Shown: one piece after another, positions 1 to 64,000 of the stretch
How the letters are laid out: the number at the start of each line of letters is the position of its first letter
Position numbering within the stretch: position 1 is the stretch's first letter
Assembly: GCA_002788675.1 (NCBI GenBank)
Contig: PFRS01000007.1
Location: 64,270-128,269, forward strand
DNA length: 64,000 nt
Reading direction: 5' to 3'
From: Candidatus Pacebacteria bacterium CG_4_9_14_0_2_um_filter_40_15
GTDB taxonomy: Bacteria; Patescibacteriota; Microgenomatia; UBA1400; PJMF01
Made by a program: the position numbers and the translations under genes
Notes under the pieces: model-generated
Databases searched by the model: none
Seen by the model: only the letters and a program-made list of their open reading frames with translations
Told to the model about the DNA's origin: nothing

Positions 1-153
1 ATTAAGTCTGGCAACATTTTCATCAATTTTTTTGAAACTGATTGGGCAAGCGGGAATATTTTTGGGCATTACATCCATGATAGTCTATTTTCTGCATCAG
101 AGCAATAGTTTTAGAAATATACTTCTATGTTTATGAGCGATGCGTCTTGGATA

Positions 154-186
154 CTAAAAAAACACCTATAAATAGGTGCTTTTTTG
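154..186. terminator. Bidirectional rho-independent terminator hairpin (CACCTA-taaa-TAGGTG) with an A-run upstream and a T-run downstream
   Basis: 6-bp perfect stem at 163-178 followed by TTTTTT on the plus strand, and by TTTTTTT on the minus strand (the A-run at 154-160). It lies just downstream of the minus-strand tRNA-Glu. Confidence 0.6.
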
Positions 187-191
187 TATTG

Positions 192-263
192 TGACCCCAC
201 GCGGAGTCGAACCGCGCTTCCCAGGATGAAAACCTGGTGTCCTAACCGATAGACGATGGGGCC
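192..263 (-). tRNA. tRNA-Glu (anticodon TTC)
   Basis: Manual cloverleaf: acceptor GGCCCCA/TGGGGTC, anticodon stem CCAGG/CCTGG, loop TTTTCAT giving anticodon TTC, T-loop GGTTCGACTCC, discriminator A. CCA is not encoded. Confidence 0.85.
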
Positions 264-289
264 ACTTGTGTGCTGAGGAGTTCAGCGTG

Positions 290-757
290 TTAAGTGAACC
301 AAGTAACATTGGCAAAGTGCTCAATGTTAGTACCTACAATTGAGATGATATCAAAGCGGTAGTCTAAAGGGAAGATGTGTGTGGTCAGGTAAGCTCGAGC
401 AACGCGATGCATTGAGTGGAGCTTTTTGTATCCAACAGCTTGAAAGGGCTGTCCGTACTGAGTGTTTCGACGACGTTTAACTTCAACAAAGACTAGCTCA
501 TGTGCTTGAGTATCAAGCGCGATGATATCTACTTCGTAGGTGTTAAGGCGCAAGTTTCTCTCAAGTATGGAATATCCATGGCCAGTGAGAAATGCACAGG
601 CAAGTTCTTCTCCTTTGTGTCCAAAGGAAATGCGAGCATTATTATGCTGCTTTTGTGTGAGTTGCCTTTTCTTTAATACGGGTAGCTGCTTTACCAATTC
701 TTTCACGGAGGAAGTATAACTTACTTCTTCTGACATTACCCTTACGTTTGACTTCAA
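290..757 (-). CDS. YraN-family (UPF0102) endonuclease-like protein. The true start is uncertain (candidates: ATG at 757 or 736, GTG at 706), and every candidate overlaps the 3' end of rplS out of frame.
   Basis: Translation contains a [25 protein letters not shown] core typical of the YraN/UPF0102 family. There is no in-frame start downstream of the rplS stop at 642-644. Confidence 0.55.
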
Positions 758-986
758 GTTGTTTGATTGTTGGTAAGTTAACTGGATAGATTTTTTCTAC
801 TCCAATACCGTTTGTTGCAATTTTACGAACAGTGAATGATTTGCCAGTGCCTCTGTTTTTGATTGCAATAACAATGCCTTCAAAAATTTGAACTCTTTTT
901 TTGTCACCTTCGATAATTTCTTGATGAACGCGAACAGTGTCGCCTGTAGCAACTTCTGTATCTTGATATGTAAAATATTGTGCCAT
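642..986 (-). CDS. rplS: 50S ribosomal protein L19
   Basis: 114 aa. The translation [46 protein letters not shown] matches the conserved L19 N-terminal region. Confidence 0.9.
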
Positions 987-1100
987 GATTTTTTTCCAAA
1001 TACTTTTCTACGATCTTGTATCTTTCCAAGGGTCTTATTTTACTCTAACAGGGAGTTTTTTGCAATCTCTGGTTTACTTCGAGGGAGAATGAGGCACAAG

Positions 1101-2180
1101 CTAGTGCCAGAGTTCGACTTTTTGAGCGTAGTCTGCACATTCAGCGAGCATCTTTTCTTTGTGTGTTTCGAATGGTTCTTGATAGCTAGCTAGTGTTTTT
1201 TTGAAGATACCTTCATCAGAAAGGTCGATGTCGAATGAGTAAATTCTGGATCGTAAAATATATACAAAAATGTTCCAAAGTTGTGGAGGAACATCGGGAT
1301 GCAGTGAACCATCCTCTTGTTTCATAAGACTATACATCGAGAAAGATACTTTAGCCAATTTACTGGCAAGTTTATCGTCAATTTCTTTTTTTGATTTCTC
1401 AGGATTTTTCGTGATGTAGTCAAGATCTAGTAGATCGTGTATTTTATCTGCAAGTTTAACAACTCGTAAATCACTACGTCGCTGTGCACGCCAATTTAGC
1501 CAGTGAATGAATCTGGCGTGTTTATATTCATCGGTAACAGACTCATCTTCATCTTCAATCACGGCTTGCATGAGTTCGAGTGCTGCAGTACCTATTTGTA
1601 ACTCTGGCATGATTGAGTTAAGGATATTTTTAGCCATGAGCATATTCTCGGTGGTACTTAAATCAAAGTTGGGTGGAATACAGCCAGCATTTGGATCCTG
1701 AATGTGTTTTTCAAGAAGTCTGAGTGTGTCCTCTTCAACAACATCATGTATTAACGCTGTAATTCTTACGATAGTTAGCTCTTCAGGAGGAAGACCACTG
1801 AGAAAAAGAATAATGATATCGACAAACATTGGGTGAGCGGTGTAAGGACTATGATCTTTTCTGAGTACTTTATAGCTGGCAAGAAAGTTAATGAGTGCAG
1901 CAATCTGAATTGGTTTCTCGGTGTAAGGAACCACTGGCACATCATACTGATCTTCGAGTAATACTGTTTCTTCAACTTTCTCAAGGAGATCAAGTTCCAT
2001 TTCTGGGAGAGATACATTTTGCAGATTAAGTCTGTCCAAATGTTTGGTATTTCTCGCTGTCCAACTATTACACGCATCAGTGAGTGCAAAAAAATTTTCT
2101 AACAACCAGTCCCCATTATGAGCAGATTCTGGTGATTGTGTTTGTACTTCAGTAAGTTCAACAGGAATTTCGACAGGCAT
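1101..2180 (-). CDS. HD-domain phosphohydrolase with a RelA/SpoT-type (p)ppGpp-hydrolase-like motif (a stand-alone hydrolase domain plus a C-terminal extension)
   Basis: The motif YTAHPMFV...ITALIHDVVEEDT matches the H...HD...ED signature of SpoT/Mesh1-type HD hydrolases. 359 aa, with no synthetase-like region. Confidence 0.5.
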   Translation of the reverse strand: MPVEIPVELTEVQTQSPESAHNGDWLLENFFALTDACNSWTARNTKHLDRLNLQNVSLPEMELDLLEKVEETVLLEDQYDVPVVPYTEKPIQIAALINFLASYKVLRKDHSPYTAHPMFVDIIILFLSGLPPEELTIVRITALIHDVVEEDTLRLLEKHIQDPNAGCIPPNFDLSTTENMLMAKNILNSIMPELQIGTAALELMQAVIEDEDESVTDEYKHARFIHWLNWRAQRRSDLRVVKLADKIHDLLDLDYITKNPEKSKKEIDDKLASKLAKVSFSMYSLMKQEDGSLHPDVPPQLWNIFVYILRSRIYSFDIDLSDEGIFKKTLASYQEPFETHKEKMLAECADYAQKVELWH

Positions 2181-2229
2181 ACTGTGAGTATATCGTAACT
2201 CATATGTGGGAGTATAGATTTAGTTAGTG

Positions 2230-3930
2230 TTAACTCTTTTTTTGTTCGCGCAAAATAGCAGCAAGATACTCAACAAAAATAGGATGTGGGCTCAGTGGCT
2301 TAGACTTATACTCTGGATGCGCTTGCGTAGCAATAAAGAACGGATGATCTTTTTCTGGAAGCTCGATCATTTCAACAAAGAAGTCATCTGGTGAAGTTCC
2401 GGAAATAACGAAGCCTGCATTTTCAAGTTGTTCTCGATATTCATTGTTAAACTCGAAGCGGTGACGATGTCGTTCAGAAATAAGGTTCTTTGACTCATCT
2501 TTAAAGGCATCATGTTTTTTATAGATCTTATGAGCAAGTGTTCCAGGTTTTAGAATACAGTCGTAGGCTCCAAGACGCATGCTGGCACCTTTGCCTTTAA
2601 TGGTTTGATACCGTTCATTAAAAGGAATGTCGTGAATAATTGGATATGGAGTTGCTGGGTCAACTTCAATTGAGTTAGCATTTTCAAGACCAACAACATG
2701 ACGAGCAAACTCTACACTTGCTAGCTGCATACCGTAGCACAGACCTAAGTAGGGAATTTTATTTTCTCGGGCATACTGAATGGCTGAAATTTTGCCTTCA
2801 ACGCCCCGCTCTCCCCAACCAATAGGCACAATGATGCCATCAGCCTTTTTGAGTTGTTCCATGGCTCCAGAAGTTGGATCTTCGAGCTCTTCTGCTTTGA
2901 TGAAAAGAATGTTGAGATTTGTATCACCGTGAATGGCAGCAAAGTTGAGTGATTCAAGCAATGAAACGTATGAATCTTTGAGCTCAAAATTACCAGTTGA
3001 AAGGTATTTTGCAATAATCGCGACAGATGCCGTATGTTTTTTTTCAGTGTTTAGTTTAGTAATAAAATTATTCCACTCTGTCAGGTCACTCTTTCTTTCT
3101 GGTAAATTGAGTTTTTTGAGTACTTTGGTGTCAAAGCCTTGTGCAGCCAGTACTGGAGGTACTTCGTACACACTCCCTAGATCAGGATTTGAAATAACAT
3201 CTTCTTTGCTCATGTTTGAGTAAAAGGCTACTTTCTCTTTACGTTTTTCATCGATCATGAATTCACCACGGCCAACAATAAAGTCAGGTTGAATCCCCAT
3301 TGATTGCAGTGCGCTGACTGAAAGTTGGGTTGGTTTTGATTTTAATTCATTAATGTGTGAAGGATTTGGGAAGTAGGTAACATGTGCATGTACGGTATCA
3401 TCAGGGTTTTCTAAATTCATGATTCGGTACGCTTCGTAGTAGATTTGGTTTTGGTATTCACCGGCAGTGCCACCAAGCTCAACTAAACAGATGTCGAAGC
3501 CTTCACTGGCCTTTCGAATACGAGAAATTGCCTCTTGTGGAACGTAGAGCCAAGCGTCTACAGTTGCACCGCCATAGGCGAGGTTTTTTGTATTTTCTAT
3601 AACTGTTGAATAAATTTGCCCTAGAGTAGTAAAATTCTTTTGGCCTACTTCTTGATCTAAAAAGCGCTCGTAAGATCCAAGGTCTAGATCTGCTTCAAGA
3701 CCATCTTCACACAAAAAGACATCTCCATGTTCAATAGGATTAATATTTCCTGAGTCGATGTTGAGGTAGTTTTCACACTTAATGTTGGTTACTGAGTATC
3801 CTCTGTTTTTAAGCAAAAGACCTAACGAAGCGGCAGTAATGCCCTTCCCAAGACCAGAAAGAACGCCACCAGAGACGAAAATAAACTTTGTTTTTTGTGT
3901 TATTGTGGGGGTTTTGCCATGAGTACTCAT
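2230..3930 (-). CDS. pyrG: CTP synthase
   Basis: GGVLSGLGKGITAASLG N-terminal motif, glutamine amidotransferase C-terminal half (GLCYGMQ). The likely start is the internal Met MSTHGK at 3930, whereas the ORF track extends to 3987. Confidence 0.9.
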   Translation of the reverse strand: MSTHGKTPTITQKTKFIFVSGGVLSGLGKGITAASLGLLLKNRGYSVTNIKCENYLNIDSGNINPIEHGDVFLCEDGLEADLDLGSYERFLDQEVGQKNFTTLGQIYSTVIENTKNLAYGGATVDAWLYVPQEAISRIRKASEGFDICLVELGGTAGEYQNQIYYEAYRIMNLENPDDTVHAHVTYFPNPSHINELKSKPTQLSVSALQSMGIQPDFIVGRGEFMIDEKRKEKVAFYSNMSKEDVISNPDLGSVYEVPPVLAAQGFDTKVLKKLNLPERKSDLTEWNNFITKLNTEKKHTASVAIIAKYLSTGNFELKDSYVSLLESLNFAAIHGDTNLNILFIKAEELEDPTSGAMEQLKKADGIIVPIGWGERGVEGKISAIQYARENKIPYLGLCYGMQLASVEFARHVVGLENANSIEVDPATPYPIIHDIPFNERYQTIKGKGASMRLGAYDCILKPGTLAHKIYKKHDAFKDESKNLISERHRHRFEFNNEYREQLENAGFVISGTSPDDFFVEMIELPEKDHPFFIATQAHPEYKSKPLSPHPIFVEYLAAILREQKKS

Positions 3931-4088
3931 GGAAGTATATTGTAGCGTAATTGAAAGATATGTCAAAGGGGGAAATTGATATAACAATAAATATAAGGCT
4001 TAAATATACTAGAGGTTGTGGTTTTGAGCTAGTAAGATAGCTAAACTTGCTAGAGTTTGATGTGGTCACAAAGGATAACGAGCTTCTA

Positions 4089-7000
4089 CTACTTTAGAAG
4101 CGCAGAAATCTCAGTTTCAAGTTTTTTCGACCACTTTACCCCATACGGTAAGAGCATTTTTTGTGGCGTACCGCCGTTTGGAATCAAAATTAGGACACTA
4201 TCACTGCCAGGATACTTCTTAAGTAAGGTGCCTAGCTCTTTGAGCGTCTCTTTGGAAGTTTTGCGGGGAATAAATATTTCTTTATGTACTCCACTCGCCT
4301 CATGTGTCAGGTCGCCACTGGTCGGTTTTGAGACTTTTTCGGCCAATAGTTGCATTTCTTCGTCTCTGAAGTCAACTTTAGCTTTAATAAGTGCCACGGT
4401 GTCGGACTGAATGTTTTCTTTGTATTCATCGTAGGTTTTGGGAAAGAATACTACATCGATGGAACCAGTTGCATCTTCGAGCTTTCCAAATGCCATATCT
4501 TTGCCAGATTTTCTGGTTTGCACAATTCTAACGTTTGAAAGCACGCCACCAAACATAAAGGTATTCTGTGCGTGCAGCGTTGGGTCGAGGTCACCAATTT
4601 CTTTTGAAATACGATTAGAAATGGCCCGCAGTTGTGCTGCTAGAGGATGGTCGGTCAAGAAGAGGCCCAGCAGTTCTTTTTCGAATGAAAGGAGCTCTTG
4701 CTGCGGATATTCCGGCATGTTTGGGAAATTATCTTGCAGTTGATTGGCAGAGGTTTCAACTTGTCCAAATAAACTATCCTGACCATCTACACTTGATTCA
4801 AGTTTTGCGGCAGATTTGCGAATACTCTCCAGATTTTCGAGCATGCTCGAACGGGTACCAAATTTGTCCATGGCGCCAACTTTTATGAGGGACTCAAAGG
4901 TGGTTTTGTTCACTTTTCGGCCATCGGTTTCGTGGATGAACTGAGTCAGTGACGTAAAATCGCCAATTTTGTCGCGGACTTCAAGTAAGTTTTCGATAGC
5001 TGCAGAACCAACATTTTTAATGGCATTAAATCCAAACCGAATTGCCCAACCATTAATAGATTTTTCATCTTCTTCAAGTAAAAAGTCGTCACGTGATTTA
5101 TTAAGATCGGGAGGCAAGATTCGAATACCCATTTTTTTACAGTTTTCAATTGCCACGGTAATTTTAAGGTCGCGGTTCATGGAGGTTGAAGCCGACTCGA
5201 TACTCATCAGGGCAGTCATATACTCTTCAGGATAGTTAGCCTTAAGATAGGCAGTTTGGTAGGCAACCATGGCATAACTGGCCGCGTGAGCTTTGTTGAA
5301 ACCATAGTTTGCAAAGGCTTCGATAAAGCCCCAGACTTTTTGGGCAGTGGCACGTTCATAGCCTTTTTCGACAGATTGATCAATAAATATTTTTTTGTTT
5401 TTGTCGAGCAGTTTTTTCTTCTTTTTACCAATAGCACGACGCAATACATCAGCTCCGCCAAGTGTGTAGCCTGCCATGACGTGAGCGATCGACATAATCT
5501 GCTCTTGGTACACCATGATACCGTACGTTTCTTTTAGGACAGGAATAAGGGACTCATGGGGATACTCAATTGTGCTTGGATCATGCTTTCCTTCAATAAA
5601 TTTAGGTATAAGGTCCATTGGACCAGGACGATACAGGGCCACCATAGCGGTGATATCACTAAATTGGTTAGGGCGAAGGGTACGAGCCACACGGCGCATG
5701 CCAGCAGACTCAAGCTGAAAAACTCCCATGGTGTCGCCTGCTGCGAGCAAATCGAAGGTGCGTTTATCATCAAGCGGAATTTTAGACATGTCCACAGCTA
5801 TGTTCTTTTGTTGCTTAATCAGACCGACAGCCATTTGAATAATTGAAAGGTTGCGTAGGCCTAAAAAGTCAAATTTAAGTAGACCAATAGCATTGTCGTC
5901 GACGTTACAGTCTAGCGCGTACATATCGAACTGGGTAATGGTTTTGCCAGACTTAGAATCTTTTTGAATGGCCACATAGTCAGGCAGCGGTTTGTCAGTG
6001 ATAATTATGGCGGCGGCATGGACAGAGCTATGGCGAATATTCCCCTCCACTTTTTTGGCTAGGTCGATGAGTTTGCGGAACTTTGGTTGTTGATAGTAGG
6101 CAGCAAGCTCGGGCACTATTTCGACTGCTTGCTCGAGTGATACTTTTTTACCTGGTTCATTAGGAATAAGTTTAGCAATTTTATCTGGGTCTTCGTAAGC
6201 CATTCCCAGTACGCGTCCAATGTCGCGGATGGCCACGCGAGCTTCCATTTTTCCAAAGGTAATCACGTGGGCCACGTGGTCGGCGCCATATTTATTTGAA
6301 ACATATTTGATAACTTCATCACGACGGGTGTCTGCAAAATCAAGGTCAATATCGGGAGGTGTTGGGCGTTCTGGGTTGAGGAAACGCTCAAACGCTAGAT
6401 CGTGTTCAATAGGGTCAATATCGGTAATTCCAATACAGTACGAAACGAGCGAACCAGCAGCCGATCCACGCCCCGGGCCAACACCAATCCCCTGTGCTTT
6501 GGCCCAGTTCACAAAGTCTTGGGTAATCAGGAAGTATGCTGCGTAGCCTTTATTGTTAATAATGTCGAGCTCATAGTCAAGACGTTTGGCTAGTTCGGGC
6601 GTAATCGTTTCAAATTTTGTTGCACCTCGTTCGTAGGCCATTTTCTTAAGGAAGGTTTCGTAGGTTTCTCCTTCAGGAATTTCGTACTTTGGAAAGATAA
6701 GGTTTCCGGTGGAAATTTCAATATCACATTGGTCAGCAATCTTAACAGTGTTTTCGATAGCATCGGGATAGTCTTTGAAGAGTTCAATCATTTCATCGGT
6801 TGAGCGCATGTAAAAATCGGGACTGTCCATCATCGTCATGCGCTTGGTATCGGAAATTAGTTTGCGTGTTTGGACACACAAGAGCGCATCTTGGGCAATT
6901 GAGTCGACTTGTTCAATGTAATGCACATCGTTGGTGGCCACGAGCGGAATGTCGAGCTCACGGGCTAGTTTGACTTGGATTGGAGTGAGTTCGTTGAGCT

Positions 7001-7553
7001 CTGCAATGTGTGGATGGGCTTGAATTTCAACGTAGAAGCGATCTTTAAAAATTTCTTTGTATTTAAGAAGTTTTTCGCGAGCTTCATCGAGTTTGCCTTG
7101 CAGAATAAGTTTGTTAATCATACTACCCATACAGCCACTGGTGGCAATGATATTGGCATTATATTTTTCGAGCAGTTCTTCATCGATGCGAGGTTTGTAT
7201 GAAAATCCTTCAAAGTTTGCGGTTGAAACCAGTCGGTTAATGTTTTGGTAGCCCTCGTAGTTCATGGCTAGCAGCGTCATGTGTGCTTGGTCGGCTCCCA
7301 TTTTACTCTGTTTATCGAAACGAGAATTTCGGGCAACGTACACCTCGCAGCCAATGATTGGTTTGATGCCAGCGGCTCTGCAGCCGTTATAAAAATGCAG
7401 GGCGCCATACATAGCGCCGTGGTCGGTAAGACCAATGGCTGTTTGGCCCAGGGATTTCACTTTTTCGATTAGTGGTGTAATTTTGCACAGACCATCTAGG
7501 AGTGAGTACTCGGTGTGAACATGTAAGTGGACGAAGTCAGCTTTTTTAGCCAT
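4089..7553 (-). CDS. dnaE: DNA polymerase III alpha subunit (DnaE type)
   Basis: 1154 aa, N-terminal PHP domain motif FVHLHVHTEYSLLDG, and a conserved polymerase core. Confidence 0.9.
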   Translation of the reverse strand: MAKKADFVHLHVHTEYSLLDGLCKITPLIEKVKSLGQTAIGLTDHGAMYGALHFYNGCRAAGIKPIIGCEVYVARNSRFDKQSKMGADQAHMTLLAMNYEGYQNINRLVSTANFEGFSYKPRIDEELLEKYNANIIATSGCMGSMINKLILQGKLDEAREKLLKYKEIFKDRFYVEIQAHPHIAELNELTPIQVKLARELDIPLVATNDVHYIEQVDSIAQDALLCVQTRKLISDTKRMTMMDSPDFYMRSTDEMIELFKDYPDAIENTVKIADQCDIEISTGNLIFPKYEIPEGETYETFLKKMAYERGATKFETITPELAKRLDYELDIINNKGYAAYFLITQDFVNWAKAQGIGVGPGRGSAAGSLVSYCIGITDIDPIEHDLAFERFLNPERPTPPDIDLDFADTRRDEVIKYVSNKYGADHVAHVITFGKMEARVAIRDIGRVLGMAYEDPDKIAKLIPNEPGKKVSLEQAVEIVPELAAYYQQPKFRKLIDLAKKVEGNIRHSSVHAAAIIITDKPLPDYVAIQKDSKSGKTITQFDMYALDCNVDDNAIGLLKFDFLGLRNLSIIQMAVGLIKQQKNIAVDMSKIPLDDKRTFDLLAAGDTMGVFQLESAGMRRVARTLRPNQFSDITAMVALYRPGPMDLIPKFIEGKHDPSTIEYPHESLIPVLKETYGIMVYQEQIMSIAHVMAGYTLGGADVLRRAIGKKKKKLLDKNKKIFIDQSVEKGYERATAQKVWGFIEAFANYGFNKAHAASYAMVAYQTAYLKANYPEEYMTALMSIESASTSMNRDLKITVAIENCKKMGIRILPPDLNKSRDDFLLEEDEKSINGWAIRFGFNAIKNVGSAAIENLLEVRDKIGDFTSLTQFIHETDGRKVNKTTFESLIKVGAMDKFGTRSSMLENLESIRKSAAKLESSVDGQDSLFGQVETSANQLQDNFPNMPEYPQQELLSFEKELLGLFLTDHPLAAQLRAISNRISKEIGDLDPTLHAQNTFMFGGVLSNVRIVQTRKSGKDMAFGKLEDATGSIDVVFFPKTYDEYKENIQSDTVALIKAKVDFRDEEMQLLAEKVSKPTSGDLTHEASGVHKEIFIPRKTSKETLKELGTLLKKYPGSDSVLILIPNGGTPQKMLLPYGVKWSKKLETEISALLK

Positions 7554-7823
7554 TTCAACTTTATTCTTGAATGTATTTTGAATAGTGCGCGGCCGTCTGG
7601 CAGCGCTGTTCTTTTTATACCATGATTTGATCTACTTTGAAAGATTACGTCTGAGTTTAATTCTGAAGAAAAGTGCAATTTTGCTTGCTGTTTCAGTTCT
7701 TTATGCCTGGTGGAGAGGTGAAAACACAAATGCTCATTTTTTAGCAGTTGAATTGTTATTCTGCTAATTGTGATTTCTTGAGTTACTCTTCACGTATATT
7801 AAAATGATATCTTTTGAGCCACT

Positions 7824-7854
7824 TAAAATTAATTTTCAAGTGGCTCATTAGTCT
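7824..7854. repeat. Perfect 9-bp inverted repeat GAGCCACTT-N13-AAGTGGCTC in the dnaE/gatB intergenic region
   Basis: Read directly from the sequence. There is no adjacent U-tract on either strand, so it is not a canonical terminator. Confidence 0.4.
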
Positions 7855-7881
7855 AAATTGTGTAGATTCTTTTTTTGATTA

Positions 7882-9213
7882 TTATTTTTTAAGTTCTGTC
7901 ATCAATGCATTTCGGAGTTCTGCAGCATCTACTTTTTTACCCAAGGCGCGCATTACCTGTCCAATAAAGAAGCCAATGACTTTGGTGTCGCCGGCTCTGA
8001 ACTTGGCAACAGCATCGTTATTTGCTTTCATGACCTCTTGGATGACTGCTAATAATTCAGAAGAATCGACGTCATCTGTTTGGGTGAGTGCTGCGACTTT
8101 TTTTATAACTGCGGCAGGTGCTTCACCTTCGCTGATGGTAATCTTTTTGTTGACCAGCGCGTTTGCAATGTCGTTTGGCTTTTCAGCTTGAGCAAAAACA
8201 GTTTCGAGCCACTCTGCATAGGTGCGTTCACTGGTAAGCAGATCTGAGTATTTAGTTTCAATGCCAAATTTAGTTAGCCAGCGTGCCTGTTTTGCATTAG
8301 GAAGTTCTGGGAGTTGCTTGCCAATTGCATCAACCTGCTTTTGGGTGAACCGAACAGGAGCCAAGTCTGGATCAGGGAAGTAACGATAGTCTGCAGCCTC
8401 TTCTTTCATGCGCTGTGCAAAGGTTTCATTTTTGGTAGGATTCCAACCGCGAGTTTCCTGTGGAGGAGTTTCCCCAGCCTCAAGGATTTCCTGGTGACGA
8501 TCCATTTCAAATGCAATGGCCTGTTCCATGAATCTAAATGAGTTGATGTTTTTGACTTCAACTTTATAGTTTGGAAGTTCAGTTGTGCCAACCTCGCGAA
8601 GTGAAATATTTGCTTCCAACCGCATGCCACCTTGATCCATGTCGCAGTCGGCAATATCTAAGTAGCGAATAATTTGGCGAAGTTTCTTTGCGTACTCTTT
8701 TGCTTGAGAGGTAGAATGAATATCTGGTTCAGTCACAATTTCAATAAGTGGCACGCTGCTGCGATTGTAATCAAGCAGACTAACCTTTTTGCCGTCTATA
8801 TTTTTGTGTTGAAGTTTGCCGGTGTCCTCTTCTAGGTGAATGCGGGTGATTCTAATCGGGCCTTCAGAAGTTTCAATGGTACCTTCATAACAAAACGGAA
8901 TATCGAACTGACTAATCTGGTAGGCCTTTGGTAGGTCAGGATAAAAGTAGTTCTTACGATCGAACTTTGAGAACAAGTTAATCTTACAGCCAAGTGCGAG
9001 CCCGAGCTTAATAGTCCACTCGATAGCTTTTTTGTTTGCTACAGGCAATCCGCCTGGCATTCCCATACATGTTGGACAGGTGTAGATATTTGGCTCTGGT
9101 GCGCCGAACGGATCATTTTTACAGCCGCAAAACATTTTTGAGTTGGTTTTGAGTTCTGCATGGACTTCCATTCCGCAGACGAGTTCATAGTTTTTTGAGT
9201 CTGGTGTTGTCAT
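7882..9213 (-). CDS. gatB: Asp/Glu-tRNA(Asn/Gln) amidotransferase subunit B
   Basis: The MTTPDSKNYELVCGMEVHAELKT start is GatB-like. The start ATG overlaps the gatA stop in an ATGA arrangement. The upstream in-frame Met at 9309 was rejected. Confidence 0.9.
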   Translation of the reverse strand: MTTPDSKNYELVCGMEVHAELKTNSKMFCGCKNDPFGAPEPNIYTCPTCMGMPGGLPVANKKAIEWTIKLGLALGCKINLFSKFDRKNYFYPDLPKAYQISQFDIPFCYEGTIETSEGPIRITRIHLEEDTGKLQHKNIDGKKVSLLDYNRSSVPLIEIVTEPDIHSTSQAKEYAKKLRQIIRYLDIADCDMDQGGMRLEANISLREVGTTELPNYKVEVKNINSFRFMEQAIAFEMDRHQEILEAGETPPQETRGWNPTKNETFAQRMKEEAADYRYFPDPDLAPVRFTQKQVDAIGKQLPELPNAKQARWLTKFGIETKYSDLLTSERTYAEWLETVFAQAEKPNDIANALVNKKITISEGEAPAAVIKKVAALTQTDDVDSSELLAVIQEVMKANNDAVAKFRAGDTKVIGFFIGQVMRALGKKVDAAELRNALMTELKK

Positions 9214-9215
9214 GA

Positions 9216-10610
9216 TTATTCTCCTGCTTTCTCTGCTGCTCTCCAGGTGTTCCAGTTGGTAGCTTTTTCGTATGCATCGGCAACTTGGATGACGGTTTCT
9301 TCTTTCCACATTGGAGCGACGATGTTCATTCCTAAAAAGAGGTTTGTCTCTGGGTCGCGATAACAGGGCACGCTAATGCCGGGAAGACCACTAATTGAAC
9401 TTGGTTCGAGCAGCATATCTTCGAGTTCTCCAAACATGGCTTCACCTTCAGTAGCGCCAATTTTCTTGGCATACCCTGGTGAAGTGAGTGAAATAAGTAC
9501 ATCATAGGTTTCAAAAAGTTTGTTGTAGTCTTGAATGTAGAGTGAACGTACTTTTTGAGCAGTATTATAGTACTGGTCTGAGTAGCCTTTACTGAGTGTG
9601 TAGGTACCCAGCATAATTCTGCGTTTGGCTTCAGCACCAAAGAACGAACGATCGTTGCCGTAGCGAATGCCATCATAGCGACCCAAGTTACTGCTCACTT
9701 CTCCACGCTGCACTACGGTATAGACGCTGATGGCGTAGTGAGGGTCCATAGCTTCGACTTTTTCGACCGTTGCTCCAAGTTTTTTGAAAACTTCTAGCTC
9801 TTTGGCTAGATGGGCGTTGCTTTCTTCAAGACCTTCAATAGAGTGATAGACGTAGCCAATTTTGAGGCCTTTAATTGATTTTCCAATTGCTTGAGTGAAA
9901 TCTGGGACGGAAACGTCGGCAGTGGTGCCATCGTATTTGTCGTGACCGGCCATATGATTGAGTAACAGGGCTGCGTCCTCGACTGTTTTAGTCATTGGTC
10001 CTGGGCTGTCTGTTGAAGATGCCATGGCAACGACACCATAGCGACTGCAGCGGCCATAGGTTGGTTTGAGGCCAACAATGCCACACCATGCGGCTGGCTG
10101 ACGGATAGAGCCGGCTGTTTCGGTTCCAAGTGCTGCAATAGCCATATCCGCGGCAACTGCAGCGGCACTTCCACCACTTGAGCCACCGGGAAGGTGATTT
10201 GTGTTGCGTGGATTGAGTGTGCGACCGTATTGTGACGTTTCGGTTGAAGATCCATGTGCCCAAGCGTCGAGATTTGTTTTTCCTAGGATGCTGGCTCCAG
10301 CTTTTTTGAGGTTGGCTATAACGGTGGAGTCGTAGGGAGGTACAAAGGTATCGAGTACTGTTGAAGAAGCAGTGGTGCGAATGCCTTTGGTGCAGTAATT
10401 ATCTTTTACTGCAATCGGAATACCGCGAAGGGCTGCCTCACTTCGCTGTGCAGCTTCTTCAGCCGAAGCTGTATTTACCGTGAGGTAGACATTAAGTGTT
10501 TCATTTTTTTCGGCTACAGCTGCGTGAAGGTCTTTGTGCAACTCTTCAAGCGTAATTTCTTTTTTTTCAAGCAGGTCTAAAACCTGAGTGAGTGTCTTTT
10601 TTGCTAGCAT
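9216..10610 (-). CDS. gatA: Glutamyl-tRNA(Gln) amidotransferase subunit A (amidase signature family)
   Basis: Amidase signature GGSSGGSAAAVAA. Start ATG at 10610, two nt after the gatC stop. The upstream Met at 10670 would overlap gatC. Confidence 0.9.
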   Translation of the reverse strand: MLAKKTLTQVLDLLEKKEITLEELHKDLHAAVAEKNETLNVYLTVNTASAEEAAQRSEAALRGIPIAVKDNYCTKGIRTTASSTVLDTFVPPYDSTVIANLKKAGASILGKTNLDAWAHGSSTETSQYGRTLNPRNTNHLPGGSSGGSAAAVAADMAIAALGTETAGSIRQPAAWCGIVGLKPTYGRCSRYGVVAMASSTDSPGPMTKTVEDAALLLNHMAGHDKYDGTTADVSVPDFTQAIGKSIKGLKIGYVYHSIEGLEESNAHLAKELEVFKKLGATVEKVEAMDPHYAISVYTVVQRGEVSSNLGRYDGIRYGNDRSFFGAEAKRRIMLGTYTLSKGYSDQYYNTAQKVRSLYIQDYNKLFETYDVLISLTSPGYAKKIGATEGEAMFGELEDMLLEPSSISGLPGISVPCYRDPETNLFLGMNIVAPMWKEETVIQVADAYEKATNWNTWRAAEKAGE

Positions 10611-10611
10611 A

Positions 10612-10914
10612 TTAATCCTGATCAATAATTCTTGGTACGACGACAAACCCTTCATGAGTTTGTTTGGCATTTGCTAGGGCTTGTTCTTGGGTAAGCATGT
10701 GGTCGGTATCGACAACGTCTTCACGTAAAATATTTTCAAGACCCGTTACCTGGTGGGTAGGTTCAACATGAGAAGTATCGACCGATTGCAGGTTTTGTAC
10801 AACAGCAAGTGTTTCTTCAAATGCTTGAGCCAGATCTTTCTTTTCCTCATCTGAAACAGGAATTGAAGCTAGATTGGCAATGTGTTGTACCTGAGCTGGT
10901 GTAATAGTGCTCAT
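10612..10914 (-). CDS. gatC: Asp/Glu-tRNA(Asn/Gln) amidotransferase subunit C
   Basis: MSTITPAQVQHIANLASIPVSDEEK is typical of GatC. An AAAGGG RBS lies 6 nt upstream of the ATG at 10914. Confidence 0.85.
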   Translation of the reverse strand: MSTITPAQVQHIANLASIPVSDEEKKDLAQAFEETLAVVQNLQSVDTSHVEPTHQVTGLENILREDVVDTDHMLTQEQALANAKQTHEGFVVVPRIIDQD

Positions 10915-10950
10915 ACGCCCTTTCTTCTTAGTATTTGACAGTACTTTTTT

Positions 10951-10981
10951 TGACACAAAAAAACGAGTCTGGGGACTCGTT
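10951..10981 (-). terminator. Rho-independent terminator on the minus strand (stem ACGAGTC/GACTCGT, loop TGGGG, then U7) between htpX and gatC
   Basis: 7-bp perfect stem at 10963-10981. Its complement on the minus strand is followed by TTTTTTT (plus-strand A-run at 10954-10960). Confidence 0.6.
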
Positions 10982-11080
10982 ACCGACACAAGCAACCGCC
11001 CCCACTTGGGATTAGCTTTGTTGCTCGTTTTGTTGATTATTAATTGTCATTTCGTGTTTGTATAATACCACACCAGTTAA

Positions 11081-11992
11081 TTATTGTGAGCTACCTGTTG
11101 CTAGGTTTCGCAGAATTGAAATTCTTTCTTCAAGCGGTGGATGTGTCATAAAGAACTTTGCGAACGAGACTTTGGTATTTTTAAGCGGATTAACAATATA
11201 GAGGTGAGCTGTAGCTTTGTTTGCTGCTTCAAGTGGCTCACGATCTCCGCCCAGTTTTTCGAGTGCGCGGGCAAGCCCTTCTGGATTTTTGGTCATGGCT
11301 ACTCCACTAGCATCTGCTAGGTATTCTCGTTTTCTGGAAATTGCTAACTGAATGAGTTTTGCAATAAGTGGTGAAAGTACAGCCATAAGCACTGCCGCTA
11401 CCATGAGTAGTACTTGCACTTGGCCTTCTCCACTGGATTTGCGATCGCGATGTCCATAGAGCCTTGACCTGAGTAACATGTCAGAAAAAAGAGCTAAAAA
11501 ACCTACCAAAATAGTTACCACCGACATAAGGCGAATATCATAGTTTTTTATGTGCGAGAGTTCATGGGCAACAACGCCTTCAAGTTCAGGACGTTCCAGT
11601 CGAGCCAATATCCCCGTTGTACAGCAAATCACCGCATGTTCAGGATCCCGACCAGTTGCAAAGGCATTCATGGCTGTATCTTCGATTACGTATAATTTAG
11701 GCACAGGCAATTGCTGACTATGAGCTAGATTCTCGGCTACAGTGTAAAAATCAAAAAACTCTTCACGAGTGGCTTCTCGAGCGCCAGAAATGGTAAGAAT
11801 AACTTTGTCTGACCACCAGTAAGATGAAAAAGAGATGACTCCCGACATAATTAATGCGATGCCCACAATGTCGAGACCGTAGCCAAAACCTTCAGCCATA
11901 AGCCAAGTTACGCCTACCACAAATGCCACAAATAGGATACTAATAAGGTTTGATTTAAGTTTATTTTGAGCGACTAACTGATAGTGTGTCAT
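11081..11992 (-). CDS. htpX: Membrane zinc metalloprotease HtpX (M48 family)
   Basis: HEXXH motif HELSHIKNYD, N-terminal TM helices, 303 aa. Confidence 0.85.
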   Translation of the reverse strand: MTHYQLVAQNKLKSNLISILFVAFVVGVTWLMAEGFGYGLDIVGIALIMSGVISFSSYWWSDKVILTISGAREATREEFFDFYTVAENLAHSQQLPVPKLYVIEDTAMNAFATGRDPEHAVICCTTGILARLERPELEGVVAHELSHIKNYDIRLMSVVTILVGFLALFSDMLLRSRLYGHRDRKSSGEGQVQVLLMVAAVLMAVLSPLIAKLIQLAISRKREYLADASGVAMTKNPEGLARALEKLGGDREPLEAANKATAHLYIVNPLKNTKVSFAKFFMTHPPLEERISILRNLATGSSQ

Positions 11993-12033
11993 GGACGACA
12001 GCTTTCACTTACTTAGGTAACAATTCGAAAATC

Positions 12034-12621
12034 TTAGAGTTTAACTTCTGGATCTTTCATTTCTGATGTTGAAACACTCATGTGTTCACCGCTGGTTGGA
12101 GTGTCAATTCCTTTCTCAGGTTTGAAACCAAAGATTCCAGCAACAATACTAGATGGGAAGACCACTAGTTTTTGATTGAAATTCTGAGTAAGATCAATGA
12201 CTGTTCGGCGAGCATACATAAGTTTGTCGGCTGTGTCGGTAAGTTCACTCATGAACTTGCCAATGGTTTGATCAGATTTAAGTTCAGGGTTACTCTCAAC
12301 AAGAATTTGCATTTTTGGAACCATCTGAGCAATTTTTGAAGCTGCTGACTCAATGTCTGCAGCAGAACCACTTTCTTGAGCTGCTTCAACAGATTTGCGA
12401 GCATCTGTAAGCATCTGGTAGATGTCTTTTTCTTGCTTAAGATGTCCTTTAACTGCTGCTTGCAGATTAGGGATAAGTGAAGCCTGTCGTTTAAGTTGGT
12501 TGCCAATTTCTTGAATACTTGCGGTGATTTGTGTTTTAAGGATTTGTAGTCCGTTGTAGACAGAAATAACATAGACTGCTGCCCCAACTACCAAAATTCC
12601 AATTAAAAGTCCTGATTGCAT
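12034..12621 (-). CDS. lemA: LemA family membrane protein
   Basis: N-terminal TM followed by the LemA-like NGLQILKTQI...IPNLQAAVKGH region. It forms the classic lemA-htpX pair. Confidence 0.75.
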   Translation of the reverse strand: MQSGLLIGILVVGAAVYVISVYNGLQILKTQITASIQEIGNQLKRQASLIPNLQAAVKGHLKQEKDIYQMLTDARKSVEAAQESGSAADIESAASKIAQMVPKMQILVESNPELKSDQTIGKFMSELTDTADKLMYARRTVIDLTQNFNQKLVVFPSSIVAGIFGFKPEKGIDTPTSGEHMSVSTSEMKDPEVKL

Positions 12622-12705
12622 ACTTACCTTTCGAATACGTAATTCATAACGTAGGCCTATTCTACACTATATTTATATTCTGTGCAGGATTATTGGCTTT
12701 TGTGC

Positions 12706-12734
12706 TTGGCAAGCCATGCATAATACAGTATAAT
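12706..12734 (+). promoter_or_regulatory. Sigma70-type promoter for tRNA-Asp (TTGGCA -17 nt- TATAAT)
   Basis: -35 TTGGCA at 12706-12711 and -10 TATAAT at 12729-12734, with a 17-nt spacer, about 25 nt upstream of the mature tRNA 5' end. Confidence 0.55.
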
Positions 12735-12759
12735 TTGATCTCGTTAACAGATATTTAGT

Positions 12760-12835
12760 GGCCCCGTGGTGTAGTGGTTAACATGTCTCCCTGTCACGGA
12801 GAAGACCACCGGTTCGAGTCCGGTCGGGGTCGCCA
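12760..12835 (+). tRNA. tRNA-Asp (anticodon GTC), CCA encoded
   Basis: Manual cloverleaf: acceptor GGCCCCG/CGGGGTC, anticodon stem TCTCC/GGAGA, loop CTGTCAC, T-loop GGTTCGAGTCC, discriminator G, then CCA. Confidence 0.85.
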
Positions 12836-12847
12836 AGCAAAGAAAAT

Positions 12848-12872
12848 GAATCCATCAGGATTCTTTTTTTTT
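12848..12872 (+). terminator. Rho-independent terminator after tRNA-Asp (GAATCC-atca-GGATTC, then T9)
   Basis: 6-bp perfect stem followed by TTTTTTTTT. Confidence 0.7.
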
Positions 12873-13424
12873 GCTTGATGGTCACAGAGCTGAAGTGTGC
12901 CTTAGGTTCCGCCAGCAAGAAGTGAGCACCTGCGAACTTCCTGCTTAGTGCATGTGAGCTTCCTAACGAAGAAATAAATAGTAGCGAATCGTAGAGTCCG
13001 TTCTAGTTCTCCAGGTTTATTTTTCAATTCCTCATCCAATTTTCATTTTTTTGTAGACCTATAGCGCATTTTACAATAATTTGATATAATATCGGCCGTT
13101 ATGTGATTTGGTTCTGCCAGTCTAAATAACGTGGCTCATTAAAAAATTCTGTAGAGAGTTATCTATGCATATATTTTTGAAACGTATTACTGCTGAGGAT
13201 TTTTAATTCTTGAGCGCTAGTACTTTTTCATATGTGTGTGCGTAGATCGTCTCTCTACAAGTTATACATACTTACTCTTCTATTTCTGAGTATTTAGTTG
13301 GTGACTAATTGTGTTTTTTTGTAAGAACCTGGTTAGTCATCAACTAAAACTGAATTTATTGGTTTTAGTGGCGAGCGCCACGATGACATTTATTTTTTTC
13401 AGATTTCAGAATATAGGAGAAACA

Positions 13425-14309
13425 ATGGCAATCCAACATTATCCAGGTGGTAACAGAAGTAACTACGACATGATCCGTTCTTTCACTCCCAGCGGTAGTA
13501 TGACTACCTTTTGGGCTATTGATAAAGCAACGGGCCAGTTGGTTCGGATGCTCCGTTGGGGCAACGAGATTTATTTGCCCGTTTATGACGGAATGGAAAT
13601 AGGTCTTTGTGTCCACAACGGCAGCAATGTGTGGCGGGCTTACCCCACCTACATTGAAGCAAAGAACCTGTGGGACGATGGTCCCTCCCAGCCGGAGTAT
13701 TGCGATACTGATCACATGTGGGAAGTGGGTCCAGGACGAAATCAGACGATGGACAAATTGATGAATCCCTACACAAATGAAGGGCGACCGCTTATCGTAA
13801 CTGAGTCCGGTTTTGGAAACACTGTCGGCGAATCCACATTTGGCACTGATGCCTATCGTGGGCAAATCCGATTGTATGAACGTCTCCAGTTTGGCGGTGG
13901 CTATCAACAGCGCCGACAAGAAAACCAAGGTTATTCGCAAGATGACACTTTGGAAAGTCTGGATGGTCAAGTGTATGCAATGGGTGATCCAGTATCGAAA
14001 GATGTGTTGCGTGGCGGCAGCGGCCGTGCCGGCATTGGTGCTGGCCAGGCAGTGCGGCAGGATTACGGCGACACTGGTGTGCAGTATCAGCCCAACGCCC
14101 AACCTGTTATTACGCTTCGCGTAGAGTATCGGCGGGATTTACAGCCGATGCTGAACGTGGCGTGGGCAAACACGCCGTGGAGCTGGTACGAGCCAATCCC
14201 ATCCGGGAATTGGTGGAACGAACCGTGGAGCTGGCGTCAGGCCCCTCGCACTTCTCCGCAGATTCCGGTTATTCAGCCGCACAACCCGAATCGCCGGCGT
14301 CGTTATTAG
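13425..14309 (+). CDS. Orphan hypothetical protein (294 aa), compositionally anomalous. It has weak clan GH-A-like motifs (GNEI at about residue 46, TESGFG at about residue 127) and a Trp-rich C-terminal tail with a repeated PWSW motif.
   Basis: A strong RBS (AGGAG, 7-nt spacer) precedes the ATG at 13425. The 3' half is about 60% GC against a background of about 40%. No similarity to a named family was recognised. An alternative GTG start at 13311 would add a hydrophobic N-terminal segment. Confidence 0.5.
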   Translation: MAIQHYPGGNRSNYDMIRSFTPSGSMTTFWAIDKATGQLVRMLRWGNEIYLPVYDGMEIGLCVHNGSNVWRAYPTYIEAKNLWDDGPSQPEYCDTDHMWEVGPGRNQTMDKLMNPYTNEGRPLIVTESGFGNTVGESTFGTDAYRGQIRLYERLQFGGGYQQRRQENQGYSQDDTLESLDGQVYAMGDPVSKDVLRGGSGRAGIGAGQAVRQDYGDTGVQYQPNAQPVITLRVEYRRDLQPMLNVAWANTPWSWYEPIPSGNWWNEPWSWRQAPRTSPQIPVIQPHNPNRRRRY

Positions 14310-14450
14310 TATTGTTAATTTGTAGCTCGCAGTAGCGAGAGAGACGATAGCCAAGTAGGGATACATTGTTTGCGAATGCAAATAGTGAATTCTTGCTTGG
14401 CTTTTCTCTTTTATTTTGCATTCAGATACAATAATAGAACTTGAGTCAAT

Positions 14451-14494
14451 CCTATAGTAATTGATTATTTTCATTATTTGAGATATACTATAGG
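14451..14494. repeat. 9-bp inverted repeat CCTATAGTA-N26-TACTATAGG upstream of the lipoprotein gene
   Basis: Perfect reverse-complement arms, 75-115 nt upstream of the start at 14568. Possible operator. Confidence 0.35.
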
Positions 14495-14567
14495 TTCAGG
14501 TATGTATCTAGCAAATCAAGGCAATAGTGCCAAATAATTTGTTAGGTATGTGCAAAGGCAGTTTAAA

Positions 14568-14996
14568 ATGAAATATTTCTTATTGATGGTTTTGATCTTC
14601 ACCCTGGTCACTGGTTGTGCTATCTCTGAGGCTCCAGTTGAAGTCCCAGATAGCCCACGGCCAACAGCAGATTTAAACGGAATCCCAGTGCCAGCCACCG
14701 TGGCTCCAACACACCTTACAGCGGTGAAAAATGAAAGTTTTTCTCTGCCAGTTGGTGGCAAGTTGCTTGTCAGCACTGGTATGAAGATAATTTTCGATCA
14801 AGCTGTAGATATCCGAGCTGAAACAGCTGGTGATGGCCTTTTGATCACATCATGTGATCCAATCGATAAAGGAACAGAATTAGTCTCCGGTGGCGCGAGT
14901 GGTGGTAAGGACACTAGTTGTCACTCAATTGATTCGGGTGAAGGATACATTTTCATCTGGGCTCAAAAAGAGCCCGTCACAGGTCATGTCGAATAG
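14568..14996 (+). CDS. Putative lipoprotein (signal peptide with lipobox LVTGC)
   Basis: MKYFLLMVLIFTLVTGC N-terminus. An AAGG RBS precedes the ATG at 14568. The upstream ATG at 14550 was rejected. Confidence 0.6.
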   Translation: MKYFLLMVLIFTLVTGCAISEAPVEVPDSPRPTADLNGIPVPATVAPTHLTAVKNESFSLPVGGKLLVSTGMKIIFDQAVDIRAETAGDGLLITSCDPIDKGTELVSGGASGGKDTSCHSIDSGEGYIFIWAQKEPVTGHVE

Positions 14997-15013
14997 AATA
15001 AACTGCAAAATCT

Positions 15014-15046
15014 AAAAACAGGTTGCGAAAGTGACCTGTTTTTTTA
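15014..15046. terminator. Bidirectional rho-independent terminator (AACAGGT-loop-ACCTGTT, then T7) between the lipoprotein gene and the MFS gene
   Basis: 7-bp stem flanked by an A-run upstream and TTTTTTT downstream. Confidence 0.65.
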
Positions 15047-15057
15047 TACTTAAAAAC

Positions 15058-16221
15058 TTATTTTTTCACCGTTCTGAATGCGTACACCCCAGTAAACATC
15101 AGAACCGCTCCCAGAACCGCGGTCACCGTATGCACCGAATAAAAGTCCATTAAATATCCAATTCCAAACGCTCCAAGTACATAGGGAATGTTTGAAAACA
15201 TACTGTACGAAGACAAAGCAGTTGCTCGGTACTTAGAGTCAGTCGTGGCATTTATAGCATTACTTGCAGAGTTACCAAATATTTCAATTAATCCATTTCG
15301 AGATGCAATTAAAATAGTTCCAGCCAAGATTCCTAAGTAAGGAACGAGTAACATAGTTAGAGCAATCAAAATTGCAGCAAAAATAGTTGTATTTTGTTTT
15401 CCAAATCTTTTACTAAAGAAATTGGTGGTTTGCCCTACTCCAGCAGAGACCAAATACATACTAAAAACAATAATTCCCAGCTGATCTGCATCCCAACCTT
15501 CAGCGACTAATTGCGCATCAATAAGCACATGTCCATTTATTATGACGATCATTGTTAAGGCAATGAGTAAAAGATTTTGAATTTTAATAGCTTTAGTTTT
15601 AAAGAGTTCTCTCACACCTTCTTTTGTTTGTTTAATGTAGTTTTTCCAGGTGAAGACGTAGCTATCGACTGGTGGTTCGGTAAGGAAAAATCCTAGTGAT
15701 AAGGCGAAAATCTTTGTAACTGCTAAAGCTGTGTAGGGTAACCCAGGGCTAATCTTATACATATAGCCACCAATAATGCTCGTTATGGCCAGCGTTAACA
15801 TTTTTATTGAAGAAATATTACCCAGGACTTTCTCATACTTCGATTCTTGTTTGATTGACAGTAATGAATCATATATCAAGGCTTCATTAGTGCCAGATGT
15901 GAGAGTACCTCCAATATTAAGAATGAACAAGCCAATTGAAAGTATTAAGAAAGTAGGTGCATTTCCTAGTATAAAGTATCCAATGCTGCCAATTGCTAAT
16001 GCTAATAAAAGCGTCTTTTTTTTGCCTAACATGTCAGCAATGGCACCTGTGGGAATTTCACCAACTACCATAGTAATAATCATGATGGATTCCAGTAAGC
16101 CAATTCCCGCATAATTCGTATATCTCAAATAAAAAAGCACCCAAATTGCCGCCCAAAACCAGCTATAGTCCAAAGCTGTGATGAGGTACATTAGCCAGAT
16201 ATTTCTTTTCTGTTTGTGCAT
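15058..16221 (-). CDS. MFS-type transporter
   Basis: 387 aa, about 12 predicted TM helices, typical MFS architecture. Confidence 0.65.
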   Translation of the reverse strand: MHKQKRNIWLMYLITALDYSWFWAAIWVLFYLRYTNYAGIGLLESIMIITMVVGEIPTGAIADMLGKKKTLLLALAIGSIGYFILGNAPTFLILSIGLFILNIGGTLTSGTNEALIYDSLLSIKQESKYEKVLGNISSIKMLTLAITSIIGGYMYKISPGLPYTALAVTKIFALSLGFFLTEPPVDSYVFTWKNYIKQTKEGVRELFKTKAIKIQNLLLIALTMIVIINGHVLIDAQLVAEGWDADQLGIIVFSMYLVSAGVGQTTNFFSKRFGKQNTTIFAAILIALTMLLVPYLGILAGTILIASRNGLIEIFGNSASNAINATTDSKYRATALSSYSMFSNIPYVLGAFGIGYLMDFYSVHTVTAVLGAVLMFTGVYAFRTVKK

Positions 16222-16388
16222 GGTGTAATTTTAGCATGAGAGATGGTGATTTTATGGACCTTCTTAGGTACTATTTTATGAAATTTTTGCATTATAAATT
16301 GCTTGTCAATACATAAGTCTCATGCATTGTGTTTGAGTTACTCTGGATGTTAAGCTTTCCCCTGTGAACGTATGTATAAAGGATTTAA

Positions 16389-16940
16389 ATGCTTAGAAAG
16401 TGGAAATTACTTAGTTCAAAAATCGGATATTCTCATCCATTTTTTAAAGTACGGGAAGATCACGTTATTACACCAACGGGGCTAGAGATTAATGATTATA
16501 CTGTCTGGGAAAGTGGCGATGTGGCGCAAGTTATTCCGGTATTACCTAATGGAAAATTATTGCTTGTTGAACAATACAAACATGGTTTGGGAGAAATGAT
16601 TGTGGAATTTCCCGGTGGTTTTATTGAAAATGCTGAATTGCCGGAAGTTGCAGCATTCAGAGAGTTATCGGAAGAAACTGGATACACAAGTACAGACGTT
16701 CATAAACTTGGTACATTTATTCATCATCCCACCAAAGAGTCAGGAAAACTCCATTTGTATGTAGCTAAAAATATTCAAAAGCAAGCAAAAAAATTAGCTC
16801 ACGATTCTACTGAAGACATACGCTTGCTAAGTGTTGGTTCTGATGAACTATTTAAAAAAATACAGTCTGGGGAAGTTCTCCAATCTGGATCGATGTTAGG
16901 ATTATTGCTTTATTTACAAGAGGAACAAAATGCTCATTGA
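16389..16940 (+). CDS. NUDIX hydrolase (ADP-ribose/NDP-sugar pyrophosphatase-like)
   Basis: Nudix box GGFIENAELPEVAAFRELSEETG. Confidence 0.75.
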   Translation: MLRKWKLLSSKIGYSHPFFKVREDHVITPTGLEINDYTVWESGDVAQVIPVLPNGKLLLVEQYKHGLGEMIVEFPGGFIENAELPEVAAFRELSEETGYTSTDVHKLGTFIHHPTKESGKLHLYVAKNIQKQAKKLAHDSTEDIRLLSVGSDELFKKIQSGEVLQSGSMLGLLLYLQEEQNAH

Positions 16941-17343
16941 GTATCTTCAACATGCTGACGAAGTCTACGTGGTTCTGCTTCGTGCTGGTTATCAAAGTAA
17001 ATCTGTAGATTTTTTCACCGAAGATGAAAATGAGATACAAATGGGCATGTTTTTAAGAAAAAAAGGCTATACAGTTGAGCCTCATAAACATGTGTGTCAG
17101 CCGTTTCAACTTACAACAATGCAGGAGTATATTTTGGTGAGATTTGGACAACTTAAAATGGATTTTTTCACTGATGCAGGTAAACTGTATAACTCAGTTA
17201 TTTTAAATACAGGAGATAGTGTTTTAACAATGAAAGGTGGTCATAGTATTACTTTTCTTGAAGAATCCTCAATATTGGAGATCAAGCAAGGTCCCTATGC
17301 GGAAAATAAGAAGGTATTTTTTGATTCTCACTCATCTCATTAA
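16930..17343 (+). CDS. WxcM/FdtA-like cupin protein (putative dTDP/NDP-4-keto-6-deoxy-sugar 3,4-isomerase domain)
   Basis: The EPHKH motif and small cupin size resemble the FdtA/WxcM isomerase family. It overlaps the NUDIX gene by 11 nt. Confidence 0.45.
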   Translation: MLIEYLQHADEVYVVLLRAGYQSKSVDFFTEDENEIQMGMFLRKKGYTVEPHKHVCQPFQLTTMQEYILVRFGQLKMDFFTDAGKLYNSVILNTGDSVLTMKGGHSITFLEESSILEIKQGPYAENKKVFFDSHSSH

Positions 17344-17401
17344 TTTTTGATTATATATAACGTGAATTATTACGGATTGGTGAAACTCGCCAACTCCCCT
17401 A

Positions 17402-17429
17402 TTCACATCTGGTGAATTTGTTTCTATAA
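17402..17429 (+). promoter_or_regulatory. Candidate promoter for tRNA-Thr (TTCACA -16 nt- TATAAT)
   Basis: TATAAT at 17424-17429, 22 nt upstream of the tRNA 5' end. Confidence 0.4.
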
Positions 17430-17451
17430 TACCCCAGTATTCTCAAAAAAT

Positions 17452-17524
17452 GCCGGGATAGCTCAGATGGTAGAGCGACGGTATCGTAAACCGTAGGTCT
17501 GGGGTTCGATCCCCCATCCCGGCT
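17452..17524 (+). tRNA. tRNA-Thr (anticodon CGT)
   Basis: Manual cloverleaf: acceptor GCCGGGA/TCCCGGC, D-stem GCTC/GAGC, anticodon stem ACGGT/ACCGT, loop ATCGTAA, T-loop GGTTCGATCC, discriminator T. Confidence 0.85.
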
Positions 17525-17623
17525 CAGTTCCTACAAAAGCCGAAAGTGCCATTTTAGATTTTTCAGATCTTGCTCGGCGGAGTTTCCCCTTGGACAAGTG
17601 ACGTAGTTTGCTATAATGGAGGC

Positions 17624-18343
17624 ATGGTAAAAGAAAGAACAGTTCCCTCAAGACGTGTACGCAAGGAAAAGCAGAAGGCGCTCAGGCAGACCGTTGCATT
17701 GCTTGGTTTTGCAGTTGTAACCTTACTTGTCTTCGTATTTATCATTGTTCCAGCATTTATTAATGGTTTTAATGCATTCCTCGATAATTCTAATCCATTT
17801 GAACCTACCGACAGCATTCCTCCTCAAGTACCTATTCTTTCTGCTCCTGTTGAGGCTACTTTTAGCGCACAAATCGCTGTTTCTGGCTTTGGTGAGCCAG
17901 AAAGTTCACTCATTTTTGTTTTGAATGGTGAAAAGCTGACTGAGCTGACTATTTCAGAAGATGGCACCTTTCAGTCAGAATTGGATTTGCTTGAAGGTGA
18001 AAACACCATTGCTGCCTACTCTGTCGATGCAGCTGGTAATGAATCAGAACTCACAAAAACCTTTACGACTATTCAAGATGCAACCGAGCCAATGCTTGAT
18101 GTTTCTGGCATAGAAGATGGCATGGTTGTTGAAACTCGCAAAAACCAGAGCTTTGAGGTAACTGGAACCACTGACCCTGGTTCAAAAGTGTATGTAAACG
18201 GACGAATTGTCTTTCCAAATTCTGAGGGAGCATTTAAACAGACAGTACTCCTAGCTGAAGGTGAAAATGTGCTCAGTATCGAAGCAATCGATAAAGCTGG
18301 CAACAAAACTTCTACAGAGAAAAAAGTTACCTATATTCCTTAA
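17624..18343 (+). CDS. Membrane-anchored extracytoplasmic protein with Ig-like (bacterial Ig/BIG-type) beta-rich repeats
   Basis: N-terminal basic stretch, then a TM helix (LLGFAVVTLLVFVFIIVPAF), then repeated motifs: GENTIAAYSVDAAGNES and GENVLSIEAIDKAGNKT. The start was chosen at MVKERT. The ORF track begins at 17570. Confidence 0.5.
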   Translation: MVKERTVPSRRVRKEKQKALRQTVALLGFAVVTLLVFVFIIVPAFINGFNAFLDNSNPFEPTDSIPPQVPILSAPVEATFSAQIAVSGFGEPESSLIFVLNGEKLTELTISEDGTFQSELDLLEGENTIAAYSVDAAGNESELTKTFTTIQDATEPMLDVSGIEDGMVVETRKNQSFEVTGTTDPGSKVYVNGRIVFPNSEGAFKQTVLLAEGENVLSIEAIDKAGNKTSTEKKVTYIP

Positions 18344-19526
18344 CGTAGCCGGAAACCAACAAGAGTGTGCTTACCAATACAAATGGTTGGAGTACTGTGT
18401 TATTAAACTGTGTTATCACCAATAAGATTAAGAGCAACTGAAGCAGTTCTTGTTTTCCAGTTTGTTGCAGCCAAGATACTCCGACATATCCCCAATACAG
18501 AAAACTAAGTAGTCCCAGAATTCCCCAGCCTTCAAAAATCATGACTAGTAATGAATCACTTACTTTAGCTTGATTTGGTAGTGACAGAGTTGTATGCGAC
18601 GAAACATCTCTACCTACAACTGAATAGAATGGTCCGTCTCCTATAAGCCAAGCAGTGATGGTGGTAGGTGCTGTGGCAAGAAGCGATGTGGCTCGGGCAG
18701 AGATACTGGCGGTTCTGAGTAAATTGGTGCCCTCACCTTCCGAAAGTTCAGCAATTCCGAGCGCGATAGCAGTAAGTAAAACAAAGCCAGCGCAGACAGC
18801 TAGCAGATCTTTTTTTGCACGTTTTTTTTCTACAAAAATGGTGTGTAGGGCAATGACTACAACACCGAGGTAACTTGCCCGTGAAAAAGTGAGTACAATT
18901 CCAACAAGCATCGCACCAATGTATCCTCGTTTGAATGCGGGATGTTTTTTGAGCAGTGAACTGTGTAGCGCAGCTGAAAGTGCGATTAAAAACAGTGCTC
19001 CCATAAATGCTGGGTCAAGTTGGGTGCCAACCATTCTGTAGTAGTGGTCATCAAACCCTAACGAGTATAGGAACCGTGTATCTGGAATGAACACCAGTTG
19101 CAGTAAACCTGTTGCAAAAGTGATCAGTCCCAGACTCAGTACCCCAGAAACTAATTGTTTTTTTGTTACTGTTGAAAGTGTGAGTACTAATGAAGCAAAG
19201 CCAAAATACAATATAATTCTTCCAAGATATAACAGCGGCAACAATTGGAAGCTATGTAACTGCGCAGCTACAAGCGAAATAACAGAAATTCCCACAAAAG
19301 GAAGCCAGCTCCACATATTTTTGGTTAAAAAAGCCCAAACAGTATTTTTTACTCTGAAAAGTTTGCTGGCATGTTTCACAAGTAGATATGCAGACCACAC
19401 CACAATCAAAACATCGTGTGGATAAATCTTAATAGCTGGGGTTAGGGTAACTCTCCCAAGTTGTCCAAGTGCAAGACACCCAATTAAGATCCAAAGTAAG
19501 AGTGATTCAAGCGTGATTTTTTTCAT
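18327..19526 (-). CDS. O-antigen ligase / Wzy-like polytopic membrane protein
   Basis: 399 aa, about 10 or more TM helices. The last gene of the flippase-GT2 operon, overlapping the GT2 gene by 20 nt. Confidence 0.5.
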   Translation of the reverse strand: MKKITLESLLLWILIGCLALGQLGRVTLTPAIKIYPHDVLIVVWSAYLLVKHASKLFRVKNTVWAFLTKNMWSWLPFVGISVISLVAAQLHSFQLLPLLYLGRIILYFGFASLVLTLSTVTKKQLVSGVLSLGLITFATGLLQLVFIPDTRFLYSLGFDDHYYRMVGTQLDPAFMGALFLIALSAALHSSLLKKHPAFKRGYIGAMLVGIVLTFSRASYLGVVVIALHTIFVEKKRAKKDLLAVCAGFVLLTAIALGIAELSEGEGTNLLRTASISARATSLLATAPTTITAWLIGDGPFYSVVGRDVSSHTTLSLPNQAKVSDSLLVMIFEGWGILGLLSFLYWGYVGVSWLQQTGKQELLQLLLILLVITQFNNTVLQPFVLVSTLLLVSGYVKEYR

Positions 19527-20241
19527 AAGCGGTGATTCGTACAGTCATTGAATGAAGTGTCATTATAAGGGCATACGATAAGCCTCTATAGCCATCCAGA
19601 AAGCCAAGTAGAAAGATGTAAGTGTACACAAACTTAGCAGGTGGGTAGACGAGCAGTTCGAAAAGTGAAAAATCCCGATTGTTGCCAAGTTGTGTAGCAT
19701 ATTTGGTAACATCAGCTATAAATTCAGAAATACTCTCATGCGAGAAGTGGTACACAAGAAGCTCGGATTGGTCTACTTTGCCAGCTACTTGAGCAACCTC
19801 ATGTATTTTCCCTGTAAAACGAGTTGCAGATGCTCGCACTAATCGAATTAGTTTTTGTTTGCCAGCTTCACCGTAGTGTAACTGCTTGCCATGAAAGAAA
19901 TCAGACCGAGTGCAAAAAAAACCGCTGGCAGTGGCAGTTTGTAAGGTTTTTTGAAGTTTTGCAGTAGAAAATGGTTGGAGTACTTCATCGCTATCAAGAA
20001 AAAAGACCCATTCTTGGGTGGTGAGTCGGAGTGCTTCATTTCGTAAAAATGCAAAGTCTGTGATTGGTTCATCTGGAATAGGGATAATTTTTGCGTTGGG
20101 GTGTTTGAGGTCAGATTCCTGTATGCCACTCGCTGAATCAAAAATGAGAAGTTCAGCAAAGTCACCTAGAGATCGGAGAGCATTTTGACACTTATGGTCA
20201 AACACATTTGTAATGAGTACTGCTGAACAGGAAATGATCAT
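19507..20241 (-). CDS. Family 2 glycosyltransferase
   Basis: DxD motif FFLDSDEVL in a GT-A fold-sized protein. It overlaps the flippase gene by 4 nt. Confidence 0.65.
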   Translation of the reverse strand: MIISCSAVLITNVFDHKCQNALRSLGDFAELLIFDSASGIQESDLKHPNAKIIPIPDEPITDFAFLRNEALRLTTQEWVFFLDSDEVLQPFSTAKLQKTLQTATASGFFCTRSDFFHGKQLHYGEAGKQKLIRLVRASATRFTGKIHEVAQVAGKVDQSELLVYHFSHESISEFIADVTKYATQLGNNRDFSLFELLVYPPAKFVYTYIFLLGFLDGYRGLSYALIMTLHSMTVRITAYEKNHA

Positions 20242-21500
20242 GATTTTTTCCGCAGTACTTGCGCAACTCCAACAAATACAATGGGAAGTGAAATAACTCT
20301 AGAGATAATCAGAGCCTGAGCTGCTCCTTGAATGCCGGTGCTATTACTCCAATAAATCAGTAATGGTACAAGAATGATAATAGTAGTTGCCAACTGCAAA
20401 TTAACAACCGAAAATTTTCGCATTGCCATAAGGAGTGAGGTGCACTGCATCGAAACTGCCTGGAGAAGTCCAGCAGTTGCAAGCAAGGGCAGGTAGTTTG
20501 CTATACTTAGCCACTCACTACCAAGTAAAATCGAAACAATTACTTTTGGAAAAATGAAGAACGGAAGTGTGCCCAAAAAAGCGATGCCCAATGTGGCAAG
20601 AGATGACTTAATAAATGCACGGCGTAGTCTATCAGTGTCATCCATTATTTTTGTAAATATGGGTAGCGTGCCGTGGTACGCGGATTTAGTTAAGTCATAG
20701 TTAGTTTTATGTCCTAAATTATAGCCGTTGTGGTAGAGTCCCAAGTTATACGTGCCAATGGTTTTACCTAAAATAAAGTTATCAATATTTTCGTGAGCAT
20801 ATGAAAGGAGTGCCGAGAGGCTTAACCAGAGTGCATTGCTGTAAATAATTTCAGCCCTACTTTTTATATATTTAAATTTTGGTTTAACACTAAAGAATAT
20901 AAAGGATATGACTACTTCAAAAATTGCAGCGCCAATCATGGCCAGAATCATAGCTATGAATGATCTAAAAACTATGCCGAAAATGATGGCTAACACCACA
21001 TCAACTAGGGTAAGTGAAAGTCGGTAGGTGCTATCTTTAAAGAACTCAAGCTTCTTATGTAACATAATGATGCTTGGATTAATAAAGCCCTTAATAAGAG
21101 GGACAATTGCTGCTATAGCAATATAAAGTGGCAGCTCAGGCATACCATAAAATGTGCCCATGCCTAACCCAAGTAGAACCATACAAATTGAGATCAAAAT
21201 TCCGCGAATAATCGCAATAACCCAAGCTGTGTCGACAAAATATTTTATTGGACGTTTTGATTGGAGAATGGTAAAGTTAACTCCAGTCTGGGTGAAAGCT
21301 TCAACAATACCCAGCGCAATGGTAACCAAAGAAAAAACACCAAAATCATTTGGTGAGAGTAAACGAGCCAAAATAGAAACTTTTACTATGGTGAGTACAC
21401 TCTGCAGTACTTTGAGTACTGACTGCCAACTAAAACCGGAAATTGCATTCTTGGTGTATCCCACAAAATCATTATACCGACTTTCTGTAAGAAAAGACAC
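20238..21500 (-). CDS. MOP-superfamily polysaccharide/lipid-linked oligosaccharide flippase (Wzx/MurJ-like)
   Basis: 420 aa, about 12-14 TM helices, architecture typical of the polysaccharide biosynthesis protein family. Confidence 0.6.
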   Translation of the reverse strand: MSFLTESRYNDFVGYTKNAISGFSWQSVLKVLQSVLTIVKVSILARLLSPNDFGVFSLVTIALGIVEAFTQTGVNFTILQSKRPIKYFVDTAWVIAIIRGILISICMVLLGLGMGTFYGMPELPLYIAIAAIVPLIKGFINPSIIMLHKKLEFFKDSTYRLSLTLVDVVLAIIFGIVFRSFIAMILAMIGAAIFEVVISFIFFSVKPKFKYIKSRAEIIYSNALWLSLSALLSYAHENIDNFILGKTIGTYNLGLYHNGYNLGHKTNYDLTKSAYHGTLPIFTKIMDDTDRLRRAFIKSSLATLGIAFLGTLPFFIFPKVIVSILLGSEWLSIANYLPLLATAGLLQAVSMQCTSLLMAMRKFSVVNLQLATTIIILVPLLIYWSNSTGIQGAAQALIISRVISLPIVFVGVAQVLRKKS

Positions 21501-21536
21501 TTTTAACCTTGAAATCTAAACTGATAACGGGGATAA

Positions 21537-22121
21537 TTGAAAATTATGAATCCATTAAAGTCACTCTCCAGTTTCTTCCTTGATATGGTTGAAACAATTG
21601 TAATTGGTCTATCAATCTTTTTGGTAGTGTATTTATTTTTCATGCAACCTCATCAGGTAAATGGACAGTCAATGGTTCCAAATTTTCAAAGTGGTGAGTA
21701 TGTGCTGACCGATAAGATTAGCTATAAAATGGGTGATCCAAAGCTTGGTGACGTTGTGGTTTTTCATGCGCCTGAAGCAGCTCACTGTCCTGAAGGTACT
21801 GGTTGTGACTTTATTAAAAGAGTTATAGGTGTACCAGGCGACACTATTGAAGTAAAAGAAAATGCCTATTTTGTGAATGGAAAGCGACTTAACGAGACTT
21901 ACATACCTGCAGATTTTGAAATCTTACCTGGAGCATTTACTAAAGACCGTGTGGTTGATCTAGGGGACGACGAGTACTTTGTCAGTGGCGATAACAGACC
22001 ATACTCTTCTGACTCACGTGCCTGGGGACCCATTAGTAAAGCTGAAATAGTCGGAAAAGCATTCTTCAGATACTGGCCAATAGGTGTTGCAGGACTTATT
22101 ATTCCTTACGAATACAATTAA
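21537..22121 (+). CDS. lepB: Signal peptidase I
   Basis: Catalytic Ser motif GQSMVPN, box D/E motifs (FVSGDNRPYSSDSR), N-terminal TM. Confidence 0.85.
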   Translation: MKIMNPLKSLSSFFLDMVETIVIGLSIFLVVYLFFMQPHQVNGQSMVPNFQSGEYVLTDKISYKMGDPKLGDVVVFHAPEAAHCPEGTGCDFIKRVIGVPGDTIEVKENAYFVNGKRLNETYIPADFEILPGAFTKDRVVDLGDDEYFVSGDNRPYSSDSRAWGPISKAEIVGKAFFRYWPIGVAGLIIPYEYN

Positions 22122-22145
22122 TTTTTTTGATTTAATCTGGAAATA

Positions 22146-23003
22146 TTAACTGTTTTTTTTACCTGTAGTAATTTCAATTATTTTAGCTAGATCTTGCTCA
22201 GTCTTTTTAAGATTTCCCTTGAGGGTAATAGTGATTTTTGTTTGAGTGTTTGAGCGTTGTAGTTTAACTACTGAGCGTGATTTTAACAATTGTTTCAGAT
22301 CTTTTTCCCAAGCTTTTACCTCAGCCAGCATTTCTGTGACTGTTTTTTTTGATTTTGCTGCGTGGGTGTTTCTCTGTCCAATTTCCTCTTTGGCTATACG
22401 AGCCATTTGTTCTGCCTGACGTACTGAAGCGTTTGTTTTAAGGATTTTTTTGTAGACTTGTACCATTTTATGTTTATCAGCAATACCGCCAATTGCACGG
22501 GCATGGCCTTCGTCAATTAAACCTCCCAGCAATCCGTCTTTAATTGCGTCAGGTAACGTAAGTAGTTTAAGTGAATTTTTTACATAGGGAATAGATTTTG
22601 AAACTCTTCGAGCGACTTCGTTGTCGTCGTAGCCAAAATTTCTTTTAAGTTGCATGAATGCTTGAGCTCGCTCTATTGAACCGAGGTCGACGCGCTGCAC
22701 ATTTTCGATTATGGCCATCTCGAGCATTTGTTTTGGAGTAACTTTTTTGATAATAACGGGAACGGTTTTGAGTCCTGCTTGTTGTGATGCCCTCCAACGA
22801 CGTTCACCAGCAATAATTTGATAGCCAGCTGGGGTGTCGGTAACGACAAGTGGTTCTAATACACCAAACTGCTTAATTGAGTCTGTCAATTCATCAAGAT
22901 CTTCAGTCTTAATTAAATCGCGTGGCTGAAAGGGATTTGCCTGTAAGTGAGTTATGTCGAGTTCGGTAATTTTGTGGTCTGTCATTATTTCAAAGTATAT
23001 CAA
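22146..23003 (-). CDS. parB: ParB/Spo0J-family partition protein (no adjacent parA)
   Basis: ParB box GERRWRA and an N-terminal ParB/Srx domain (LEPLVV...AGERRWRASQQAG). Confidence 0.8.
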   Translation of the reverse strand: MIYFEIMTDHKITELDITHLQANPFQPRDLIKTEDLDELTDSIKQFGVLEPLVVTDTPAGYQIIAGERRWRASQQAGLKTVPVIIKKVTPKQMLEMAIIENVQRVDLGSIERAQAFMQLKRNFGYDDNEVARRVSKSIPYVKNSLKLLTLPDAIKDGLLGGLIDEGHARAIGGIADKHKMVQVYKKILKTNASVRQAEQMARIAKEEIGQRNTHAAKSKKTVTEMLAEVKAWEKDLKQLLKSRSVVKLQRSNTQTKITITLKGNLKKTEQDLAKIIEITTGKKNS

Positions 23004-23032
23004 ATAAAGTGGTTTTTATCGATTATAAAACT

Positions 23033-23064
23033 AAAAAAGCTAGCAATTTCTTGCTAGCTTTTTA
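23033..23064. terminator. Bidirectional terminator hairpin (GCTAGCAA-tttc-TTGCTAGC) downstream of rpmA
   Basis: 8-bp perfect stem with an A-run upstream and a T-run downstream. Confidence 0.65.
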
Positions 23065-23088
23065 TATTTCAATGTGTGAAGGTGTATA

Positions 23089-23346
23089 TTACTTAGCAAC
23101 AACGTTAACAACAGTCTTGCCAAAGCGCTTACTAAAGGCAACAGCACCTTCCATCATAGCGAAAATGGTGTGATCTTTACCCATGCCAACACCTTTACCT
23201 GCTTTGTATTTAGCTCCACGTTGGCGCAAAATGATGTGACCAGTGATTACTGATTCTCCACCAAATTTCTTGACACCGAGGCGTTTACCATGGCGGTTAC
23301 CTTGTTTGTGTTGATTAACTTTACCACTAGCTTTGACGTGTGACAT
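23089..23346 (-). CDS. rpmA: 50S ribosomal protein L27 (no N-terminal propeptide)
   Basis: [30 protein letters not shown] matches the conserved L27 core. Confidence 0.9.
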
Positions 23347-23355
23347 ACTGGCCTT

Positions 23356-24528
23356 TTATTTTGTATTATCTTGTTTGTTATATTCTAATTTATACAGTGT
23401 TCTTCGAACAACTGCCTGTGAACGGCTATATTCGATAGGTTCAGAACTGGTAGTGTACCCCATATTGCTTAAACTGTCAATGAATTTTTCCATTGAATAG
23501 GTATACGATTTGCCACTCTTTTGCTCTGCAGTGATGGTTGGCATAACAATAACAATTGTTGCTTTATCCGCAAGAATGGTAGTCCAGTGTTTAAAGGCAC
23601 CTTTATAGAGTTTCTCAAGTCCTTTAAAGATATAGGGAACCTTAGCAATGTTTGGTTTTGGTTTTCCTAGAAAAGGTTCGGTGACAATCAGATCAATTTT
23701 CTTTGATGGAGTCACTTTGGTGACATCGCCTGTTTTGATTTCAGGAATAATGTTTGCTTCTTTGACTCCTGCATACCAAGCAATATTCTCTTTTGTACCT
23801 CTAGTTGAAGCAGGATCTAGGTCGGAACCAATTAGTTTGGTGTGTCCAAGTGCAATTGCTTCGAGTAAAATTGTTCCAGATCCACAGAAAGGATCATAAA
23901 GAACTGGTTTTTCGGTTGGTTCAAATGAGCCAAGTCCCCAGTTAAGCATCATACGAGCAACTTTTGGAGGGAGCATTCCTTTTTTGGCATCAAAGTAAGG
24001 TTTGCCACGGTCAACTTCCGTCCAAGCATCAATATTTTGGACAGCGACTGTTTTACCAATTACGGTTCCAGTGTTTGAACCAATTAGGACAATTTCTTGT
24101 ACGTTTGCTTTGTGAAGTAACAGTGCGGTTGGTACGCCACCACGAGGGCCTTCTTTGAATTGAGCAGTGTAGTTCATTTTTTTGAGGTGTGTTTTAATGC
24201 TGCGAGCATCAAAAACAGGTAGATGATCTCGACCAATTTCAGATACACCAAAAGCAATCTTATCCTTAAGTGATTCACGGGTAAGCGTTTTTGTGGCTAT
24301 AGTGATGATGTCATCATCTGTGGGTTTTTCAAAAACAGCGAGTTCACGCATTATTTTGATCGTACCACCGAGTTTTTCGAGTAATGCAATTGCATCCTCA
24401 TCAGAGGGAAGATCCATGGTAGCAACTTCACTTTGCAGCATAGTAACTCGAGTTGCTCGAGAAACGGCAATAATTTCAGCTACTGAAAATTTTGGTGTAT
24501 TTCCTAAAAGGAAATGATATGTGTTCAT
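23356..24528 (-). CDS. THUMP-domain class I SAM-dependent RNA (guanine-N2)-methyltransferase (RlmL/Trm14-like)
   Basis: SAM motif I LYDPFCGSGTILLEA and an N-terminal THUMP-like region. Located between rplU and rpmA. Confidence 0.55.
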   Translation of the reverse strand: MNTYHFLLGNTPKFSVAEIIAVSRATRVTMLQSEVATMDLPSDEDAIALLEKLGGTIKIMRELAVFEKPTDDDIITIATKTLTRESLKDKIAFGVSEIGRDHLPVFDARSIKTHLKKMNYTAQFKEGPRGGVPTALLLHKANVQEIVLIGSNTGTVIGKTVAVQNIDAWTEVDRGKPYFDAKKGMLPPKVARMMLNWGLGSFEPTEKPVLYDPFCGSGTILLEAIALGHTKLIGSDLDPASTRGTKENIAWYAGVKEANIIPEIKTGDVTKVTPSKKIDLIVTEPFLGKPKPNIAKVPYIFKGLEKLYKGAFKHWTTILADKATIVIVMPTITAEQKSGKSYTYSMEKFIDSLSNMGYTTSSEPIEYSRSQAVVRRTLYKLEYNKQDNTK

Positions 24529-24587
24529 AGTTTGTTAGACAACCGATTGGGAGTCCCCCCTTGTTTACGTCTACAAACCAAAGTATT

Positions 24588-24902
24588 TTAAGCTTTGATT
24601 TTGATTACTTCAACTAAAGTTTGAAGTTGTTTGTGGCCATTTACTTTACGATATTTAGATTTTGATTTAAATTTAGCAACACGAATTTTTGGAGCTCTGT
24701 TGTGCTCAGTGATTCTGATTGAAACTTCAGCACCTGCTACGAGTGGTTCACCGATTTTAACATCAGTGCCATTTGAAGCTAAGAGAACATCAGTAATTTT
24801 GACTGTTTCACCCTCTTCTGCTTCGAGTCGAGCGACAGTAATTTTGTCACCTTCACTGACCTTGTACTGTTTGCCTGAGATTTGAACAATTGCGTATGAC
24901 AT
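24588..24902 (-). CDS. rplU: 50S ribosomal protein L21
   Basis: MSYAIVQISGKQYKVSEGDKITV is the canonical L21 start. Confidence 0.9.
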   Translation of the reverse strand: MSYAIVQISGKQYKVSEGDKITVARLEAEEGETVKITDVLLASNGTDVKIGEPLVAGAEVSIRITEHNRAPKIRVAKFKSKSKYRKVNGHKQLQTLVEVIKIKA

Positions 24903-24961
24903 ACTTTATTTACTTTCCTAATTATTATTTTGCTTGTAGAACATAGAATTATATCACGATA

Positions 24962-26029
24962 TTACGAAAGTTGCAGTGTCAATTCTTTTTTTTGTGTAGC
25001 TATGTCTGCCTGTAGGAGTCCCAGAGTAGCTGCCAGAGTGATAACAGAGCTTCCTCCATAGGAAAGCAACGGTAAAGTAATACCTGTAATAGGTAATACA
25101 CCCATGTTCATGCCAATATTCACGAAGGTCTGAAGCAAAATTTGTGCTGCAACCATGTAAATATAAAACTGTGTAGATGCGAATTGTGTGGTTCTCGCCG
25201 TTCTGAGTAAGAATAAAATCAAGGCAAAGTACACAAGAATGATTAAAGCTGATCCTAGAAAGCCAAATTCTTCAGCGATTGAAGCAAAGATAAAGTCAGT
25301 CTGCCGTTCAGGTAAAAAACGCAAGTGTGATTGAATACCTTGTCCTAATCCTCTGCCTAGGAATTTACCTGAACCTACTGCAATCATGGCTTGGTTTGAG
25401 TTGTAACTTGCGCCACTAATGTCTGCCTGTGGGTCAAGAAAACTGGTAATACGTTGTTTTTGATATGGTTTAAGAACCATGGTCCAGGCTATTAACGTAG
25501 TAACAAGAACCACTCCTCCCAGAACGATGATATGTTTGGTCTTAATATGTAAGAAGAGTCCCGCTGTAGCCATACAGGCTAGATAGACAATGGTTGTTCC
25601 TAGATCTGGTTCTATCAGGATCAGTACTGCAGGAATTCCTACAACTATTAGCCATGTTGCAATGTTTTTAAACGTCAGTTCTCTTGACTTTGCCAGTAAT
25701 GTACTCATGTATAAGCCAACTAGAGGAACAGCTAATTGTGAGGCTTGGAGCGCAAACAATCCCCCAATATTAATCCAACGAGCAGTGTTACGTGTTTGGA
25801 GGGAAATAACCAATGTGAGTATCAGCAGTAACACAGTCAGAATATATCCCAACGGACTGAGCGCCGTAATTCTTCTCCACGAAAGTTTAGAAATCGCAAA
25901 GAAGCTGAATCCGCCAACTACAAAAAAAAGTAACTGCTTAGATGCTAACTCCGGGGCAATACTACTTAACGTCAGTACACTTAGGAGACCCAAGATTATA
26001 ATAACAGCTGGTAGAAACCAATATCGCAT
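24962..26029 (-). CDS. rodA: SEDS-family peptidoglycan glycosyltransferase (RodA/FtsW-like)
   Basis: 10-TM SEDS architecture with a conserved C-terminal FIFASIAEEFGFLG-type motif. Confidence 0.75.
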   Translation of the reverse strand: MRYWFLPAVIIILGLLSVLTLSSIAPELASKQLLFFVVGGFSFFAISKLSWRRITALSPLGYILTVLLLILTLVISLQTRNTARWINIGGLFALQASQLAVPLVGLYMSTLLAKSRELTFKNIATWLIVVGIPAVLILIEPDLGTTIVYLACMATAGLFLHIKTKHIIVLGGVVLVTTLIAWTMVLKPYQKQRITSFLDPQADISGASYNSNQAMIAVGSGKFLGRGLGQGIQSHLRFLPERQTDFIFASIAEEFGFLGSALIILVYFALILFLLRTARTTQFASTQFYIYMVAAQILLQTFVNIGMNMGVLPITGITLPLLSYGGSSVITLAATLGLLQADIATQKKELTLQLS

Positions 26030-26076
26030 TGCCCCTGTTGTATCATTCTTCGTTGGTGCTAATCAAGTTGAAGTTC

Positions 26077-28881
26077 CTACTCTACAAGAGCAAGCTCTTC
26101 TCCTTTGGTCAGAGAAACGTTAGTTTTTTCTTCGATTTCTGATTTCCACTCTCCAGGCCAGGCCGGTGCTGTGACAGTTACTGCTGTTTCAAAAGAGAGA
26201 TTAGCTTTTTTGCGCAGTCTCTGAATTGACCGCATAAGTTCGCGGGCTTCACCTTCTGCCTTGAGTGCATCAGTCAGTTCAGTCTCTAACTCAACTTTAA
26301 GACTTTCAGTGCTTTGATTCCAGGTAACTTCTTTCACATTTACTTCATCTAGCAAGACAGCAAGCACATCATCATCTGGTTTTTTAAGTTGTACGTACGC
26401 AGTAACCATTGGGAGCGGTTGGCGGACCTTTATTGCCTGCTCACGTCGAAGTGCGTGGGTTTCAGCTACTACTTTACGGATTGCATCCATACTCTCTTCA
26501 AGATTTTTGTCCATAGCAGCAGAGTCAGCTGCAGGCCAGTCTGTGTGGTGAATACTCTCGGTTTTAGATACGAGCTGTTGGAATACCCATTCACTAAAGA
26601 ATGGTGTAAACGGGGCAAATAGCTGTGCCATACGAACCAATACTGTGCCAAAGACCTGTACAGACTCTGAGCTGGTGCGCAAACGATCTCGACTGCGGCG
26701 GAGGTACCAGGTTGACACTTCATCAACGAAGGTCATGAGGGTTCGACTGGCTTTAACAACATTGTAGGCATCCATGTACTCGGTAACATCAGTGGTGACA
26801 TGAGCCAAGCGGCTGAGTATCCAACGGTCCATGACGTCTGAAGGTTCGAGCTCTGTATTGAGTGAAACAGTCGCATCCCCAGCATAGAGTTTAAAGAATG
26901 ACACCATGTTGTACCAAATTACAAAGATTTTTTTACGAATATCTGAAACTTCTCGTTCGTTAAAGTTGAGATTTTCAGATTTCATTACGGTTGAACTCAT
27001 TAAGTACAAGCGCAAACTATCCACACCATACTCATTGATCAAAGTCATTGGATCTGGGTAATTCTTTTTTGATTTACTCATTTTGCTCCCATCTTCAGCC
27101 AAAATGGTGCCGGTTGTGAGCGTATTTTCAACAGCATTTTTACCAAAAATTCCCACAGACACTACATGCATGGTATAGAACCAAGCGCGAGTTTGTGCGA
27201 TGTACTCACTCACAAACTGAGCTGGGTAGGTGCTTTCAAACTGCTGCTTGTTCTCAAACGGATAGTGCTTTGACGCGTATGGCATTGAGCCAGACTCAAC
27301 CCAACAGTCAAAAACTTCAGGAATGCGAGTTCCTTTAACGGTGCGCGCATCATCAACCCAAAGTTCGAGATCATCGAGATATTCACGGTGCAGGTTGGTT
27401 ACTTTTGCGGCGCGCTTGCTATCTACTGCCCATTTTTGAAGCTCTTCAACGGAGCCAATAATTCGTTGGGTACCATCTTCCGAGCGCCAAACAGGCATTG
27501 GTGTTCCCCAATAGCGTGAACGAGAAATATTCCAATCTGGAGCTGTTTCTAAACCTTTGCCAAATCGACCATACTTTAAGTGATCTGGAACCCAGTTAAT
27601 ATTTTCATTCTGTGCAATAAGCTCGCTTTTAAGTTTCTGAACATTTATGAACCATGCTGGAACAGCGTTGTAGTACAAAGGCGTGCTACAGCGGTAACAG
27701 AATGGATATGAGTGAGTTATTTTTTCTGCTCGAAGCATGAGGCCGCGTTCCTCTAAATCTGCATTAATAACTTTTTCAGCAGATTTATAAAACTTACCAG
27801 CTACGAGTTCAACAAAGTCTAAGAATTTACCTTCTTCATTAAGGGTCGGTTCGAGTGGTAGATCTTCTTTGAGTGCTAGGGCGTAGTCATCTTCACCAAA
27901 AATTGCAGCGGTATGGACGATTCCAGTACCATCTTCTAGACTCACAAAGTCTGCAGCTAAAACGCTCCAAGCATTTGGCTTGTCGGACTGAACATAGTTG
28001 TAGAGTGGTTCATAGTGCAGGCCAACCAGCTCGCTGCCTTTTACTGTCCTTTTGACTTCAAAGTTTTCTACGAATACTTTTTCAGCCAGATCTTTAGCTG
28101 CCCAAAGCAGTTCACTCTCTTGTGCAACTTGCACATACTCAGCGGTTGGATCTACGGCTAAGCCAACGTTTCCAGGAAGTGTCCAAGGAGTTGTGGTCCA
28201 TGCTACTAGGTATTCATTTTTTGTGTCGACTATTTTGAACTTAACAAAAACAGAGTTATCAGAAACATCTTCATATGAGTTATCCATAGCAATTTCAAAG
28301 TTTGAAAGTGGAGTACTACAGCGAGGACAGTACATAACCACTTTGCGGCCTTCATATACCAGTCCTTTGTCGAAGAGCTGTTTAAAGCCCCACCACACCG
28401 ACTCCATAAAGCTATTGTCCATGGTTTTGTAGTTATTCTTAAAGTCGACCCAGCGACCCAAACGGGCAATTATCTTTTCCCATTCGCTATCAAGTCGAAG
28501 CACTTCCATCTCGCAAGCCTGATTAAACGTATCAATGCCTAATGCTTCGATACCTTTTTTGCCGCCTTTAATATCAAGTTTTTTCTCGATCATATTTTCG
28601 ATTGGCAGACCGTGACAGTCCCAACCCCACACGCGCTCTACGCGGTAGCCTTTCATGGTCCAGTAACGAGGGATAACGTCCTTTGCAGTCGAACCTAAGA
28701 GGTGACCATAGTGTGGCAGACCAGTTGCAAACGGAGGACCATCGTAGAAAACGTACTGTTTGTCTTCTGGGCGCATCTCAACTGATTTCTCAAATGCTTT
28801 TGTGTCTTGCCAATATTTTAAAACTGCTTCCTCCATTTGGGGGAAGTTTGGTTGTGTTGGTAATGTTGATTGTTCTGGCAT
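26077..28881 (-). CDS. ileS: Isoleucyl-tRNA synthetase
   Basis: HIGH-type motif PHYGH, GWDCHGLPIE, KMSKS, a CP1 editing domain and C-terminal Zn-finger cysteines. The upstream T-box has an AUC (Ile) specifier. Confidence 0.85.
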   Translation of the reverse strand: MPEQSTLPTQPNFPQMEEAVLKYWQDTKAFEKSVEMRPEDKQYVFYDGPPFATGLPHYGHLLGSTAKDVIPRYWTMKGYRVERVWGWDCHGLPIENMIEKKLDIKGGKKGIEALGIDTFNQACEMEVLRLDSEWEKIIARLGRWVDFKNNYKTMDNSFMESVWWGFKQLFDKGLVYEGRKVVMYCPRCSTPLSNFEIAMDNSYEDVSDNSVFVKFKIVDTKNEYLVAWTTTPWTLPGNVGLAVDPTAEYVQVAQESELLWAAKDLAEKVFVENFEVKRTVKGSELVGLHYEPLYNYVQSDKPNAWSVLAADFVSLEDGTGIVHTAAIFGEDDYALALKEDLPLEPTLNEEGKFLDFVELVAGKFYKSAEKVINADLEERGLMLRAEKITHSYPFCYRCSTPLYYNAVPAWFINVQKLKSELIAQNENINWVPDHLKYGRFGKGLETAPDWNISRSRYWGTPMPVWRSEDGTQRIIGSVEELQKWAVDSKRAAKVTNLHREYLDDLELWVDDARTVKGTRIPEVFDCWVESGSMPYASKHYPFENKQQFESTYPAQFVSEYIAQTRAWFYTMHVVSVGIFGKNAVENTLTTGTILAEDGSKMSKSKKNYPDPMTLINEYGVDSLRLYLMSSTVMKSENLNFNEREVSDIRKKIFVIWYNMVSFFKLYAGDATVSLNTELEPSDVMDRWILSRLAHVTTDVTEYMDAYNVVKASRTLMTFVDEVSTWYLRRSRDRLRTSSESVQVFGTVLVRMAQLFAPFTPFFSEWVFQQLVSKTESIHHTDWPAADSAAMDKNLEESMDAIRKVVAETHALRREQAIKVRQPLPMVTAYVQLKKPDDDVLAVLLDEVNVKEVTWNQSTESLKVELETELTDALKAEGEARELMRSIQRLRKKANLSFETAVTVTAPAWPGEWKSEIEEKTNVSLTKGEELALVE

Positions 28882-28889
28882 TTTTGCTC

Positions 28890-29190
28890 CTTTAGTTTTT
28901 CTGTGTACTTTTGGTACAAACGGTACAAAAAAACCCTCTCAGATTCACGAAGTTCGTGAACTTGAGAGGGTTTTCTATCTTTCGATAGTAATAACGGTAC
29001 CACCTCTGCTTTTACTTGTTTCCTGCTGTTACGGGCTTACCCGGACTGGTCTAGTGCGCTCTTGCAATGTGCGCGAGCGGTTCTTCAGTCTGCGTTTTTG
29101 TTTATGAAAATCTTTACTTACAAACAAAATTGTTAGGTGATGGCTAACGAGTGACGCAGTTAGTTCTGAAAGCTATTATATAGTATCTTG
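28890..29190 (-). promoter_or_regulatory. T-box riboswitch leader (Ile specifier AUC) with intrinsic terminator upstream of ileS
   Basis: On the minus strand, the candidate specifier loop GUUAG-CCAUCAC-CUAAC has AUC at 29141-29139. The T-box sequence is GAGGUGGUACCG (plus coordinates 28996-29005). The terminator is CCCUCUCA...UGAGAGGG followed by U7 (28927-28970). Confidence 0.6.
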
Positions 29191-29411
29191 TCAAATGGCA
29201 CACACGCTGTTTTTTTAGGTGTTTCTCATTGGTGAAAATGAGAGTTTTTATAGCATCGTACTGCATCAAAAGACATCAAAAAAGAGTGATGAAAATTGTT
29301 TTTCCTCTGGTGTATGGGATTTTATGGTAATTGCCTATTTTTAGCAGTCGTTTTGCAGGTCTGCTAATAGTGGTTTCATACTGTGTACTATTTTGAAGAT
29401 TTCTAACTTGA

Positions 29412-30233
29412 TTACCAAATAATTCCATCAACAAATTTTTTACCGAATTCTTCTAGAACGGCAGTAGGAATTACATCGCCATCTGTTGCTTTAACCATAA
29501 TCAAATTTGTATGGAAACTATTTCCCCCAATGGCATACTCTCTCCAAGAAAAAATAAAGAGCATTGGAGCATTTTTTGTATCTTTTAGTCCTCTAACTAA
29601 TTGAGTTACCGTTGCCATTTTTATTGTTTGAGAATCGGATTTTTTCAAAATTTGTAAGTGATCGGTAATGGGCTGTGGAACCTCATACATTCCTGAGATG
29701 TCACTGCCTGAAAAGAAAGTGGTAATCCATTCATCAATTGATTTAGGGTAAGGTGTTGTACTAAATGTTGGTGAGCTGAGTTCAGCCATCAGATTGTAGC
29801 CTTTATATTTGGTTTGCAGTCCCAGATATGATTCATGTAATCCTGCCTCGTTTGCAACGGTGCCTTCTGGCTGCAGCACATCCCAAACTAATTGGCCATT
29901 TGAGACATATTGCTTATGAACCCATGATTCTTCTACTGCTGCTGGTGTATCTGTTGTTAATTCACTCAATGAGGTCGAGTCTGAATTTGTAACTATTTCA
30001 GTCATCTCATCTTGCATGGTATCGACAGGTTGATTAATACGAGATGGATCTGATGAGTTACTCTCAAGCGTGGCAATCTGTTTAGAAAGCTGAATATTTT
30101 GATATCCAAGATACACCACCATCCCTGTTAACGCGGCCGAAACGAGCGCTAAAAGTATGCTCGATGTTGGCACTGACATTTTGCTCTGTTCTTGTAGATT
30201 AATTTCTGCAGATGGAGGGAATTGTTCAGTCAT
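29412..30233 (-). CDS. Hypothetical membrane-anchored extracytoplasmic protein (273 aa), the terminal gene of the dcw cluster after ftsZ
   Basis: Single TM (ILLALVSAALTGMVVYLGY) near the N-terminus. No recognisable family. Confidence 0.4.
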   Translation of the reverse strand: MTEQFPPSAEINLQEQSKMSVPTSSILLALVSAALTGMVVYLGYQNIQLSKQIATLESNSSDPSRINQPVDTMQDEMTEIVTNSDSTSLSELTTDTPAAVEESWVHKQYVSNGQLVWDVLQPEGTVANEAGLHESYLGLQTKYKGYNLMAELSSPTFSTTPYPKSIDEWITTFFSGSDISGMYEVPQPITDHLQILKKSDSQTIKMATVTQLVRGLKDTKNAPMLFIFSWREYAIGGNSFHTNLIMVKATDGDVIPTAVLEEFGKKFVDGIIW

Positions 30234-30280
30234 ACAGATACTATATATCTTGCAGAAATGATAAACAAGATGAGCAAAAA

Positions 30281-31567
30281 TTACTTTTTCCGTCGTCTCA
30301 AAAATGCTGGAATCTCAAATTGATCACTTAAATCTGAGTCAGTCTTTGGCTCTGAAGAAGCCTCTGAATCTGAACGTTTGTTTGAGTCGTCGTCGCTATC
30401 TCTGTCGCCAAAGGCTTCAGATTGCACAAATGGATTTGTTGTACTAGAAATTTGTGAGGTCGTCATTGGCTGAGTGTAACTCTCCGGGGCTCTGTCAATT
30501 CGTGTTGGCTCTGGTTGTGCTGGTTCAGAATCGTTTGAATGCAAGCGATTTCTTGAGTCGGATGAAAACGCACCAAACATTGGTTTATTTGAAGAAGCAA
30601 AGCCCATCTGCTTATCGTCAAATCCGGTGGCAATAACACTAATTTTAATTTTGTTGCCCATTTCTTTGTTAATGGTTGCACCAAAAATAATGTTTGCATC
30701 GGGATCGGCTGCGTTGGCGATGATGGTTGATGCATCAGAGACTTCAGTCATGCCCATGTCTTCGCCACCAATAATGTTGTAGAGAATGCCTTTAGCACCT
30801 TCAATTGAAACTTCAAGAAGTGGTGAGGCAATAGCCATTCGAGCTGCTGTTTGGGCGCGGTTTTCGCCGCTGGCTTCACCAATACCCATCAGTGCAGAGC
30901 CTGACTCGGTCATGATCGTCTTTACGTCAGCAAAGTCGACATTGATAAGTCCTGGAACAGTAATAAGATCTGAGATGCCCTGAACACCTTGTCCAAGCAC
31001 ATTATCTGCGAGTTTAAAGGCATCGAGTAGGGTCATTTTTTTATCGACCACATCCATAAGACGTTGGTTAGGAATCACAATTAATGTGTCGACGGCATCT
31101 TTGAGTCCAGCAATGCCCTCTTCGGCAGTTTGCATGCGGCGAATGCCTTCAAAGGCAAATGGTTTAGTAACGACAGCTACGGTGAGCGCGCCAGCTTCTT
31201 TAGCAATTTCGGCAATTACAGGTGAAGCCCCAGTTCCAGTGCCTCCGCCCATGCCTGCAGTAATAAATACCATGTCGGTATCGTAGAGAAGGTCTTTGAT
31301 TTTTTCGTATGATTCTTGTGCAGCGGTTTGGCCAACGTCTGGATCTGCGCCAGAACCTAAGCCTTTTGTAAAGTTACTGCCAATTTGAAGTTTTGTTTCA
31401 GCTTGTGAAGTGAGAAGTGCTTGAGCATCTGTGTTAACCGCAATAAACTCAACACCATTAATCTTTCCAGAAGAGATCATTGAGTTGATAGCGTTGCCGC
31501 CACCACCACCAACACCGATAACTTTAATTTTTGCAAACGTTGTATTTGACGGTTTAACTAATGCCAT
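30281..31567 (-). CDS. ftsZ: Cell division GTPase FtsZ
   Basis: GVGGGGGNA tubulin signature, T7 loop, and a disordered Asp/Ser-rich C-terminal linker. Confidence 0.95.
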
Positions 31568-31657
31568 AGTGCCTTAACTTTTAGATTTTTTGCTAAAAAT
31601 CTTATGATACGCTTCATATCAAAGTGTACCATCCTACCTAGAAATTGCAATCTGAAT

Positions 31658-32965
31658 TTACGGAAGAAGTGATTTAAAAAGTGATCCCACTTTTTCTGGA
31701 AGTTTGCCTATCGAGCCAAAACCACTAAATACTGATCCGATCGAAAAATTTGAGACGGAATCTGGTTGTCCATGATTAAGCCCGTAGTAGAGTAAGCCGA
31801 TCACATTTGCATACAATGGTGAGTGAATATCTTTAACGAGACCATCCAGTTTAGTTGGTTCGCCAACACGAGCTGGAAGATTGAGTTCACGCTTAGCAAC
31901 TTCAGCGATATGGAGTGTGAGTGCTCCACCACCGCAGATCACCACACCAGCTGGAATATCTTTGAGCAAGCCCTGTTCTTTAAGCAGGTCACCAACTAGG
32001 CCAAAAATCTCTTGCATTCGGGGAAGCATGATGCCTTCCGTGATTGTTTTGTGAGAAAGGACCTCATCTGTATCCGAGTTATCGTAATCTGAAACCTTAA
32101 TATCATCTTGTTGCTTTTTTCGTCTGCTGAAATCTGCTTTTGATTCGCCAGCATGTGGGGTAAGTGGTCTGATTTTTTTGTTTGAAAGGTCAACTTTAAT
32201 TTTTTCTGCAGTATCAATACTCACACGACAGCCTAGTGCAATGTCTTGTGTGATGTGGCGGGCGCCAATAGGCAGTGAGCCAGAATATTCAAGTGAGCCT
32301 TCAACATATGCACAGATTGAAGTTGAACCTGCTCCAATATCAACAACCGCGACACCGAGTTCTTTTTCAGTTTCAGAAAGAACTACTCCAGCTGAAGAAA
32401 TACCTGAAAAAACAAAATCATTGACGGTAATTCCCAGATCTTGAATACATTTTTCCAAGTTTCTAAGAGCAGTGGACATGCCAGTAATAATGTGAGCTTC
32501 TGATTCCAAACGAACGCCAGTCATACCTACTGGATCTTTAATGCCATCTTGTGAATCAACTTTATAGTCCTTAGGAATAACATGAATAATTTCTCGGTCT
32601 GATGAAAGTGAAATAGCTCGAGCAGCCTCAATAACGCGTTCTACATCGCTATTAGTAATTTCTTGGTTTGGAGTAGCAACAGCAACAACACCGGTACTAT
32701 TTTGAGATTTAATGTGTGAGCCAGAGACAGAGACGTACGCAGTTTTGACTTCTAGCCCCGCCATGCGTTCTGCTCCATCAAGACTTTCTGTGATAGTTTC
32801 GAGTACTTTTTCTAAGTCAATTATTTGACTTTTCTTCATTCCTCGAGAAGGAACGGCAGAGACTCCTACGACTTGGAGTGATTGGTCTTCATTCACAGAC
32901 GCAATGAGCGTGACACATTTATCTGTGCCGACATCTATACCAGTTATGATTTTATTATGTGCCAT
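31658..32965 (-). CDS. ftsA: Cell division protein FtsA
   Basis: Actin-like ATPase with an FtsA-type N-terminus (ITGIDVGTDK). Confidence 0.85.
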   Translation of the reverse strand: MAHNKIITGIDVGTDKCVTLIASVNEDQSLQVVGVSAVPSRGMKKSQIIDLEKVLETITESLDGAERMAGLEVKTAYVSVSGSHIKSQNSTGVVAVATPNQEITNSDVERVIEAARAISLSSDREIIHVIPKDYKVDSQDGIKDPVGMTGVRLESEAHIITGMSTALRNLEKCIQDLGITVNDFVFSGISSAGVVLSETEKELGVAVVDIGAGSTSICAYVEGSLEYSGSLPIGARHITQDIALGCRVSIDTAEKIKVDLSNKKIRPLTPHAGESKADFSRRKKQQDDIKVSDYDNSDTDEVLSHKTITEGIMLPRMQEIFGLVGDLLKEQGLLKDIPAGVVICGGGALTLHIAEVAKRELNLPARVGEPTKLDGLVKDIHSPLYANVIGLLYYGLNHGQPDSVSNFSIGSVFSGFGSIGKLPEKVGSLFKSLLP

Positions 32966-32989
32966 ACTCTATACAATAGCATATCAAAA

Positions 32990-33679
32990 TTACTCTGTGG
33001 TGCGTAGTACTGGGTACTTATACCGCAGGTCAATTTCGGTAAGTGGTTCTGATACCGTTTCCAACTCTGGTGATACAAGAATTGCTTCAAGAATCGTAAT
33101 TTTTTGAGTTGCTGATTCAAAAGGTATATATACTCTAATGCCTGAAGAAACTTCTAATTGAATTGTTTCTGTGTCGATCCATCTACTATTTTGAAGAGAA
33201 AAGGACGGTTTGTAAAGTGAGAGGCTTAGTTTTGTGAGTTCATCATGATATTTTGGAAGTACATGATCATTTTCAACAATTTTTTCTAAAGGGAACTCTA
33301 CAGCTATAACCGTATAGTCATTGGTACTTTCTTGCTTGTGTTCATGTATCAGGCCAGATGCATAGACAGTGTAGTTTTTTTCATCAGAACGCAAGATATA
33401 CACTGGTCTTTCTTGAGCGAGTGAAACTATAAGTGTTGAGGGCAATTCTTTTTGGAGTGAAACAAAGAGTACGGTTTCATCAGTAATACTCGAACTGATT
33501 GCTGACTCAAAGTCAGTCAGAAAAAGTGATTTCCCGGCAAGTGTTTGTAATTGATCTTGAAGTTCTTGCGAACAGTGAGCATCAGCCACAAGACAAACAA
33601 TTTTTGATACCCTAAAAGTAAGAAGCAGCACAACACAGAGAATACTTATTCCAAAACTGAGGGTACTTAGTTTCTTCAT
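32990..33679 (-). CDS. FtsQ/DivIB-like cell division protein (assigned mainly by position and topology)
   Basis: Single N-terminal TM, 229 aa, located between murG and ftsA. Confidence 0.45.
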   Translation of the reverse strand: MKKLSTLSFGISILCVVLLLTFRVSKIVCLVADAHCSQELQDQLQTLAGKSLFLTDFESAISSSITDETVLFVSLQKELPSTLIVSLAQERPVYILRSDEKNYTVYASGLIHEHKQESTNDYTVIAVEFPLEKIVENDHVLPKYHDELTKLSLSLYKPSFSLQNSRWIDTETIQLEVSSGIRVYIPFESATQKITILEAILVSPELETVSEPLTEIDLRYKYPVLRTTE

Positions 33680-34800
33680 GGTTGTAGTAACGTATGTATG
33701 CGTGCAAACAATTCTTGACTGCCTGCCGAGAGTGATGCTTGCTCTGTCTGCAGTGTGCGTTGTATGCGATTATGCTTTTTATCAATCTCACCTACAACAG
33801 CAATAAGAACATCCGGAGAAAGATCTTTTTGCTGAATCATTACTGCCTGACCCGTATCCGAGAGTGCTTTTGCATTAAGGAGCTGTTCATTCTTGTGTGA
33901 AAACGGCAGCGGAATATAAATAGTTGGAATATGTCGTAGGCTGAGTTCTTGTACAGTGTTTGCCCCCGCTCTTGAGATAGCTAAATATGCGTGTGTATAA
34001 ATCCAAGCCAGGTCTTCAGCACCAATCCATTCATGGATAAAGTATTTATTTTGACCTGCCAGTGAAAGTTGTTTTTTTGTAAACTCTAACTCTTTTTTGT
34101 AATTACGGAGTTTGGTTTTGGTTCCACACTGATGAATAACCACGTACTTTTTTGTAAGTGTTGAAATGCAACGTGAGATAGTTGTGTTAATTACTTCGGA
34201 ACCTTGGCTTCCACCGACAACAAATAGAATGGGATCTTTTGCTTTGGTTTTATACCAGTCCGGTATTTTTTCAGATTTTTGAAGAATTGATTCACGAATT
34301 GGATTCCCAGTTAAGTACACCTGTTTATTCTTGACCATTTTTACTGTTTCAGGATAGGTAACTGCGACCATCGTTGCAATTCTGCTTACGAGCGCGTTAG
34401 CAATACCAATGCTTCTGGTTTGTTCATGAACGATTATGGGAACGCGCATGACCCAAGCTGCAAGTGCCAGTGGCACACTCAGGTAGGTTCCAAAAGAAAG
34501 ATATGCATCAGGTTTATGATGAGAAAAAAGCTTTAAGGCAGTAAAAAAAGCACCGATAGTTTTAAGTAAAGAAACTGGTAATAGTAAAAGGGAATCTTGG
34601 CCTAATTTTCCTGAATCGAAAGGAATAAATGGAATGTTTCTTTTTTTTGCAGCACTCTTCTCTTTTGCTTTTTGCTTTGATTTTTCTCTGGTATATATGC
34701 GGCCAGCGAATAAAAATGAGTAGCTTTCGTCAGTTTTTTGTACGTAATCGATAAAGGCCAATGCTGGTGTCAGATGTCCTCCTGAAATTAAGATCTTCAT
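33676..34800 (-). CDS. murG: Lipid II synthase (UDP-GlcNAc:MurNAc-pentapeptide-PP-undecaprenol GlcNAc transferase)
   Basis: MKILISGGHLTPALA start and GT28 architecture. Confidence 0.85.
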   Translation of the reverse strand: MKILISGGHLTPALAFIDYVQKTDESYSFLFAGRIYTREKSKQKAKEKSAAKKRNIPFIPFDSGKLGQDSLLLLPVSLLKTIGAFFTALKLFSHHKPDAYLSFGTYLSVPLALAAWVMRVPIIVHEQTRSIGIANALVSRIATMVAVTYPETVKMVKNKQVYLTGNPIRESILQKSEKIPDWYKTKAKDPILFVVGGSQGSEVINTTISRCISTLTKKYVVIHQCGTKTKLRNYKKELEFTKKQLSLAGQNKYFIHEWIGAEDLAWIYTHAYLAISRAGANTVQELSLRHIPTIYIPLPFSHKNEQLLNAKALSDTGQAVMIQQKDLSPDVLIAVVGEIDKKHNRIQRTLQTEQASLSAGSQELFARIHTLLQP

Positions 34801-35882
34801 GCAGACGCCTTCCTTCCTAAACGTAGTAGTATTCCTGAAGAAAACAATAGCATGACCTGGGATGATCTACCATAGGAAAAAAATGGTAGTGGCATACCCG
34901 TTAACGGTATAAGTGCCACCACTGCACTTAAATTCAACAGCATTTGTAGACCAACCCAAAAAACAAGTCCCATGCCAAATAGTTTTTCAGCAGGTGAAAC
35001 ATCAGAAGCTCGGATCGATGTATATGCAGTGTACAGAAAGAAAAATAGCAACAAAATAATTCCTAATGCACCAAGAAAGCCAACTTCTTCTGCAATAATA
35101 GCAAAGATTGAGTCAGTACTAGCTTCTGGTATATATGAATACTTTTGGTTTGAGTTTCCAATTCCCTGACCCCACAGACCACCTCTTCCAAGTGCAAGAG
35201 TAATCTGTCTAATATGAAAACTTGCTCCCAATGGATCTGACTCAGGATTTAAAAACGTGGTTAACCGCCTCATTCGATAGGGCGAAAGCACAATTGCAGC
35301 TAGCACCAATGGGATGCCAATGGCACCAAGAATTGTGAAGTGTTTAGTATTTCCGCCTGCTAAAAAGAACATTGAGAAAGCAATCGCAACAACAAGCAGC
35401 ATAGAGCCTAAATCTGGCTGGAGCATGATGAGCACCGTGGGGATTGCAGTGAGAAATAAAAATGGGCCGAGTTTTTGATGTTGTTGCATCCAGGATGCAT
35501 AGTATGCAATTACGCCAAATTTAAGAAACTCAACTGACTGAAATCTGAGTCCTCCTATAGAGATCCATCGTCGGGCTCCATTTAGGTCTAATCCAATACC
35601 TGGAATGAGTGTGAGCAATACAAGCAGTAGTCCGATGATGTACATGACAGGTCCAAATTTGATCCAGAGTTTTGACGGTAGAAAGAATCCAATAAGTACT
35701 GCAACGATTCCTAGGCCTAAGCCGAGTACGTGCTGATATAAAAAATGGTATTGTGTGCCAAATATTGCGTAGCTTTCAGCAGTTGAGGCTTCGAATACAA
35801 ATAGAGTCCCCAGCAAAGACAAAATGATTATAAGAATGAGCAGCAATACCCATTTTGGAAGTGGTAGGCCTTTTTTCTGCAT
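34797..35882 (-). CDS. ftsW: SEDS protein FtsW
   Basis: SEDS family 10-TM protein located between mraY and murG. Confidence 0.8.
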   Translation of the reverse strand: MQKKGLPLPKWVLLLILIIILSLLGTLFVFEASTAESYAIFGTQYHFLYQHVLGLGLGIVAVLIGFFLPSKLWIKFGPVMYIIGLLLVLLTLIPGIGLDLNGARRWISIGGLRFQSVEFLKFGVIAYYASWMQQHQKLGPFLFLTAIPTVLIMLQPDLGSMLLVVAIAFSMFFLAGGNTKHFTILGAIGIPLVLAAIVLSPYRMRRLTTFLNPESDPLGASFHIRQITLALGRGGLWGQGIGNSNQKYSYIPEASTDSIFAIIAEEVGFLGALGIILLLFFFLYTAYTSIRASDVSPAEKLFGMGLVFWVGLQMLLNLSAVVALIPLTGMPLPFFSYGRSSQVMLLFSSGILLRLGRKASA

Positions 35883-35895
35883 ATGGTTGCTTTTT

Positions 35896-36936
35896 TTAGA
35901 GTACTGCTAGCCACACACCAAAGATGGTAAGCATGATTTGCAGAAGCCAAGCTCTTTGCACAATTTTAGGTTCTGGCCAGCCATGACGTTGCAAAGTGAG
36001 ATGCACAGGTGCGGCAGGTAGAATCTTTCTTTTTAAGAACTTTTTTGAAAGAAGTTGTGCTAATGAACTTGTAATTTCGATCACGAAGATAGCTCCGATA
36101 ACAATAAGGGCGATAACTTTTCCTGTCAATAAACCAATTACAGCAAGTGTGGCTCCAAATGCAAGTGAACCCACATCCCCCATAAAAATACGAGCAGGAA
36201 AGACATTGAAGTACAGGAAGGAAATCAGTGAACCGATGAGTAATGCAATGAAGAGTGAAGTAGGAACATCAAGAATTGCAGATGAAAGATACCAGAGTCC
36301 AAAGAGTGAGATCATCAGTACTCCCGACGCAAGTCCATCAAGACCATCGGTAATGTTTACTGCATTTGCAAAGGCAACAATGGTAAACACAGCAAAGGGT
36401 ATGTAAAACGCTCCAAGTTCAAAGGTGCCAATAAATGGAATGTGCACAAATGAAATACCAAGTTGGATGAAGAGCATCAAACTGATTATTATCGCTAGAA
36501 TGATTTGTAAAAAAAGCTTATGTTTCATTCTTAGACCGAAAAAACCATTAGAAAAATTAAAAAATTTCTTTATATCATCATAGAGTCCGAGGATTCCAAA
36601 CGAGAGAAAAGTGAAAAATATGACGTTAATTTCTGCAGAAACCGAGCGATGATTACTCGTAATTTCAACACCAAATCTGGTAAGTAATGGTAAAAGAAAA
36701 GCAAAAAGAGTTGATACAACAGTAATAACTAATAATCCACCGCCAACAGGAACGCCCACTTTATCTTTATGAAATAAATCAAAAATAGGAGTGAGCTTGC
36801 CAAAAACGTCACGAGTGATTTGTTGAGCTCGCTGAAACTTAAGTGTATAGAGTAAGTTAATAAATGGTACGACCAAGATACTCGTCACAATAAATGAGAG
36901 TATGAGCACACTCAAAAGTAGAGCCATTCCATGCAT
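35896..36936 (-). CDS. mraY: Phospho-N-acetylmuramoyl-pentapeptide transferase
   Basis: NAVNITDGLDGLASG motif. Confidence 0.9.
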   Translation of the reverse strand: MHGMALLLSVLILSFIVTSILVVPFINLLYTLKFQRAQQITRDVFGKLTPIFDLFHKDKVGVPVGGGLLVITVVSTLFAFLLPLLTRFGVEITSNHRSVSAEINVIFFTFLSFGILGLYDDIKKFFNFSNGFFGLRMKHKLFLQIILAIIISLMLFIQLGISFVHIPFIGTFELGAFYIPFAVFTIVAFANAVNITDGLDGLASGVLMISLFGLWYLSSAILDVPTSLFIALLIGSLISFLYFNVFPARIFMGDVGSLAFGATLAVIGLLTGKVIALIVIGAIFVIEITSSLAQLLSKKFLKRKILPAAPVHLTLQRHGWPEPKIVQRAWLLQIMLTIFGVWLAVL

Positions 36937-36957
36937 GATTAATCCTTACTGTAATTA

Positions 36958-38274
36958 TTAGTCTCTTTTTATTTGTGCACCCATTGAACGTAACCGTTCA
37001 TCCAGTGCTTCATATCCGCGATCGACATGTTCGATGCCCGATATGGTTGAGGTGCCGTCTGCGATCATAGCTGCCATGATGAGCGTTGCACCATGACGAA
37101 GATCTTTAACGGTGAATGATCCTGCTTTTAACTGCGCAGCTCCATGAATCTTAATTGCATGGCGGTATTCAGGCTGATCATCCTTCAAGTCAAAATTATA
37201 CACCTTTTCAGGGTTCATTACTTCTGGGTTATATCTTTCTATCTTAACGCCCATCGCTTTCAGTTCTTCAACATATTGAAATCTGTTTGCCATGATTGTT
37301 TCATGAATAACACTTTCGCCCTCACACTGCGTTGCGAGTGTTGCCCAAAGAGGTTGCCAGTCAGTCATAAAGCCAGGCTCAATTGAGGTAGTAATATCTG
37401 CAGCTCTGAGTGGTCCTTTATAGAAGAAACGTATACCGTAGTTGCCCACTTCATATCCTGCACCAATTTCATCTAGTTTATCTAAAAATGCAGTTAGATG
37501 TTCATGGCGAGCGTTTTCAATAATAACGTCACCTTTAGTAGCAATGGCCGCACAGGCATAACTTACCGCTTCATTTCTATCTGGTAAGAGCTTGTGTATT
37601 GCCCCGTCAAGTCTTTCAACGCCTCTTATTTCGATTACGCGATTTGCTCTTCTGCGAACCCGGCCTCCCATGCTATTGATGAACGTAATAAGGTCATCAA
37701 TTTCTGGTTCTTCTGCTGCATTTTCAAGAATGGTAGTACCTTCAGCTAAAGCCGCTGCCATAATAAGGGTTTCGGTACCTGTATGTGAATTTTTTGCAAA
37801 TCGATAGGTTGTGCCAACAAGTTTTTTGCAACGAGCAATGTACATGCCGTCTTTATATTCGACCTCTGCGCCAAGTGCTCGGAGTCCATCCCAGTGTCTA
37901 TCGAGTGAGCGTTTGCCAATTTTATCTCCACCTGGCACTGGTACTTCTGCTCTACCAAATTTTGCAAGAAGTGGAGGAATGAACATGGTTGAGAATCGAC
38001 CTTGTTCACCATGAGATTTATCAATGGTATAGCTGGAAAGGGTGCTTGGATCAATAAAAATTGCACGCTCCCCTGCCCGATTCACTTTTCCACCAAGATA
38101 GCTAATAATTTCAGCTACGAGTTCAACGTCAAGAATTCGAGAAAAATTGAGTAATCTTGACTCAGAACTTGCTAATAGCGATGCAATCATCAATTTATAT
38201 GAAGCATTTTTAGCGCCACCAATACGAACCGAGCCGTGGAGTGGAGTTCCACCAGTTACTTTAAAACTTGGCAT
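36958..38274 (-). CDS. murA: UDP-N-acetylglucosamine 1-carboxyvinyltransferase
   Basis: GGAKNASYKLMIASLLA N-terminal motif, EPSP-synthase fold size. Confidence 0.9.
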   Translation of the reverse strand: MPSFKVTGGTPLHGSVRIGGAKNASYKLMIASLLASSESRLLNFSRILDVELVAEIISYLGGKVNRAGERAIFIDPSTLSSYTIDKSHGEQGRFSTMFIPPLLAKFGRAEVPVPGGDKIGKRSLDRHWDGLRALGAEVEYKDGMYIARCKKLVGTTYRFAKNSHTGTETLIMAAALAEGTTILENAAEEPEIDDLITFINSMGGRVRRRANRVIEIRGVERLDGAIHKLLPDRNEAVSYACAAIATKGDVIIENARHEHLTAFLDKLDEIGAGYEVGNYGIRFFYKGPLRAADITTSIEPGFMTDWQPLWATLATQCEGESVIHETIMANRFQYVEELKAMGVKIERYNPEVMNPEKVYNFDLKDDQPEYRHAIKIHGAAQLKAGSFTVKDLRHGATLIMAAMIADGTSTISGIEHVDRGYEALDERLRSMGAQIKRD

Positions 38275-38301
38275 ACTCTCTTTCTATTTTTTTTACAATT
38301 T

Positions 38302-39261
38302 TTATTTAACAAAGAATACTTCTTCATGCAATTCTACATCAAATTTAGACTTAACCGTATCTTTAACTTTTTTAATGAGTTTTTTAACATCATCACTGGT
38401 GCCTGTGCCATCATTTTCAAACCAGGCAGCATGTTTAGTACTTACTTGAATGCCGCCGACTTTTGTACTCTTTAGACCAGCTTGATCAATAATATAACCT
38501 CCGGGCACATGTGGTTTATCTGCAAAGTCTGGAAATGTTTTTTTAAGTTTTTCTGTGTTCTTTACATTTTGAAAGATGCAGCCTGAGCTTGGAATACCAA
38601 GTGGTTGTGTTTTGGCTCTATATTCAGTAGCGTGTTTAATCTTTTCTTGAGATTCTTTTTTTGAGCCAGTTTTAAGTCTAAAGTTAACTTCTAAAATAAT
38701 TTCTCCTGTTTTTTGGAATCGAGAGTGTTCATAGGCAAAAGCGCAGTTTTTTACAGCTATCCAAGCAATTTTTCCGTCTTTTGAGACAACATGTACGGCA
38801 GCAACGTGCTCTCCAATGAGGTCTGAAAGATAATGTGCGTTGTTATAGATAGCGCCGCCAACGGTGCCAGGAACTCCCAAAAAGTACTCTAATCCTGTAA
38901 GTCCCATCTCGACAGTTTTAGCTACAAGAGGGGCCATTTTAACTCCTGCACCTGCACGAACTATGGTAAATGTTGAGTCATGCTCTAGTTGTTCGACCGA
39001 TTCATTTGCGATTCTAATTACTACTCCTTTAACACCCTTGTCATCAACAATAACATTACTAGCACCACCTAAAATGGTAACGGGTATGTCATTTTGATAA
39101 CAAAAGCTTGTTAGAGAAGTAACATCCTTTACTGTTTTTGTAACCACTACAGCATCTGCTGGTCCACCAATTTTCATGTAGGTAAACGGAGCGAGTTCAA
39201 CATTAAACTGCCAATCAAGTTTTGGGAATGCTTTGGTAAGCAGTGTTTGTATTTTTTTCAT
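38302..39261 (-). CDS. murB: UDP-N-acetylenolpyruvoylglucosamine reductase
   Basis: FAD-binding KIGGPADAVVV...ILGGASNVIV motifs. Confidence 0.85.
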   Translation of the reverse strand: MKKIQTLLTKAFPKLDWQFNVELAPFTYMKIGGPADAVVVTKTVKDVTSLTSFCYQNDIPVTILGGASNVIVDDKGVKGVVIRIANESVEQLEHDSTFTIVRAGAGVKMAPLVAKTVEMGLTGLEYFLGVPGTVGGAIYNNAHYLSDLIGEHVAAVHVVSKDGKIAWIAVKNCAFAYEHSRFQKTGEIILEVNFRLKTGSKKESQEKIKHATEYRAKTQPLGIPSSGCIFQNVKNTEKLKKTFPDFADKPHVPGGYIIDQAGLKSTKVGGIQVSTKHAAWFENDGTGTSDDVKKLIKKVKDTVKSKFDVELHEEVFFVK

Positions 39262-40694
39262 AACAATTCATGAACCTTATAGATATCACCTGCCCCTAGC
39301 GTAATGCACACACTACCCTTTGGGATCTGATCGGAAATGTACTCAGCCAAGGCTGAGTAATTTGGAAGAACGGGAATATTTTCTGTATATCCTTGGTTAG
39401 AAATTTCTTCAGCAAGAATGCTACTAGAAACAGTTTCATCGAGTGATTCGCGTGCTGATGCAAATATATCTAGCAGAATTAAATGGGTTGTACTAGAAAG
39501 TACTGTGGCAAAATCATCTAGTAATGATTTCGTTCGTGAATAGGTGTGTGGTTGAAAGGCAATATAGAGTTGTTTATTTTTGTACCAAGATTTCGCAGCT
39601 CTGATTACTGCTGAAAGTTCCGAAGGATGATGCGCGTAGTCATCGTAAAAAAGAATTTCATTTTTTTCACCTTTAAATTCAAAGCGACGCTGCGTTGACG
39701 CAAATGTTTCTAATGCTTTTAGAGCATCTTGAATATCTATGCCAACTGAGTCACATGCCGCAATTGCTGCGACTGCATTTTCAACGTTATATCTTCCAGG
39801 AACTTTAAGTGTTAGCTGGTATCTTTTTTGATCAATAATAAGTGTTGCTTTAGTGATTCCTTCATTTGATTCGGATTCTTCATACACATAGAGATAGTCA
39901 CAATCTCCAGCGCTGCCGAAGGTTTTGACTTCAGTGTCGGTTGGCAACTCTAATTCGGGCAGATCTTTATGATTTAAAATAAGTATTCCACCTGCCTTAA
40001 TTTGGGAGAAAAAAGCCATAAATGCTTTTTTTGTTACAGAAAAATCAGAATAGACATCAGGATGATCGTAAGCAAGGTTTGTACAAACAGTACAGTATGG
40101 TTGTAGATATGAAAACCGAGGTTCTGGTTGAGCTCCATTTTGGACTTCTTGTGGATTGGTTACGTATTCATCTGCTTCTGCAACAAAAAAGTCGCTTTGA
40201 GTATTCCAAACCCCAGTGCGTGGTAAACCAACTATTGAACCGACTCCAACGGAATAACTGGGTTTTAGAGATAGTTCAGAGAGGATCCAAGTTAGCATAG
40301 CTGAAGTAGTAGATTTACCGCCCACCCCGCAAACAGCAATGCCTTTTTTTGCATTAAAGACATGACCCAGTGCTTCTGCTTGAGAATATGTTGGTAGACC
40401 TTTTTTTGTAGCTTCTTTCACAATTGGATTTTGTGCACCCTGGTGTGCTGCAGTGTAGATAACACAGTCAACTGTCTCAGGAATGTTGTGAGTGAAACCC
40501 TCATCGCAAGTAATTGACAGGTCGTTTAGAATAGCTTGGGTAACAAATGCTTCTGAAACATCACATCCCAGAACCGTTTTATCTAGATCTATTAAAATTT
40601 GTGCAAGTGAGGTCATTGCCACACCTTTAATTCCAACTAGGTAAAATGTTTTGTAGACTGAAAATGGCGGCAGAGATTGTTGTGTTTCTTCCAC
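39258..40694 (-). CDS. murC: UDP-N-acetylmuramate--L-alanine ligase
   Basis: GIKGVAMTSLA N-terminal motif, P-loop GVGGKSTTSAM, and DDYAHHP characteristic of MurC. Confidence 0.85.
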   Translation of the reverse strand: MEETQQSLPPFSVYKTFYLVGIKGVAMTSLAQILIDLDKTVLGCDVSEAFVTQAILNDLSITCDEGFTHNIPETVDCVIYTAAHQGAQNPIVKEATKKGLPTYSQAEALGHVFNAKKGIAVCGVGGKSTTSAMLTWILSELSLKPSYSVGVGSIVGLPRTGVWNTQSDFFVAEADEYVTNPQEVQNGAQPEPRFSYLQPYCTVCTNLAYDHPDVYSDFSVTKKAFMAFFSQIKAGGILILNHKDLPELELPTDTEVKTFGSAGDCDYLYVYEESESNEGITKATLIIDQKRYQLTLKVPGRYNVENAVAAIAACDSVGIDIQDALKALETFASTQRRFEFKGEKNEILFYDDYAHHPSELSAVIRAAKSWYKNKQLYIAFQPHTYSRTKSLLDDFATVLSSTTHLILLDIFASARESLDETVSSSILAEEISNQGYTENIPVLPNYSALAEYISDQIPKGSVCITLGAGDIYKVHELL

Positions 40695-41680
40695 TATGCT
40701 TTTTCTTTCATAATACTTTCCAAAACTTGGGATAGTTTTTTATAATCATGTCGGAGTAATGAGCGATAGGCAGTATCATACTTTTGTTTGTGATGGAGTT
40801 CTGTATTAATTAACGGAATACGAATAACATTTTCTGAGTTTGGTAAGTCATCCTTTACGGGATATTCTTTGACAGAAGCATATAATGCAACAGCTTCTTC
40901 TGGAATACTGTCGTTATTGAAAAGAATGTAAGACATCTTTGATTGTACAGTTTCCTCTATCTTTTTAAGATGGTCATTTGCACTCATATCATGCGTTTGT
41001 GTAAAACGTGTCATTAAGTTTTCTATGTACACTTTTTTTGCTTTAGACTGAGCAAAAAGTGTTGGAATTTCGGGAAAGACTAATGTAGCCATGATACTAG
41101 CAAAGAAGTCGCCTGGCCCAATTATGATGATATCTGCTTCTTTGATAGCATCAGCAGCTTTTGGGTTGATGTTACACTTTGGTATTAAGGAAACATGATC
41201 AATAGAGTGCGGTTCATCAATTTTTTCATCTAGAATGTGTTCACCCACTGCTGTTTCACCATTGGTGTAGTGAATTTTTAAATCAACAGTATCTTCTGTA
41301 ACAGGAATAACAGTGCCCGTTAAGTTGAATACTTTTTCAGCTATTTCAAGTGATTTTGTAGTGCTGCCGGTCATGTCTTGCAATGCAGTAAGAATTAAAT
41401 TACCTAAATTATGACCTTTTAAACCAGTGCCTTTTTCAAATCGATACAGTAAGATTTTTTGAATCCAATCTTGACCATCTACATCAGCTAGAGCTGCGAG
41501 TGACTGTCGTAAATCTCCAACAGGCTGAAAGCCGAACTCATCTCTAATTCTGCCTGTAGATCCACCTGAGTCAGATACAGCAATGATTGTTGTTATATCC
41601 CAATCAAGTTTTTTAAGCGAAGAAACAACCGCAAAAGTGCCAGTTCCACCACCCATAACAACAGCCTTGATTTTTTTCAT
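40694..41680 (-). CDS. YvcK/CofD-like (UPF0052, gluconeogenesis factor family) protein
   Basis: VMGGGTGTFAVVSSL...VSDSGGSTGRIRDEFG is the family signature. Confidence 0.75.
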   Translation of the reverse strand: MKKIKAVVMGGGTGTFAVVSSLKKLDWDITTIIAVSDSGGSTGRIRDEFGFQPVGDLRQSLAALADVDGQDWIQKILLYRFEKGTGLKGHNLGNLILTALQDMTGSTTKSLEIAEKVFNLTGTVIPVTEDTVDLKIHYTNGETAVGEHILDEKIDEPHSIDHVSLIPKCNINPKAADAIKEADIIIIGPGDFFASIMATLVFPEIPTLFAQSKAKKVYIENLMTRFTQTHDMSANDHLKKIEETVQSKMSYILFNNDSIPEEAVALYASVKEYPVKDDLPNSENVIRIPLINTELHHKQKYDTAYRSLLRHDYKKLSQVLESIMKEKA

Positions 41681-41681
41681 T

Positions 41682-42905
41682 TTACTTAGCTCTTTCTAAA
41701 ATTGCTTCTGTATCATTCCAAGGTTGCTCGGTAGTGCCAAAACACATACTTTTTTCATGCCCCTTACCAAATACACCAACTACATCGCCGGGTTTAGCTA
41801 GTTCTTGTAGTGCAAACCGTATTGCTTCACCTCGGTCTGCAATGGAGAGAACTGTATCATGTCCTTCAGTCAAACCTTCTTTCATTTGTCTGAGTATACT
41901 CCAGACGTCCTCAGTCCTTGGATCTTCAGCTGTTAAGATAACAATATCAGCCAGTCTAACGCCAATTTCACCCATTTTGGGTCGTTTACTGCGATCTCGC
42001 AGGCCGGCTGAACCGTACACAGCAATAAGGCGACCAGATTTTTTATTCTTTTTCATGTAGTCACGCAGTGCTGTTAATGCACTTTCTAGACCTTGAGGCG
42101 TATGTGCAAAATCAACCACAATATCAAAACGTTTATTTGTTTTGATGAACTGCATTCTTCCAGGTATTCCCGGAAATTTTTGAATGCCAGAAATATAGTT
42201 TTCATCTGAAACTCCAGCTTGTTGGGCAATCATGTACACAAGACGAGCATTTTGTTGATTATATTTTTCAGGAAAACGGCCTTTGATAGTTTTTGCCACC
42301 TTGTTTGGAAGCTTCATTTCTTCACTATACTGTTTAATATCTGTATCAATTGAGAGATATTTTTTAACCCGATGAAAGGAAACATCGTCAGCATTAAGTA
42401 CAACTGTGTCTGCCAATCGTAGTAACTCTGCCTTCGCGGCGAGATACTCGTCATAATTTACGTGGTAATCAAGATGTTCAGCTGAAATATTGGTAAGACC
42501 AACAACCGTTGGTGTTACACCCCAAATACGATATTGATAGATGCCATGTGAAGTTACTTCTAGAATTAAATGGGTGAAACCCTTATCTACCATTTCGCGC
42601 ATAAATTTTTGTAGATCTTGTGGTTGAGGAGAGGTGACATGAAAACCAGTGTCGATTTCTTTATTACCCATGTATGCAGCAACAGTAGTTAAGAGCGCAA
42701 CTTTATGACCTTGTGCTTTGAGCACGTGATACAAAATAGTCGAAGAAGTTGTTTTCCCGTCAGTGCCTGTAATAGTATAGATAGTTAAGTTCTTAGCGGG
42801 GAAACGATATTTAATTTGGGCGGGCAGTCCCTTGAGTATTCCTGTTTTTATAAAGTGAAAAGGTCTTTTTACTTTATAGAGAGCAAGCTGTATAAGTGAT
42901 GACAT
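41682..42905 (-). CDS. Mur ligase family protein, MurE-like, with a very short N-terminal domain
   Basis: P-loop TGTDGKTTSST at about residue 45, DFAHTP motif (MurE-type DYAHTP). 407 aa. Confidence 0.6.
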   Translation of the reverse strand: MSSLIQLALYKVKRPFHFIKTGILKGLPAQIKYRFPAKNLTIYTITGTDGKTTSSTILYHVLKAQGHKVALLTTVAAYMGNKEIDTGFHVTSPQPQDLQKFMREMVDKGFTHLILEVTSHGIYQYRIWGVTPTVVGLTNISAEHLDYHVNYDEYLAAKAELLRLADTVVLNADDVSFHRVKKYLSIDTDIKQYSEEMKLPNKVAKTIKGRFPEKYNQQNARLVYMIAQQAGVSDENYISGIQKFPGIPGRMQFIKTNKRFDIVVDFAHTPQGLESALTALRDYMKKNKKSGRLIAVYGSAGLRDRSKRPKMGEIGVRLADIVILTAEDPRTEDVWSILRQMKEGLTEGHDTVLSIADRGEAIRFALQELAKPGDVVGVFGKGHEKSMCFGTTEQPWNDTEAILERAK

Positions 42906-42958
42906 CGTTATTTCATTATATATTTTTTACTACAAATAGACAGACCTGATTGTGTTTG

Positions 42959-44761
42959 TTATGGTTCGTTTGAGTTTGTCTCAACTTGACGAGTTTCGTA
43001 CCTTGCAGGAGGTACATCCAACATGAGTAACAAGTCGTCTGCAATAGTGTACCAGAGAGGAGCTGCTGTTTCAGCTGCCCAAGGAGAACTTGTTGGCTCA
43101 ACTAACTTTACCAACATGATAAAGGCTGGATCATGTGCAGGAGCGAAGCCAATAAAACTTGCAATGGTTTTGTCTTCCTCATATCCCCCATTGGGTGATG
43201 GAATTTGTGATGTGCCGGTTTTTGCAGCAACTGTGTAGGCATCTCGAGCAGCCCACTGAGCTTCTCCGCTATGGGCAGAGGTAATCATCATATCAACAAC
43301 TTTTTTTGCTGATTGCGCTGAAATAACTCGTTTTTCTTCTTGTGGCTCCATAATTGTTTCTTTTCCCGACTCATCTCCAACTTTTTCAATAATTGTAGGT
43401 CGCATAATGATGCCGCCATTTGCAATAGCTCCAATCGCACGCATTAGTTGCATACTGGTTGTACTAATGCCTTGTCCAAATGAGATGGTTGCAAGCTCAA
43501 CAGGTCCAAATCTTGCTGGAAATGGTGTTGATGTGTCCTCTTGTAAATCTATGTGGAGTTCTTCACCAATCATGAAGTTTTTAAGATACGATTCGAATGT
43601 GTTTGCACCCACTAAGTCTGAAATATAGATCATTGCTGTATTATCTGATTTAGCAAGCGCTTCTGTCATAGTAATATTGGGGTTGTAGACATCATTCCAG
43701 GTACGAATGGTGTATTTGCCAAACACCCTTGGTCCACCACAGACGGGGCACGTTGTTTCTGGAGTAATTTTGTTTGCATCTATCCCAGCAGCTTCAGTTA
43801 GTACTTTAAGTGTTGATCCAGGTTCATACGTTGCAACAATACTAGGATTTTTATACAATTCGGTGGGATATTCTGAAAAATGAGCAGGGTCATATGAAGG
43901 CAAGGTTGCCATAGCTAATATTTTGCCAGTGTGTGGTTCCATGATAATAATTTCACCAGACTTTGCTCCATATTTGTTCATTGCTCTTTCTAAGTTTGAG
44001 TAGGCAAGAAATTGGATATCTCTTCGGAGCGTTGTCGTGACTGATCGTCCATTTATAAGATTCTCAGTTTTGGGTTCAGAACCAAGCAGCTTTTTTCCTA
44101 AAGCATCTGTGATTGAAGTGGAAAGTGATTTGCGTGCAGAGAGTTCTTTATTGAGTGCTCCTTCAATTCCAAAGTAGCCTGTGTCGGATCCATTTTCATC
44201 TTTGCCTACAAAACCCGTTATGGTAGCTGCCATAGAAGCTTCTGGATACCATCTCTGCTCGTATTGATCAAAGCCAATGGCAAATAACTGTAGTTCTTCA
44301 ATTTTTTCTTTTGTTTCTCTACTCAGAGGTTGAAACAGTGATACCCAGTTTTTGTCTTTCTGAGAAAGCTTTTGAGTAAGTTGAGTAGTAAGTGACTCTG
44401 TTTGTTCTTTTTGTTCAGCCGCTGATGAAGCATTTGGTAGTTCTGCTTCAAGAATTGGTGTGAGTAGTGCTGATATTTCGACAGGAGATGCTTTAAGAAT
44501 CTTTGGTTGTGCAAATAATCGATACACAGTTTCGTTTGCTACAAGTGGATAGTTATCTGAAGTATAAATAAGTCCACGGCTACCGGTAATTGATGTAGAT
44601 CGAGAATATTGATTATCAGCGGCAGCTTGAAGTCTAGATGCTTGAAGAACTTGCCAATAAAATAATCGAAAAATAACCGCAAGAAAGCCCAAACTAAGAA
44701 CAATGAAAACAAATCGAGATCGTTGGAGTAATGTTATTTCAAACGGTTCTGTTTTTACCAT
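42959..44761 (-). CDS. ftsI: Penicillin-binding protein 2B/FtsI-type transpeptidase
   Basis: N-terminal TM plus PBP dimerisation domain. Active-site STLK and KTGT motifs. Confidence 0.85.
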   Translation of the reverse strand: MVKTEPFEITLLQRSRFVFIVLSLGFLAVIFRLFYWQVLQASRLQAAADNQYSRSTSITGSRGLIYTSDNYPLVANETVYRLFAQPKILKASPVEISALLTPILEAELPNASSAAEQKEQTESLTTQLTQKLSQKDKNWVSLFQPLSRETKEKIEELQLFAIGFDQYEQRWYPEASMAATITGFVGKDENGSDTGYFGIEGALNKELSARKSLSTSITDALGKKLLGSEPKTENLINGRSVTTTLRRDIQFLAYSNLERAMNKYGAKSGEIIIMEPHTGKILAMATLPSYDPAHFSEYPTELYKNPSIVATYEPGSTLKVLTEAAGIDANKITPETTCPVCGGPRVFGKYTIRTWNDVYNPNITMTEALAKSDNTAMIYISDLVGANTFESYLKNFMIGEELHIDLQEDTSTPFPARFGPVELATISFGQGISTTSMQLMRAIGAIANGGIIMRPTIIEKVGDESGKETIMEPQEEKRVISAQSAKKVVDMMITSAHSGEAQWAARDAYTVAAKTGTSQIPSPNGGYEEDKTIASFIGFAPAHDPAFIMLVKLVEPTSSPWAAETAAPLWYTIADDLLLMLDVPPARYETRQVETNSNEP

Positions 44762-44858
44762 GATTGTTTAAGTTCTGAAAGCCTACTAGCTGTGTTGTAT
44801 CACACCTGTACACTCAAAGAAATCGGCATGAGTGTCTGTAACCAATAGGGCAACGTAC

Positions 44859-45149
44859 TTACATTCCTGAGTAAGCAACCGTGGTGTTAGTTGTAACAAC
44901 CAGTGGAGAAGAAATTGCTACATACTCATTAAGATTAGTAGCAGCAGTTACTGAAACAAGTGATGACTCTTTAGCAATTGCACTTATGAGTTGATTTTTT
45001 TCTTGGGTAAGCTCTTGAATTTGAGACTCAACCTGGGCAACTTTCTTGCCATGACTGACTATAAGACTTCCTTGAACAACAGTACTAACAACCTGAAATG
45101 CTAACACGATCATAAGGACTGCGTAGTAAGTGGTTATTTTTTTGTTCAT
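44859..45149 (-). CDS. FtsL-like septum formation initiator (small bitopic coiled-coil protein)
   Basis: 96 aa, one TM followed by a coiled-coil segment, in the canonical position between rsmH and ftsI. Confidence 0.5.
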   Translation of the reverse strand: MNKKITTYYAVLMIVLAFQVVSTVVQGSLIVSHGKKVAQVESQIQELTQEKNQLISAIAKESSLVSVTAATNLNEYVAISSPLVVTTNTTVAYSGM

Positions 45150-46039
45150 TAGATCTTTCTTAGTGCGCGTAGTTTTGCACTTCGGGCACGTTTATTTTCA
45201 AATGTTTCTTTTTCAGTTGGTTGTAGTGGTTTCTTAGTTATGAGTTCAGCAAGCTTGTTCTGTTCCCAATTTTTGAATTGTTGTTTGACGATGCGATCCT
45301 CACCTTCATGGAAGGAAATAGTTACGAGTCTGCCACCTTCTGATAAAACACTGAATGCGCTTGGAAGAGCATCTCTGATTTCATCAAGCTCGCTGTTAAC
45401 GACAATTCTAAGCGCTTGAAAAACTTTCGTGGCAGGGTTAATGCCAGATTTTCTTCTGCGCTTAACCGAGGCTATAAGTGAGCTAAGTTGTTTTGTTGTC
45501 GTGATTGGTGTGGGAGACATTTTAATTGCTTTGGCAATTATTTTTGATTCTTCTTCTCCGCCAAAATCGTTGAAAAGTTCAGCCAGTTGTGCTTCTGGAA
45601 TTAATGCCAGAATATCTTTTGCTGTTACCCCTAGTCTGGTATCCATTCTCATGTCGAGTTCACCCTCACCTTCGAAGCTGAAGCCTCGAACAGTCGATGT
45701 GAGTTGCTGAGTACTGGTGCCAAAATCAAAAAGGACTCCATCGATGAGAAATTCTTTTGAATGTTTTGAGCGAAGCTGTGAAAGTGAGTGTTCTATTTTG
45801 GTAAAACTCTCATGCACAAGGAGTAAGTTGCCAGCAGCAATTTCTTTAGCAAATGTTGCAGTTCCATACTCGATTGCTTCCAGGTCCCAGTCAAAGGCAA
45901 TGACGTTTCCACCAGCCTTCAGAATTTGGGCTGTGTGGCCACCTCGGCCAAAAGTTGCATCGATGTACCACTTGCCGTTTGAGACCTCTAAAAGGGCTAC
46001 GGCTTCGTTAAGAAGTACTGAAATATGTATATTAGTCAT
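45149..46039 (-). CDS. rsmH: 16S rRNA (cytosine1402-N4)-methyltransferase
   Basis: HISVLLNEAV start and SAM-binding FDWDLEAI/DGVLFDFG motifs. Confidence 0.9.
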   Translation of the reverse strand: MTNIHISVLLNEAVALLEVSNGKWYIDATFGRGGHTAQILKAGGNVIAFDWDLEAIEYGTATFAKEIAAGNLLLVHESFTKIEHSLSQLRSKHSKEFLIDGVLFDFGTSTQQLTSTVRGFSFEGEGELDMRMDTRLGVTAKDILALIPEAQLAELFNDFGGEEESKIIAKAIKMSPTPITTTKQLSSLIASVKRRRKSGINPATKVFQALRIVVNSELDEIRDALPSAFSVLSEGGRLVTISFHEGEDRIVKQQFKNWEQNKLAELITKKPLQPTEKETFENKRARSAKLRALRKI

Positions 46040-46451
46040 CTAAGCTTTCTGCGATATCTTCAGCGTTTGATTCGAGTGTCTCAAGATAGGTGTGATAGGT
46101 ATCACGATCCCAAATTTCGATGTATGAATAGCTCCCCACAATCACAACGTCTTTGGTGATGTGGGCGAATGTGTTCAAGTACTCGGGCAGTTGTACTCGA
46201 CCATTACCATCAGGACTAACGTGTACGGCATCATTGGTCATTAAACGAATAAAGTCTCGGTTAGTTTTTTTTGTAAAAGAGCGGGCTTCTAACTTTTGAA
46301 GTTCCTGAGTGAATTTTTCTGCTTCATACAGAAACAATCCTCCATCAAGTCCTCTAGTTAAGATCCAGCTGTCTGTTGCAGATCTAAAAGCCTTTGGAAG
46401 TGAGACTCTGCCCTTATCTTCAACAGTATGATAATATTTACCTATATACAT
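46032..46451 (-). CDS. mraZ: Transcriptional regulator MraZ
   Basis: MYIGKYYHTVEDKGRVSLPKAFR with the duplicated DxxGR-type MraZ fold. The start was chosen at an internal Met, whereas the ORF track begins at 46484. Confidence 0.8.
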   Translation of the reverse strand: MYIGKYYHTVEDKGRVSLPKAFRSATDSWILTRGLDGGLFLYEAEKFTQELQKLEARSFTKKTNRDFIRLMTNDAVHVSPDGNGRVQLPEYLNTFAHITKDVVIVGSYSYIEIWDRDTYHTYLETLESNAEDIAESLDD

Positions 46452-46774
46452 ATTGTTATCAGACAGAATACCACTTTTTACCACTATCGAGAATAAGTAT
46501 GCATCACCCCAAGTGTTTTGTAAACACTAAGATGACCCGAAAATGTAGGCCGAATAAGTATTTAACAACTTTGATTTTCAAACGGGATGTTTTTAGATTG
46601 TAAAAAAGATACTAGTACTATTTGAAAAAGATATTGGATTAAAGTAAAATGTGGATAACTAACAACATTAAAACACATCCAGATATAAGAGAGTACAACT
46701 GAGATGAATTTTGTTAGCTATGGGTTGTGAAATGACGAATTAATTGCGGGGTGAGTGGTTGGATATAAAAGTAG

Positions 46775-47659
46775 CTATTCCCAAATAAGCTCAAAATAAC
46801 TTGTACCTTCTGAATTAGGTTCAGAAAGCATCGTCCCAGAATTTGAGTTCTTTATTTCAGTTAGCGAATGCTCATATTTTTTCATCAGTAACAAATGAGT
46901 GATCAGTGCCGATGGACTATCAAGATACTCATTTGAAAATGAGCGCAGCAGTTCATAGTCATCATTTTTAATTGCTTCAATTGTGAGTGTGTCACGTTTA
47001 TCTGATTCCTCGCTGCTTAAGTAGTGAGAAAAATCAACGGAGGTGACAATAACAGTCTCCGGGGTACTAACCGATTCAAGTAATGCAGAAATTTCAGATA
47101 TAGACTGTAGAGTAAGTGTATTGCTAACAGCCAACGGTATTATTTTTGTGTCAGGAAGAAAGTACTTAAAGTAGTGTACGAGTCCTGCTACCGCATGTTC
47201 GTTTGAAAGCGCGTCGTTTTCAATTGAAACTAAATCACTTTCAGTTAGTTTGTTGATAATATCTTTATCAATATATGTAGTGCCAAAGGGTGTTTCCCAA
47301 TTTTTATTTGAGGTGATTACAGCTGTTGAACCTTGTTCATAGTGATTAGGTGTGAGTAAGAAGATACTCTCGGGATTTTGAGCTTGTATTCGGGACAGTA
47401 CATCAATGATCATCTCATTGGCAACGAGATGATGTGGAATAACTGCTCCCGTTATTTTTGGTGAATCAGCAGTAGGCTGATATTTTTTTAACCCAACACT
47501 AAAGAGCGCTTCATCCCAGGATTTTATTGGTTGGAGATCTTGATGTTCAACTTCATTTTCATTTGCAGTTTGCTTTTGTTGGACTGAGGTCAAAAAAACA
47601 GCGATTGATATACCCACTAAAAAAACTACTAGCAAAAACCAGAGATATTTACTCATCAC
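46775..47659 (-). CDS. MEMO1-family protein (AmmeMemoRadiSam system protein B-like) with an N-terminal TM anchor
   Basis: Motifs GAVIPHHL and VTSVDFSHYLS match the MEMO1 H and DxSHxG metal-site regions. The N-terminal TM is WFLLVVFLVGISIAVFL. It overlaps the A2M gene by 11 nt. Confidence 0.55.
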   Translation of the reverse strand: MMSKYLWFLLVVFLVGISIAVFLTSVQQKQTANENEVEHQDLQPIKSWDEALFSVGLKKYQPTADSPKITGAVIPHHLVANEMIIDVLSRIQAQNPESIFLLTPNHYEQGSTAVITSNKNWETPFGTTYIDKDIINKLTESDLVSIENDALSNEHAVAGLVHYFKYFLPDTKIIPLAVSNTLTLQSISEISALLESVSTPETVIVTSVDFSHYLSSEESDKRDTLTIEAIKNDDYELLRSFSNEYLDSPSALITHLLLMKKYEHSLTEIKNSNSGTMLSEPNSEGTSYFELIWE

Positions 47660-50600
47660 TTATTTGGTCAGAATCAGACTCAGACTCAGGTAGTGTTTGT
47701 TCTTTTATTGGAAGTAATCTGCCTACTATGTCTTTAATCTTCTGTCTCTTTACCACTACCACCATAGCGCCGGAAAACAGTGCAATTACGATGAATACAG
47801 CTACAACAGGGTGCAATCGTAACCACGTAGCTAGAGCTTTAAGATACTTATTCTGGGCCACATATTGTGGGCCAGTGCCAGATACTCTCTCACCTCCAAT
47901 ATATTTGGGATCACGGGTAACTGAGATTTGGTCACTGCCAGTTCGTGCATTAATGGCAGGAACATACATAAGTGCTGTTGTGGCAGGCGGTACTGAAAAC
48001 TCTCCGTTGTTAATGACTCTAGCTTGGTAGCTGAAAGTCATGGAGGATGCGTTTCTGTTTCCAGCATATCTTTCTTCTAGAGAAAAGATTATGCCATCTT
48101 TAGTGAATTCTCGTGTGATACCACCTGAGTAGAATCCAAAGTAATGTTGGCGATAGCCATCAGTCTTTTGGTTCTTAAGTGCAGAGTTCATAGGTATTAA
48201 GCCTGCAGGTAAGTGGTCCTCAACTACCAGATATTGCTGAGTTGAAGTTAATCCTGTCACAGTTAGTCGTATATCTGCAACATCACCAACTTTAAAAGCA
48301 TAGCCTGGGTGAGTTACATTCAGGTACTCTCGAGTAATTGACAAGTCATTACTTACTGCAGTCACAGTGCGATCAGTTACAAAATCCTCTACGAGCACAT
48401 CAGAGTAGAGTTGCCCTTCTCCATTTTGAGTAACAGTGATTGTGGAGCCTTCTGGCTTGATCTGAGAACTCTCAAGTGTAATTGGAGCTATGTTCAATTT
48501 TGAGGAAGTCACCTGTCCAGAAGCAATTTCTTTTCCATCTAGCGTAACTGTGTAGGAGTACGTTGGATTACTCTCTTGAAGCGTGCTAGATAGATCTGTG
48601 ATAAGTCTGATAACTTGGACAGTTCCATACGTATTTCCCCAATAAGCGTTAGTACGAGATTCAACCATGTTTCTAGCTGAAGAGAGAACTACATTTTGAT
48701 AGCCTCCTACTGTTTGGAGCGCTCGTAGTGCTAAGCCTGTAGCAGCTTCGGACGAATGGAAGCCCCACTGTTTTGAAGTGTTCCAGCTATAAATATCTCC
48801 TTGTTTTTCTGCAAGAGAGAGTAACAAGTTAAGACCATTTGTTTCTGGGTTTGAATAGCCATTTTTACTGTTAGCAAGTACTGCTAAGGCAATGTAATCT
48901 GCATCAAGTGAGTTGAGACGAGATACATCAATGAGTTCGGAAGCTTGTCGCTCATTCATAAGCGCGAGTGCATACTGTTTTGTAATAATTTCATGAATCT
49001 CAGTTGAGTCATTATTTCTAAAGAATGTTCTTGCATTAACGAGCATAATGTCATCAACAGCTATTCCATTCGACTGTGCAAGTAGAAGATATTCAAGTAC
49101 ATATGCTGAAATATACGCATCTGAATTACCACTCCACCATCCCCAGCCACCGTCATCATTTTGAAGTTTAGCGAGTCGGGTAAGTCCAGCTTCTGTCATA
49201 TCTGCAATGTCTGTATTTTTGAGCACATCACCAAACAATTCAGGATGACTGGTTGCCAAAATGATTGGTACAAATCGGCTGGTGGTTTGTTCTACACACC
49301 CGTATGGGTAGTCTAAGAGATACTCCATTGCAGCAGGAAGTGTGCCCACTATGCTTGGTGAGAGATTCAAAGAGATACTCGATTTACCTGGATTTGCATT
49401 TTCTGAGAGTGCCACAGTGTAGGTACTGGTACCAATGCCAGTTTGAGACTCTTTCTGCATAAAGCCATAGGCTTGAATTGGCAGCGGCTGCACAATGGCA
49501 TCACTGAGTTCTGCTGTTTGAGTATTATCAGCAATAAAGGTGACTTTGTTATCAAGATTTTCATTTTCCACAGTCACAGGCCAGAACACTTGAATAAAGT
49601 CTCCTGGAGCTATAGTAACTGTTTGTAATGGGTTACTGTCAAATCGTACGTTTTCACTTTTAATACTGACATCTAATGTCTGCTCAGTATCAGTAAAGTT
49701 ATGAACCAAGGCTGACAATTCGATACTGTCCCCTTCTCTAAGGATATCTGGGGTAATAGGACGAATAACAATGTCTTTACCCACAACAATATCAGCAGTT
49801 GACTGGCCAACAATGGTTGAAGTTGTGGCACCAATGCCAGTAATAACCCAAGTGGTTAAGTTATCTGGAAGAGTGAACGTGACTTGTGCTTCACCATTAC
49901 TGTCGGTGTGTACCACTGGGTTCCAATATGCAGTGTCAGCAAAGGTTGTACGGGCATCTCCTTTTTGATTGTGCACATAGATATTGTTTGCGAAATAAGT
50001 CTGATAGGTATCAATTGTAAGATTATAGACGTCGAATGATCCTGCTTGCCACTCGATACTTTCAATTGCAACTTCTTGTCCGTCTGCATCGAGTAATGTG
50101 TCTCCTACAGAGAGCGTATCAGCGGTTTTCCAGCTGTTATGTACCCAAAGTCGGTGTTCAGGTGTTACTTTAAGTGTTCCGTTAAGAATCAGATACCCAG
50201 CTACTTTTGTTTTGGTTGTGTCGATAACTTTTGCCGTGACAAGGCTAGAATCTGTTGGAAATTTTTTAGTTAAGACGGTATCGCCAACTTGAATCATTTC
50301 GATAGCTTTGGTTGAACCATTGGCCATGAGTACCGGTGTATCACCGGTAAAGCATCCACCGCCCATTTCAGCTGCGTTACTGCGAATACCTTCAAGTGAG
50401 TTGCCGTCACTAGTTGATAAATATCGTTCTTTCCAAAAATTGGTAAAGATATCACCAATGGTATCTGAAGCGAGTTCGTAGAGTGATTTATCCACTGCCC
50501 AGACAGCAAGTTCGCCAGAGATTGGATTTTGTGCATCATCTGTAGCTTTAATGTTAACGGTTACCGTGTCTCCAGGACCATATTTGGGTTTGTCTGGAGT

Positions 50601-52847
50601 TATAGATATATTCATCTTTTTACTTGAAGTTGAGACTTTTATTTGCTTTTGAGAGTTATGCAAATGAGACTCTGCAAAGCTATCAGTACTCAGATAGACG
50701 TTTGGCATGTCTGATTCTTCAATTGGCAACGTGAATTGTGCCGAGTTGCCTGTGATACTCAAGATCTGATACCTTCGGACTCTATCTCTGAGCACACTCA
50801 CAAATACATCTCGATCTGCGACAGCTGAAAAGATTTTTATGGTAGCATTTTCTCCAGGTGCATAACTCTCTTTATCAAGCTGAATGTCAAAAGATCCATT
50901 TTGTAGATCGCTGTATGGCGTATCATTATCATATACATAGGCATACATAGTTCGGATGACGGTGTTACCTCGTGTATCTTTTGTTCTCACATCAAACAGA
51001 TAACTTCCTGGTCGATGTGCTGGAAGTGTAATTGTTGCTTCTCCAGAATTATTAGTAGTTACGTTTATTTTTTCGAGTACCTCATGTTCTTTTCGGTAAT
51101 TTGATCGTCCATTTTTTTCTTCTCTGATGTATTGCGTTATGCTAGGGGTAATTTCTATAGGAATATTCCTCACAGAAACCACTGGATCATTAGGAACAAG
51201 AATGATGGGGAGATTAATGGTGCCTCCATTTGTCACTCCAGTTGAGTAATTCTTTTGGTAAATACCGAATTCAGCCTCGTGAACCAGCACATTTTTTCTG
51301 GCTTGCACAGGATTTCCTGTTTCATCGACAAAACTGACTTCTACTGAGTAGACTTTGTCTGAAGAAATATTTTCACTAATATCGTTGAGAGTCTTGCTTT
51401 GTATTTCTGCTAAACCTCTCTCATTAAGAGTTACAGAGCCAGAGTCAATCTTTTTTCCATAGGAATAACCATATCGGTAATCGTCGCTGAGTAGAGGTAA
51501 ATCTTCTGAATAGTATCCATATTGGTAGTAGTTTGAGGCGTAAATTGTGTAGGTCACCTTTTGGTTTGCAAGAGGTTGTCCGCTAAAGTATGTTCCAGTT
51601 ACGTCAAGAGAAACGGTGTCACCTGCAATGAACTCAGTTTCATTTGCATCAACATTTAAACTATATTCGGGTTTGCGATAGTTCTCGACGCTAAAACTTG
51701 CATATGAAGAGTAATCTTCTCCCATTTCAACAGTAACACGGTAGTAACCAGTTCCACTTGAAACAGGTACTTCAAAGCTACCGTCAAGAGTTCCTGTTGA
51801 AGACAAAGTGAAGTTCTTTTCATACACAACGGTATCATTCCAACCTTTGTATAAAACCACATGTGCAATGCCTGAAGCTGGCGAATACACAGCGTCGTTA
51901 TCATTACGGACAATAGATTTAAAGTTAACAGTATCACCAGGCTGATATATTGGTCTGTCAGTAAAGACGAAGAATTTTTTATCGATTGATTGAGCAGGGA
52001 AGCGGTTGTCCCAATAGCCGGTATCAACTGCAGTTAGATTAATTGGCACAAGACTGATTTCACCATCTTTTTCTACTAGTGCTACATCAGCATTTTCAGT
52101 GTAATTAAGTTCGACAGTGCCTTGTTCATTGGTGAGCTGGGAGTCAAGCTGGGTAAGTTTGTTTGTTAAATCATAGGTGGTAATTTGTACATTTGACTCA
52201 CTTCTTAAATCTGTAAAACTTTGGGTCCAAAAAACGAATTTGTTATCACCTTCCTTGACCAGTGCTCCTAGAGAGGATCTTACCAACATTGACGTAGCGA
52301 CAAGATCTCCATCATCACCCTTAACGACAACGTACCAGACGCCACTTTCTTCAAGTGGAAGAGCAATTTCAGTTCCGTTATTCGATAGATTCTCAGAAAA
52401 CTCGGTTACTTTTTCAAAAGAGGATGTGTCTATTGAAAGAGCAAGTTTTTTTCTTTCATCATCATGTAATAGGTAGCCGAGCATATCAGCTTTATTCACT
52501 TTAAATAGCGATACTGTGACACTTTTTGGTAGATTTCCATACCCATTGATTTCTAATTTTGGAGCTTGTGTAGAACTCAGGGAAAGGACACCCCCATTAC
52601 TATACCCGTAGTAACTGTTGGGAATGGTGAGCCAGAGGCTTCCATTGGATTCACCAAGAACCTTTTCTAGAGATTCATCTGCTGTTTGTTGAGATGTCAC
52701 GCTTGGTGTTGTCTGAGAAACGTTAAAAAGTGTGCGTATAAATGTTGCCTGAGAATAGGTTACTGCAAATGCAGTAATTAAAAAAGCAGCTATAAAAACA
52801 GAAGCTGTTGGGTTGCCAAATATTTTTTTTGCCAGATTTTTAAACAT
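47649..52847 (-). CDS. Alpha-2-macroglobulin family protein (1732 aa) with a CVEQ thioester, N- and C-terminal hydrophobic anchors, and an embedded Hint domain
   Basis: Thioester motif YGCVEQT (Cys codon at 49298-49296, residue 1184). A2M motif RTTFADTAYWNP...TLPDNLTTW. alpha/alpha toroid GGWGWW. The N-terminal signal/TM is VFIAAFLITAFAV and the C-terminal TM is VVAVFIVIALFSGAMVVVV. Confidence 0.8.
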   Translation of the reverse strand: MFKNLAKKIFGNPTASVFIAAFLITAFAVTYSQATFIRTLFNVSQTTPSVTSQQTADESLEKVLGESNGSLWLTIPNSYYGYSNGGVLSLSSTQAPKLEINGYGNLPKSVTVSLFKVNKADMLGYLLHDDERKKLALSIDTSSFEKVTEFSENLSNNGTEIALPLEESGVWYVVVKGDDGDLVATSMLVRSSLGALVKEGDNKFVFWTQSFTDLRSESNVQITTYDLTNKLTQLDSQLTNEQGTVELNYTENADVALVEKDGEISLVPINLTAVDTGYWDNRFPAQSIDKKFFVFTDRPIYQPGDTVNFKSIVRNDNDAVYSPASGIAHVVLYKGWNDTVVYEKNFTLSSTGTLDGSFEVPVSSGTGYYRVTVEMGEDYSSYASFSVENYRKPEYSLNVDANETEFIAGDTVSLDVTGTYFSGQPLANQKVTYTIYASNYYQYGYYSEDLPLLSDDYRYGYSYGKKIDSGSVTLNERGLAEIQSKTLNDISENISSDKVYSVEVSFVDETGNPVQARKNVLVHEAEFGIYQKNYSTGVTNGGTINLPIILVPNDPVVSVRNIPIEITPSITQYIREEKNGRSNYRKEHEVLEKINVTTNNSGEATITLPAHRPGSYLFDVRTKDTRGNTVIRTMYAYVYDNDTPYSDLQNGSFDIQLDKESYAPGENATIKIFSAVADRDVFVSVLRDRVRRYQILSITGNSAQFTLPIEESDMPNVYLSTDSFAESHLHNSQKQIKVSTSSKKMNISITPDKPKYGPGDTVTVNIKATDDAQNPISGELAVWAVDKSLYELASDTIGDIFTNFWKERYLSTSDGNSLEGIRSNAAEMGGGCFTGDTPVLMANGSTKAIEMIQVGDTVLTKKFPTDSSLVTAKVIDTTKTKVAGYLILNGTLKVTPEHRLWVHNSWKTADTLSVGDTLLDADGQEVAIESIEWQAGSFDVYNLTIDTYQTYFANNIYVHNQKGDARTTFADTAYWNPVVHTDSNGEAQVTFTLPDNLTTWVITGIGATTSTIVGQSTADIVVGKDIVIRPITPDILREGDSIELSALVHNFTDTEQTLDVSIKSENVRFDSNPLQTVTIAPGDFIQVFWPVTVENENLDNKVTFIADNTQTAELSDAIVQPLPIQAYGFMQKESQTGIGTSTYTVALSENANPGKSSISLNLSPSIVGTLPAAMEYLLDYPYGCVEQTTSRFVPIILATSHPELFGDVLKNTDIADMTEAGLTRLAKLQNDDGGWGWWSGNSDAYISAYVLEYLLLAQSNGIAVDDIMLVNARTFFRNNDSTEIHEIITKQYALALMNERQASELIDVSRLNSLDADYIALAVLANSKNGYSNPETNGLNLLLSLAEKQGDIYSWNTSKQWGFHSSEAATGLALRALQTVGGYQNVVLSSARNMVESRTNAYWGNTYGTVQVIRLITDLSSTLQESNPTYSYTVTLDGKEIASGQVTSSKLNIAPITLESSQIKPEGSTITVTQNGEGQLYSDVLVEDFVTDRTVTAVSNDLSITREYLNVTHPGYAFKVGDVADIRLTVTGLTSTQQYLVVEDHLPAGLIPMNSALKNQKTDGYRQHYFGFYSGGITREFTKDGIIFSLEERYAGNRNASSMTFSYQARVINNGEFSVPPATTALMYVPAINARTGSDQISVTRDPKYIGGERVSGTGPQYVAQNKYLKALATWLRLHPVVAVFIVIALFSGAMVVVVKRQKIKDIVGRLLPIKEQTLPESESDSDQISDE
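49968..50354 (-). other. Hint / bacterial-intein-like (BIL-type) domain inserted in the A2M protein (residues about 832-960)
   Basis: Block A is CFTGDTPVLMANG...VGDTVL. Block B is VTPEHRLWVH (TxxH). Blocks F/G are FDVYNLTIDTYQTYFANNIYVHN. The +1 residue is Gln, not Cys/Ser/Thr. Confidence 0.75.
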
Positions 52848-52891
52848 ATATTCTATAATATCATTTTTTCTATTGTGTGGTCTAATATGAA

Positions 52892-52917
52892 AAAGCTCCC
52901 CTATGCAGGAGAGCTTT
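52892..52917 (-). terminator. Weak intrinsic terminator on the minus strand between the 263-aa gene and the A2M gene
   Basis: Stem AAAGCTC...GAGCTTT with an internal CCC/GG(A)G region. On the minus strand the 3' arm runs into UUUUU. Confidence 0.35.
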
Positions 52918-52940
52918 ATAATAAAAAATGTATTTTGTAG

Positions 52941-53732
52941 TTATTCAGTAACAACTACATATGCTTCCATAAGCTCTACAGTAGCTGTGGCTGCTTTTCC
53001 ATCGGTGGTAGTTTCAAACTGTTGCCATTTTGAACCATCCCAGCCCATGATGGTGAGCGTGCCTTCTTGTTTAGCTCTTATGGTAAGTTCAGCAGAGCCA
53101 GAAAGGAGACGATTACTGGTAAGTGAGTATATTTCTGAGGCCAGTGTGCCTTCAAGTTCGCCGGGATATCCAGGTGAGTTATAAATAACTAACAGGTTTG
53201 CTGAAGCTAAATCTTTTGATTCAATCTGAAAGAACGCATCTTTTGAAGTAAAGGCTGTTTCGCCATCATTTTCAATGTACTTCCAGTCGGACTTGAGGTC
53301 AAATTCCTCACTTCCTTCAAAGAATGCTCGAAGCTCTCCACCTTTAATATCTTCATGATAGGTACACGATCCACCAGCACTGCAACTTCCCAAAAGAATT
53401 TTTTCCGTGGCAGGCACTGAAGTTAGCTCAATCTGACCAAATGCACCTTGAACGAGTGTCCCTGTTTGGTATTCAAGTTCATAATCGACAGTCGCAGCAG
53501 GTTTTTTGAGTGTATCTACAACGATACTAATATTGCGAGCGTCAACTGGAACAATCTTAACATATGGTCGCTCATCCACATCAATAACATTGTAGTTTCT
53601 AACTGTTTTTTTCTTTTTTGTTGTTTCTTCAACAACTTCGGCAGGTTTTCGAGTCGTTGAGTATACTCCAACACCTACGCCAAGTAAGACTAAGACGGCA
53701 ACAATTCCGGCAATAACTTTTTGATTCTTCAT
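52941..53732 (-). CDS. Hypothetical membrane-anchored extracytoplasmic protein (263 aa)
   Basis: N-terminal TM (VIAGIVAVLVLLGVGVGVY), Lys-rich linker. No recognisable family. Confidence 0.4.
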   Translation of the reverse strand: MKNQKVIAGIVAVLVLLGVGVGVYSTTRKPAEVVEETTKKKKTVRNYNVIDVDERPYVKIVPVDARNISIVVDTLKKPAATVDYELEYQTGTLVQGAFGQIELTSVPATEKILLGSCSAGGSCTYHEDIKGGELRAFFEGSEEFDLKSDWKYIENDGETAFTSKDAFFQIESKDLASANLLVIYNSPGYPGELEGTLASEIYSLTSNRLLSGSAELTIRAKQEGTLTIMGWDGSKWQQFETTTDGKAATATVELMEAYVVVTE

Positions 53733-53775
53733 AGATATCTTTCTGAGTTTGTACTAATCCTTGGTGAGGACTTCT

Positions 53776-55182
53776 CTACTCTAGCATAGAAGCCAAGTGG
53801 GCATCAAGATTGGATATTGGAATACGAACTTGATCAGTGGTATCCCTGTCTCGGACAGTCACTGAGTCGTCTTCGAGCGAATCGAAGTCGATAGTGATAC
53901 AGGCTGGTGTTCCAATTTCGTCTTGATAGAGATAGCGTTTACCAATATTGCCACGTTCATCCCAGGTTATAGCAAACTTAGCTGAGAGTTGGCTGTACAC
54001 TTCCTTGGCTTTTGCTACCAGTTCTGGCTTATTTTTAAGCAGAGGAAAGACAGCAGCTTTGTAAGGTGCGAGTGAAGGCTTAAGCTTAAGTATCGTGCGG
54101 TTTTTTTCAGTGTCTTCCTCGTACGCATCGGTAAGTACCATTAAGAAGGCACGATTAATACCCAATGCTGGTTCTATAACATGAGGTACAAACACTTCAT
54201 TTGTCTGTGGATCTCGATACTCAAGTGCCTGACCTGAGTGCTTGGTATGTTGCTTTAAGTCGTAATCAGTACGGTAGGCAACTCCCCAGAGTTCTTTCCA
54301 GCCGAAGCTAAAGTTGTAGTCGAGGTCGTAGGTGTCTTTACTATAAAAACTGCGTTCTGCATCAGAGTGTTGTCTCCAGCGAAGGTTTTCTTCTTTTACG
54401 CCAAGAACACCGGTAACAAATGAGTGCATGTCACTTTTCCATTCTTCAAGAAGTTCTTCCCACTTGGTTTGATTTGGATTAAAGAAGTACTCGATTTCTG
54501 CTTGCTCAAATTCCAAGGTTCTAAACACAAATTGGCCAGTAGTGATTTCATTTCTAAAACTCTTACCCATCTGACCAACACCAAAAGGGAGTTGGACTCG
54601 GGTAGAGTCTAAAATGTTGCGGAAGTTAGTGAAGATTCCTTGTGCGGTTTCTCCGCGCACATAGATTTTGGCTTTGTCGTCTGCGACTGTTCCAATTGCT
54701 GTTTCAAATAAGAGGTTGAAGGCTTTTGGCTGGGTGACAGCATTGCCATCTGGACTAAGGATCTTGTTTTCAGTAATGAACGCTCCCATTTCTTCTACAG
54801 AGAGATCTTCAACGACCATATCTTCAAATTGTGTCTTACCTTTTTTGATTTGTCGCTCAATCCACGCTTCAATCAGGTGATCTGCTCTGAAACGCTTTTT
54901 TGTGACAACATCGTCAACCAGAGGATCACTAAATGAACCTACATGGCCAGAAGCCACCCAAGTCTCAGGATGTAAGAGAATTTGTGAATCAAGACCGACC
55001 ATGTCAGCACGGCGAGAAATAAAGGTTTCCCACCAAGCATTTTTAATGTTGCGGAGCAACTCTGATCCAAGAGGACCGTAATCGTATGAATTGGCAAGGC
55101 CACCATAAATGTTTGAAGTTGGATACACGAAGCCTCTGCGTTTGGCAAGAGCTACGATAGTATCGAGTGATGGTTGGTTTGG
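53776..55182 (-). CDS. glyS: Glycyl-tRNA synthetase (dimeric class II GlyQS type)
   Basis: LAKRRGFVYPTSNIYGGLANSYDYGPLG N-terminal signature. Start chosen at MPNQPS with an AAAGGG RBS. The ORF track extends to 55227. Confidence 0.85.
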   Translation of the reverse strand, partial: PNQPSLDTIVALAKRRGFVYPTSNIYGGLANSYDYGPLGSELLRNIKNAWWETFISRRADMVGLDSQILLHPETWVASGHVGSFSDPLVDDVVTKKRFRADHLIEAWIERQIKKGKTQFEDMVVEDLSVEEMGAFITENKILSPDGNAVTQPKAFNLLFETAIGTVADDKAKIYVRGETAQGIFTNFRNILDSTRVQLPFGVGQMGKSFRNEITTGQFVFRTLEFEQAEIEYFFNPNQTKWEELLEEWKSDMHSFVTGVLGVKEENLRWRQHSDAERSFYSKDTYDLDYNFSFGWKELWGVAYRTDYDLKQHTKHSGQALEYRDPQTNEVFVPHVIEPALGINRAFLMVLTDAYEEDTEKNRTILKLKPSLAPYKAAVFPLLKNKPELVAKAKEVYSQLSAKFAITWDERGNIGKRYLYQDEIGTPACITIDFDSLEDDSVTVRDRDTTDQVRIPISNLDAHLASMLE

Positions 55183-55189
55183 CATGGTA

Positions 55190-55425
55190 CCCTTTCTGGT
55201 TAGCCTTGGGCTATAAAAAAACCCCACTGTATATAAGCATACATGTAGGGACCCGTGTTGGGCGGTTCCACCCTAATTCCACACCAAATGTGTGACACTT
55301 ACGTTTAGTTCTTTTGTTACTTCCAGATGTATAAAACTACCTGGTCGCTTGCCAAGGGCGAAACTCTTGAACATAGATTTATTATAGCACAATCATATTA
55401 AACCTGCGCACGTTTTTGATTCCAA
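55190..55425 (-). promoter_or_regulatory. T-box riboswitch leader (Gly, candidate GGC specifier) with terminator and extended -10 promoter upstream of glyS
   Basis: The minus strand carries the canonical T-box sequence AAUUAGGGUGGAACCGCC (plus coordinates 55261-55278), followed by hairpin CCCUAC...GUGGGG and U7 (55214-55250). Upstream is GGCA in a loop-like context (GGC at 55353-55351) and a TGcTATAAT extended -10. Confidence 0.6.
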
Positions 55426-56726
55426 AATGGACCTCTTCTACACAAGAGTGTCTCGGCGTCATTTGGATTTTCCATCAGTTTTTCGACAGCGATTTCTAGG
55501 AACAGAGTGTTTTGTGAGGACTTAACTAAGAGAATATCACCAGATTTAAGGATTGATTCGATATACTTTGCTGCCTCTCTAGCCGTTGCAAACCACTGTA
55601 CTTGGATCTTCTTTTTTTCAAGATACGGAAGGGCATATTTCTTCATTTGAGGACCAACGAGTACAACAATATCACACTCTTTTGCTGCAGTCTGCGCTAC
55701 AAGTGTGTGCTCTGATTCTGTCATGCTGCCAATTTCTCTGATGTCACCGAGGAGTGCTATGGATCTTTTACCTCCTAGTTTAGGTATCATTTCAAGCATC
55801 TCTGTGGTTGGTTTTGTTGAAGAGTTGTAGCTGCTATCAAGTATAGTTGTGCCGTGTTTGCCGGCAATCAGTGTTGATCTTCCTGGTTCAACGGTAAAGT
55901 GTGTCTCGATATTTTTAATTGCTTTTTCAATTGGAATAGCTAACTGGATCGCTGTTGCTAGTGTTGCCGCAAAGCTATACGCATAGTGGTGAGCAAGCGC
56001 ATATCCTTTGATGGTAAGCGTGTATGATTTTTCATTCACCAAGAAAGTAAAAATTGTGTTAGAAAGTGATGGTTTTGAATTGATAATACGCACTTTGGCA
56101 TTGCTATTCTCACCAAAGGAAATGAGTGAGGCCTGAATGTTAGGCAGCAATTCTTTGAGCTCAGTTTGATCAATGTTCACTATAGCAGTGGCTGATTTCG
56201 GCAGTGTTGTTACTATTTTACCTTTTTCTTCAGCAATTACCTTAATCAGTTGCTTACGTCGTTCTGTAGATTTTTTCTGTGTAACTAAAAAGTCGAATGT
56301 TTCAGAGTGCATAGGAGCTGCATTGAGCATAATGCCAATGTTAGGAGTAAGGATTGAAAGCAGATAGCTCATATTTTTAGGAGGTAGTGGGCTATCAATG
56401 CCCATTTCAGCGATAAGGACATCATATTTCTTCCAGTTAGTCAGTAACTTCCAAAAAGTTTCTATGCCAATTCTGAACCAATCCTGTAGTGAAAAGTTTT
56501 TGGGTCTGATTCCTAAAATGGAGAGTGGTAGCCCAGTCTCAGAGTTTGCGTTATACGTATACTGAAGTGTAAATTCGGGAAGTAACGCAGCAACAATAGC
56601 ATGCTGTGTTGTTGTTTTCCCCGCACTACCTGTCAGACCTACAATCAGCGGATTATTTTTGAGTAACTGGAGTTTGGCTGCGAGACGAATATAGTTTAAA
56701 AAGAACCCAATTATATGCTTTTTCAT
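55398..56726 (-). CDS. Mur ligase family protein (MurF-like) with a short N-terminal domain
   Basis: P-loop GLTGSAGKTTT at about residue 30 and a YNANSETGLPLSILG motif resembling the MurF NxNNxIGxP motif. 442 aa. Confidence 0.5.
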   Translation of the reverse strand: MKKHIIGFFLNYIRLAAKLQLLKNNPLIVGLTGSAGKTTTQHAIVAALLPEFTLQYTYNANSETGLPLSILGIRPKNFSLQDWFRIGIETFWKLLTNWKKYDVLIAEMGIDSPLPPKNMSYLLSILTPNIGIMLNAAPMHSETFDFLVTQKKSTERRKQLIKVIAEEKGKIVTTLPKSATAIVNIDQTELKELLPNIQASLISFGENSNAKVRIINSKPSLSNTIFTFLVNEKSYTLTIKGYALAHHYAYSFAATLATAIQLAIPIEKAIKNIETHFTVEPGRSTLIAGKHGTTILDSSYNSSTKPTTEMLEMIPKLGGKRSIALLGDIREIGSMTESEHTLVAQTAAKECDIVVLVGPQMKKYALPYLEKKKIQVQWFATAREAAKYIESILKSGDILLVKSSQNTLFLEIAVEKLMENPNDAETLLCRRGPFWNQKRAQV

Positions 56727-57271
56727 GATTGTCCAACTTTCAGGAAATCATAACTATGAAGTGGTTTCCCAATTAAAGATTGCAGATACTCTGTAATTGT
56801 TTCATGAGGTGAAAGTGTGGGGTTTTGAAACCCAAGCTTGGTAATCAACTCGGCCAGTTGTCGCCGGACTATTTCTGCTGATGCCTGGTTGTAGACAATC
56901 TGATTTCGAAGCTTAATTGCTCTCATAAAAACTGAGTGGTCAATTTCTTCCTCAACAAATAGTGTATCAATAATTTCAAGTATTTGAGAAAGTGCTCTGA
57001 AAGCAGATAGGTTTTGAGTCATTTTGCTTGTGTCATCCACTAGCGTAGTTTGGGTGAGAATTGGCAGAGATTTAGTAACAATGCAGTGAGCTGTAATCAG
57101 GGAACCGGGCTCCAAGTAGGCGCGATTACTTGATTTTAATTTACGAACTCCTTTTGCCACACAGGCAAATCTACCTTGTTCCTGAGAAAGTAATGTTACA
57201 ATTCGGTCAGTCTCACCAACGTTGGTTCTTCGTAATACCAAACACTTTTGGGTGAAACTTTTTGTTTGCAT
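56723..57271 (-). CDS. recO: DNA repair protein RecO (short form)
   Basis: N-terminal OB-fold region CLVLRRTNVGETDRIVTLLSQEQGRF...KGVRK. 182 aa. Confidence 0.6.
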   Translation of the reverse strand: MQTKSFTQKCLVLRRTNVGETDRIVTLLSQEQGRFACVAKGVRKLKSSNRAYLEPGSLITAHCIVTKSLPILTQTTLVDDTSKMTQNLSAFRALSQILEIIDTLFVEEEIDHSVFMRAIKLRNQIVYNQASAEIVRRQLAELITKLGFQNPTLSPHETITEYLQSLIGKPLHSYDFLKVGQS

Positions 57272-57279
57272 ATGGCTGT

Positions 57280-59370
57280 CTAGAATGGAGTGGTATAGGT
57301 TAGATCCGAGGAGACAGTCATCTCTTCCTGGCCACCCGTGACATCAAACAAGACATCAAAGGTTTCGAGTCCACCCTGTTTCCAGATCTTTCCTACATAT
57401 TCAGTCTCGTTTTCGTATGGAACAGTGTATGTAAAGCTTAGTTTTGCAGAACCAAGTGGTTCTAGGATAAAGAATCCATCAATAACAGTAAAACCGTTTT
57501 CGTTGTACACACGTGCCTCTTCATTAAATCCTGAGGAACTGAGTAGCTCAGCGCCTTCTGGTATATAGAGACGAGTCCAGTCTCGCAGCGTTGAGTTAAG
57601 ACAGAGTAAGCCTGCTTCAAGATTACAGTTATCAGCGCGACGTGAATTCTTATAAGTGATTTCTACTGTTTTTTCAATTCTTCCGTCTACAGGTTCAGAA
57701 ACTATTTGTTCAACGCTATAGGTAACAAAGAGGTTAGATTTTGCTCCACCTAAGTTAGCATTAACAATACCGATAAAGTCTTCGCCATTTTCTGGTGGAG
57801 TCATTCTCCCTGCTGCCTGAGCAAGTTCTGCTGCTGCTTGATGATCTGGGTCCATAAAGTACATTTGCACATTTCTACCTTGAATCGCAGCGAAACCTTG
57901 TCCAAAAAGTTCTGGCCACTGCTGTTTAGGTGCCGCATATGCTTTACTGAGAAGTGCCCGCATAAGTGGGCCTAAGATTCCTTTACGATCATCTCTGAGG
58001 TATGGAGTTGGTTTAGTGATAATTTCTGAAAGGACATAAATAATTTCAGGGCAATCACAGCGTGGGTCATTTTCAGCTGAGAAAGTGCCGTAGCCGGGTA
58101 CTTCGGTTGGTCCAAGAACTTTCATTAGATTTGTTAGGAAATGTGTATCTACAGCAATTATGCCATCAATTTCACTTGGTTCACCTTTAATATCTTTGTA
58201 ATTTCCGTAGAATTTGTCCATGGATACTTTAAAGTCAGGAGAAATATTCATGTCTCTTAAGTTCCAGTATTTTTCAGTGGTGAGGTATCTACCGAGTTCT
58301 GGTGGGATTAACTCAGTCTTTTTAAATTTCTGATCGAGCTCATAGATGTCATCCGATTTTTCTGCCTCAACCTTTCCATCAGTCACGTTAATAATGGCAT
58401 AAGCAGTTAAGAATCCACCGGTTGCTCTGAGTTCATTGTCATTTTGGAATAAAACTAAGTATTTTTTTGTTTCACCGTTGGCGCCAGCTATTGAAGGGAG
58501 CTGTTCGATAACAGGTCTAAACTCGGTCAAAGAGGTACTAGCTCCTGCAACCAACTCTTGTCCTTGAATAATATTCGCACGAACTACCGTGTCGCCAATA
58601 GTTTCTGGATAATGTGTAGGGTCAATTTGATTGAGCTCAGCTTCTACAATTTGCAAGTCCTCAGAAATAGCATCAAGCTCAGGTGAAATTTTTTCGAGTG
58701 TTTCTAAGAGTATTTTTACACGATCTTCAGTTGTTCCACCTTGAAAGGGTTCATCTCCACTAAATCCAAGTACGTCAGCATATGGGCTCACAGCGTTGAG
58801 TGTTTTGGTTGCTGCATTAAGTCCAGCATCTGCTGCAGCAAGACCATGTATACCATCTGTGTAGTAGGTATTAGCAAAAGGTATGTATTTTAGAAATGCC
58901 AATTTTGAATAGGTACCTGTAATCTTTTCGAGATTAGTGTCAATTTCTGCAACTTTTTCTTGAGTAGCAGGTAAATTTTGTGTCTTAAAAAGAGCATATG
59001 CTTCTCTACCTATAGCAGCTGTTTCTGAAGCCTGAACTTTCAGTTCTTTACTCACCGAGTATGCGTATACACCAAGTGTTGCAAAAACACTGATTAGAAC
59101 TAACAAAATGCTACCTATTCCAAGAAAAGTTTTTTGTTTTTTGCTGAGATTGGAGAACGAAAAATGAGAAGAAGACATAGTTTTTGATGAGTCGATTTCC
59201 GATTCTGGCATAGTATCTTTTCTCTCTGAGAATGACCTGAGGACTTTCTGTTTAGCTTTTTCTGACTCGGGTTCAGCTGTTTCAGGGAAATCAGGAGAGT
59301 TTGGATCGACAAAATCTGTATCTGGGGCAGTGAGGTTTTTTTCGGACATAGTGTAAGTATACCAAATCAA
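57280..59370 (-). CDS. Large hypothetical membrane-anchored extracytoplasmic protein (696 aa) in a polysaccharide biosynthesis locus
   Basis: Acidic, disordered N-terminus, single TM (FLGIGSILLVLISVFATLGVYAY), large C-terminal domain. No family confidently recognised. Confidence 0.4.
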   Translation of the reverse strand: MIWYTYTMSEKNLTAPDTDFVDPNSPDFPETAEPESEKAKQKVLRSFSERKDTMPESEIDSSKTMSSSHFSFSNLSKKQKTFLGIGSILLVLISVFATLGVYAYSVSKELKVQASETAAIGREAYALFKTQNLPATQEKVAEIDTNLEKITGTYSKLAFLKYIPFANTYYTDGIHGLAAADAGLNAATKTLNAVSPYADVLGFSGDEPFQGGTTEDRVKILLETLEKISPELDAISEDLQIVEAELNQIDPTHYPETIGDTVVRANIIQGQELVAGASTSLTEFRPVIEQLPSIAGANGETKKYLVLFQNDNELRATGGFLTAYAIINVTDGKVEAEKSDDIYELDQKFKKTELIPPELGRYLTTEKYWNLRDMNISPDFKVSMDKFYGNYKDIKGEPSEIDGIIAVDTHFLTNLMKVLGPTEVPGYGTFSAENDPRCDCPEIIYVLSEIITKPTPYLRDDRKGILGPLMRALLSKAYAAPKQQWPELFGQGFAAIQGRNVQMYFMDPDHQAAAELAQAAGRMTPPENGEDFIGIVNANLGGAKSNLFVTYSVEQIVSEPVDGRIEKTVEITYKNSRRADNCNLEAGLLCLNSTLRDWTRLYIPEGAELLSSSGFNEEARVYNENGFTVIDGFFILEPLGSAKLSFTYTVPYENETEYVGKIWKQGGLETFDVLFDVTGGQEEMTVSSDLTYTTPF

Positions 59371-59377
59371 AAAATAA

Positions 59378-59998
59378 TTACCATTTTGAGATCATGGCTT
59401 TTGGTGTTTTAAAGAGAATTCCAATGTCTTCTATGATTGATTGACGTTGAGCATACTCTGCATCCATTTTTGCTCGGACTGTAAAGGGTACTTCATTTCT
59501 CCCGCTTGTTTGCCATGGGCCAGTAATACCCGGTTTTACAGAAAGAATTAGAGATTTGAATTCTTTAGTCTCGGGGTATTTTTCAGTTTGCTCATCAAGT
59601 TCTTTTTTAACATACGCTCGAGGACCGACCATACTCATATCGCCAGTGATGACATTGAGTAACTGAGGAAATTCATCAATGGTTAGTGATCTAAGGACTT
59701 TACCCAACTTAGTAATGCGTGGATCGTTCTCAATTTTCCAATCACCTGCTTTAAACTTCTTGAGGAGTTTTTTATTCTTTTTATGCAAGATTTCATCTGC
59801 ATTGGGAATCATTGAGCGAAATTTATATATATAGAAATCATTTCCTCCAATTCCGACGCGTTTGTGTTTAAAGAAAATAGGAAATCCTGAATCTAGATAG
59901 ATGAGAATTGGAACTATAATCCAGACAGGTAAAAACATCACCATAAGTCCAATAGACACAAGAATATCAAGAATGCGTTTTTGTTGTTGGTAACTCAT
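59378..59998 (-). CDS. Polyprenyl-phosphate sugar phosphotransferase (bacterial sugar transferase, WbaP/PglC C-terminal domain type)
   Basis: MSMVGPRAYV and PGITGPWQTSGRNE motifs. One N-terminal TM. Confidence 0.8.
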   Translation of the reverse strand: MSYQQQKRILDILVSIGLMVMFLPVWIIVPILIYLDSGFPIFFKHKRVGIGGNDFYIYKFRSMIPNADEILHKKNKKLLKKFKAGDWKIENDPRITKLGKVLRSLTIDEFPQLLNVITGDMSMVGPRAYVKKELDEQTEKYPETKEFKSLILSVKPGITGPWQTSGRNEVPFTVRAKMDAEYAQRQSIIEDIGILFKTPKAMISKW

Positions 59999-60081
59999 AA
60001 CTTGTAGCTTACTATATAAGTGATTAGAACAGCAATTCTAACATGCCCAGTCAAAGTGTGCATGTAGGCATTGAGTCTGGA

Positions 60082-61185
60082 CTATAAATATTCGTCTTTC
60101 TTTTCTTCTTTCAGTCGCTCGACAATTTTCTTTACATCTTGAGATTGACTCTTTGGAATAATCATTAAGATTTCTTCTGTATCAATAACTACCATATCTT
60201 CTATTCCTACCATGGCAATTAATCGACCATTTGCGTGAATAAGATTGTTGTGTGATGCGATTGCAAGTGTGTGGTTTTCGGGATGATCAGAAATAATAAC
60301 ATTTCCTGAAAGATCCTTTTTTTCGAGATCATAGACAACTTTCCAATCACCTACATCATCCCAGCCAAAGTCGCCAGGAATAAGCACTAAATTATCAGCT
60401 TTTTCACTAATTGCATAATCGACAGATATTGCATCCGCATGTTCGTAGATTTCAGGAAGGGCTTTGTGGACTGCATCTGAATCAAGTGACTCTAAGTGTT
60501 TAGTTTGTTCATACAAGTCTGGCATGTGTGTTCTAAATGCCACAGAGAGTGCCTCTGAAGACCAGACATACATGTTTGCGTTCCAAAAGTACTTTCCTGT
60601 CGCAATAAATCCTCTGGCAGTTGCTTCATTTGGTTTTTCTGTGAAACTTTCAACTTTGAAGAGAGACAGTCCTTTTGCTAGTTTTTCAATATCATGACTA
60701 ATTTTAATATAACCAAATCCTGTTGATGGACGAGTTGGTGAAATACCGACTGTAACCAAATCCGTTTTACGGTATGCCACTTGTGCAGCTGCATTCATAA
60801 CTCGAAGAAATTCAGCTTTATTAGTAACTATATGATCTGATGCCATATTGATAATTACTGCGTCTGGATCTTTTGATTTTGCAAAAAGTGAACCAACTAA
60901 CATCGCGAGTGCAGTGTCACGTTTCGCAGGTTCAGCAATAATGTTTTGAACTGGTACTTCAGGAAGTAATTGGTGTACCTCATCCTTGTAGAGTGCATTG
61001 GTAACTACAATTACGCGATCCCATGGAACTAAGGAAGTGATTCGATTTGCAGCAATCTGAATCATAGTTTCATCACCAACTAGTTTAAGGAACTGCTTTG
61101 GCGTTTGCTTTCTTGATTTTGGCCATAATCGGGTGCCACCACCGCCGGCTAGAATAACTGCATAGGTGTGATCTAAATGTGACAT
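60082..61185 (-). CDS. manC: Mannose-1-phosphate guanylyltransferase
   Basis: AVILAGGGGTRLWP signature. 367 aa. Confidence 0.8.
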   Translation of the reverse strand: MSHLDHTYAVILAGGGGTRLWPKSRKQTPKQFLKLVGDETMIQIAANRITSLVPWDRVIVVTNALYKDEVHQLLPEVPVQNIIAEPAKRDTALAMLVGSLFAKSKDPDAVIINMASDHIVTNKAEFLRVMNAAAQVAYRKTDLVTVGISPTRPSTGFGYIKISHDIEKLAKGLSLFKVESFTEKPNEATARGFIATGKYFWNANMYVWSSEALSVAFRTHMPDLYEQTKHLESLDSDAVHKALPEIYEHADAISVDYAISEKADNLVLIPGDFGWDDVGDWKVVYDLEKKDLSGNVIISDHPENHTLAIASHNNLIHANGRLIAMVGIEDMVVIDTEEILMIIPKSQSQDVKKIVERLKEEKKDEYL

Positions 61186-61216
61186 AAGCGCCTTTCAATC
61201 TGTATTACCAAAAATA

Positions 61217-62413
61217 TCAGTTTTTTTCTGATTGTATGATACCATCATACACATTTTCCTTAAATTTTCTAGTGAATACATTAGTACTACACGTGTTCGC
61301 CTGTTTTTGCAGCGAAGCTATAGAGAATGATGTATGGGCTAGTTGCTCAATTCCTTCGGCAAGTGCGGAAACTGATTCTTCTGAAATGTGGATACTAGCT
61401 GTGTTGTGTGTCAAAATTTCACTCACACCGCTTTTAGCATGAAGTATGGAGGGAGTGCCAAGGTTTGCAGCTTCTAGAGCGGTGATTCCAAAATCTTCTA
61501 TACCAGGCATAAGAAGTGCTTCTGCTGAAGCAAGTAATGCGAGTCTTTCTTCATTTGAGACAGTACCCACAAAAATAATTTTTCCTGGTTGCTCAGTTTC
61601 TTTACTGATAAAAGCAGCAAGATCTTCATTTGTTCTTGTCACTGTATGTTGTCCAGCTAATATTTGGAGTCGTGAAAATTCTTCTCCATTTCCAGCAACA
61701 ACGAGTGACTTGTTTGTTTTAAGTGCTGCAAGAATTGCCAAGTCAATGCGTTTATAGGATACGAGTCGTGACAGAGTAAGTAAAAATGAATTGTTTGATG
61801 AAATTTTTGAGACTGCAACTCCCTTGGGAACTTCAGGAAGAGGTGGATAAATGATACTGCTGCTTAGTGAATAAATATCATATATTCTTTTTTGAACAAC
61901 TTTTGAGATTGCGATCAACACATCTGGCCGATGTGCAGCTGCTTGGTCCCACCATCTCAGATAAGAAAGGAGTACGTGTGTAATTTGTGAAATAATAGGC
62001 AAACGAAGAAAGGAAAATTGATTCAAATATTGTTCGACATGAGTATATAAATATCTTGGTGGAGTGAGTATATATGAGATATGCAGTTGGTTAGGTTTAG
62101 TGAGCACGCCTTTTGCTTCCCCACTTGTTACGGAAATAATGATGTCATAGTCTGATAAATCGAGTGATTCAAAAGCCAGAGGAAAAAGCCACACCAAGAA
62201 AGTATGCTTCTTAAGAGGAGATCGTTGTAGAAAACTAGAGAAAACAGTGAATACAGACGCCCACCTGGCTTGTTTTGCATCGTAGAGCGCTGTAAACAAT
62301 GGAGCTGTAGGAAATGCATTGTGTAAGGCAACAAGAACCCATTCTGCTCCTCCATATTGAGTATTTACCTTGTCGTAGACAATAGCTATTTTGGGATTAT
62401 TTTTCTGTTTCAT
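61217..62413 (-). CDS. GT4-family glycosyltransferase
   Basis: C-terminal E-x7-E region GIEDFGITALEAANLGTPSI. Confidence 0.75.
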   Translation of the reverse strand: MKQKNNPKIAIVYDKVNTQYGGAEWVLVALHNAFPTAPLFTALYDAKQARWASVFTVFSSFLQRSPLKKHTFLVWLFPLAFESLDLSDYDIIISVTSGEAKGVLTKPNQLHISYILTPPRYLYTHVEQYLNQFSFLRLPIISQITHVLLSYLRWWDQAAAHRPDVLIAISKVVQKRIYDIYSLSSSIIYPPLPEVPKGVAVSKISSNNSFLLTLSRLVSYKRIDLAILAALKTNKSLVVAGNGEEFSRLQILAGQHTVTRTNEDLAAFISKETEQPGKIIFVGTVSNEERLALLASAEALLMPGIEDFGITALEAANLGTPSILHAKSGVSEILTHNTASIHISEESVSALAEGIEQLAHTSFSIASLQKQANTCSTNVFTRKFKENVYDGIIQSEKN

Positions 62414-63503
62414 GGATCGATGTGTATGTTTTGTATGTCATCGCAGCCATTTTCTTCCAAGAGAATTCATTCACTATAGCGTTTGCTCGTCGAATAAATG
62501 ACTGTGTTGATTGTTTAGACAGGTTAGTATATGCCTTCATGAAACTCTCAACAGAATGTGGGTCAAAATAGAGTGCAGCATTTTCATAAATTTCATGAAA
62601 TATGGGAATATCAGAAGCTAACACAGGTGTTTGGAGGCCCAGTGCTTCAAGACCCGTTAAGCCAAATCCTTCAGAGAGTGATGGTTGAACAAGAGCGGTT
62701 GATTCCAAGTATAATTTCTGAAGTTCAGTGTCAGTTACGTACCCTTTAAACGATACTCTATTTTGGAGGTTTCTATCTTTAACATACGATTCGACTTTCT
62801 TTTGAAATACATTGCGAGCTCCAACTATAACTAATTGGAGTTTGGGCATTTTTTTTAGAGCATCTATTACGAGTTGAATGTTTTTATGTGGATAGAGTGA
62901 ACCCACATATAAAAGCTGATTAGCTTTTCTTTTTGGAAATGAACTGGGAGTATGTAGCTGAGTGCCCTCTTTGGTGATGACAATCTTCTTTTCTGTGTGA
63001 GGGTAGTGTTTGATTACCGTTGTTGCAACAGTTTGTGATGGCACAAAAATGGCTTTTGATCGAGAAACGGCAGAACCTGTGACCAGATGGTAAAACAAGT
63101 ATTTAATCCAATAGACAAAGGGATGCAGTGTAGTTACACCACTTCCTCTTTTTTCATGCCACAGAAGATCATGAATGGTTACGACTAATGGCTTTAAGTA
63201 AAATAAACTGATATTAAAATGGGGAACGTGGAGTAGGTCCAGATTTTCTTTGTAGAAGTACAAAGGAAGAAAAATTTGTTCAGGAAGCGAATAATGTTTA
63301 ATTGGCGTGAGTACTATTTTGTAGTTAGAAATTGTTTTTTTAGGTATAACTTCTTCTGCCTGTGTTGTATCTGTAAAAAAAAGAATAAATTCGGAACTCT
63401 CATTTTTTGAACTGGTTAGGAGTTCCTTCACCAAGTTCTCAGTGTACCTACCTAGGCCAGCATGTTTTTTTCCTGAGAGTCTGCAATCAATTCCAATACG
63501 CAT
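62397..63503 (-). CDS. GT4-family glycosyltransferase
   Basis: MRIGIDCRLSGKKHAGLGRY N-terminus and SLSEGFGLTGLEALGLQTPVLASD C-terminal motif. Start chosen at the internal Met. The ORF track begins at 63557, which would place the hairpin at 63527-63551 inside the coding region. Confidence 0.7.
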   Translation of the reverse strand: MRIGIDCRLSGKKHAGLGRYTENLVKELLTSSKNESSEFILFFTDTTQAEEVIPKKTISNYKIVLTPIKHYSLPEQIFLPLYFYKENLDLLHVPHFNISLFYLKPLVVTIHDLLWHEKRGSGVTTLHPFVYWIKYLFYHLVTGSAVSRSKAIFVPSQTVATTVIKHYPHTEKKIVITKEGTQLHTPSSFPKRKANQLLYVGSLYPHKNIQLVIDALKKMPKLQLVIVGARNVFQKKVESYVKDRNLQNRVSFKGYVTDTELQKLYLESTALVQPSLSEGFGLTGLEALGLQTPVLASDIPIFHEIYENAALYFDPHSVESFMKAYTNLSKQSTQSFIRRANAIVNEFSWKKMAAMTYKTYTSIHETEK

Positions 63504-63526
63504 ATGTTTTCCATGGTGTGCTAAAT

Positions 63527-63551
63527 GGGTCGGGCGCTTTGCGCCCGACCC
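63527..63551. other. Perfect 11-bp GC-rich hairpin GGGTCGGGCGC-ttt-GCGCCCGACCC without a U-tract
   Basis: Read directly. It lies between the Cys-rich membrane protein gene and the GT4 start and stands out in a roughly 40% GC background. Confidence 0.5.
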
Positions 63552-63589
63552 ATCCATTGTACTTTAAAAAGTCAGTAAATTACAGATTA

Positions 63590-64000
63590 TTATTTTGTTG
63601 ATTTTTTTGCAGATTTCTTAACAGAAGACTTTTTAGTACTCTTCTTAGGTTTTAATGCTTCTTCAACAATTGATTCAAGTTCTTTTAGTTCTGAATCAGA
63701 CAATTCTTCATCTGTATCGCAACAACCATTTCCGCAGCAACCACCAAGACTCATCTCTTGTTTGAGAACAGCAGCTTTTCTGTTGTTCATAATACTTGTG
63801 AAAACAACATACAAAAAGTAGATTGCAGAAATTGCAAAGGTTGCAATGGGAAGTAATTCCAGAATCTTTGGCTGCTCAGTAAGTGTAAGGAGTTCTTCTT
63901 GAGTGTACATGTACGTAATAATAAGTTGTGGTAAAAATGCGTTGGCAAAAATTGCAGCTGCAAATACCATGATTGACTGAACGCTGCGAGTGAGGTTCTG
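63590..64000 (-). CDS. Small membrane protein with CC-G-N-G-CC cysteine cluster and Lys/Ser-rich C-terminal tail. Possibly 5'-truncated by the window edge.
   Basis: Two TM helices followed by SLGGCCGNGCCDTDEE and a KKSTKKSSVKKSAKKSTK tail. The reading frame stays open upstream to position 64000. Confidence 0.4.
   Translation of the reverse strand, partial: QNLTRSVQSIMVFAAAIFANAFLPQLIITYMYTQEELLTLTEQPKILELLPIATFAISAIYFLYVVFTSIMNNRKAAVLKQEMSLGGCCGNGCCDTDEELSDSELKELESIVEEALKPKKSTKKSSVKKSAKKSTK

Follow-up and report, generated by a model that had tools for sequence, protein, structure and literature searches.

A macroglobulin gene paired with a gene for a Memo-like membrane protein in Candidatus Pacebacteria and other single-membrane bacteria

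Introduction

Only two kinds of bacterial alpha-2-macroglobulin (A2M) system have been described, type I, linked to pbpC, and type II, encoded in the mag operon, both of them in Gram-negative bacteria (PMC5764988). In the type II system, the single-pass membrane protein MagB stabilizes and localizes the A2M, and the A2M itself, MagD, undergoes processing to two fragments in vivo (PMC5764988). A defensive role against host proteases has been suggested for CPR membrane proteins with A2M domains (PMC8080830). Our literature search found no paper on the pairing of an A2M with a Memo-like protein, and none combining a macroglobulin with AmmeMemoRadiSam.

Here we analyze a locus within a 64,000-nt stretch of DNA (the window) from a Candidatus Pacebacteria (Patescibacteria/CPR) genome. 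The locus was initially annotated as a candidate three-gene envelope module abutting the mraZ/dcw cluster. We think it reasonably probable that it is made up of two independent units, glyS-p263 and a two-gene A2M-Memo operon that recurs in single-membrane bacteria.

Results

Gene Layout of the Locus

An ORF check of the window recovered the three annotated minus-strand genes, for a 263-aa protein (p263), an A2M and a Memo-like protein, at the expected positions. The features of the locus are:

52941-53732, minus strand: p263, 263-aa membrane protein (ORF)
52892-52917, minus strand: terminator-like hairpin, 11-bp stem followed by a T run (consensus match only)
52855-52884, minus strand: promoter-like site just 5' of the A2M start, TAGACC, 18 nt, TG-n-TATTAT (consensus match only)
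47649..52847, minus strand: A2M of the thioester type, 1732 aa, first gene of the pair (ORF, Pfam)
52761..52805, minus strand: A2M N-terminal hydrophobic segment, aa 15-29 (hydropathy, N-terminal sequence)
49968..50354, minus strand: Hint domain (PT-HINT/bacterial intein-like), 129 aa (PF07591, 51 bits against a cut-off of 27.7)
49287..49298, minus strand: CVEQ thioester motif, aa 1184-1187, in the TED domain (sequence)
47751..47807, minus strand: A2M C-terminal transmembrane helix, aa 1681-1699, then KRQK and an acidic tail (hydropathy)
46775..47659, minus strand: Memo-like protein, membrane-anchored, 293-294 aa, second gene of the pair (PF01875, TIGR04336)
47591..47647, minus strand: Memo-like N-terminal transmembrane helix, aa 4-22 in ATG numbering (AF2 helix aa 3-35, hydropathy)

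The A2M stop codon (TAA, 47649-47651) lies inside the Memo-like gene. The annotated 11-nt overlap is obtained with a GTG start, which gives a protein of 294 aa; with the ATG at 47656, which gives the 293-aa form deposited at NCBI (P0001), the overlap is 8 nt. Hydropathy analysis detected the hydrophobic segments expected from the annotated membrane anchoring of all three products. The absence of PBP1c was likewise borne out, since no PBP1c-like sequence was found within the 64-kb window; nor does the window contain a CapA-like gene.

Between p263 and the A2M gene lie the terminator-like hairpin and the promoter-like site, both of a kind that was no more numerous in scans over the 10-kb region than in shuffled sequence. 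The hairpin may end the glyS-p263 unit and thus form the upstream boundary of the A2M-Memo module. A T-box had been placed 5' of glyS: a local search of 331 nt gave a match to RF00230 over the full length of the model (55244-55383, E 1.2e-5), but its 32.1 bits fall short of the gathering score of 93, and an Rfam search at that score returned no T-box match upstream of glyS.

p263 Belongs with glyS

p263, a protein with one N-terminal hydrophobic helix, had no match in any of 80 loci with a Memo-like protein, and neither had mraZ. In other Patescibacteria (L162, L163), p263 directly follows GlyRS without any A2M-Memo pair, and other genes fill the slot between p263 and mraZ. Identity of p263 among relatives (50%-77%) is far above that of A2M or Memo. 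One relative, with a Memo-like protein 59% identical to that of the window, retains the complete order GlyRS-p263-A2M-Memo-MraZ. Hence GlyRS-p263 and the mraZ cluster occur both with and without the pair between them. We conclude that p263 belongs with glyS and not with the A2M-Memo module, and that the adjacency of the pair to mraZ/dcw is lineage-specific and incidental, the pair occupying a variable slot. Neither the membership of p263 in the module nor the tie to the division cluster, both part of the initial annotation, withstood this comparison.

The A2M-Memo Pair Is Conserved

Among the 80 genome loci found with a Memo-like protein, 79 had upstream sequence, and all 79 had a gene for an A2M of 1,560-1,800 aa immediately upstream in the same orientation. 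Start and stop codons overlapped in 51 of the 74 junctions measured (by 4 nt in 35, by 1 nt in 8 and by other lengths in 8), and a gap of 0-30 nt was seen in 15. The genes flanking the pair are unrelated and vary from locus to locus (PFL, IspD, HrcA, a tRNA-editing protein), and no third conserved neighbor was found among the 80 loci; in the 79 testable best loci, the unfused extracytoplasmic Memo adjoins A2M, and nothing else is conserved.

The reverse sample comprised 80 metagenome loci found with an A2M. Memo followed each of the 13 closest A2Ms with downstream sequence (L082-L092, L096, L097). Counted over the 14 closest A2Ms, 13 carry Memo and one close relative (L100) has a CapA-like (PGA_cap) gene in the slot. 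More distant A2Ms have PBP1c (L093, L094, L099) or DUF1175 as neighbor instead, DUF1175 being seen only beside unrelated soil A2Ms. The annotated adjacency is thus conserved in relatives, and its description as Memo in place of PBP1c is a fair one, since the same scan found PBP1c beside more distant A2Ms. The pair ranges over Patescibacteria, Bacillota and one Dehalococcoidia bin, and it occurs with thioester and with thioester-less A2Ms. These data show that the pairing, its orientation and the start/stop overlap are conserved.

The A2M Has a Type I Domain Set and Two Candidate Membrane Segments

Pfam searches divided the A2M into MG2, bMG3, bMG6, A2M_BRD, PT-HINT/Hint (aa 823-960), A2M, TED and bMG10 domains. 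MG2, A2M_BRD, A2M, TED_complement, bMG10 and bMG6 all scored above the Pfam cut-off, giving the domain array of the A2M family. In a PDB sequence search, the nearest solved structures were E. coli YfhM/ECAM and Salmonella A2M, with E-values of about 1e-37 (YfhM, 8e-38). Judged by sequence, the window protein keeps the full type I domain set and the CxEQ thioester motif, as CVEQ, with bond formation putative.

The hydrophobic segment at aa 15-29 precedes a possible signal-peptidase site (SQA|T) and may serve as a signal anchor or be cleaved off as a signal peptide; a comparable N-terminal segment is present in 63 of 68 full-length homologs. No Cys occurs among the first 40 residues, so a lipobox is lacking. 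Hydropathy and the N-terminal sequence agree with the annotated N-terminal signal/TM and C-terminal TM. A C-terminal helix is found in the 24 thioester-type homologs, and in 21 of these the residues following the helix are more positively charged than those preceding it, which fits a cytoplasmic tail. At the thioester position, 24 of the 68 homologs have C-x-E-Q, and almost all of the remaining 44 have R-x-[DE]-Q. The combination of C-terminal anchor and thioester therefore holds for the CPR subtype (24/68) but not for the other subtype (Bacillota and a few CPR loci), which has neither thioester nor C-terminal TM.

A Hint Domain Is Inserted at the Bait Region

The annotated Hint insertion was confirmed by translation and by the PF07591 match. 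The insertion point is the C-terminal edge of the bait region, after A2M_BRD and before the A2M domain, and the Hint domain runs from Cys832 to His-Asn960, with Gln next. An insert at the identical site is present in 30 of 75 Memo-linked A2Ms, and in these 30 homologs Cys1, T-x-x-H, VYNL and HN are each at least 90% conserved. The +1 residue is Q, D, E, G or N in 29 and Leu in one, the latter coming from a 110-aa regex match and probably an artifact. The insert is thus a Hint domain with the Hint catalytic motifs but without the +1 nucleophile. A canonical (class 1) intein, to which Cys1, T-x-x-H and His-Asn would conform, was considered and rejected: as C, S or T occurs at +1 in none of the 30 homologs, canonical splicing is excluded.

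The Partner Has a Memo Fold and Is Predicted to Face Outward

The assignment of the second gene to the Memo family held in HMM and fold searches. The protein scores 85.4 bits against Pfam Memo (PF01875, cut-off 27) and 103.9 bits against NCBIfam TIGR04336 (AmmeMemoRadiSam system protein B, cut-off 26). Its AF2 model (pLDDT 92) has MEMO1 (7l5c, 7kq8, 3bcz) as top Foldseek matches in the PDB (E 2e-12, TM 0.68). On the strength of the HMM and fold matches, we regard the partner as a genuine Memo fold. H75, H105, D208, H211 and D246 are invariant in 81 Memo-like sequences, the first four aligning with MEMO1 motifs; we take the residues of these motifs (PHH, PNH, DFSHY) to be equivalent to MEMO1 H49, H81, D189 and H192. 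The position of the Cys, "ACG" in canonical bacterial Memo, reads D246-S-P, and the metal site is putative.

An N-terminal hydrophobic segment is present in 76 of 81 Memo-like homologs. Mean net charge is +2.2 on the N-terminal flank and 0 beyond the helix, and in 68 of the 76 the N-terminal flank is the more positive of the two. The predicted topology, read from hydropathy and charge bias rather than from a dedicated predictor, is N-in, C-out, which would place the Memo domain outside the cell, as annotated, and not in the cytoplasm. Both products of the pair thus show the sequence features of extracytoplasmic, membrane-tethered proteins.

CapA-like Proteins Recur at the Pair

CapA-like genes adjoin the pair in seven loci (L001, L016, L021, L039, L057, L082, L083). 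In L034, a CapA-like domain is fused to Memo downstream of A2M; in L100, as mentioned above, a CapA-like gene replaces Memo. Memo-PGA_cap fusions make up about 28 protein clusters, and in other CPR genomes they adjoin DUF3160 or other large proteins, not A2M. In five of six fusion contexts examined, a protein of >550 aa is encoded within a few nucleotides of the fusion (neighbors: 711 aa without Pfam match; DUF3160 proteins of 1012 and 876 aa; 828 aa; 575 aa; 603 aa). The remaining context (L165) has a gene for a 236-aa protein of unknown function 78 nt upstream. Because these fusions adjoin other large proteins, the role of the Memo-like protein may exceed that of an A2M partner.

Discussion

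We propose that the first unit, glyS plus p263, would run from the T-box-like leader to the hairpin terminator, and that the second would be a self-contained A2M-to-Memo operon in the variable slot between p263 and mraZ. The A2M may trap proteases beneath the wall, at the outer face of the cytoplasmic membrane, and in the window's CPR subtype its C-terminal helix would hold it there. In this lineage, the Hint domain in the bait region probably either cuts the A2M autocatalytically into two chains or conditionally exposes it. Translational coupling would keep the Memo-like protein in fixed proportion to A2M, and the protein may serve as a metal-dependent partner working beside or on the A2M, filling the role that PBP1c (type I) or the Mag proteins (type II) have in Gram-negatives. 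Its job would not be thioester chemistry, because it serves thioester and thioester-less A2Ms alike. The invariance of its putative active site makes an enzyme or a metal sensor likelier than an inert scaffold. A CapA-like (PGA_cap) ectoprotein would be a recurrent, optional third component. We infer the partnership from gene neighborhood and sequence, and both a complex and catalysis are putative.

The CapA link could also mean that the Memo-like ectoprotein, often with a CapA-like phosphoesterase-fold protein, is a general factor for the maturation, anchoring or modification of large surface proteins. A2M would then be its commonest client, and the pair a client plus processing enzyme instead of a defense duo. 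The fusion clusters with their large neighbors, the CapA-like gene in the Memo slot of L100 and the fusion after A2M in L034 point this way. We nevertheless consider this rather unlikely: unfused ecto-Memo adjoins A2M, and nothing else, in every testable best locus, the fused and the unfused proteins may form different clades that differ in role, and we know of no chemistry that links Memo or CapA folds to protein maturation. It is less probable still that the thioester A2M of an episymbiotic CPR bacterium is complement- or adhesin-like, attaching covalently to the host-cell surface with the help of Memo, and is no protease inhibitor. The pair also occurs in Clostridia, which are not known epibionts and whose A2Ms lack the thioester Cys (R-x-[DE]-Q), and in domain set and bait region the thioester A2M matches A2Ms that trap proteases. 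What speaks for such a role is the predicted membrane-anchored, surface-exposed position of an A2M with intact CVEQ, together with the inferred epibiont lifestyle of CPR bacteria, for which large surface proteins have been proposed to mediate host contact (PMC13059738; PMC8080830).

The other two readings are the least probable. A three-gene envelope module of p263, A2M and Memo, functionally tied to the division/cell-wall cluster, is largely refuted and very improbable. All three products are predicted to be membrane-anchored and one relative keeps the whole gene order, but p263 and mraZ are missing from the 80 Memo loci, L162 and L163 have GlyRS-p263 and the mraZ cluster without the pair, a terminator-like hairpin separates p263 from A2M, and the much higher conservation of p263 is as expected for a separate evolutionary history. 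Scarcely credible is a cytoplasmic AmmeMemoRadiSam system protein B (AMMECR1/Memo/radical-SAM) that adjoins A2M fortuitously, as the TIGR04336 score and the NCBI name of P0001 might suggest. Against it stand the N-terminal hydrophobic helix with its positive flank, A2M as the only conserved neighbor and the replaced canonical Memo Cys. An AMMECR1 search (a single query of limited sensitivity) found no similar sequence in the window or in 160 related loci. The radical-SAM gene of some Clostridia loci adjoins a pyruvate-formate-lyase-like gene and probably encodes its activase.

The components of the A2M-Memo pair have relatives in several known systems. CapA/PgsA proteins (PGA_cap, PF09587) of poly-gamma-glutamate systems are membrane-anchored ectoproteins, and members of their family recur as neighbors of the Memo partner, as fusions with it or as substitutes for it, whereas the window pair has no CapA-like gene. 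BIL and pretoxin-HINT domains undergo self-cleavage, as they do in polymorphic toxins, or non-canonical splicing. The insert shares with them a mini-Hint of ~129 aa, Cys1, T-x-x-H, a terminal His-Asn and the missing +1 nucleophile; it differs in its host protein, an A2M, in its insertion at the bait region, and in its distribution, which looks like vertical conservation and not sporadic occurrence (mean pairwise identity 48%).

With the MEMO1/Memo family (PF01875; LigB-type class III extradiol dioxygenase fold), the partner shares the HMM and fold match and has the invariant motifs PHH, PNH and DFSHY, which align with the MEMO1 metal site. Unlike that family, it is predicted to be extracytoplasmic and membrane-anchored, has Asp-Ser-Pro at the Cys ligand position, and has A2M as genetic partner instead of AMMECR1 and a radical-SAM enzyme. 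Many of its hosts are anaerobes, which argues against the oxidase/dioxygenase chemistry known for the Memo/LigB fold.

Type I systems (E. coli YfhM/ECAM-PbpC; Salmonella Sa-A2M) share with the window pair the MG domains, the bait-region domain, a TED with CxEQ and bMG10. The window A2M is likewise tethered to the cytoplasmic membrane and outward-facing, as predicted here from sequence, and likewise encoded beside a single membrane-anchored extracytoplasmic partner. That partner, however, has a Memo fold and is not the peptidoglycan synthase PBP1c (transglycosylase, transpeptidase, BiPBP_C). The anchor is a C-terminal TM helix plus N-terminal signal/anchor, not a lipobox. The pair is found in single-membrane bacteria, the window A2M has a Hint domain in its bait region, and a sister subtype with the same Memo partner has lost the thioester. 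With no adjacent pbpC in the window and no lipobox Cys in the first 40 residues, assignment to the YfhM-PbpC system was rejected.

Type II A2Ms (Pseudomonas MagD, magABCDEF; E. coli YfaS) depend on operon-encoded partners, and by analogy they offer a precedent for a partner acting as stabilizer and for a two-chain A2M. The pair differs from them in having two genes, not six, a thioester motif in the window A2M and no Mag-type partners such as DUF1175. Assignment to the MagD/YfaS system was rejected on the thioester motif, the single conserved neighbor and the lack of DUF1175 at the pair. Beside these two types, the A2M-Memo pair apparently forms a third bacterial macroglobulin system that has not been described before.

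A conserved A2M–Memo operon

ORF analysis recovered the three minus-strand genes of the initial annotation at exactly the positions it gave, and its assignment of the smaller A2M partner to the MEMO1 family was upheld by PF01875, TIGR04336 and a fold match. The A2M stop codon overlaps the start of the Memo-like gene by 11 nt when translation is counted from GTG, or by 8 nt from ATG, the start of the deposited protein. The window belongs to a Candidatus Pacebacteria (Patescibacteria/CPR) genome, and its Memo-like protein has 100% identity to an NCBI entry under that name.

Features of the window
46485-46774: 290-nt AT-rich spacer from the Memo stop to mraZ
46775-47659, minus: Memo-like protein (PF01875, 85 bits; TIGR04336, 104 bits)
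47649-52847, minus: A2M, complete (MG2, bMG3, bMG6, A2M_BRD, A2M, TED and bMG10; Pfam/NCBIfam)
49968-50354, minus: Hint/PT-HINT domain of A2M (129 aa, C832 to N960, then Gln), flanked by the bait-region and A2M domains
52892-52917: terminator-like hairpin at the p263/A2M boundary (11-bp stem and T run), then a promoter-like site
52941-53732, minus: p263, 263-aa ORF
55244-55383, minus: T-box-like leader upstream of glyS (RF00230, full model length, 32 bits against a gathering threshold of 93, E 1.2e-5 in a local search)

Genomes, one per GTDB species, were scanned with an alignment of 26 Memo-like homologues, and the best 80 of 470 relatives were used. By tblastn and ORF analysis, an A2M of 1,560-1,800 aa was found immediately 5' of the Memo-like gene, on the same strand, in 79/79 loci with upstream sequence (in L049, outside this count, the sequence starts within Memo). 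The A2M ORFs of five loci without a tblastn match are truncated and cluster with the other A2Ms. Among 74 measured junctions, start and stop codons overlap in 51, by 4 nt in 35 of these, and a further 15 have gaps of 0-30 nt; the two genes form a conserved pair, predicted to be translationally coupled. When all ORFs within 10 kb were clustered across the 80 loci, no third conserved neighbour was found, every cluster beyond A2M and Memo being present in at most 16 loci. The genes flanking the pair vary by lineage, and those sampled are unrelated housekeeping genes. By taxonomic label, the carriers are Patescibacteria of many lineages, numerous Bacillota (Clostridia, Tepidanaerobacter, Desulfitobacterium, Peptococcaceae, Sedimentibacter, Petroclostridium, Symbiobacteriaceae) and a single Dehalococcoidia bin. 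Cultivable carriers include Tepidanaerobacter acetatoxydans, Sedimentibacter hydroxybenzoicus, Brassicibacter mesophilus and Petroclostridium sp. We conclude that the module is a two-gene A2M–Memo operon. In it, a bacterial A2M of single-membrane hosts is strictly linked to an ecto-partner of Memo fold, a system for which we found no earlier description.

Ten loci (L001, L005, L006, L012, L024, L026, L033, L039, L051 and L052) place the pair in MAGs labelled Gammaproteobacteria, Pseudomonadales, Nevskiaceae, Bdellovibrionales or Mycobacterium leprae. All but L051 are CPR-type, with A2M 38-44% identical to that of the window, and the labels of these bins look wrong.

In a reverse test, an A2M alignment was searched against 241 million metagenome records with no selection for Memo. 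Where the A2M was at least 36% identical to that of the window and downstream sequence was present, Memo lay directly downstream in all 13 loci; L100, another close relative, stands apart, a CapA-like PGA_cap gene lying 8 nt downstream of A2M in place of Memo. Among the metagenome loci, Memo was absent beside A2Ms at most 31% identical to the window's. Three of these loci (L093, L094 and L099) have PBP1c upstream of A2M, the classical type I arrangement, and two sampled soil loci with CTEQ A2Ms (L108 and L113) have DUF1175 upstream, L108 also having a Transpeptidase-SpoIID protein downstream. Since Memo follows close A2Ms and PBP1c or DUF1175 accompanies distant ones, the partner tracks the A2M clade. 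The soil A2Ms (gene contexts at L108, 7993-17599, and L113, 7993-18147) are of the thioester type, ~1,640 aa long, with a DUF1175/NlpC-P60-like upstream gene; this setting matches neither the pairing with pbpC nor the mag operon in its classical form.

The Memo-like partner is a predicted ectoprotein

The AF2 model of the Memo-like protein (pLDDT 92) starts with a long helix. Its closest PDB fold is human MEMO1 (E 2e-12, TM 0.68), followed by TK2203, aminophenol dioxygenases and DOPA dioxygenases, so that the predicted structure places the protein in the LigB-type fold. A profile search of PDB sequences returned MEMO1 only, with PHH, PNH, EHS and DFSHY aligned with MEMO1 motifs. Invariant in 81 Memo sequences are H75, H105, D208, F209, S210, H211, Y212, L213, D246, T285 and S286, and conservation this strict suggests that the protein binds metal or is catalytic, and is not purely a scaffold. 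The 'ACG' of canonical bacterial Memo, whose Cys is a metal ligand in MEMO1, is replaced in the ecto-Memo clade by D246-S-P; with Asp in place of Cys, a harder metal ion would be preferred, which would suit an extracytoplasmic setting.

Topology was predicted from simple sequence features, hydrophobicity and flank charge. A hydrophobic N-terminal segment is present in 76 of 81 family members; the mean net charge is +2.2 on its N-terminal flank versus 0 after it, the N-terminal side being more positive in 68 of the 76. Hydrophobicity and flank charge together indicate an N-in, C-out orientation, in agreement with the extracytoplasmic, membrane-anchored placement first suggested for this protein.

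The ecto-Memo clade comprises 1,923 representatives of 50%-identity clusters at E <= 1e-30, A2M linkage having been checked in the 79 testable loci. By HMM and fold the partner is a Memo-family member, and its genomic context is not that of an AmmeMemoRadiSam system; a single-query search found no AMMECR1-like sequence in the window or in 160 related loci. The name 'AmmeMemoRadiSam system protein B' is given without that system being present, and should be corrected.

Two A2M subtypes and a Hint domain in the bait region

The 68 full-length Memo-linked A2Ms fall into two subtypes: 24, all from CPR, combine a C-x-E-Q motif (CVEQ, aa 1184-1187, in the window protein) with a C-terminal TM helix; the other 44, from Bacillota and a few CPR, have R-x-[DE]-Q in nearly all cases and no C-terminal helix. 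Thioester-type and non-thioester A2Ms are both paired with Memo, which indicates that Memo does not depend on the thioester for its role. The flank after the C-terminal helix is the more positive one in 21 of 24 proteins, consistent with a cytoplasmic tail. The Hint insertion and C-terminal TM helix initially described were both seen in the window A2M; as also described, a lipobox Cys is absent from its N-terminus, which may be a cleavable signal peptide.

Of 75 Memo-linked A2Ms, 30 contain the Hint domain, all at one site, where the bait region ends on its C-terminal side and the conserved motif AExGG|..|xKGxxRxxFxDT is split by the insertion. Residues at least 90% conserved are Cys1-Phe2, T-x-x-H, VYNL and the terminal HN, and mean pairwise identity (48%) is at least equal to that of the host protein. 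The +1 residue is Q, D, E, G or N in 29 of 30 cases and never a nucleophile (the sole Leu comes from a 110-aa regex match and is probably an artefact), which excludes canonical splicing. By analogy with BIL and PT-HINT domains, it would be expected to undergo self-cleavage or non-canonical splicing. Self-cleavage would yield a two-chain A2M, loosely like the beta/alpha chains of complement C3; of the two, the C-terminal chain would remain tethered to the membrane in A2Ms of the CPR subtype. Conservation of Hint in the bait region raises the possibility that A2M could cleave itself, an unusual protease trap.

p263 belongs with glyS

Of the three-gene envelope module proposed initially, the A2M–Memo operon stands, but p263 does not belong to it: p263 is absent from all 80 Memo loci and is separated from A2M by the terminator-like hairpin. 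A homologue search gave 331 matches in Patescibacteria, the 120 listed all being 50-77% identical, and the family, which is strongly conserved, is apparently restricted to this group. Two distant genomes (L162 and L163) lack A2M–Memo and read RecO-GlyRS-p263-[variable genes]-MraZ-RsmH-FtsL-PBP; in a relative with a 59%-identical Memo-like protein, the pair occupies that same variable slot. On these grounds p263 was rejected as a module member. It lies 6-43 nt downstream of GlyRS in all four contexts compared.

Positions of p263
Window, 52941-53732, minus
L081, 3947-4738
L162, 7001-7813
L163, 7001-7798

Thus p263 travels with glyS, and A2M–Memo is a separate unit in a variable slot. The suggested tie to the mraZ/dcw cluster was not sustained, since the slot before mraZ holds other genes in the two distant genomes; dcw adjacency is incidental. 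The spacer between Memo and mraZ is without a terminator-like hairpin.

The AF2 model of p263 (pLDDT 91) consists of a TM helix at the N-terminus followed by a pair of beta-sandwich domains, for which no informative PDB fold match was found; the family motif GSCSAGGxCxYH is invariant, and p263 has no family match in Pfam or NCBIfam. For the T-box unit noted before glyS, the RF00230 match is full-length but scores below gathering, and Rfam at the gathering threshold returned nothing in the 44-58 kb part of the window. The leader could be a CPR T-box of compact or divergent form.

CapA-like genes and Memo fusions

PGA_cap genes recur directly beside the A2M–Memo pair, in L001, L016, L021, L039, L057, L082 and L083; the window has none. 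A "second Memo paralogue" that seemed to accompany the pair in some CPR loci was rejected, the genes being PGA_cap proteins whose family was joined to Memo in single-linkage clustering via the fusion in L034 (Saccharibacteria). In that locus a Memo–PGA_cap fusion follows A2M. Such fusions, of 570-626 aa, form ~28 protein clusters in CPR bacteria.

Memo–PGA_cap fusion genes
L034, 2170-3993
L164, 8001-9746
L165, 8001-9842
L166, 8001-9731
L167, 8001-9773
L168, 2150-3862
L169, 2301-4160

In the six contexts outside Saccharibacteria the neighbours are not A2M. In five of them the fusion tightly abuts a protein of >550 aa, which is a DUF3160 protein in L166 and L167 and a large unannotated protein in the others; the sixth has just a 236-aa unknown upstream.

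Discussion

In our preferred model, Memo would be a metal-dependent partner that works together with A2M, or on it, at the membrane's outer face. Its main rival assigns Memo and CapA-like proteins a shared, general role in surface-protein maturation. Five of the six fusions examined outside Saccharibacteria abut large non-A2M proteins, which leaves room for Memo/CapA ectoproteins to have a broader function with large proteins at the surface; the Memo-like genes of the 79 testable loci all follow an A2M.

We favour action with or on A2M, and put forward a fuller proposal only tentatively, judging it rather unlikely as a whole: that A2M and ecto-Memo, with an optional CapA-like protein, would form a third, previously unrecognised macroglobulin class specific to single-membrane bacteria, in which Memo would be a metal-dependent ectoenzyme required by A2M (to mature, regulate or reset it) and the CPR Hint domain would produce a self-processing two-chain A2M like C3 beta/alpha. 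To our knowledge, what Memo-family proteins do biochemically is not settled for any organism. If the proposal is true, this enigmatic family would for the first time have a partner defined by genetics, and a substrate context with it. The strict, probably translationally coupled link to a very large, well-understood protein gives experiments on Memo a tractable starting point.

In the literature searched, two bacterial A2M systems are described, both periplasmic and from Gram-negatives: PBP1c is the partner in type I, and Mag proteins are the partners in type II (PMC5764988). There, CPR membrane proteins with A2M domains receive only passing mention, as a possible defence against host proteases (PMC8080830). 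The A2M–Memo pairing was not found in searches of the literature on macroglobulins with Memo, AmmeMemoRadiSam, Patescibacteria, Saccharibacteria or CapA. By architecture the window protein is an A2M family member, but the pair has neither the pbpC adjacency nor the lipobox anchor of type I, and the tests for type II place it outside that system as well. It represents a third A2M arrangement, widespread in single-membrane bacteria, the poorly understood CPR included.

Follow-up and report, generated by a model that had tools for sequence, protein, structure and literature searches.

To our knowledge, in every description of alpha-2-macroglobulin (A2M), complement C3, C4 and C5, insect TEPs and the bacterial A2Ms the switch is thrown by an external protease that cuts the bait or the ANA domain. 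In complement, the folded ANA domain stands at the bait position, just before the alpha'NT R-x-x-F motif; the cut on its N-terminal side gives the two-chain latent form, and the cut on its C-terminal side frees alpha'NT and exposes the thioester (PMC9352918). According to the published model, alpha'NT is freed and the conformational change set off wherever the bait or ANA is interrupted and, since ANA is cut by furin at its N-terminus, the trigger propagates C-terminally; the conserved alpha'NT residues named are R732 and F735 only (PMC9352918). In ECAM/YfhM, the A2M of E. coli, for which the coordinates of the bait have been published, R956 touches the C-terminal MG domain once the bait has been cleaved (PMC4498604).

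Bacterial intein-like (BIL) and PT-HINT domains typically reside in secreted proteins. The chemistry expected of a type-A BIL is an N-S acyl shift combined with Asn cyclisation, with cleavage dominant and some splicing by aminolysis (PMC4031507); according to reviews, BILs yield predominantly cleaved products (PMC4031507, PMC7664689), and single mutations have been reported to convert them into efficient splicers (PMC7664689). Tetrahymena BUBL BIL2 (6TMM/6Y75), a eukaryotic domain of ubiquitin-like conjugation, forms its Hint thioester on a Gly-rich C-terminus and is the precedent for a Lys epsilon-amine that resolves such a thioester to an isopeptide (PMC8616854).

Here we describe an A2M homologue of an uncultured Candidate Phyla Radiation (CPR) bacterium, with a Hint domain in its bait loop, encoded in a 64-kb window (the whole stretch of DNA that was analysed). 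The product of the open reading frame is identical to the Candidatus Pacebacteria 'hypothetical protein CO156_00955', and the features of the locus, all on the (-) strand, are these:

47649..52847 (-): gene for the A2M homologue, 1732 aa, membrane-anchored by prediction, thioester-containing, with Hint insertion
52746..52805 (-): hydrophobic segment near the N-terminus, residues ~15-34, presumably a Sec signal or signal anchor, with predicted cleavage
50472..50888 (-): A2M bait-region domain (Pfam A2M_BRD), residues 654-792, 72 bits
50355..50471 (-): linker/bait segment on the N-side of the Hint, residues 793-831, placed by sequence conservation and AF2
49968..50354 (-): Hint domain (type-A BIL / PT-HINT-like), residues 832-960, 14.2 kDa, placed by profiles, fold and conservation
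50352-50354, 50154-50165 and 49968-49973 (-): key Hint residues Cys832, Thr895-x-x-His898 and His959-Asn960, to which Asn942 in block F is added
49953..49967 (-): C-flank QKGDA, residues 961-965, with Lys962 at 49962-49964
49917..49952 (-): segment R966-T-T-F969-ADTAYWNP, probable alpha'NT equivalent by its motif
49665..49934 (-): Pfam A2M domain, residues 972-1061, 71 bits, directly C-terminal to the insertion
49287..49298 (-): thioester motif C1184-V-E-Q1187, inside TED (Pfam TED, residues 1169-1276, 49020-49343)
47958..48338 (-): C-terminal MG domain, bMG10, residues 1504-1630, which holds the conserved ..LMY.PE motif
47751..47810 (-): C-terminal TM helix, residues ~1680-1699, then KRQK and a tail rich in acidic residues
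46775..47659 (-): Memo-like gene (PF01875), conserved operon partner that overlaps the stop codon of the A2M gene

Membership of the A2M superfamily (bacterial type I) is evident from Pfam profiles for MG2 (residues 291-387), bMG6 (536-629), A2M_BRD, A2M, TED_complement and bMG10, all over their curated cutoffs, and ECAM and Salmonella SaA2M match the protein at E values of 1e-35 to 1e-38. With these two proteins it shares MG domains, a BRD, a TED with CxEQ and a C-terminal MG domain, as well as a bait some 225-265 residues before the thioester and a membrane-tethered, extracytoplasmic location, the last by predicted topology. The anchor and the partner differ: in ECAM they are an N-terminal lipid and PbpC, in the CPR protein a C-terminal TM helix and the Memo-like gene, which accompanies Hint-bearing and Hint-less CPR A2Ms alike. 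The N-terminal hydrophobic segment recurs in 102 of 109 full-length homologues and the TM helix in 103 of 109; together they would place the Hint outside the cell, in a protein that is probably type-I anchored with an extracellular ectodomain. Its only cysteines are Cys832 and Cys1184, which are also the only two conserved Cys positions, both thioester-forming (Cys1184 in 120/120 homologues, Cys832 in 112/112 with a Hint), and exactly two cysteines are present in 81 of the 120 homologues, Hint-bearing and Hint-less pooled.

On the (-) strand, 49968-50354 translates, exactly as written in the first-pass annotation, to CFTGDTPVLMANG ... VTPEHRLWVH ... NNIYVHN, followed by QKGDARTTFADTAYWNP. The best Pfam model for this segment is PT-HINT, also known as pretoxin HINT (PF07591; residues 846-960, E 2.3e-13, 51 bits, cutoff 27.7), and Vint matches residues 831-909 with 30.1 bits (cutoff 27); the Hint, Hom_end_hint, Intein_splicing and NCBIfam intein_Nterm/Cterm models match below their own cutoffs. 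Together with the fold and the position described below, the match is far beyond chance. The closest solved sequences are 8w20_A (E 4e-10), a 1368-aa protein with its Hint near the C-terminus, and the Clostridium thermocellum BIL 2lwy (E 2.4e-8). AF2 models residues 832-960 with pLDDT >90 between short low-confidence linkers, and Foldseek superimposes the model on 2lwy with a TM of 0.85, an rmsd of 1.8 A and 30% identity, and on BIL2 with a TM of 0.78-0.82. Similarity to BIL2 in sequence is weak (E ~2e-3) and, unlike BUBL, the CPR A2M has no ubiquitin-like domain. With profiles over threshold, a Hint fold, a block A nucleophile and the block B TxxH, the domain belongs by these features to the Hint superfamily. 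An N-terminal Cys, a C-terminal His-Asn, the lack of a nucleophile at +1, relatedness to 2lwy, a block-F 'VYN' with Asn in place of the usual intein Asp and a secreted or surface host align it with the type-A BILs, and its nearest characterised relatives are indeed type-A BIL and PT-HINT domains, in line with the class proposed earlier. Residues 832-960 thus read as a complete 129-aa Hint with intact catalytic residues, the mini-Hint with Cys1, TxxH and His-Asn that had been claimed.

Judging from the conserved residues, the Hint is very probably catalytically active. Degenerate Hints usually lose catalytic residues, and a degenerate or inactive domain is unlikely here, where two independent sets of homologues (see below) show them to be invariant. 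Gln961 at +1 excludes canonical class-1 splicing, as the first-pass annotation had recognised, and residue +1 is Q, E, D or G family-wide. A canonical mobile mini-intein is therefore scarcely credible: the domain does have blocks A, B, F and G and matches the intein N- and C-terminal models weakly, but mobility signals are absent, the 129-aa mini-domain leaves no space for a homing endonuclease, it co-diverges with its host at host-like GC, and it is extracellular (by predicted topology), in a variable loop instead of a conserved active site. A Hedgehog/Hog assignment is at odds with the invariant His-Asn end, which leads straight into alpha'NT. Unlike the arrangement of a pretoxin HINT, the Hint is followed by 772 A2M residues (MG, CUB/TED, C-terminal MG and TM), and among the domains after it (A2M, TED, bMG10 and the TM helix) no toxin family was found.

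Profiles and the ECAM alignment both identify the Hint as a clean insertion between A2M_BRD and the A2M domain, in the bait loop, which bears out its earlier placement in the bait region of a thioester A2M. It falls in the unaligned gap (query 810-981 against ECAM ~903-955) that holds the ECAM bait, which, unlike that of the CPR protein, is unstructured and without an inserted domain; the insertion point aligns to ECAM G949|D950, within that bait, and R966 aligns to ECAM R956. The linker on the N-side runs from a conserved 'HSLEGI'-type motif through a variable stretch to AE-x-GGG, and residues 824-831 (50355-50378) are of low confidence or flexible in both AF2 models, the flexible stretch of the smaller model being 811-828. 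CVEQ (1184-1187) begins 224 residues past Asn960, close to the distance of about 220 first claimed. Five residues separate the Hint from R966-x-x-F969, which matches the alpha'NT R732/F735 pattern, R966 being invariant and position 969 F or L. The human A2M segment RKYFPETWIW, which we take to be equivalent, matches the R-x-x-F-x-D-T-x-x-W pattern of this segment. AF2 does not order the alpha'NT segment (pLDDT ~39), even in a larger model (190-1075) with ring domains. Across the second set of Hint-bearing A2Ms, 4-10 residues lie between the Hint and the alpha'NT Arg, fewer than the roughly 16 in C3. By analogy, the Hint occupies the position equivalent to the ANA domain of C3/C4/C5, and we propose that the likeness extends to the two cuts; ANA, however, has a helical fold unrelated to the Hint and depends on external proteases (furin, convertases) for its cleavage, whereas the Hint would itself catalyse both cuts.

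We examined two sets of homologues: the 120 closest protein clusters, of which ~110 carry the Hint (112 in residue counts), and, from a separate search, 76 A2M-sized (>1,500 aa) Hint-bearing clusters among the best 150 matches. Hint-bearing A2Ms amount to >180 clusters, which come from Microgenomates, Uhrbacteria and Gracilibacteria, and the Hint in the bait is, on this comparison, a conserved architecture of CPR A2Ms and not a one-off. The arrangement was not found in the openly accessible full-text literature on macroglobulins with intein, Hint, BIL, PT-HINT or CPR, in line with the first-pass remark that no description of it was known. Every one of the 112 clusters has G831, C832, F833, H898, H959 and N960, and 111 of them have T895; Cys1-Phe2 and His-Asn are found in 76/76 of the second set. 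Around the Hint, Gly830 is found in 108/112, Lys962 (+2) in 112/112 and 73/76, and Gly963 (+3) is nearly invariant, while residue +1 is Q in 68, E in 21, D in 15 and G in 5, with Ser in only 1/112 and 3/76; the QK of the C-flank is missing from Hint-less orthologues. Strict conservation, vertical descent across CPR classes, Lys+2/Gly+3, the GGG N-flank, an A2M host and a site in the functional trigger loop, not in just any variable region, distinguish this Hint, whose activity is predicted, from type-A BILs. All 120 of the closest homologues have CxEQ, but 19/76 of the more distant Hint-bearing clusters have lost it and kept an intact Hint; the role of the Hint is therefore independent of thioester firing. 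Outside the A2Ms, its nearest relatives are multi-Hint proteins with the same GGG|CF...HN|K-G flank signature, and related tandem-Hint arrays have HN|KGGG|CF linkers with Lys at +1; unlike these, the A2M has a single Hint.

The Hint is no less conserved than the A2M domains (mean pairwise identity 51% versus 46%), its divergence follows that of its host (Mantel r 0.72, 0/999 permutations), and GC is 0.411 in the Hint and 0.405 in the gene. Recent horizontal insertion is ruled out by the host-like GC and the co-divergence, and these comparisons characterise the Hint as non-mobile, vertically inherited and co-evolving with its host protein. The survey of related genomes proposed earlier returned A2Ms with and without the insertion, the Hint-less orthologues lying in the same A2M-Memo operon. 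One of them, P0099, is nested among Hint-bearing forms: it is 58% identical to the Hint-bearing P0018, from which 72 of 111 Hint-bearing proteins are more distant than P0099 is. The tree (NJ/midpoint) is crude, and nesting holds for P0099 and leaves out the other seven Hint-less proteins, yet its placement does not support the Hint-less forms as a simple outgroup. The shared operon and the nested P0099 indicate that an intact loop is functionally acceptable. With the Hint subtracted, the loop measures 14-18 residues (mean 15.2), versus 14-16 in Hint-less orthologues.

We tentatively favour a reading, plausible though somewhat short of probable, in which the type-A-BIL-like Hint excises itself, as a cleavable moiety built into the protein, and leaves a chain break as the net product, in a C3-like maturation or firing. 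After Sec export and folding outside the cell, an N-S acyl shift of Cys832 on the Gly831 carbonyl would form a thioester, and cyclisation of Asn960 would complete excision of the 14.2-kDa Hint at G831|C832 and N960|Q961. Because a +1 nucleophile is lacking, the Gly831 thioester would mostly be hydrolysed, giving two chains of about 88 and 84 kDa that would stay joined via the MG domain to which both contribute, while QKGDA-R966xxF969 would become a free N-terminus newly made right at the alpha'NT plug. The Hint would thus provide autocatalytically both cuts that furin and convertase make in C3, the N-side cut serving as maturation and the C-side cut, by release of alpha'NT, as activation; while attached, the folded Hint might act as a stopper on alpha'NT (pLDDT ~39 in the model). 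The break would presumably trigger the A2M conformational change. That the Hint in this way stands in for the activating protease or convertase, so that an episymbiotic CPR cell fires its own surface A2M, possibly on cue and with no protease attacking it, is a further step that we consider rather unlikely, even when joined with a variant in which the loop is re-closed by a Gly831-Lys962 isopeptide.

As the net product, a break in the chain and a rejoined loop appear about equally likely. For the break speaks the invariance, in Hint-bearing clusters, of the residues that both cuts should require, and +1 is almost never a nucleophile even though single mutations reportedly create efficient splicers, so that efficient canonical splicing was evidently never selected. 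The first-pass annotation had gone further and deduced 'autocleavage only' from the missing +1 nucleophile; this does not follow, since type-A BILs, that of C. thermocellum among them, can splice without one by aminolysis (PMC4031507) and a BIL is known to make a Lys isopeptide (PMC8616854), and the invariant Lys+2 and Gly-1 (Gly831, 112/112) fit rejoining. It is accordingly a serious if somewhat doubtful possibility that, after cyclisation of Asn960, the alpha-amine of residue 961 or the epsilon-amine of Lys962, in a putative role as nucleophile, attacks the Gly831 thioester, to leave a single-chain, protease-triggered classical A2M with a Gly-rich bait of ~15 residues; the Hint would then be either a near-neutral stuck element or a domesticated 'safety catch', with the trap armed once it has been removed. 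Several observations would suit this outcome and sit uneasily with a break: Gly-1 and Lys+2/Gly+3 look suited to aminolysis; Gly830 recurs in most clusters and the tandem arrays have Lys at +1; the equal loop lengths with the Hint removed and in Hint-less orthologues hint at selection on the rejoined loop; Hint-less orthologues, one of them a nested loss, share the Memo operon; and the classical latent machinery (CxEQ, R966 and the MY motif of the C-terminal MG domain) is strictly conserved, where constitutive self-firing would waste the thioester. Retention of the Hint in A2Ms that lost CxEQ likewise fits an element that merely needs removal and would count against firing. On the other side, BILs are reported as mainly cleaving, selected rejoining would favour an efficient Ser/Thr at +1, and a neutral element should be lost with greater frequency, since the Gly codons at the two junctions provide microhomology.

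Improbable, by comparison, is conditional or intermolecular chemistry in which an external nucleophile captures the Gly831~Cys832 thioester, as in Hedgehog or BUBL. A hypothetical acceptor on host or target (Lys, a lipid amine or a peptidoglycan stem peptide) would become covalently attached to the 88-kDa N-terminal part, and Asn cyclisation would free alpha'NT and expose CVEQ where present, making a cue-dependent two-thioester attachment device on the episymbiont surface. The two thioester-forming positions as the only conserved cysteines, the predicted surface anchoring, the resemblance of Gly-Gly-Gly before the Hint to the ubiquitin-like GG of BUBL (PMC8616854) and the largely episymbiotic life of CPR, with A2M-domain surface proteins noted in one (PMC8080830), would agree with it; the idea is nevertheless entirely speculative, no sterol- or adduct-recognition region follows the Hint, the invariant terminal His-Asn favours simple excision, and Hint-less orthologues occur in the same operon. 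Retention of the Hint as a binding or steric element, with proteases cutting the short flanking linkers, has a precedent in the folded ANA at the same position in C3/C4/C5 (PMC9352918) and agrees with the short flexible linkers on both sides in AF2, but the invariance of Cys1, TxxH, His-Asn and Gly-1 over >180 clusters is unexpected for a purely structural part and makes it very improbable.

In CPR A2Ms, then, the moiety at the trigger site is itself a predicted self-cleaver, kept over very deep divergence within a large and little-understood radiation of bacteria. If the Hint cuts, it would be an autonomous trigger or a C3-like two-chain maturation independently evolved in bacteria; if it rejoins, it would be a natural example, in an extracellular protein, of ligation that needs no nucleophile or is mediated by Lys. 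A chain break or isopeptide, if true, would be a new control of the A2M/C3 conformational switch, and two thioester-forming centres (Cys832 and Cys1184) would be at work in one protein. Either outcome bears on the alpha'NT plug-in-channel trigger, the purpose of BIL domains and CPR surface biology, and the system is small enough for direct study as a ~48-kDa fragment or ectodomain; a self-excising bait cassette might also be of use in engineering A2M-based protease capture.

Searches beyond the two sets gave a few further results. A custom Hint HMM found no second Hint in the 64-kb window, and a word-indexed homologue search with the Hint alone, a low-sensitivity tool, returned one match, a 168-aa PT-HINT protein. 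Scanning contigs with a single-sequence query recovered six Hint-bearing loci. Apparently diverged Hints in Armatimonadota and Chloroflexota were extended tblastn matches (query ~120-208); Pfam identified three of these open reading frames (L008, L056 and L078) as plain A2Ms without a Hint, so that among the loci examined the architecture is seen in CPR only. Some members carry the automatic labels 'Intein C-terminal splicing domain-containing protein' or 'polymorphic toxin-type HINT domain-containing protein' in public databases.

The alpha-2-macroglobulin (A2M) homologue encoded by ORF 47649-52847 on the minus strand is a protein of 1732 aa, identical to CO156_00955, annotated as a hypothetical protein in MAGs of Candidatus Pacebacteria, and it has the characteristics of bacterial type-I A2Ms. 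Translation of window positions 49968-50354 on the minus strand gives CFTGDTPVLMANG...VTPEHRLWVH...NNIYVHN, then QKGDARTTFADTAYWNP, which reproduces exactly the sequence reported in the first-pass annotation and confirms that observation in every detail. Pfam places two Hint-family matches within the A2M architecture.

Pfam domains of the A2M homologue (residues)
291-387: MG2, above cutoff
536-629: bMG6, above cutoff
654-792: A2M_BRD, 72 bits
831-909: Vint, 30.1 bits (cutoff 27)
846-960: PT-HINT, 51 bits (cutoff 27.7, E 2.3e-13)
972-1061: A2M domain, 71 bits
1169-1276: TED, above cutoff
1504-1630: bMG10, above cutoff

Among solved chains, those closest to the Hint in sequence are 8w20_A (E 4e-10) and 2LWY, a domain of the bacterial intein-like (BIL) kind from Clostridium thermocellum (E 2.4e-8). 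When residues 640-1075 were modelled with AF2 (mean pLDDT 85), the Hint had pLDDT >90 and lay between low-confidence linkers, and in a larger model (190-1075, mean pLDDT 86) the flexible parts were reduced to 824-831 and 961-969. Foldseek matched the modelled protein to A2M, C3, C4, C5, E. coli YfhM (ECAM) and Salmonella A2M (SaA2M), and the Hint to 2LWY (30% identity, TM 0.85, rmsd 1.8 A) as well as to BIL2 of Tetrahymena (TM 0.78-0.82). The Pfam scores, model confidence and fold match bear out the claim of a complete mini-Hint, and the sequence and structural hallmarks of the Hint superfamily and of type-A BILs, BIL being the class originally proposed, are all present. The domain lacks the toxin context of PT-HINT domains of polymorphic toxins and the features that define Hedgehog domains, and Gln961 at +1 sets it apart from canonical inteins; the intein-specific models Intein_splicing, Hom_end_hint and NCBIfam intein_Nterm/Cterm matched below cutoff only. 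The Hint is structurally intact, with all residues for the N-S acyl shift (Cys1, TxxH, Gly-1) and Asn cyclisation (His-Asn) kept, and has no +1 nucleophile. The CVEQ thioester motif (1184-1187) lies 224 residues C-terminal of Asn960, in agreement with the spacing of about 220 given in the first-pass annotation. Cys832 (Cys1 of the Hint) and Cys1184 (in CVEQ) are the sole cysteines of the protein, each a nucleophile that forms a thioester; exactly two cysteines are found in 81 of 120 homologues.

HMMER aligned query residues 163-809 up to ECAM ~902 and 982-1265 from ECAM ~956, leaving the Hint within the unaligned gap, and MAFFT with E. coli YfhM and Hint-less homologues placed the insertion between ECAM G949 and D950, with R966 opposite ECAM R956; the proposed location in the bait region is thus supported by both alignments. 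In ECAM the bait is the disordered stretch R923-L942; once the bait has been cleaved, its residues R956, G958 and N963 bind to the C-terminal MG domain (PMC4498604). Independently of the ECAM alignment, R966-T-T-F969-A-D-T-A-Y-W fits the conserved superfamily motif of alpha'NT, the segment just C-terminal of the bait or anaphylatoxin (ANA) domain. We take RKYFPETWIW to be the human A2M segment containing R732 and F735. Both of these human residues are conserved in alpha'NT, which in the native state threads a channel and is freed by any discontinuity in the bait/ANA 'cleavable moiety' (Harwood et al.; PMC9352918). The topological position of the Hint is that of ANA in C3/C4/C5, and the ANA of complement proteins with two-step proteolysis is its nearest functional analogy. 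The insertion is clean in the alignment: Hint-less proteins read ...AE-KGG/GG-GDQRTVFKDTAYWNP and those with a Hint ...AE-GGG/CF...VHN/QK-GD-ARTTFADTAYWNP, and the distance from the EGI motif to R966 is 14-16 residues in the former and 14-18 (mean 15.2) in the latter once the Hint is subtracted.

The Hint is a family feature of these A2Ms rather than a one-off, being present in 112 of the best 120 homologous clusters (34-62% identity) and absent from eight, Moranbacteria among them; the 112 belong to Pacebacteria, Daviesbacteria, Roizmanbacteria, Woesebacteria, Woykebacteria and unnamed Patescibacteria. Three A2Ms of Armatimonadota/Chloroflexota that partly match the query contained no Hint. 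G831, C832, F833, H898, N942, H959, N960, K962 and R966 are invariant across the 112 Hint-bearing clusters and T895 is kept in 111, whereas the +1 residue varies (Gln in 68, Glu in 21, Asp in 15, Gly in five, Ser once); the catalytic residues are under strong purifying selection. For an independent set, 1.84 billion cluster representatives were searched exhaustively with phmmer (173 matches at E <= 1e-30): the best 150 matches include 76 A2M-sized (>1,500 aa), single-Hint proteins, all 76 of which keep CF and HN, with Lys at +2 in 73 and at +1 in two more. CxEQ is missing entirely from 19 of these 76 clusters (P0151, P0164, P0176, P0185, P0195, P0198, P0221, P0232, P0248 and others; Candidatus Uhrbacteria and Candidatus Gracilibacteria among the named members), yet their Hint is intact (CF...HN-xK) and in several its Cys is the only cysteine, so these lineages have kept the Hint beyond the loss of the A2M thioester.

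The Hint is conserved to the same degree as the A2M domains, with a mean pairwise identity of 51% where the remainder of the protein has 46% (39-61% for individual domains), and Hint and host protein diverge in step (Mantel r 0.72, reached by 0 of 999 permutations). The GC content of the Hint is 0.411 compared to 0.405 for the gene, and it carries no endonuclease. The Hint-less protein P0099 (locus L084, 1828-6642) is nested among Hint-bearing relatives: it is 58% identical to the Hint-bearing P0018, from which 72 of 111 Hint-bearing proteins are more distant, and a loss is the simplest explanation for it. Its junction, AERGGG/GGNPNR, retains a run of Gly but neither Hint nor QK dipeptide. Insertion and deletion of the cassette could be mediated by the runs of Gly codons at the two junctions.

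As a whole the window is ordinary chromosomal DNA and holds an intein-free dnaE, ileS, pyrG, gatA/B, ftsZ, mur ligases, three tRNAs and an mraZ-mraW-PBP cell-division/cell-wall cluster. A custom Hint HMM scan found no second Hint in the 64 kb, leaving that of the A2M as the only Hint-family element there.

Genes in the window, and Memo-like genes directly after the A2M gene at homologous loci on other contigs
4089-7553, minus strand: DnaE (Pol III alpha, 1154 aa), usual DnaE domains only in Pfam, no Hint
18327-19526, minus strand: 399-aa ORF without Pfam match
46775-47659, minus strand: Memo-like gene (PF01875), directly 3' of the A2M gene and overlapping its stop codon
52941-53732, minus strand: 263-aa ORF without Pfam match, directly upstream of the A2M gene
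L002 8639-9406: Memo-like gene
L004 3926-4708: Memo-like gene
L081 9792-10625: Memo-like gene
L083 10244-11152: Memo-like gene
L084 6649-7581: Memo-like gene

Because the Memo-like gene lies directly downstream in Hint-bearing and Hint-less loci of the Candidate Phyla Radiation (CPR) alike, the two kinds of A2M are orthologous members of one module; the Gram-negative A2M partner is PbpC instead. At L083 a serpin gene follows the Memo-like gene. L004 (DATMWB010000014.1, 54 kb), which was binned with an archaeal MAG ('Candidatus Methanoperedens sp.'), has a Hint-bearing A2M with a Microgenomates-typical Memo-like gene and is probably a mis-binned CPR contig, not an archaeal occurrence. The window protein has an N-terminal signal-like segment (as do 102 of 109 full-length homologues) and, at the C-terminus, a TM helix with KRQK after it (with a counterpart in 103 of 109), so the A2M ectodomain, Hint included, is presumably extracellular, as BIL and PT-HINT domains usually are.

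In type-A BILs, a thioester forms at the N-junction and the C-junction is cut by Asn cyclisation; cleavage products predominate, with some splicing through attack of the new alpha-amine on the thioester (PMC4031507; PMC7664689), and in a Tetrahymena BIL the thioester is resolved by a Lys epsilon-amine instead (PMC8616854). Judged by its residues, the Hint of the A2M very probably excises itself at G831/C832 and N960/Q961, which would yield a 14.2-kDa Hint with either two chains of ~88 and ~84 kDa or a rejoined ~173-kDa protein. Since BILs mostly cleave and Ser/Thr is persistently absent from +1, we tentatively favour a chain break, at less than even confidence. Under the plug-in-channel model, alpha'NT would be released by having a free N-terminus five residues before R966; of the two cuts, that on the N-side would resemble the maturation of C3 by furin, and that on the C-side the action of the convertase. 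The first-pass statement that Gln at +1 precludes canonical splicing holds for the canonical route but does not extend to rejoining of the loop via the alpha-amine or Lys962, which would give a classical single-chain trap and is only slightly less likely than the chain break. Rejoining would fit the invariant Gly-1 and Lys+2/Gly+3, the same GGG/C...HN/K-G flanks in related tandem-Hint arrays, the conserved loop length, the tolerated loss of the Hint, the strict conservation of the latent machinery and the continued presence of the Hint in paralogues without a thioester.

Conditional or intermolecular use of the Hint thioester seems improbable, a non-processing structural element, for residues so conserved, very improbable, and a canonical intein, with Gln961 at +1, scarcely credible. 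Under chain break and rejoining alike, the attached Hint might act as a bulky stopper beside alpha'NT until removed; this geometry was not resolved by the 190-1075 AF2 model. A full-text literature search returned no paper linking A2M to inteins, Hint or BIL domains, some databases auto-name members after their Hint, and the one CPR paper mentioning A2M-domain surface proteins suggests a defensive role only (PMC8080830). In these A2M homologues a known self-processing domain has been recruited into a protein of known type, a conformational trap, at its trigger loop, and the arrangement is broadly and deeply conserved.

We know of no description of arrays like those in the nearest non-A2M relatives of the Hint, phmmer matches outside the window with two to ~7 tandem Hint domains (P0122, P0124, P0125, P0126, P0128, P0131 and P0123). 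Their linkers are minimal (HN/KGGG/CF, HN/KG/CF, even HN/K/CF), and free peptides, Gly-Lys ligation or polymerisation are conceivable products of Hints spaced by a single Lys or KGGG. Some of these proteins also contain pilin-like N_methyl, Tim44-like, LamG or PKD domains, and one, from Candidatus Omnitrophota, is annotated as a 'polymorphic toxin-type HINT domain-containing protein'.
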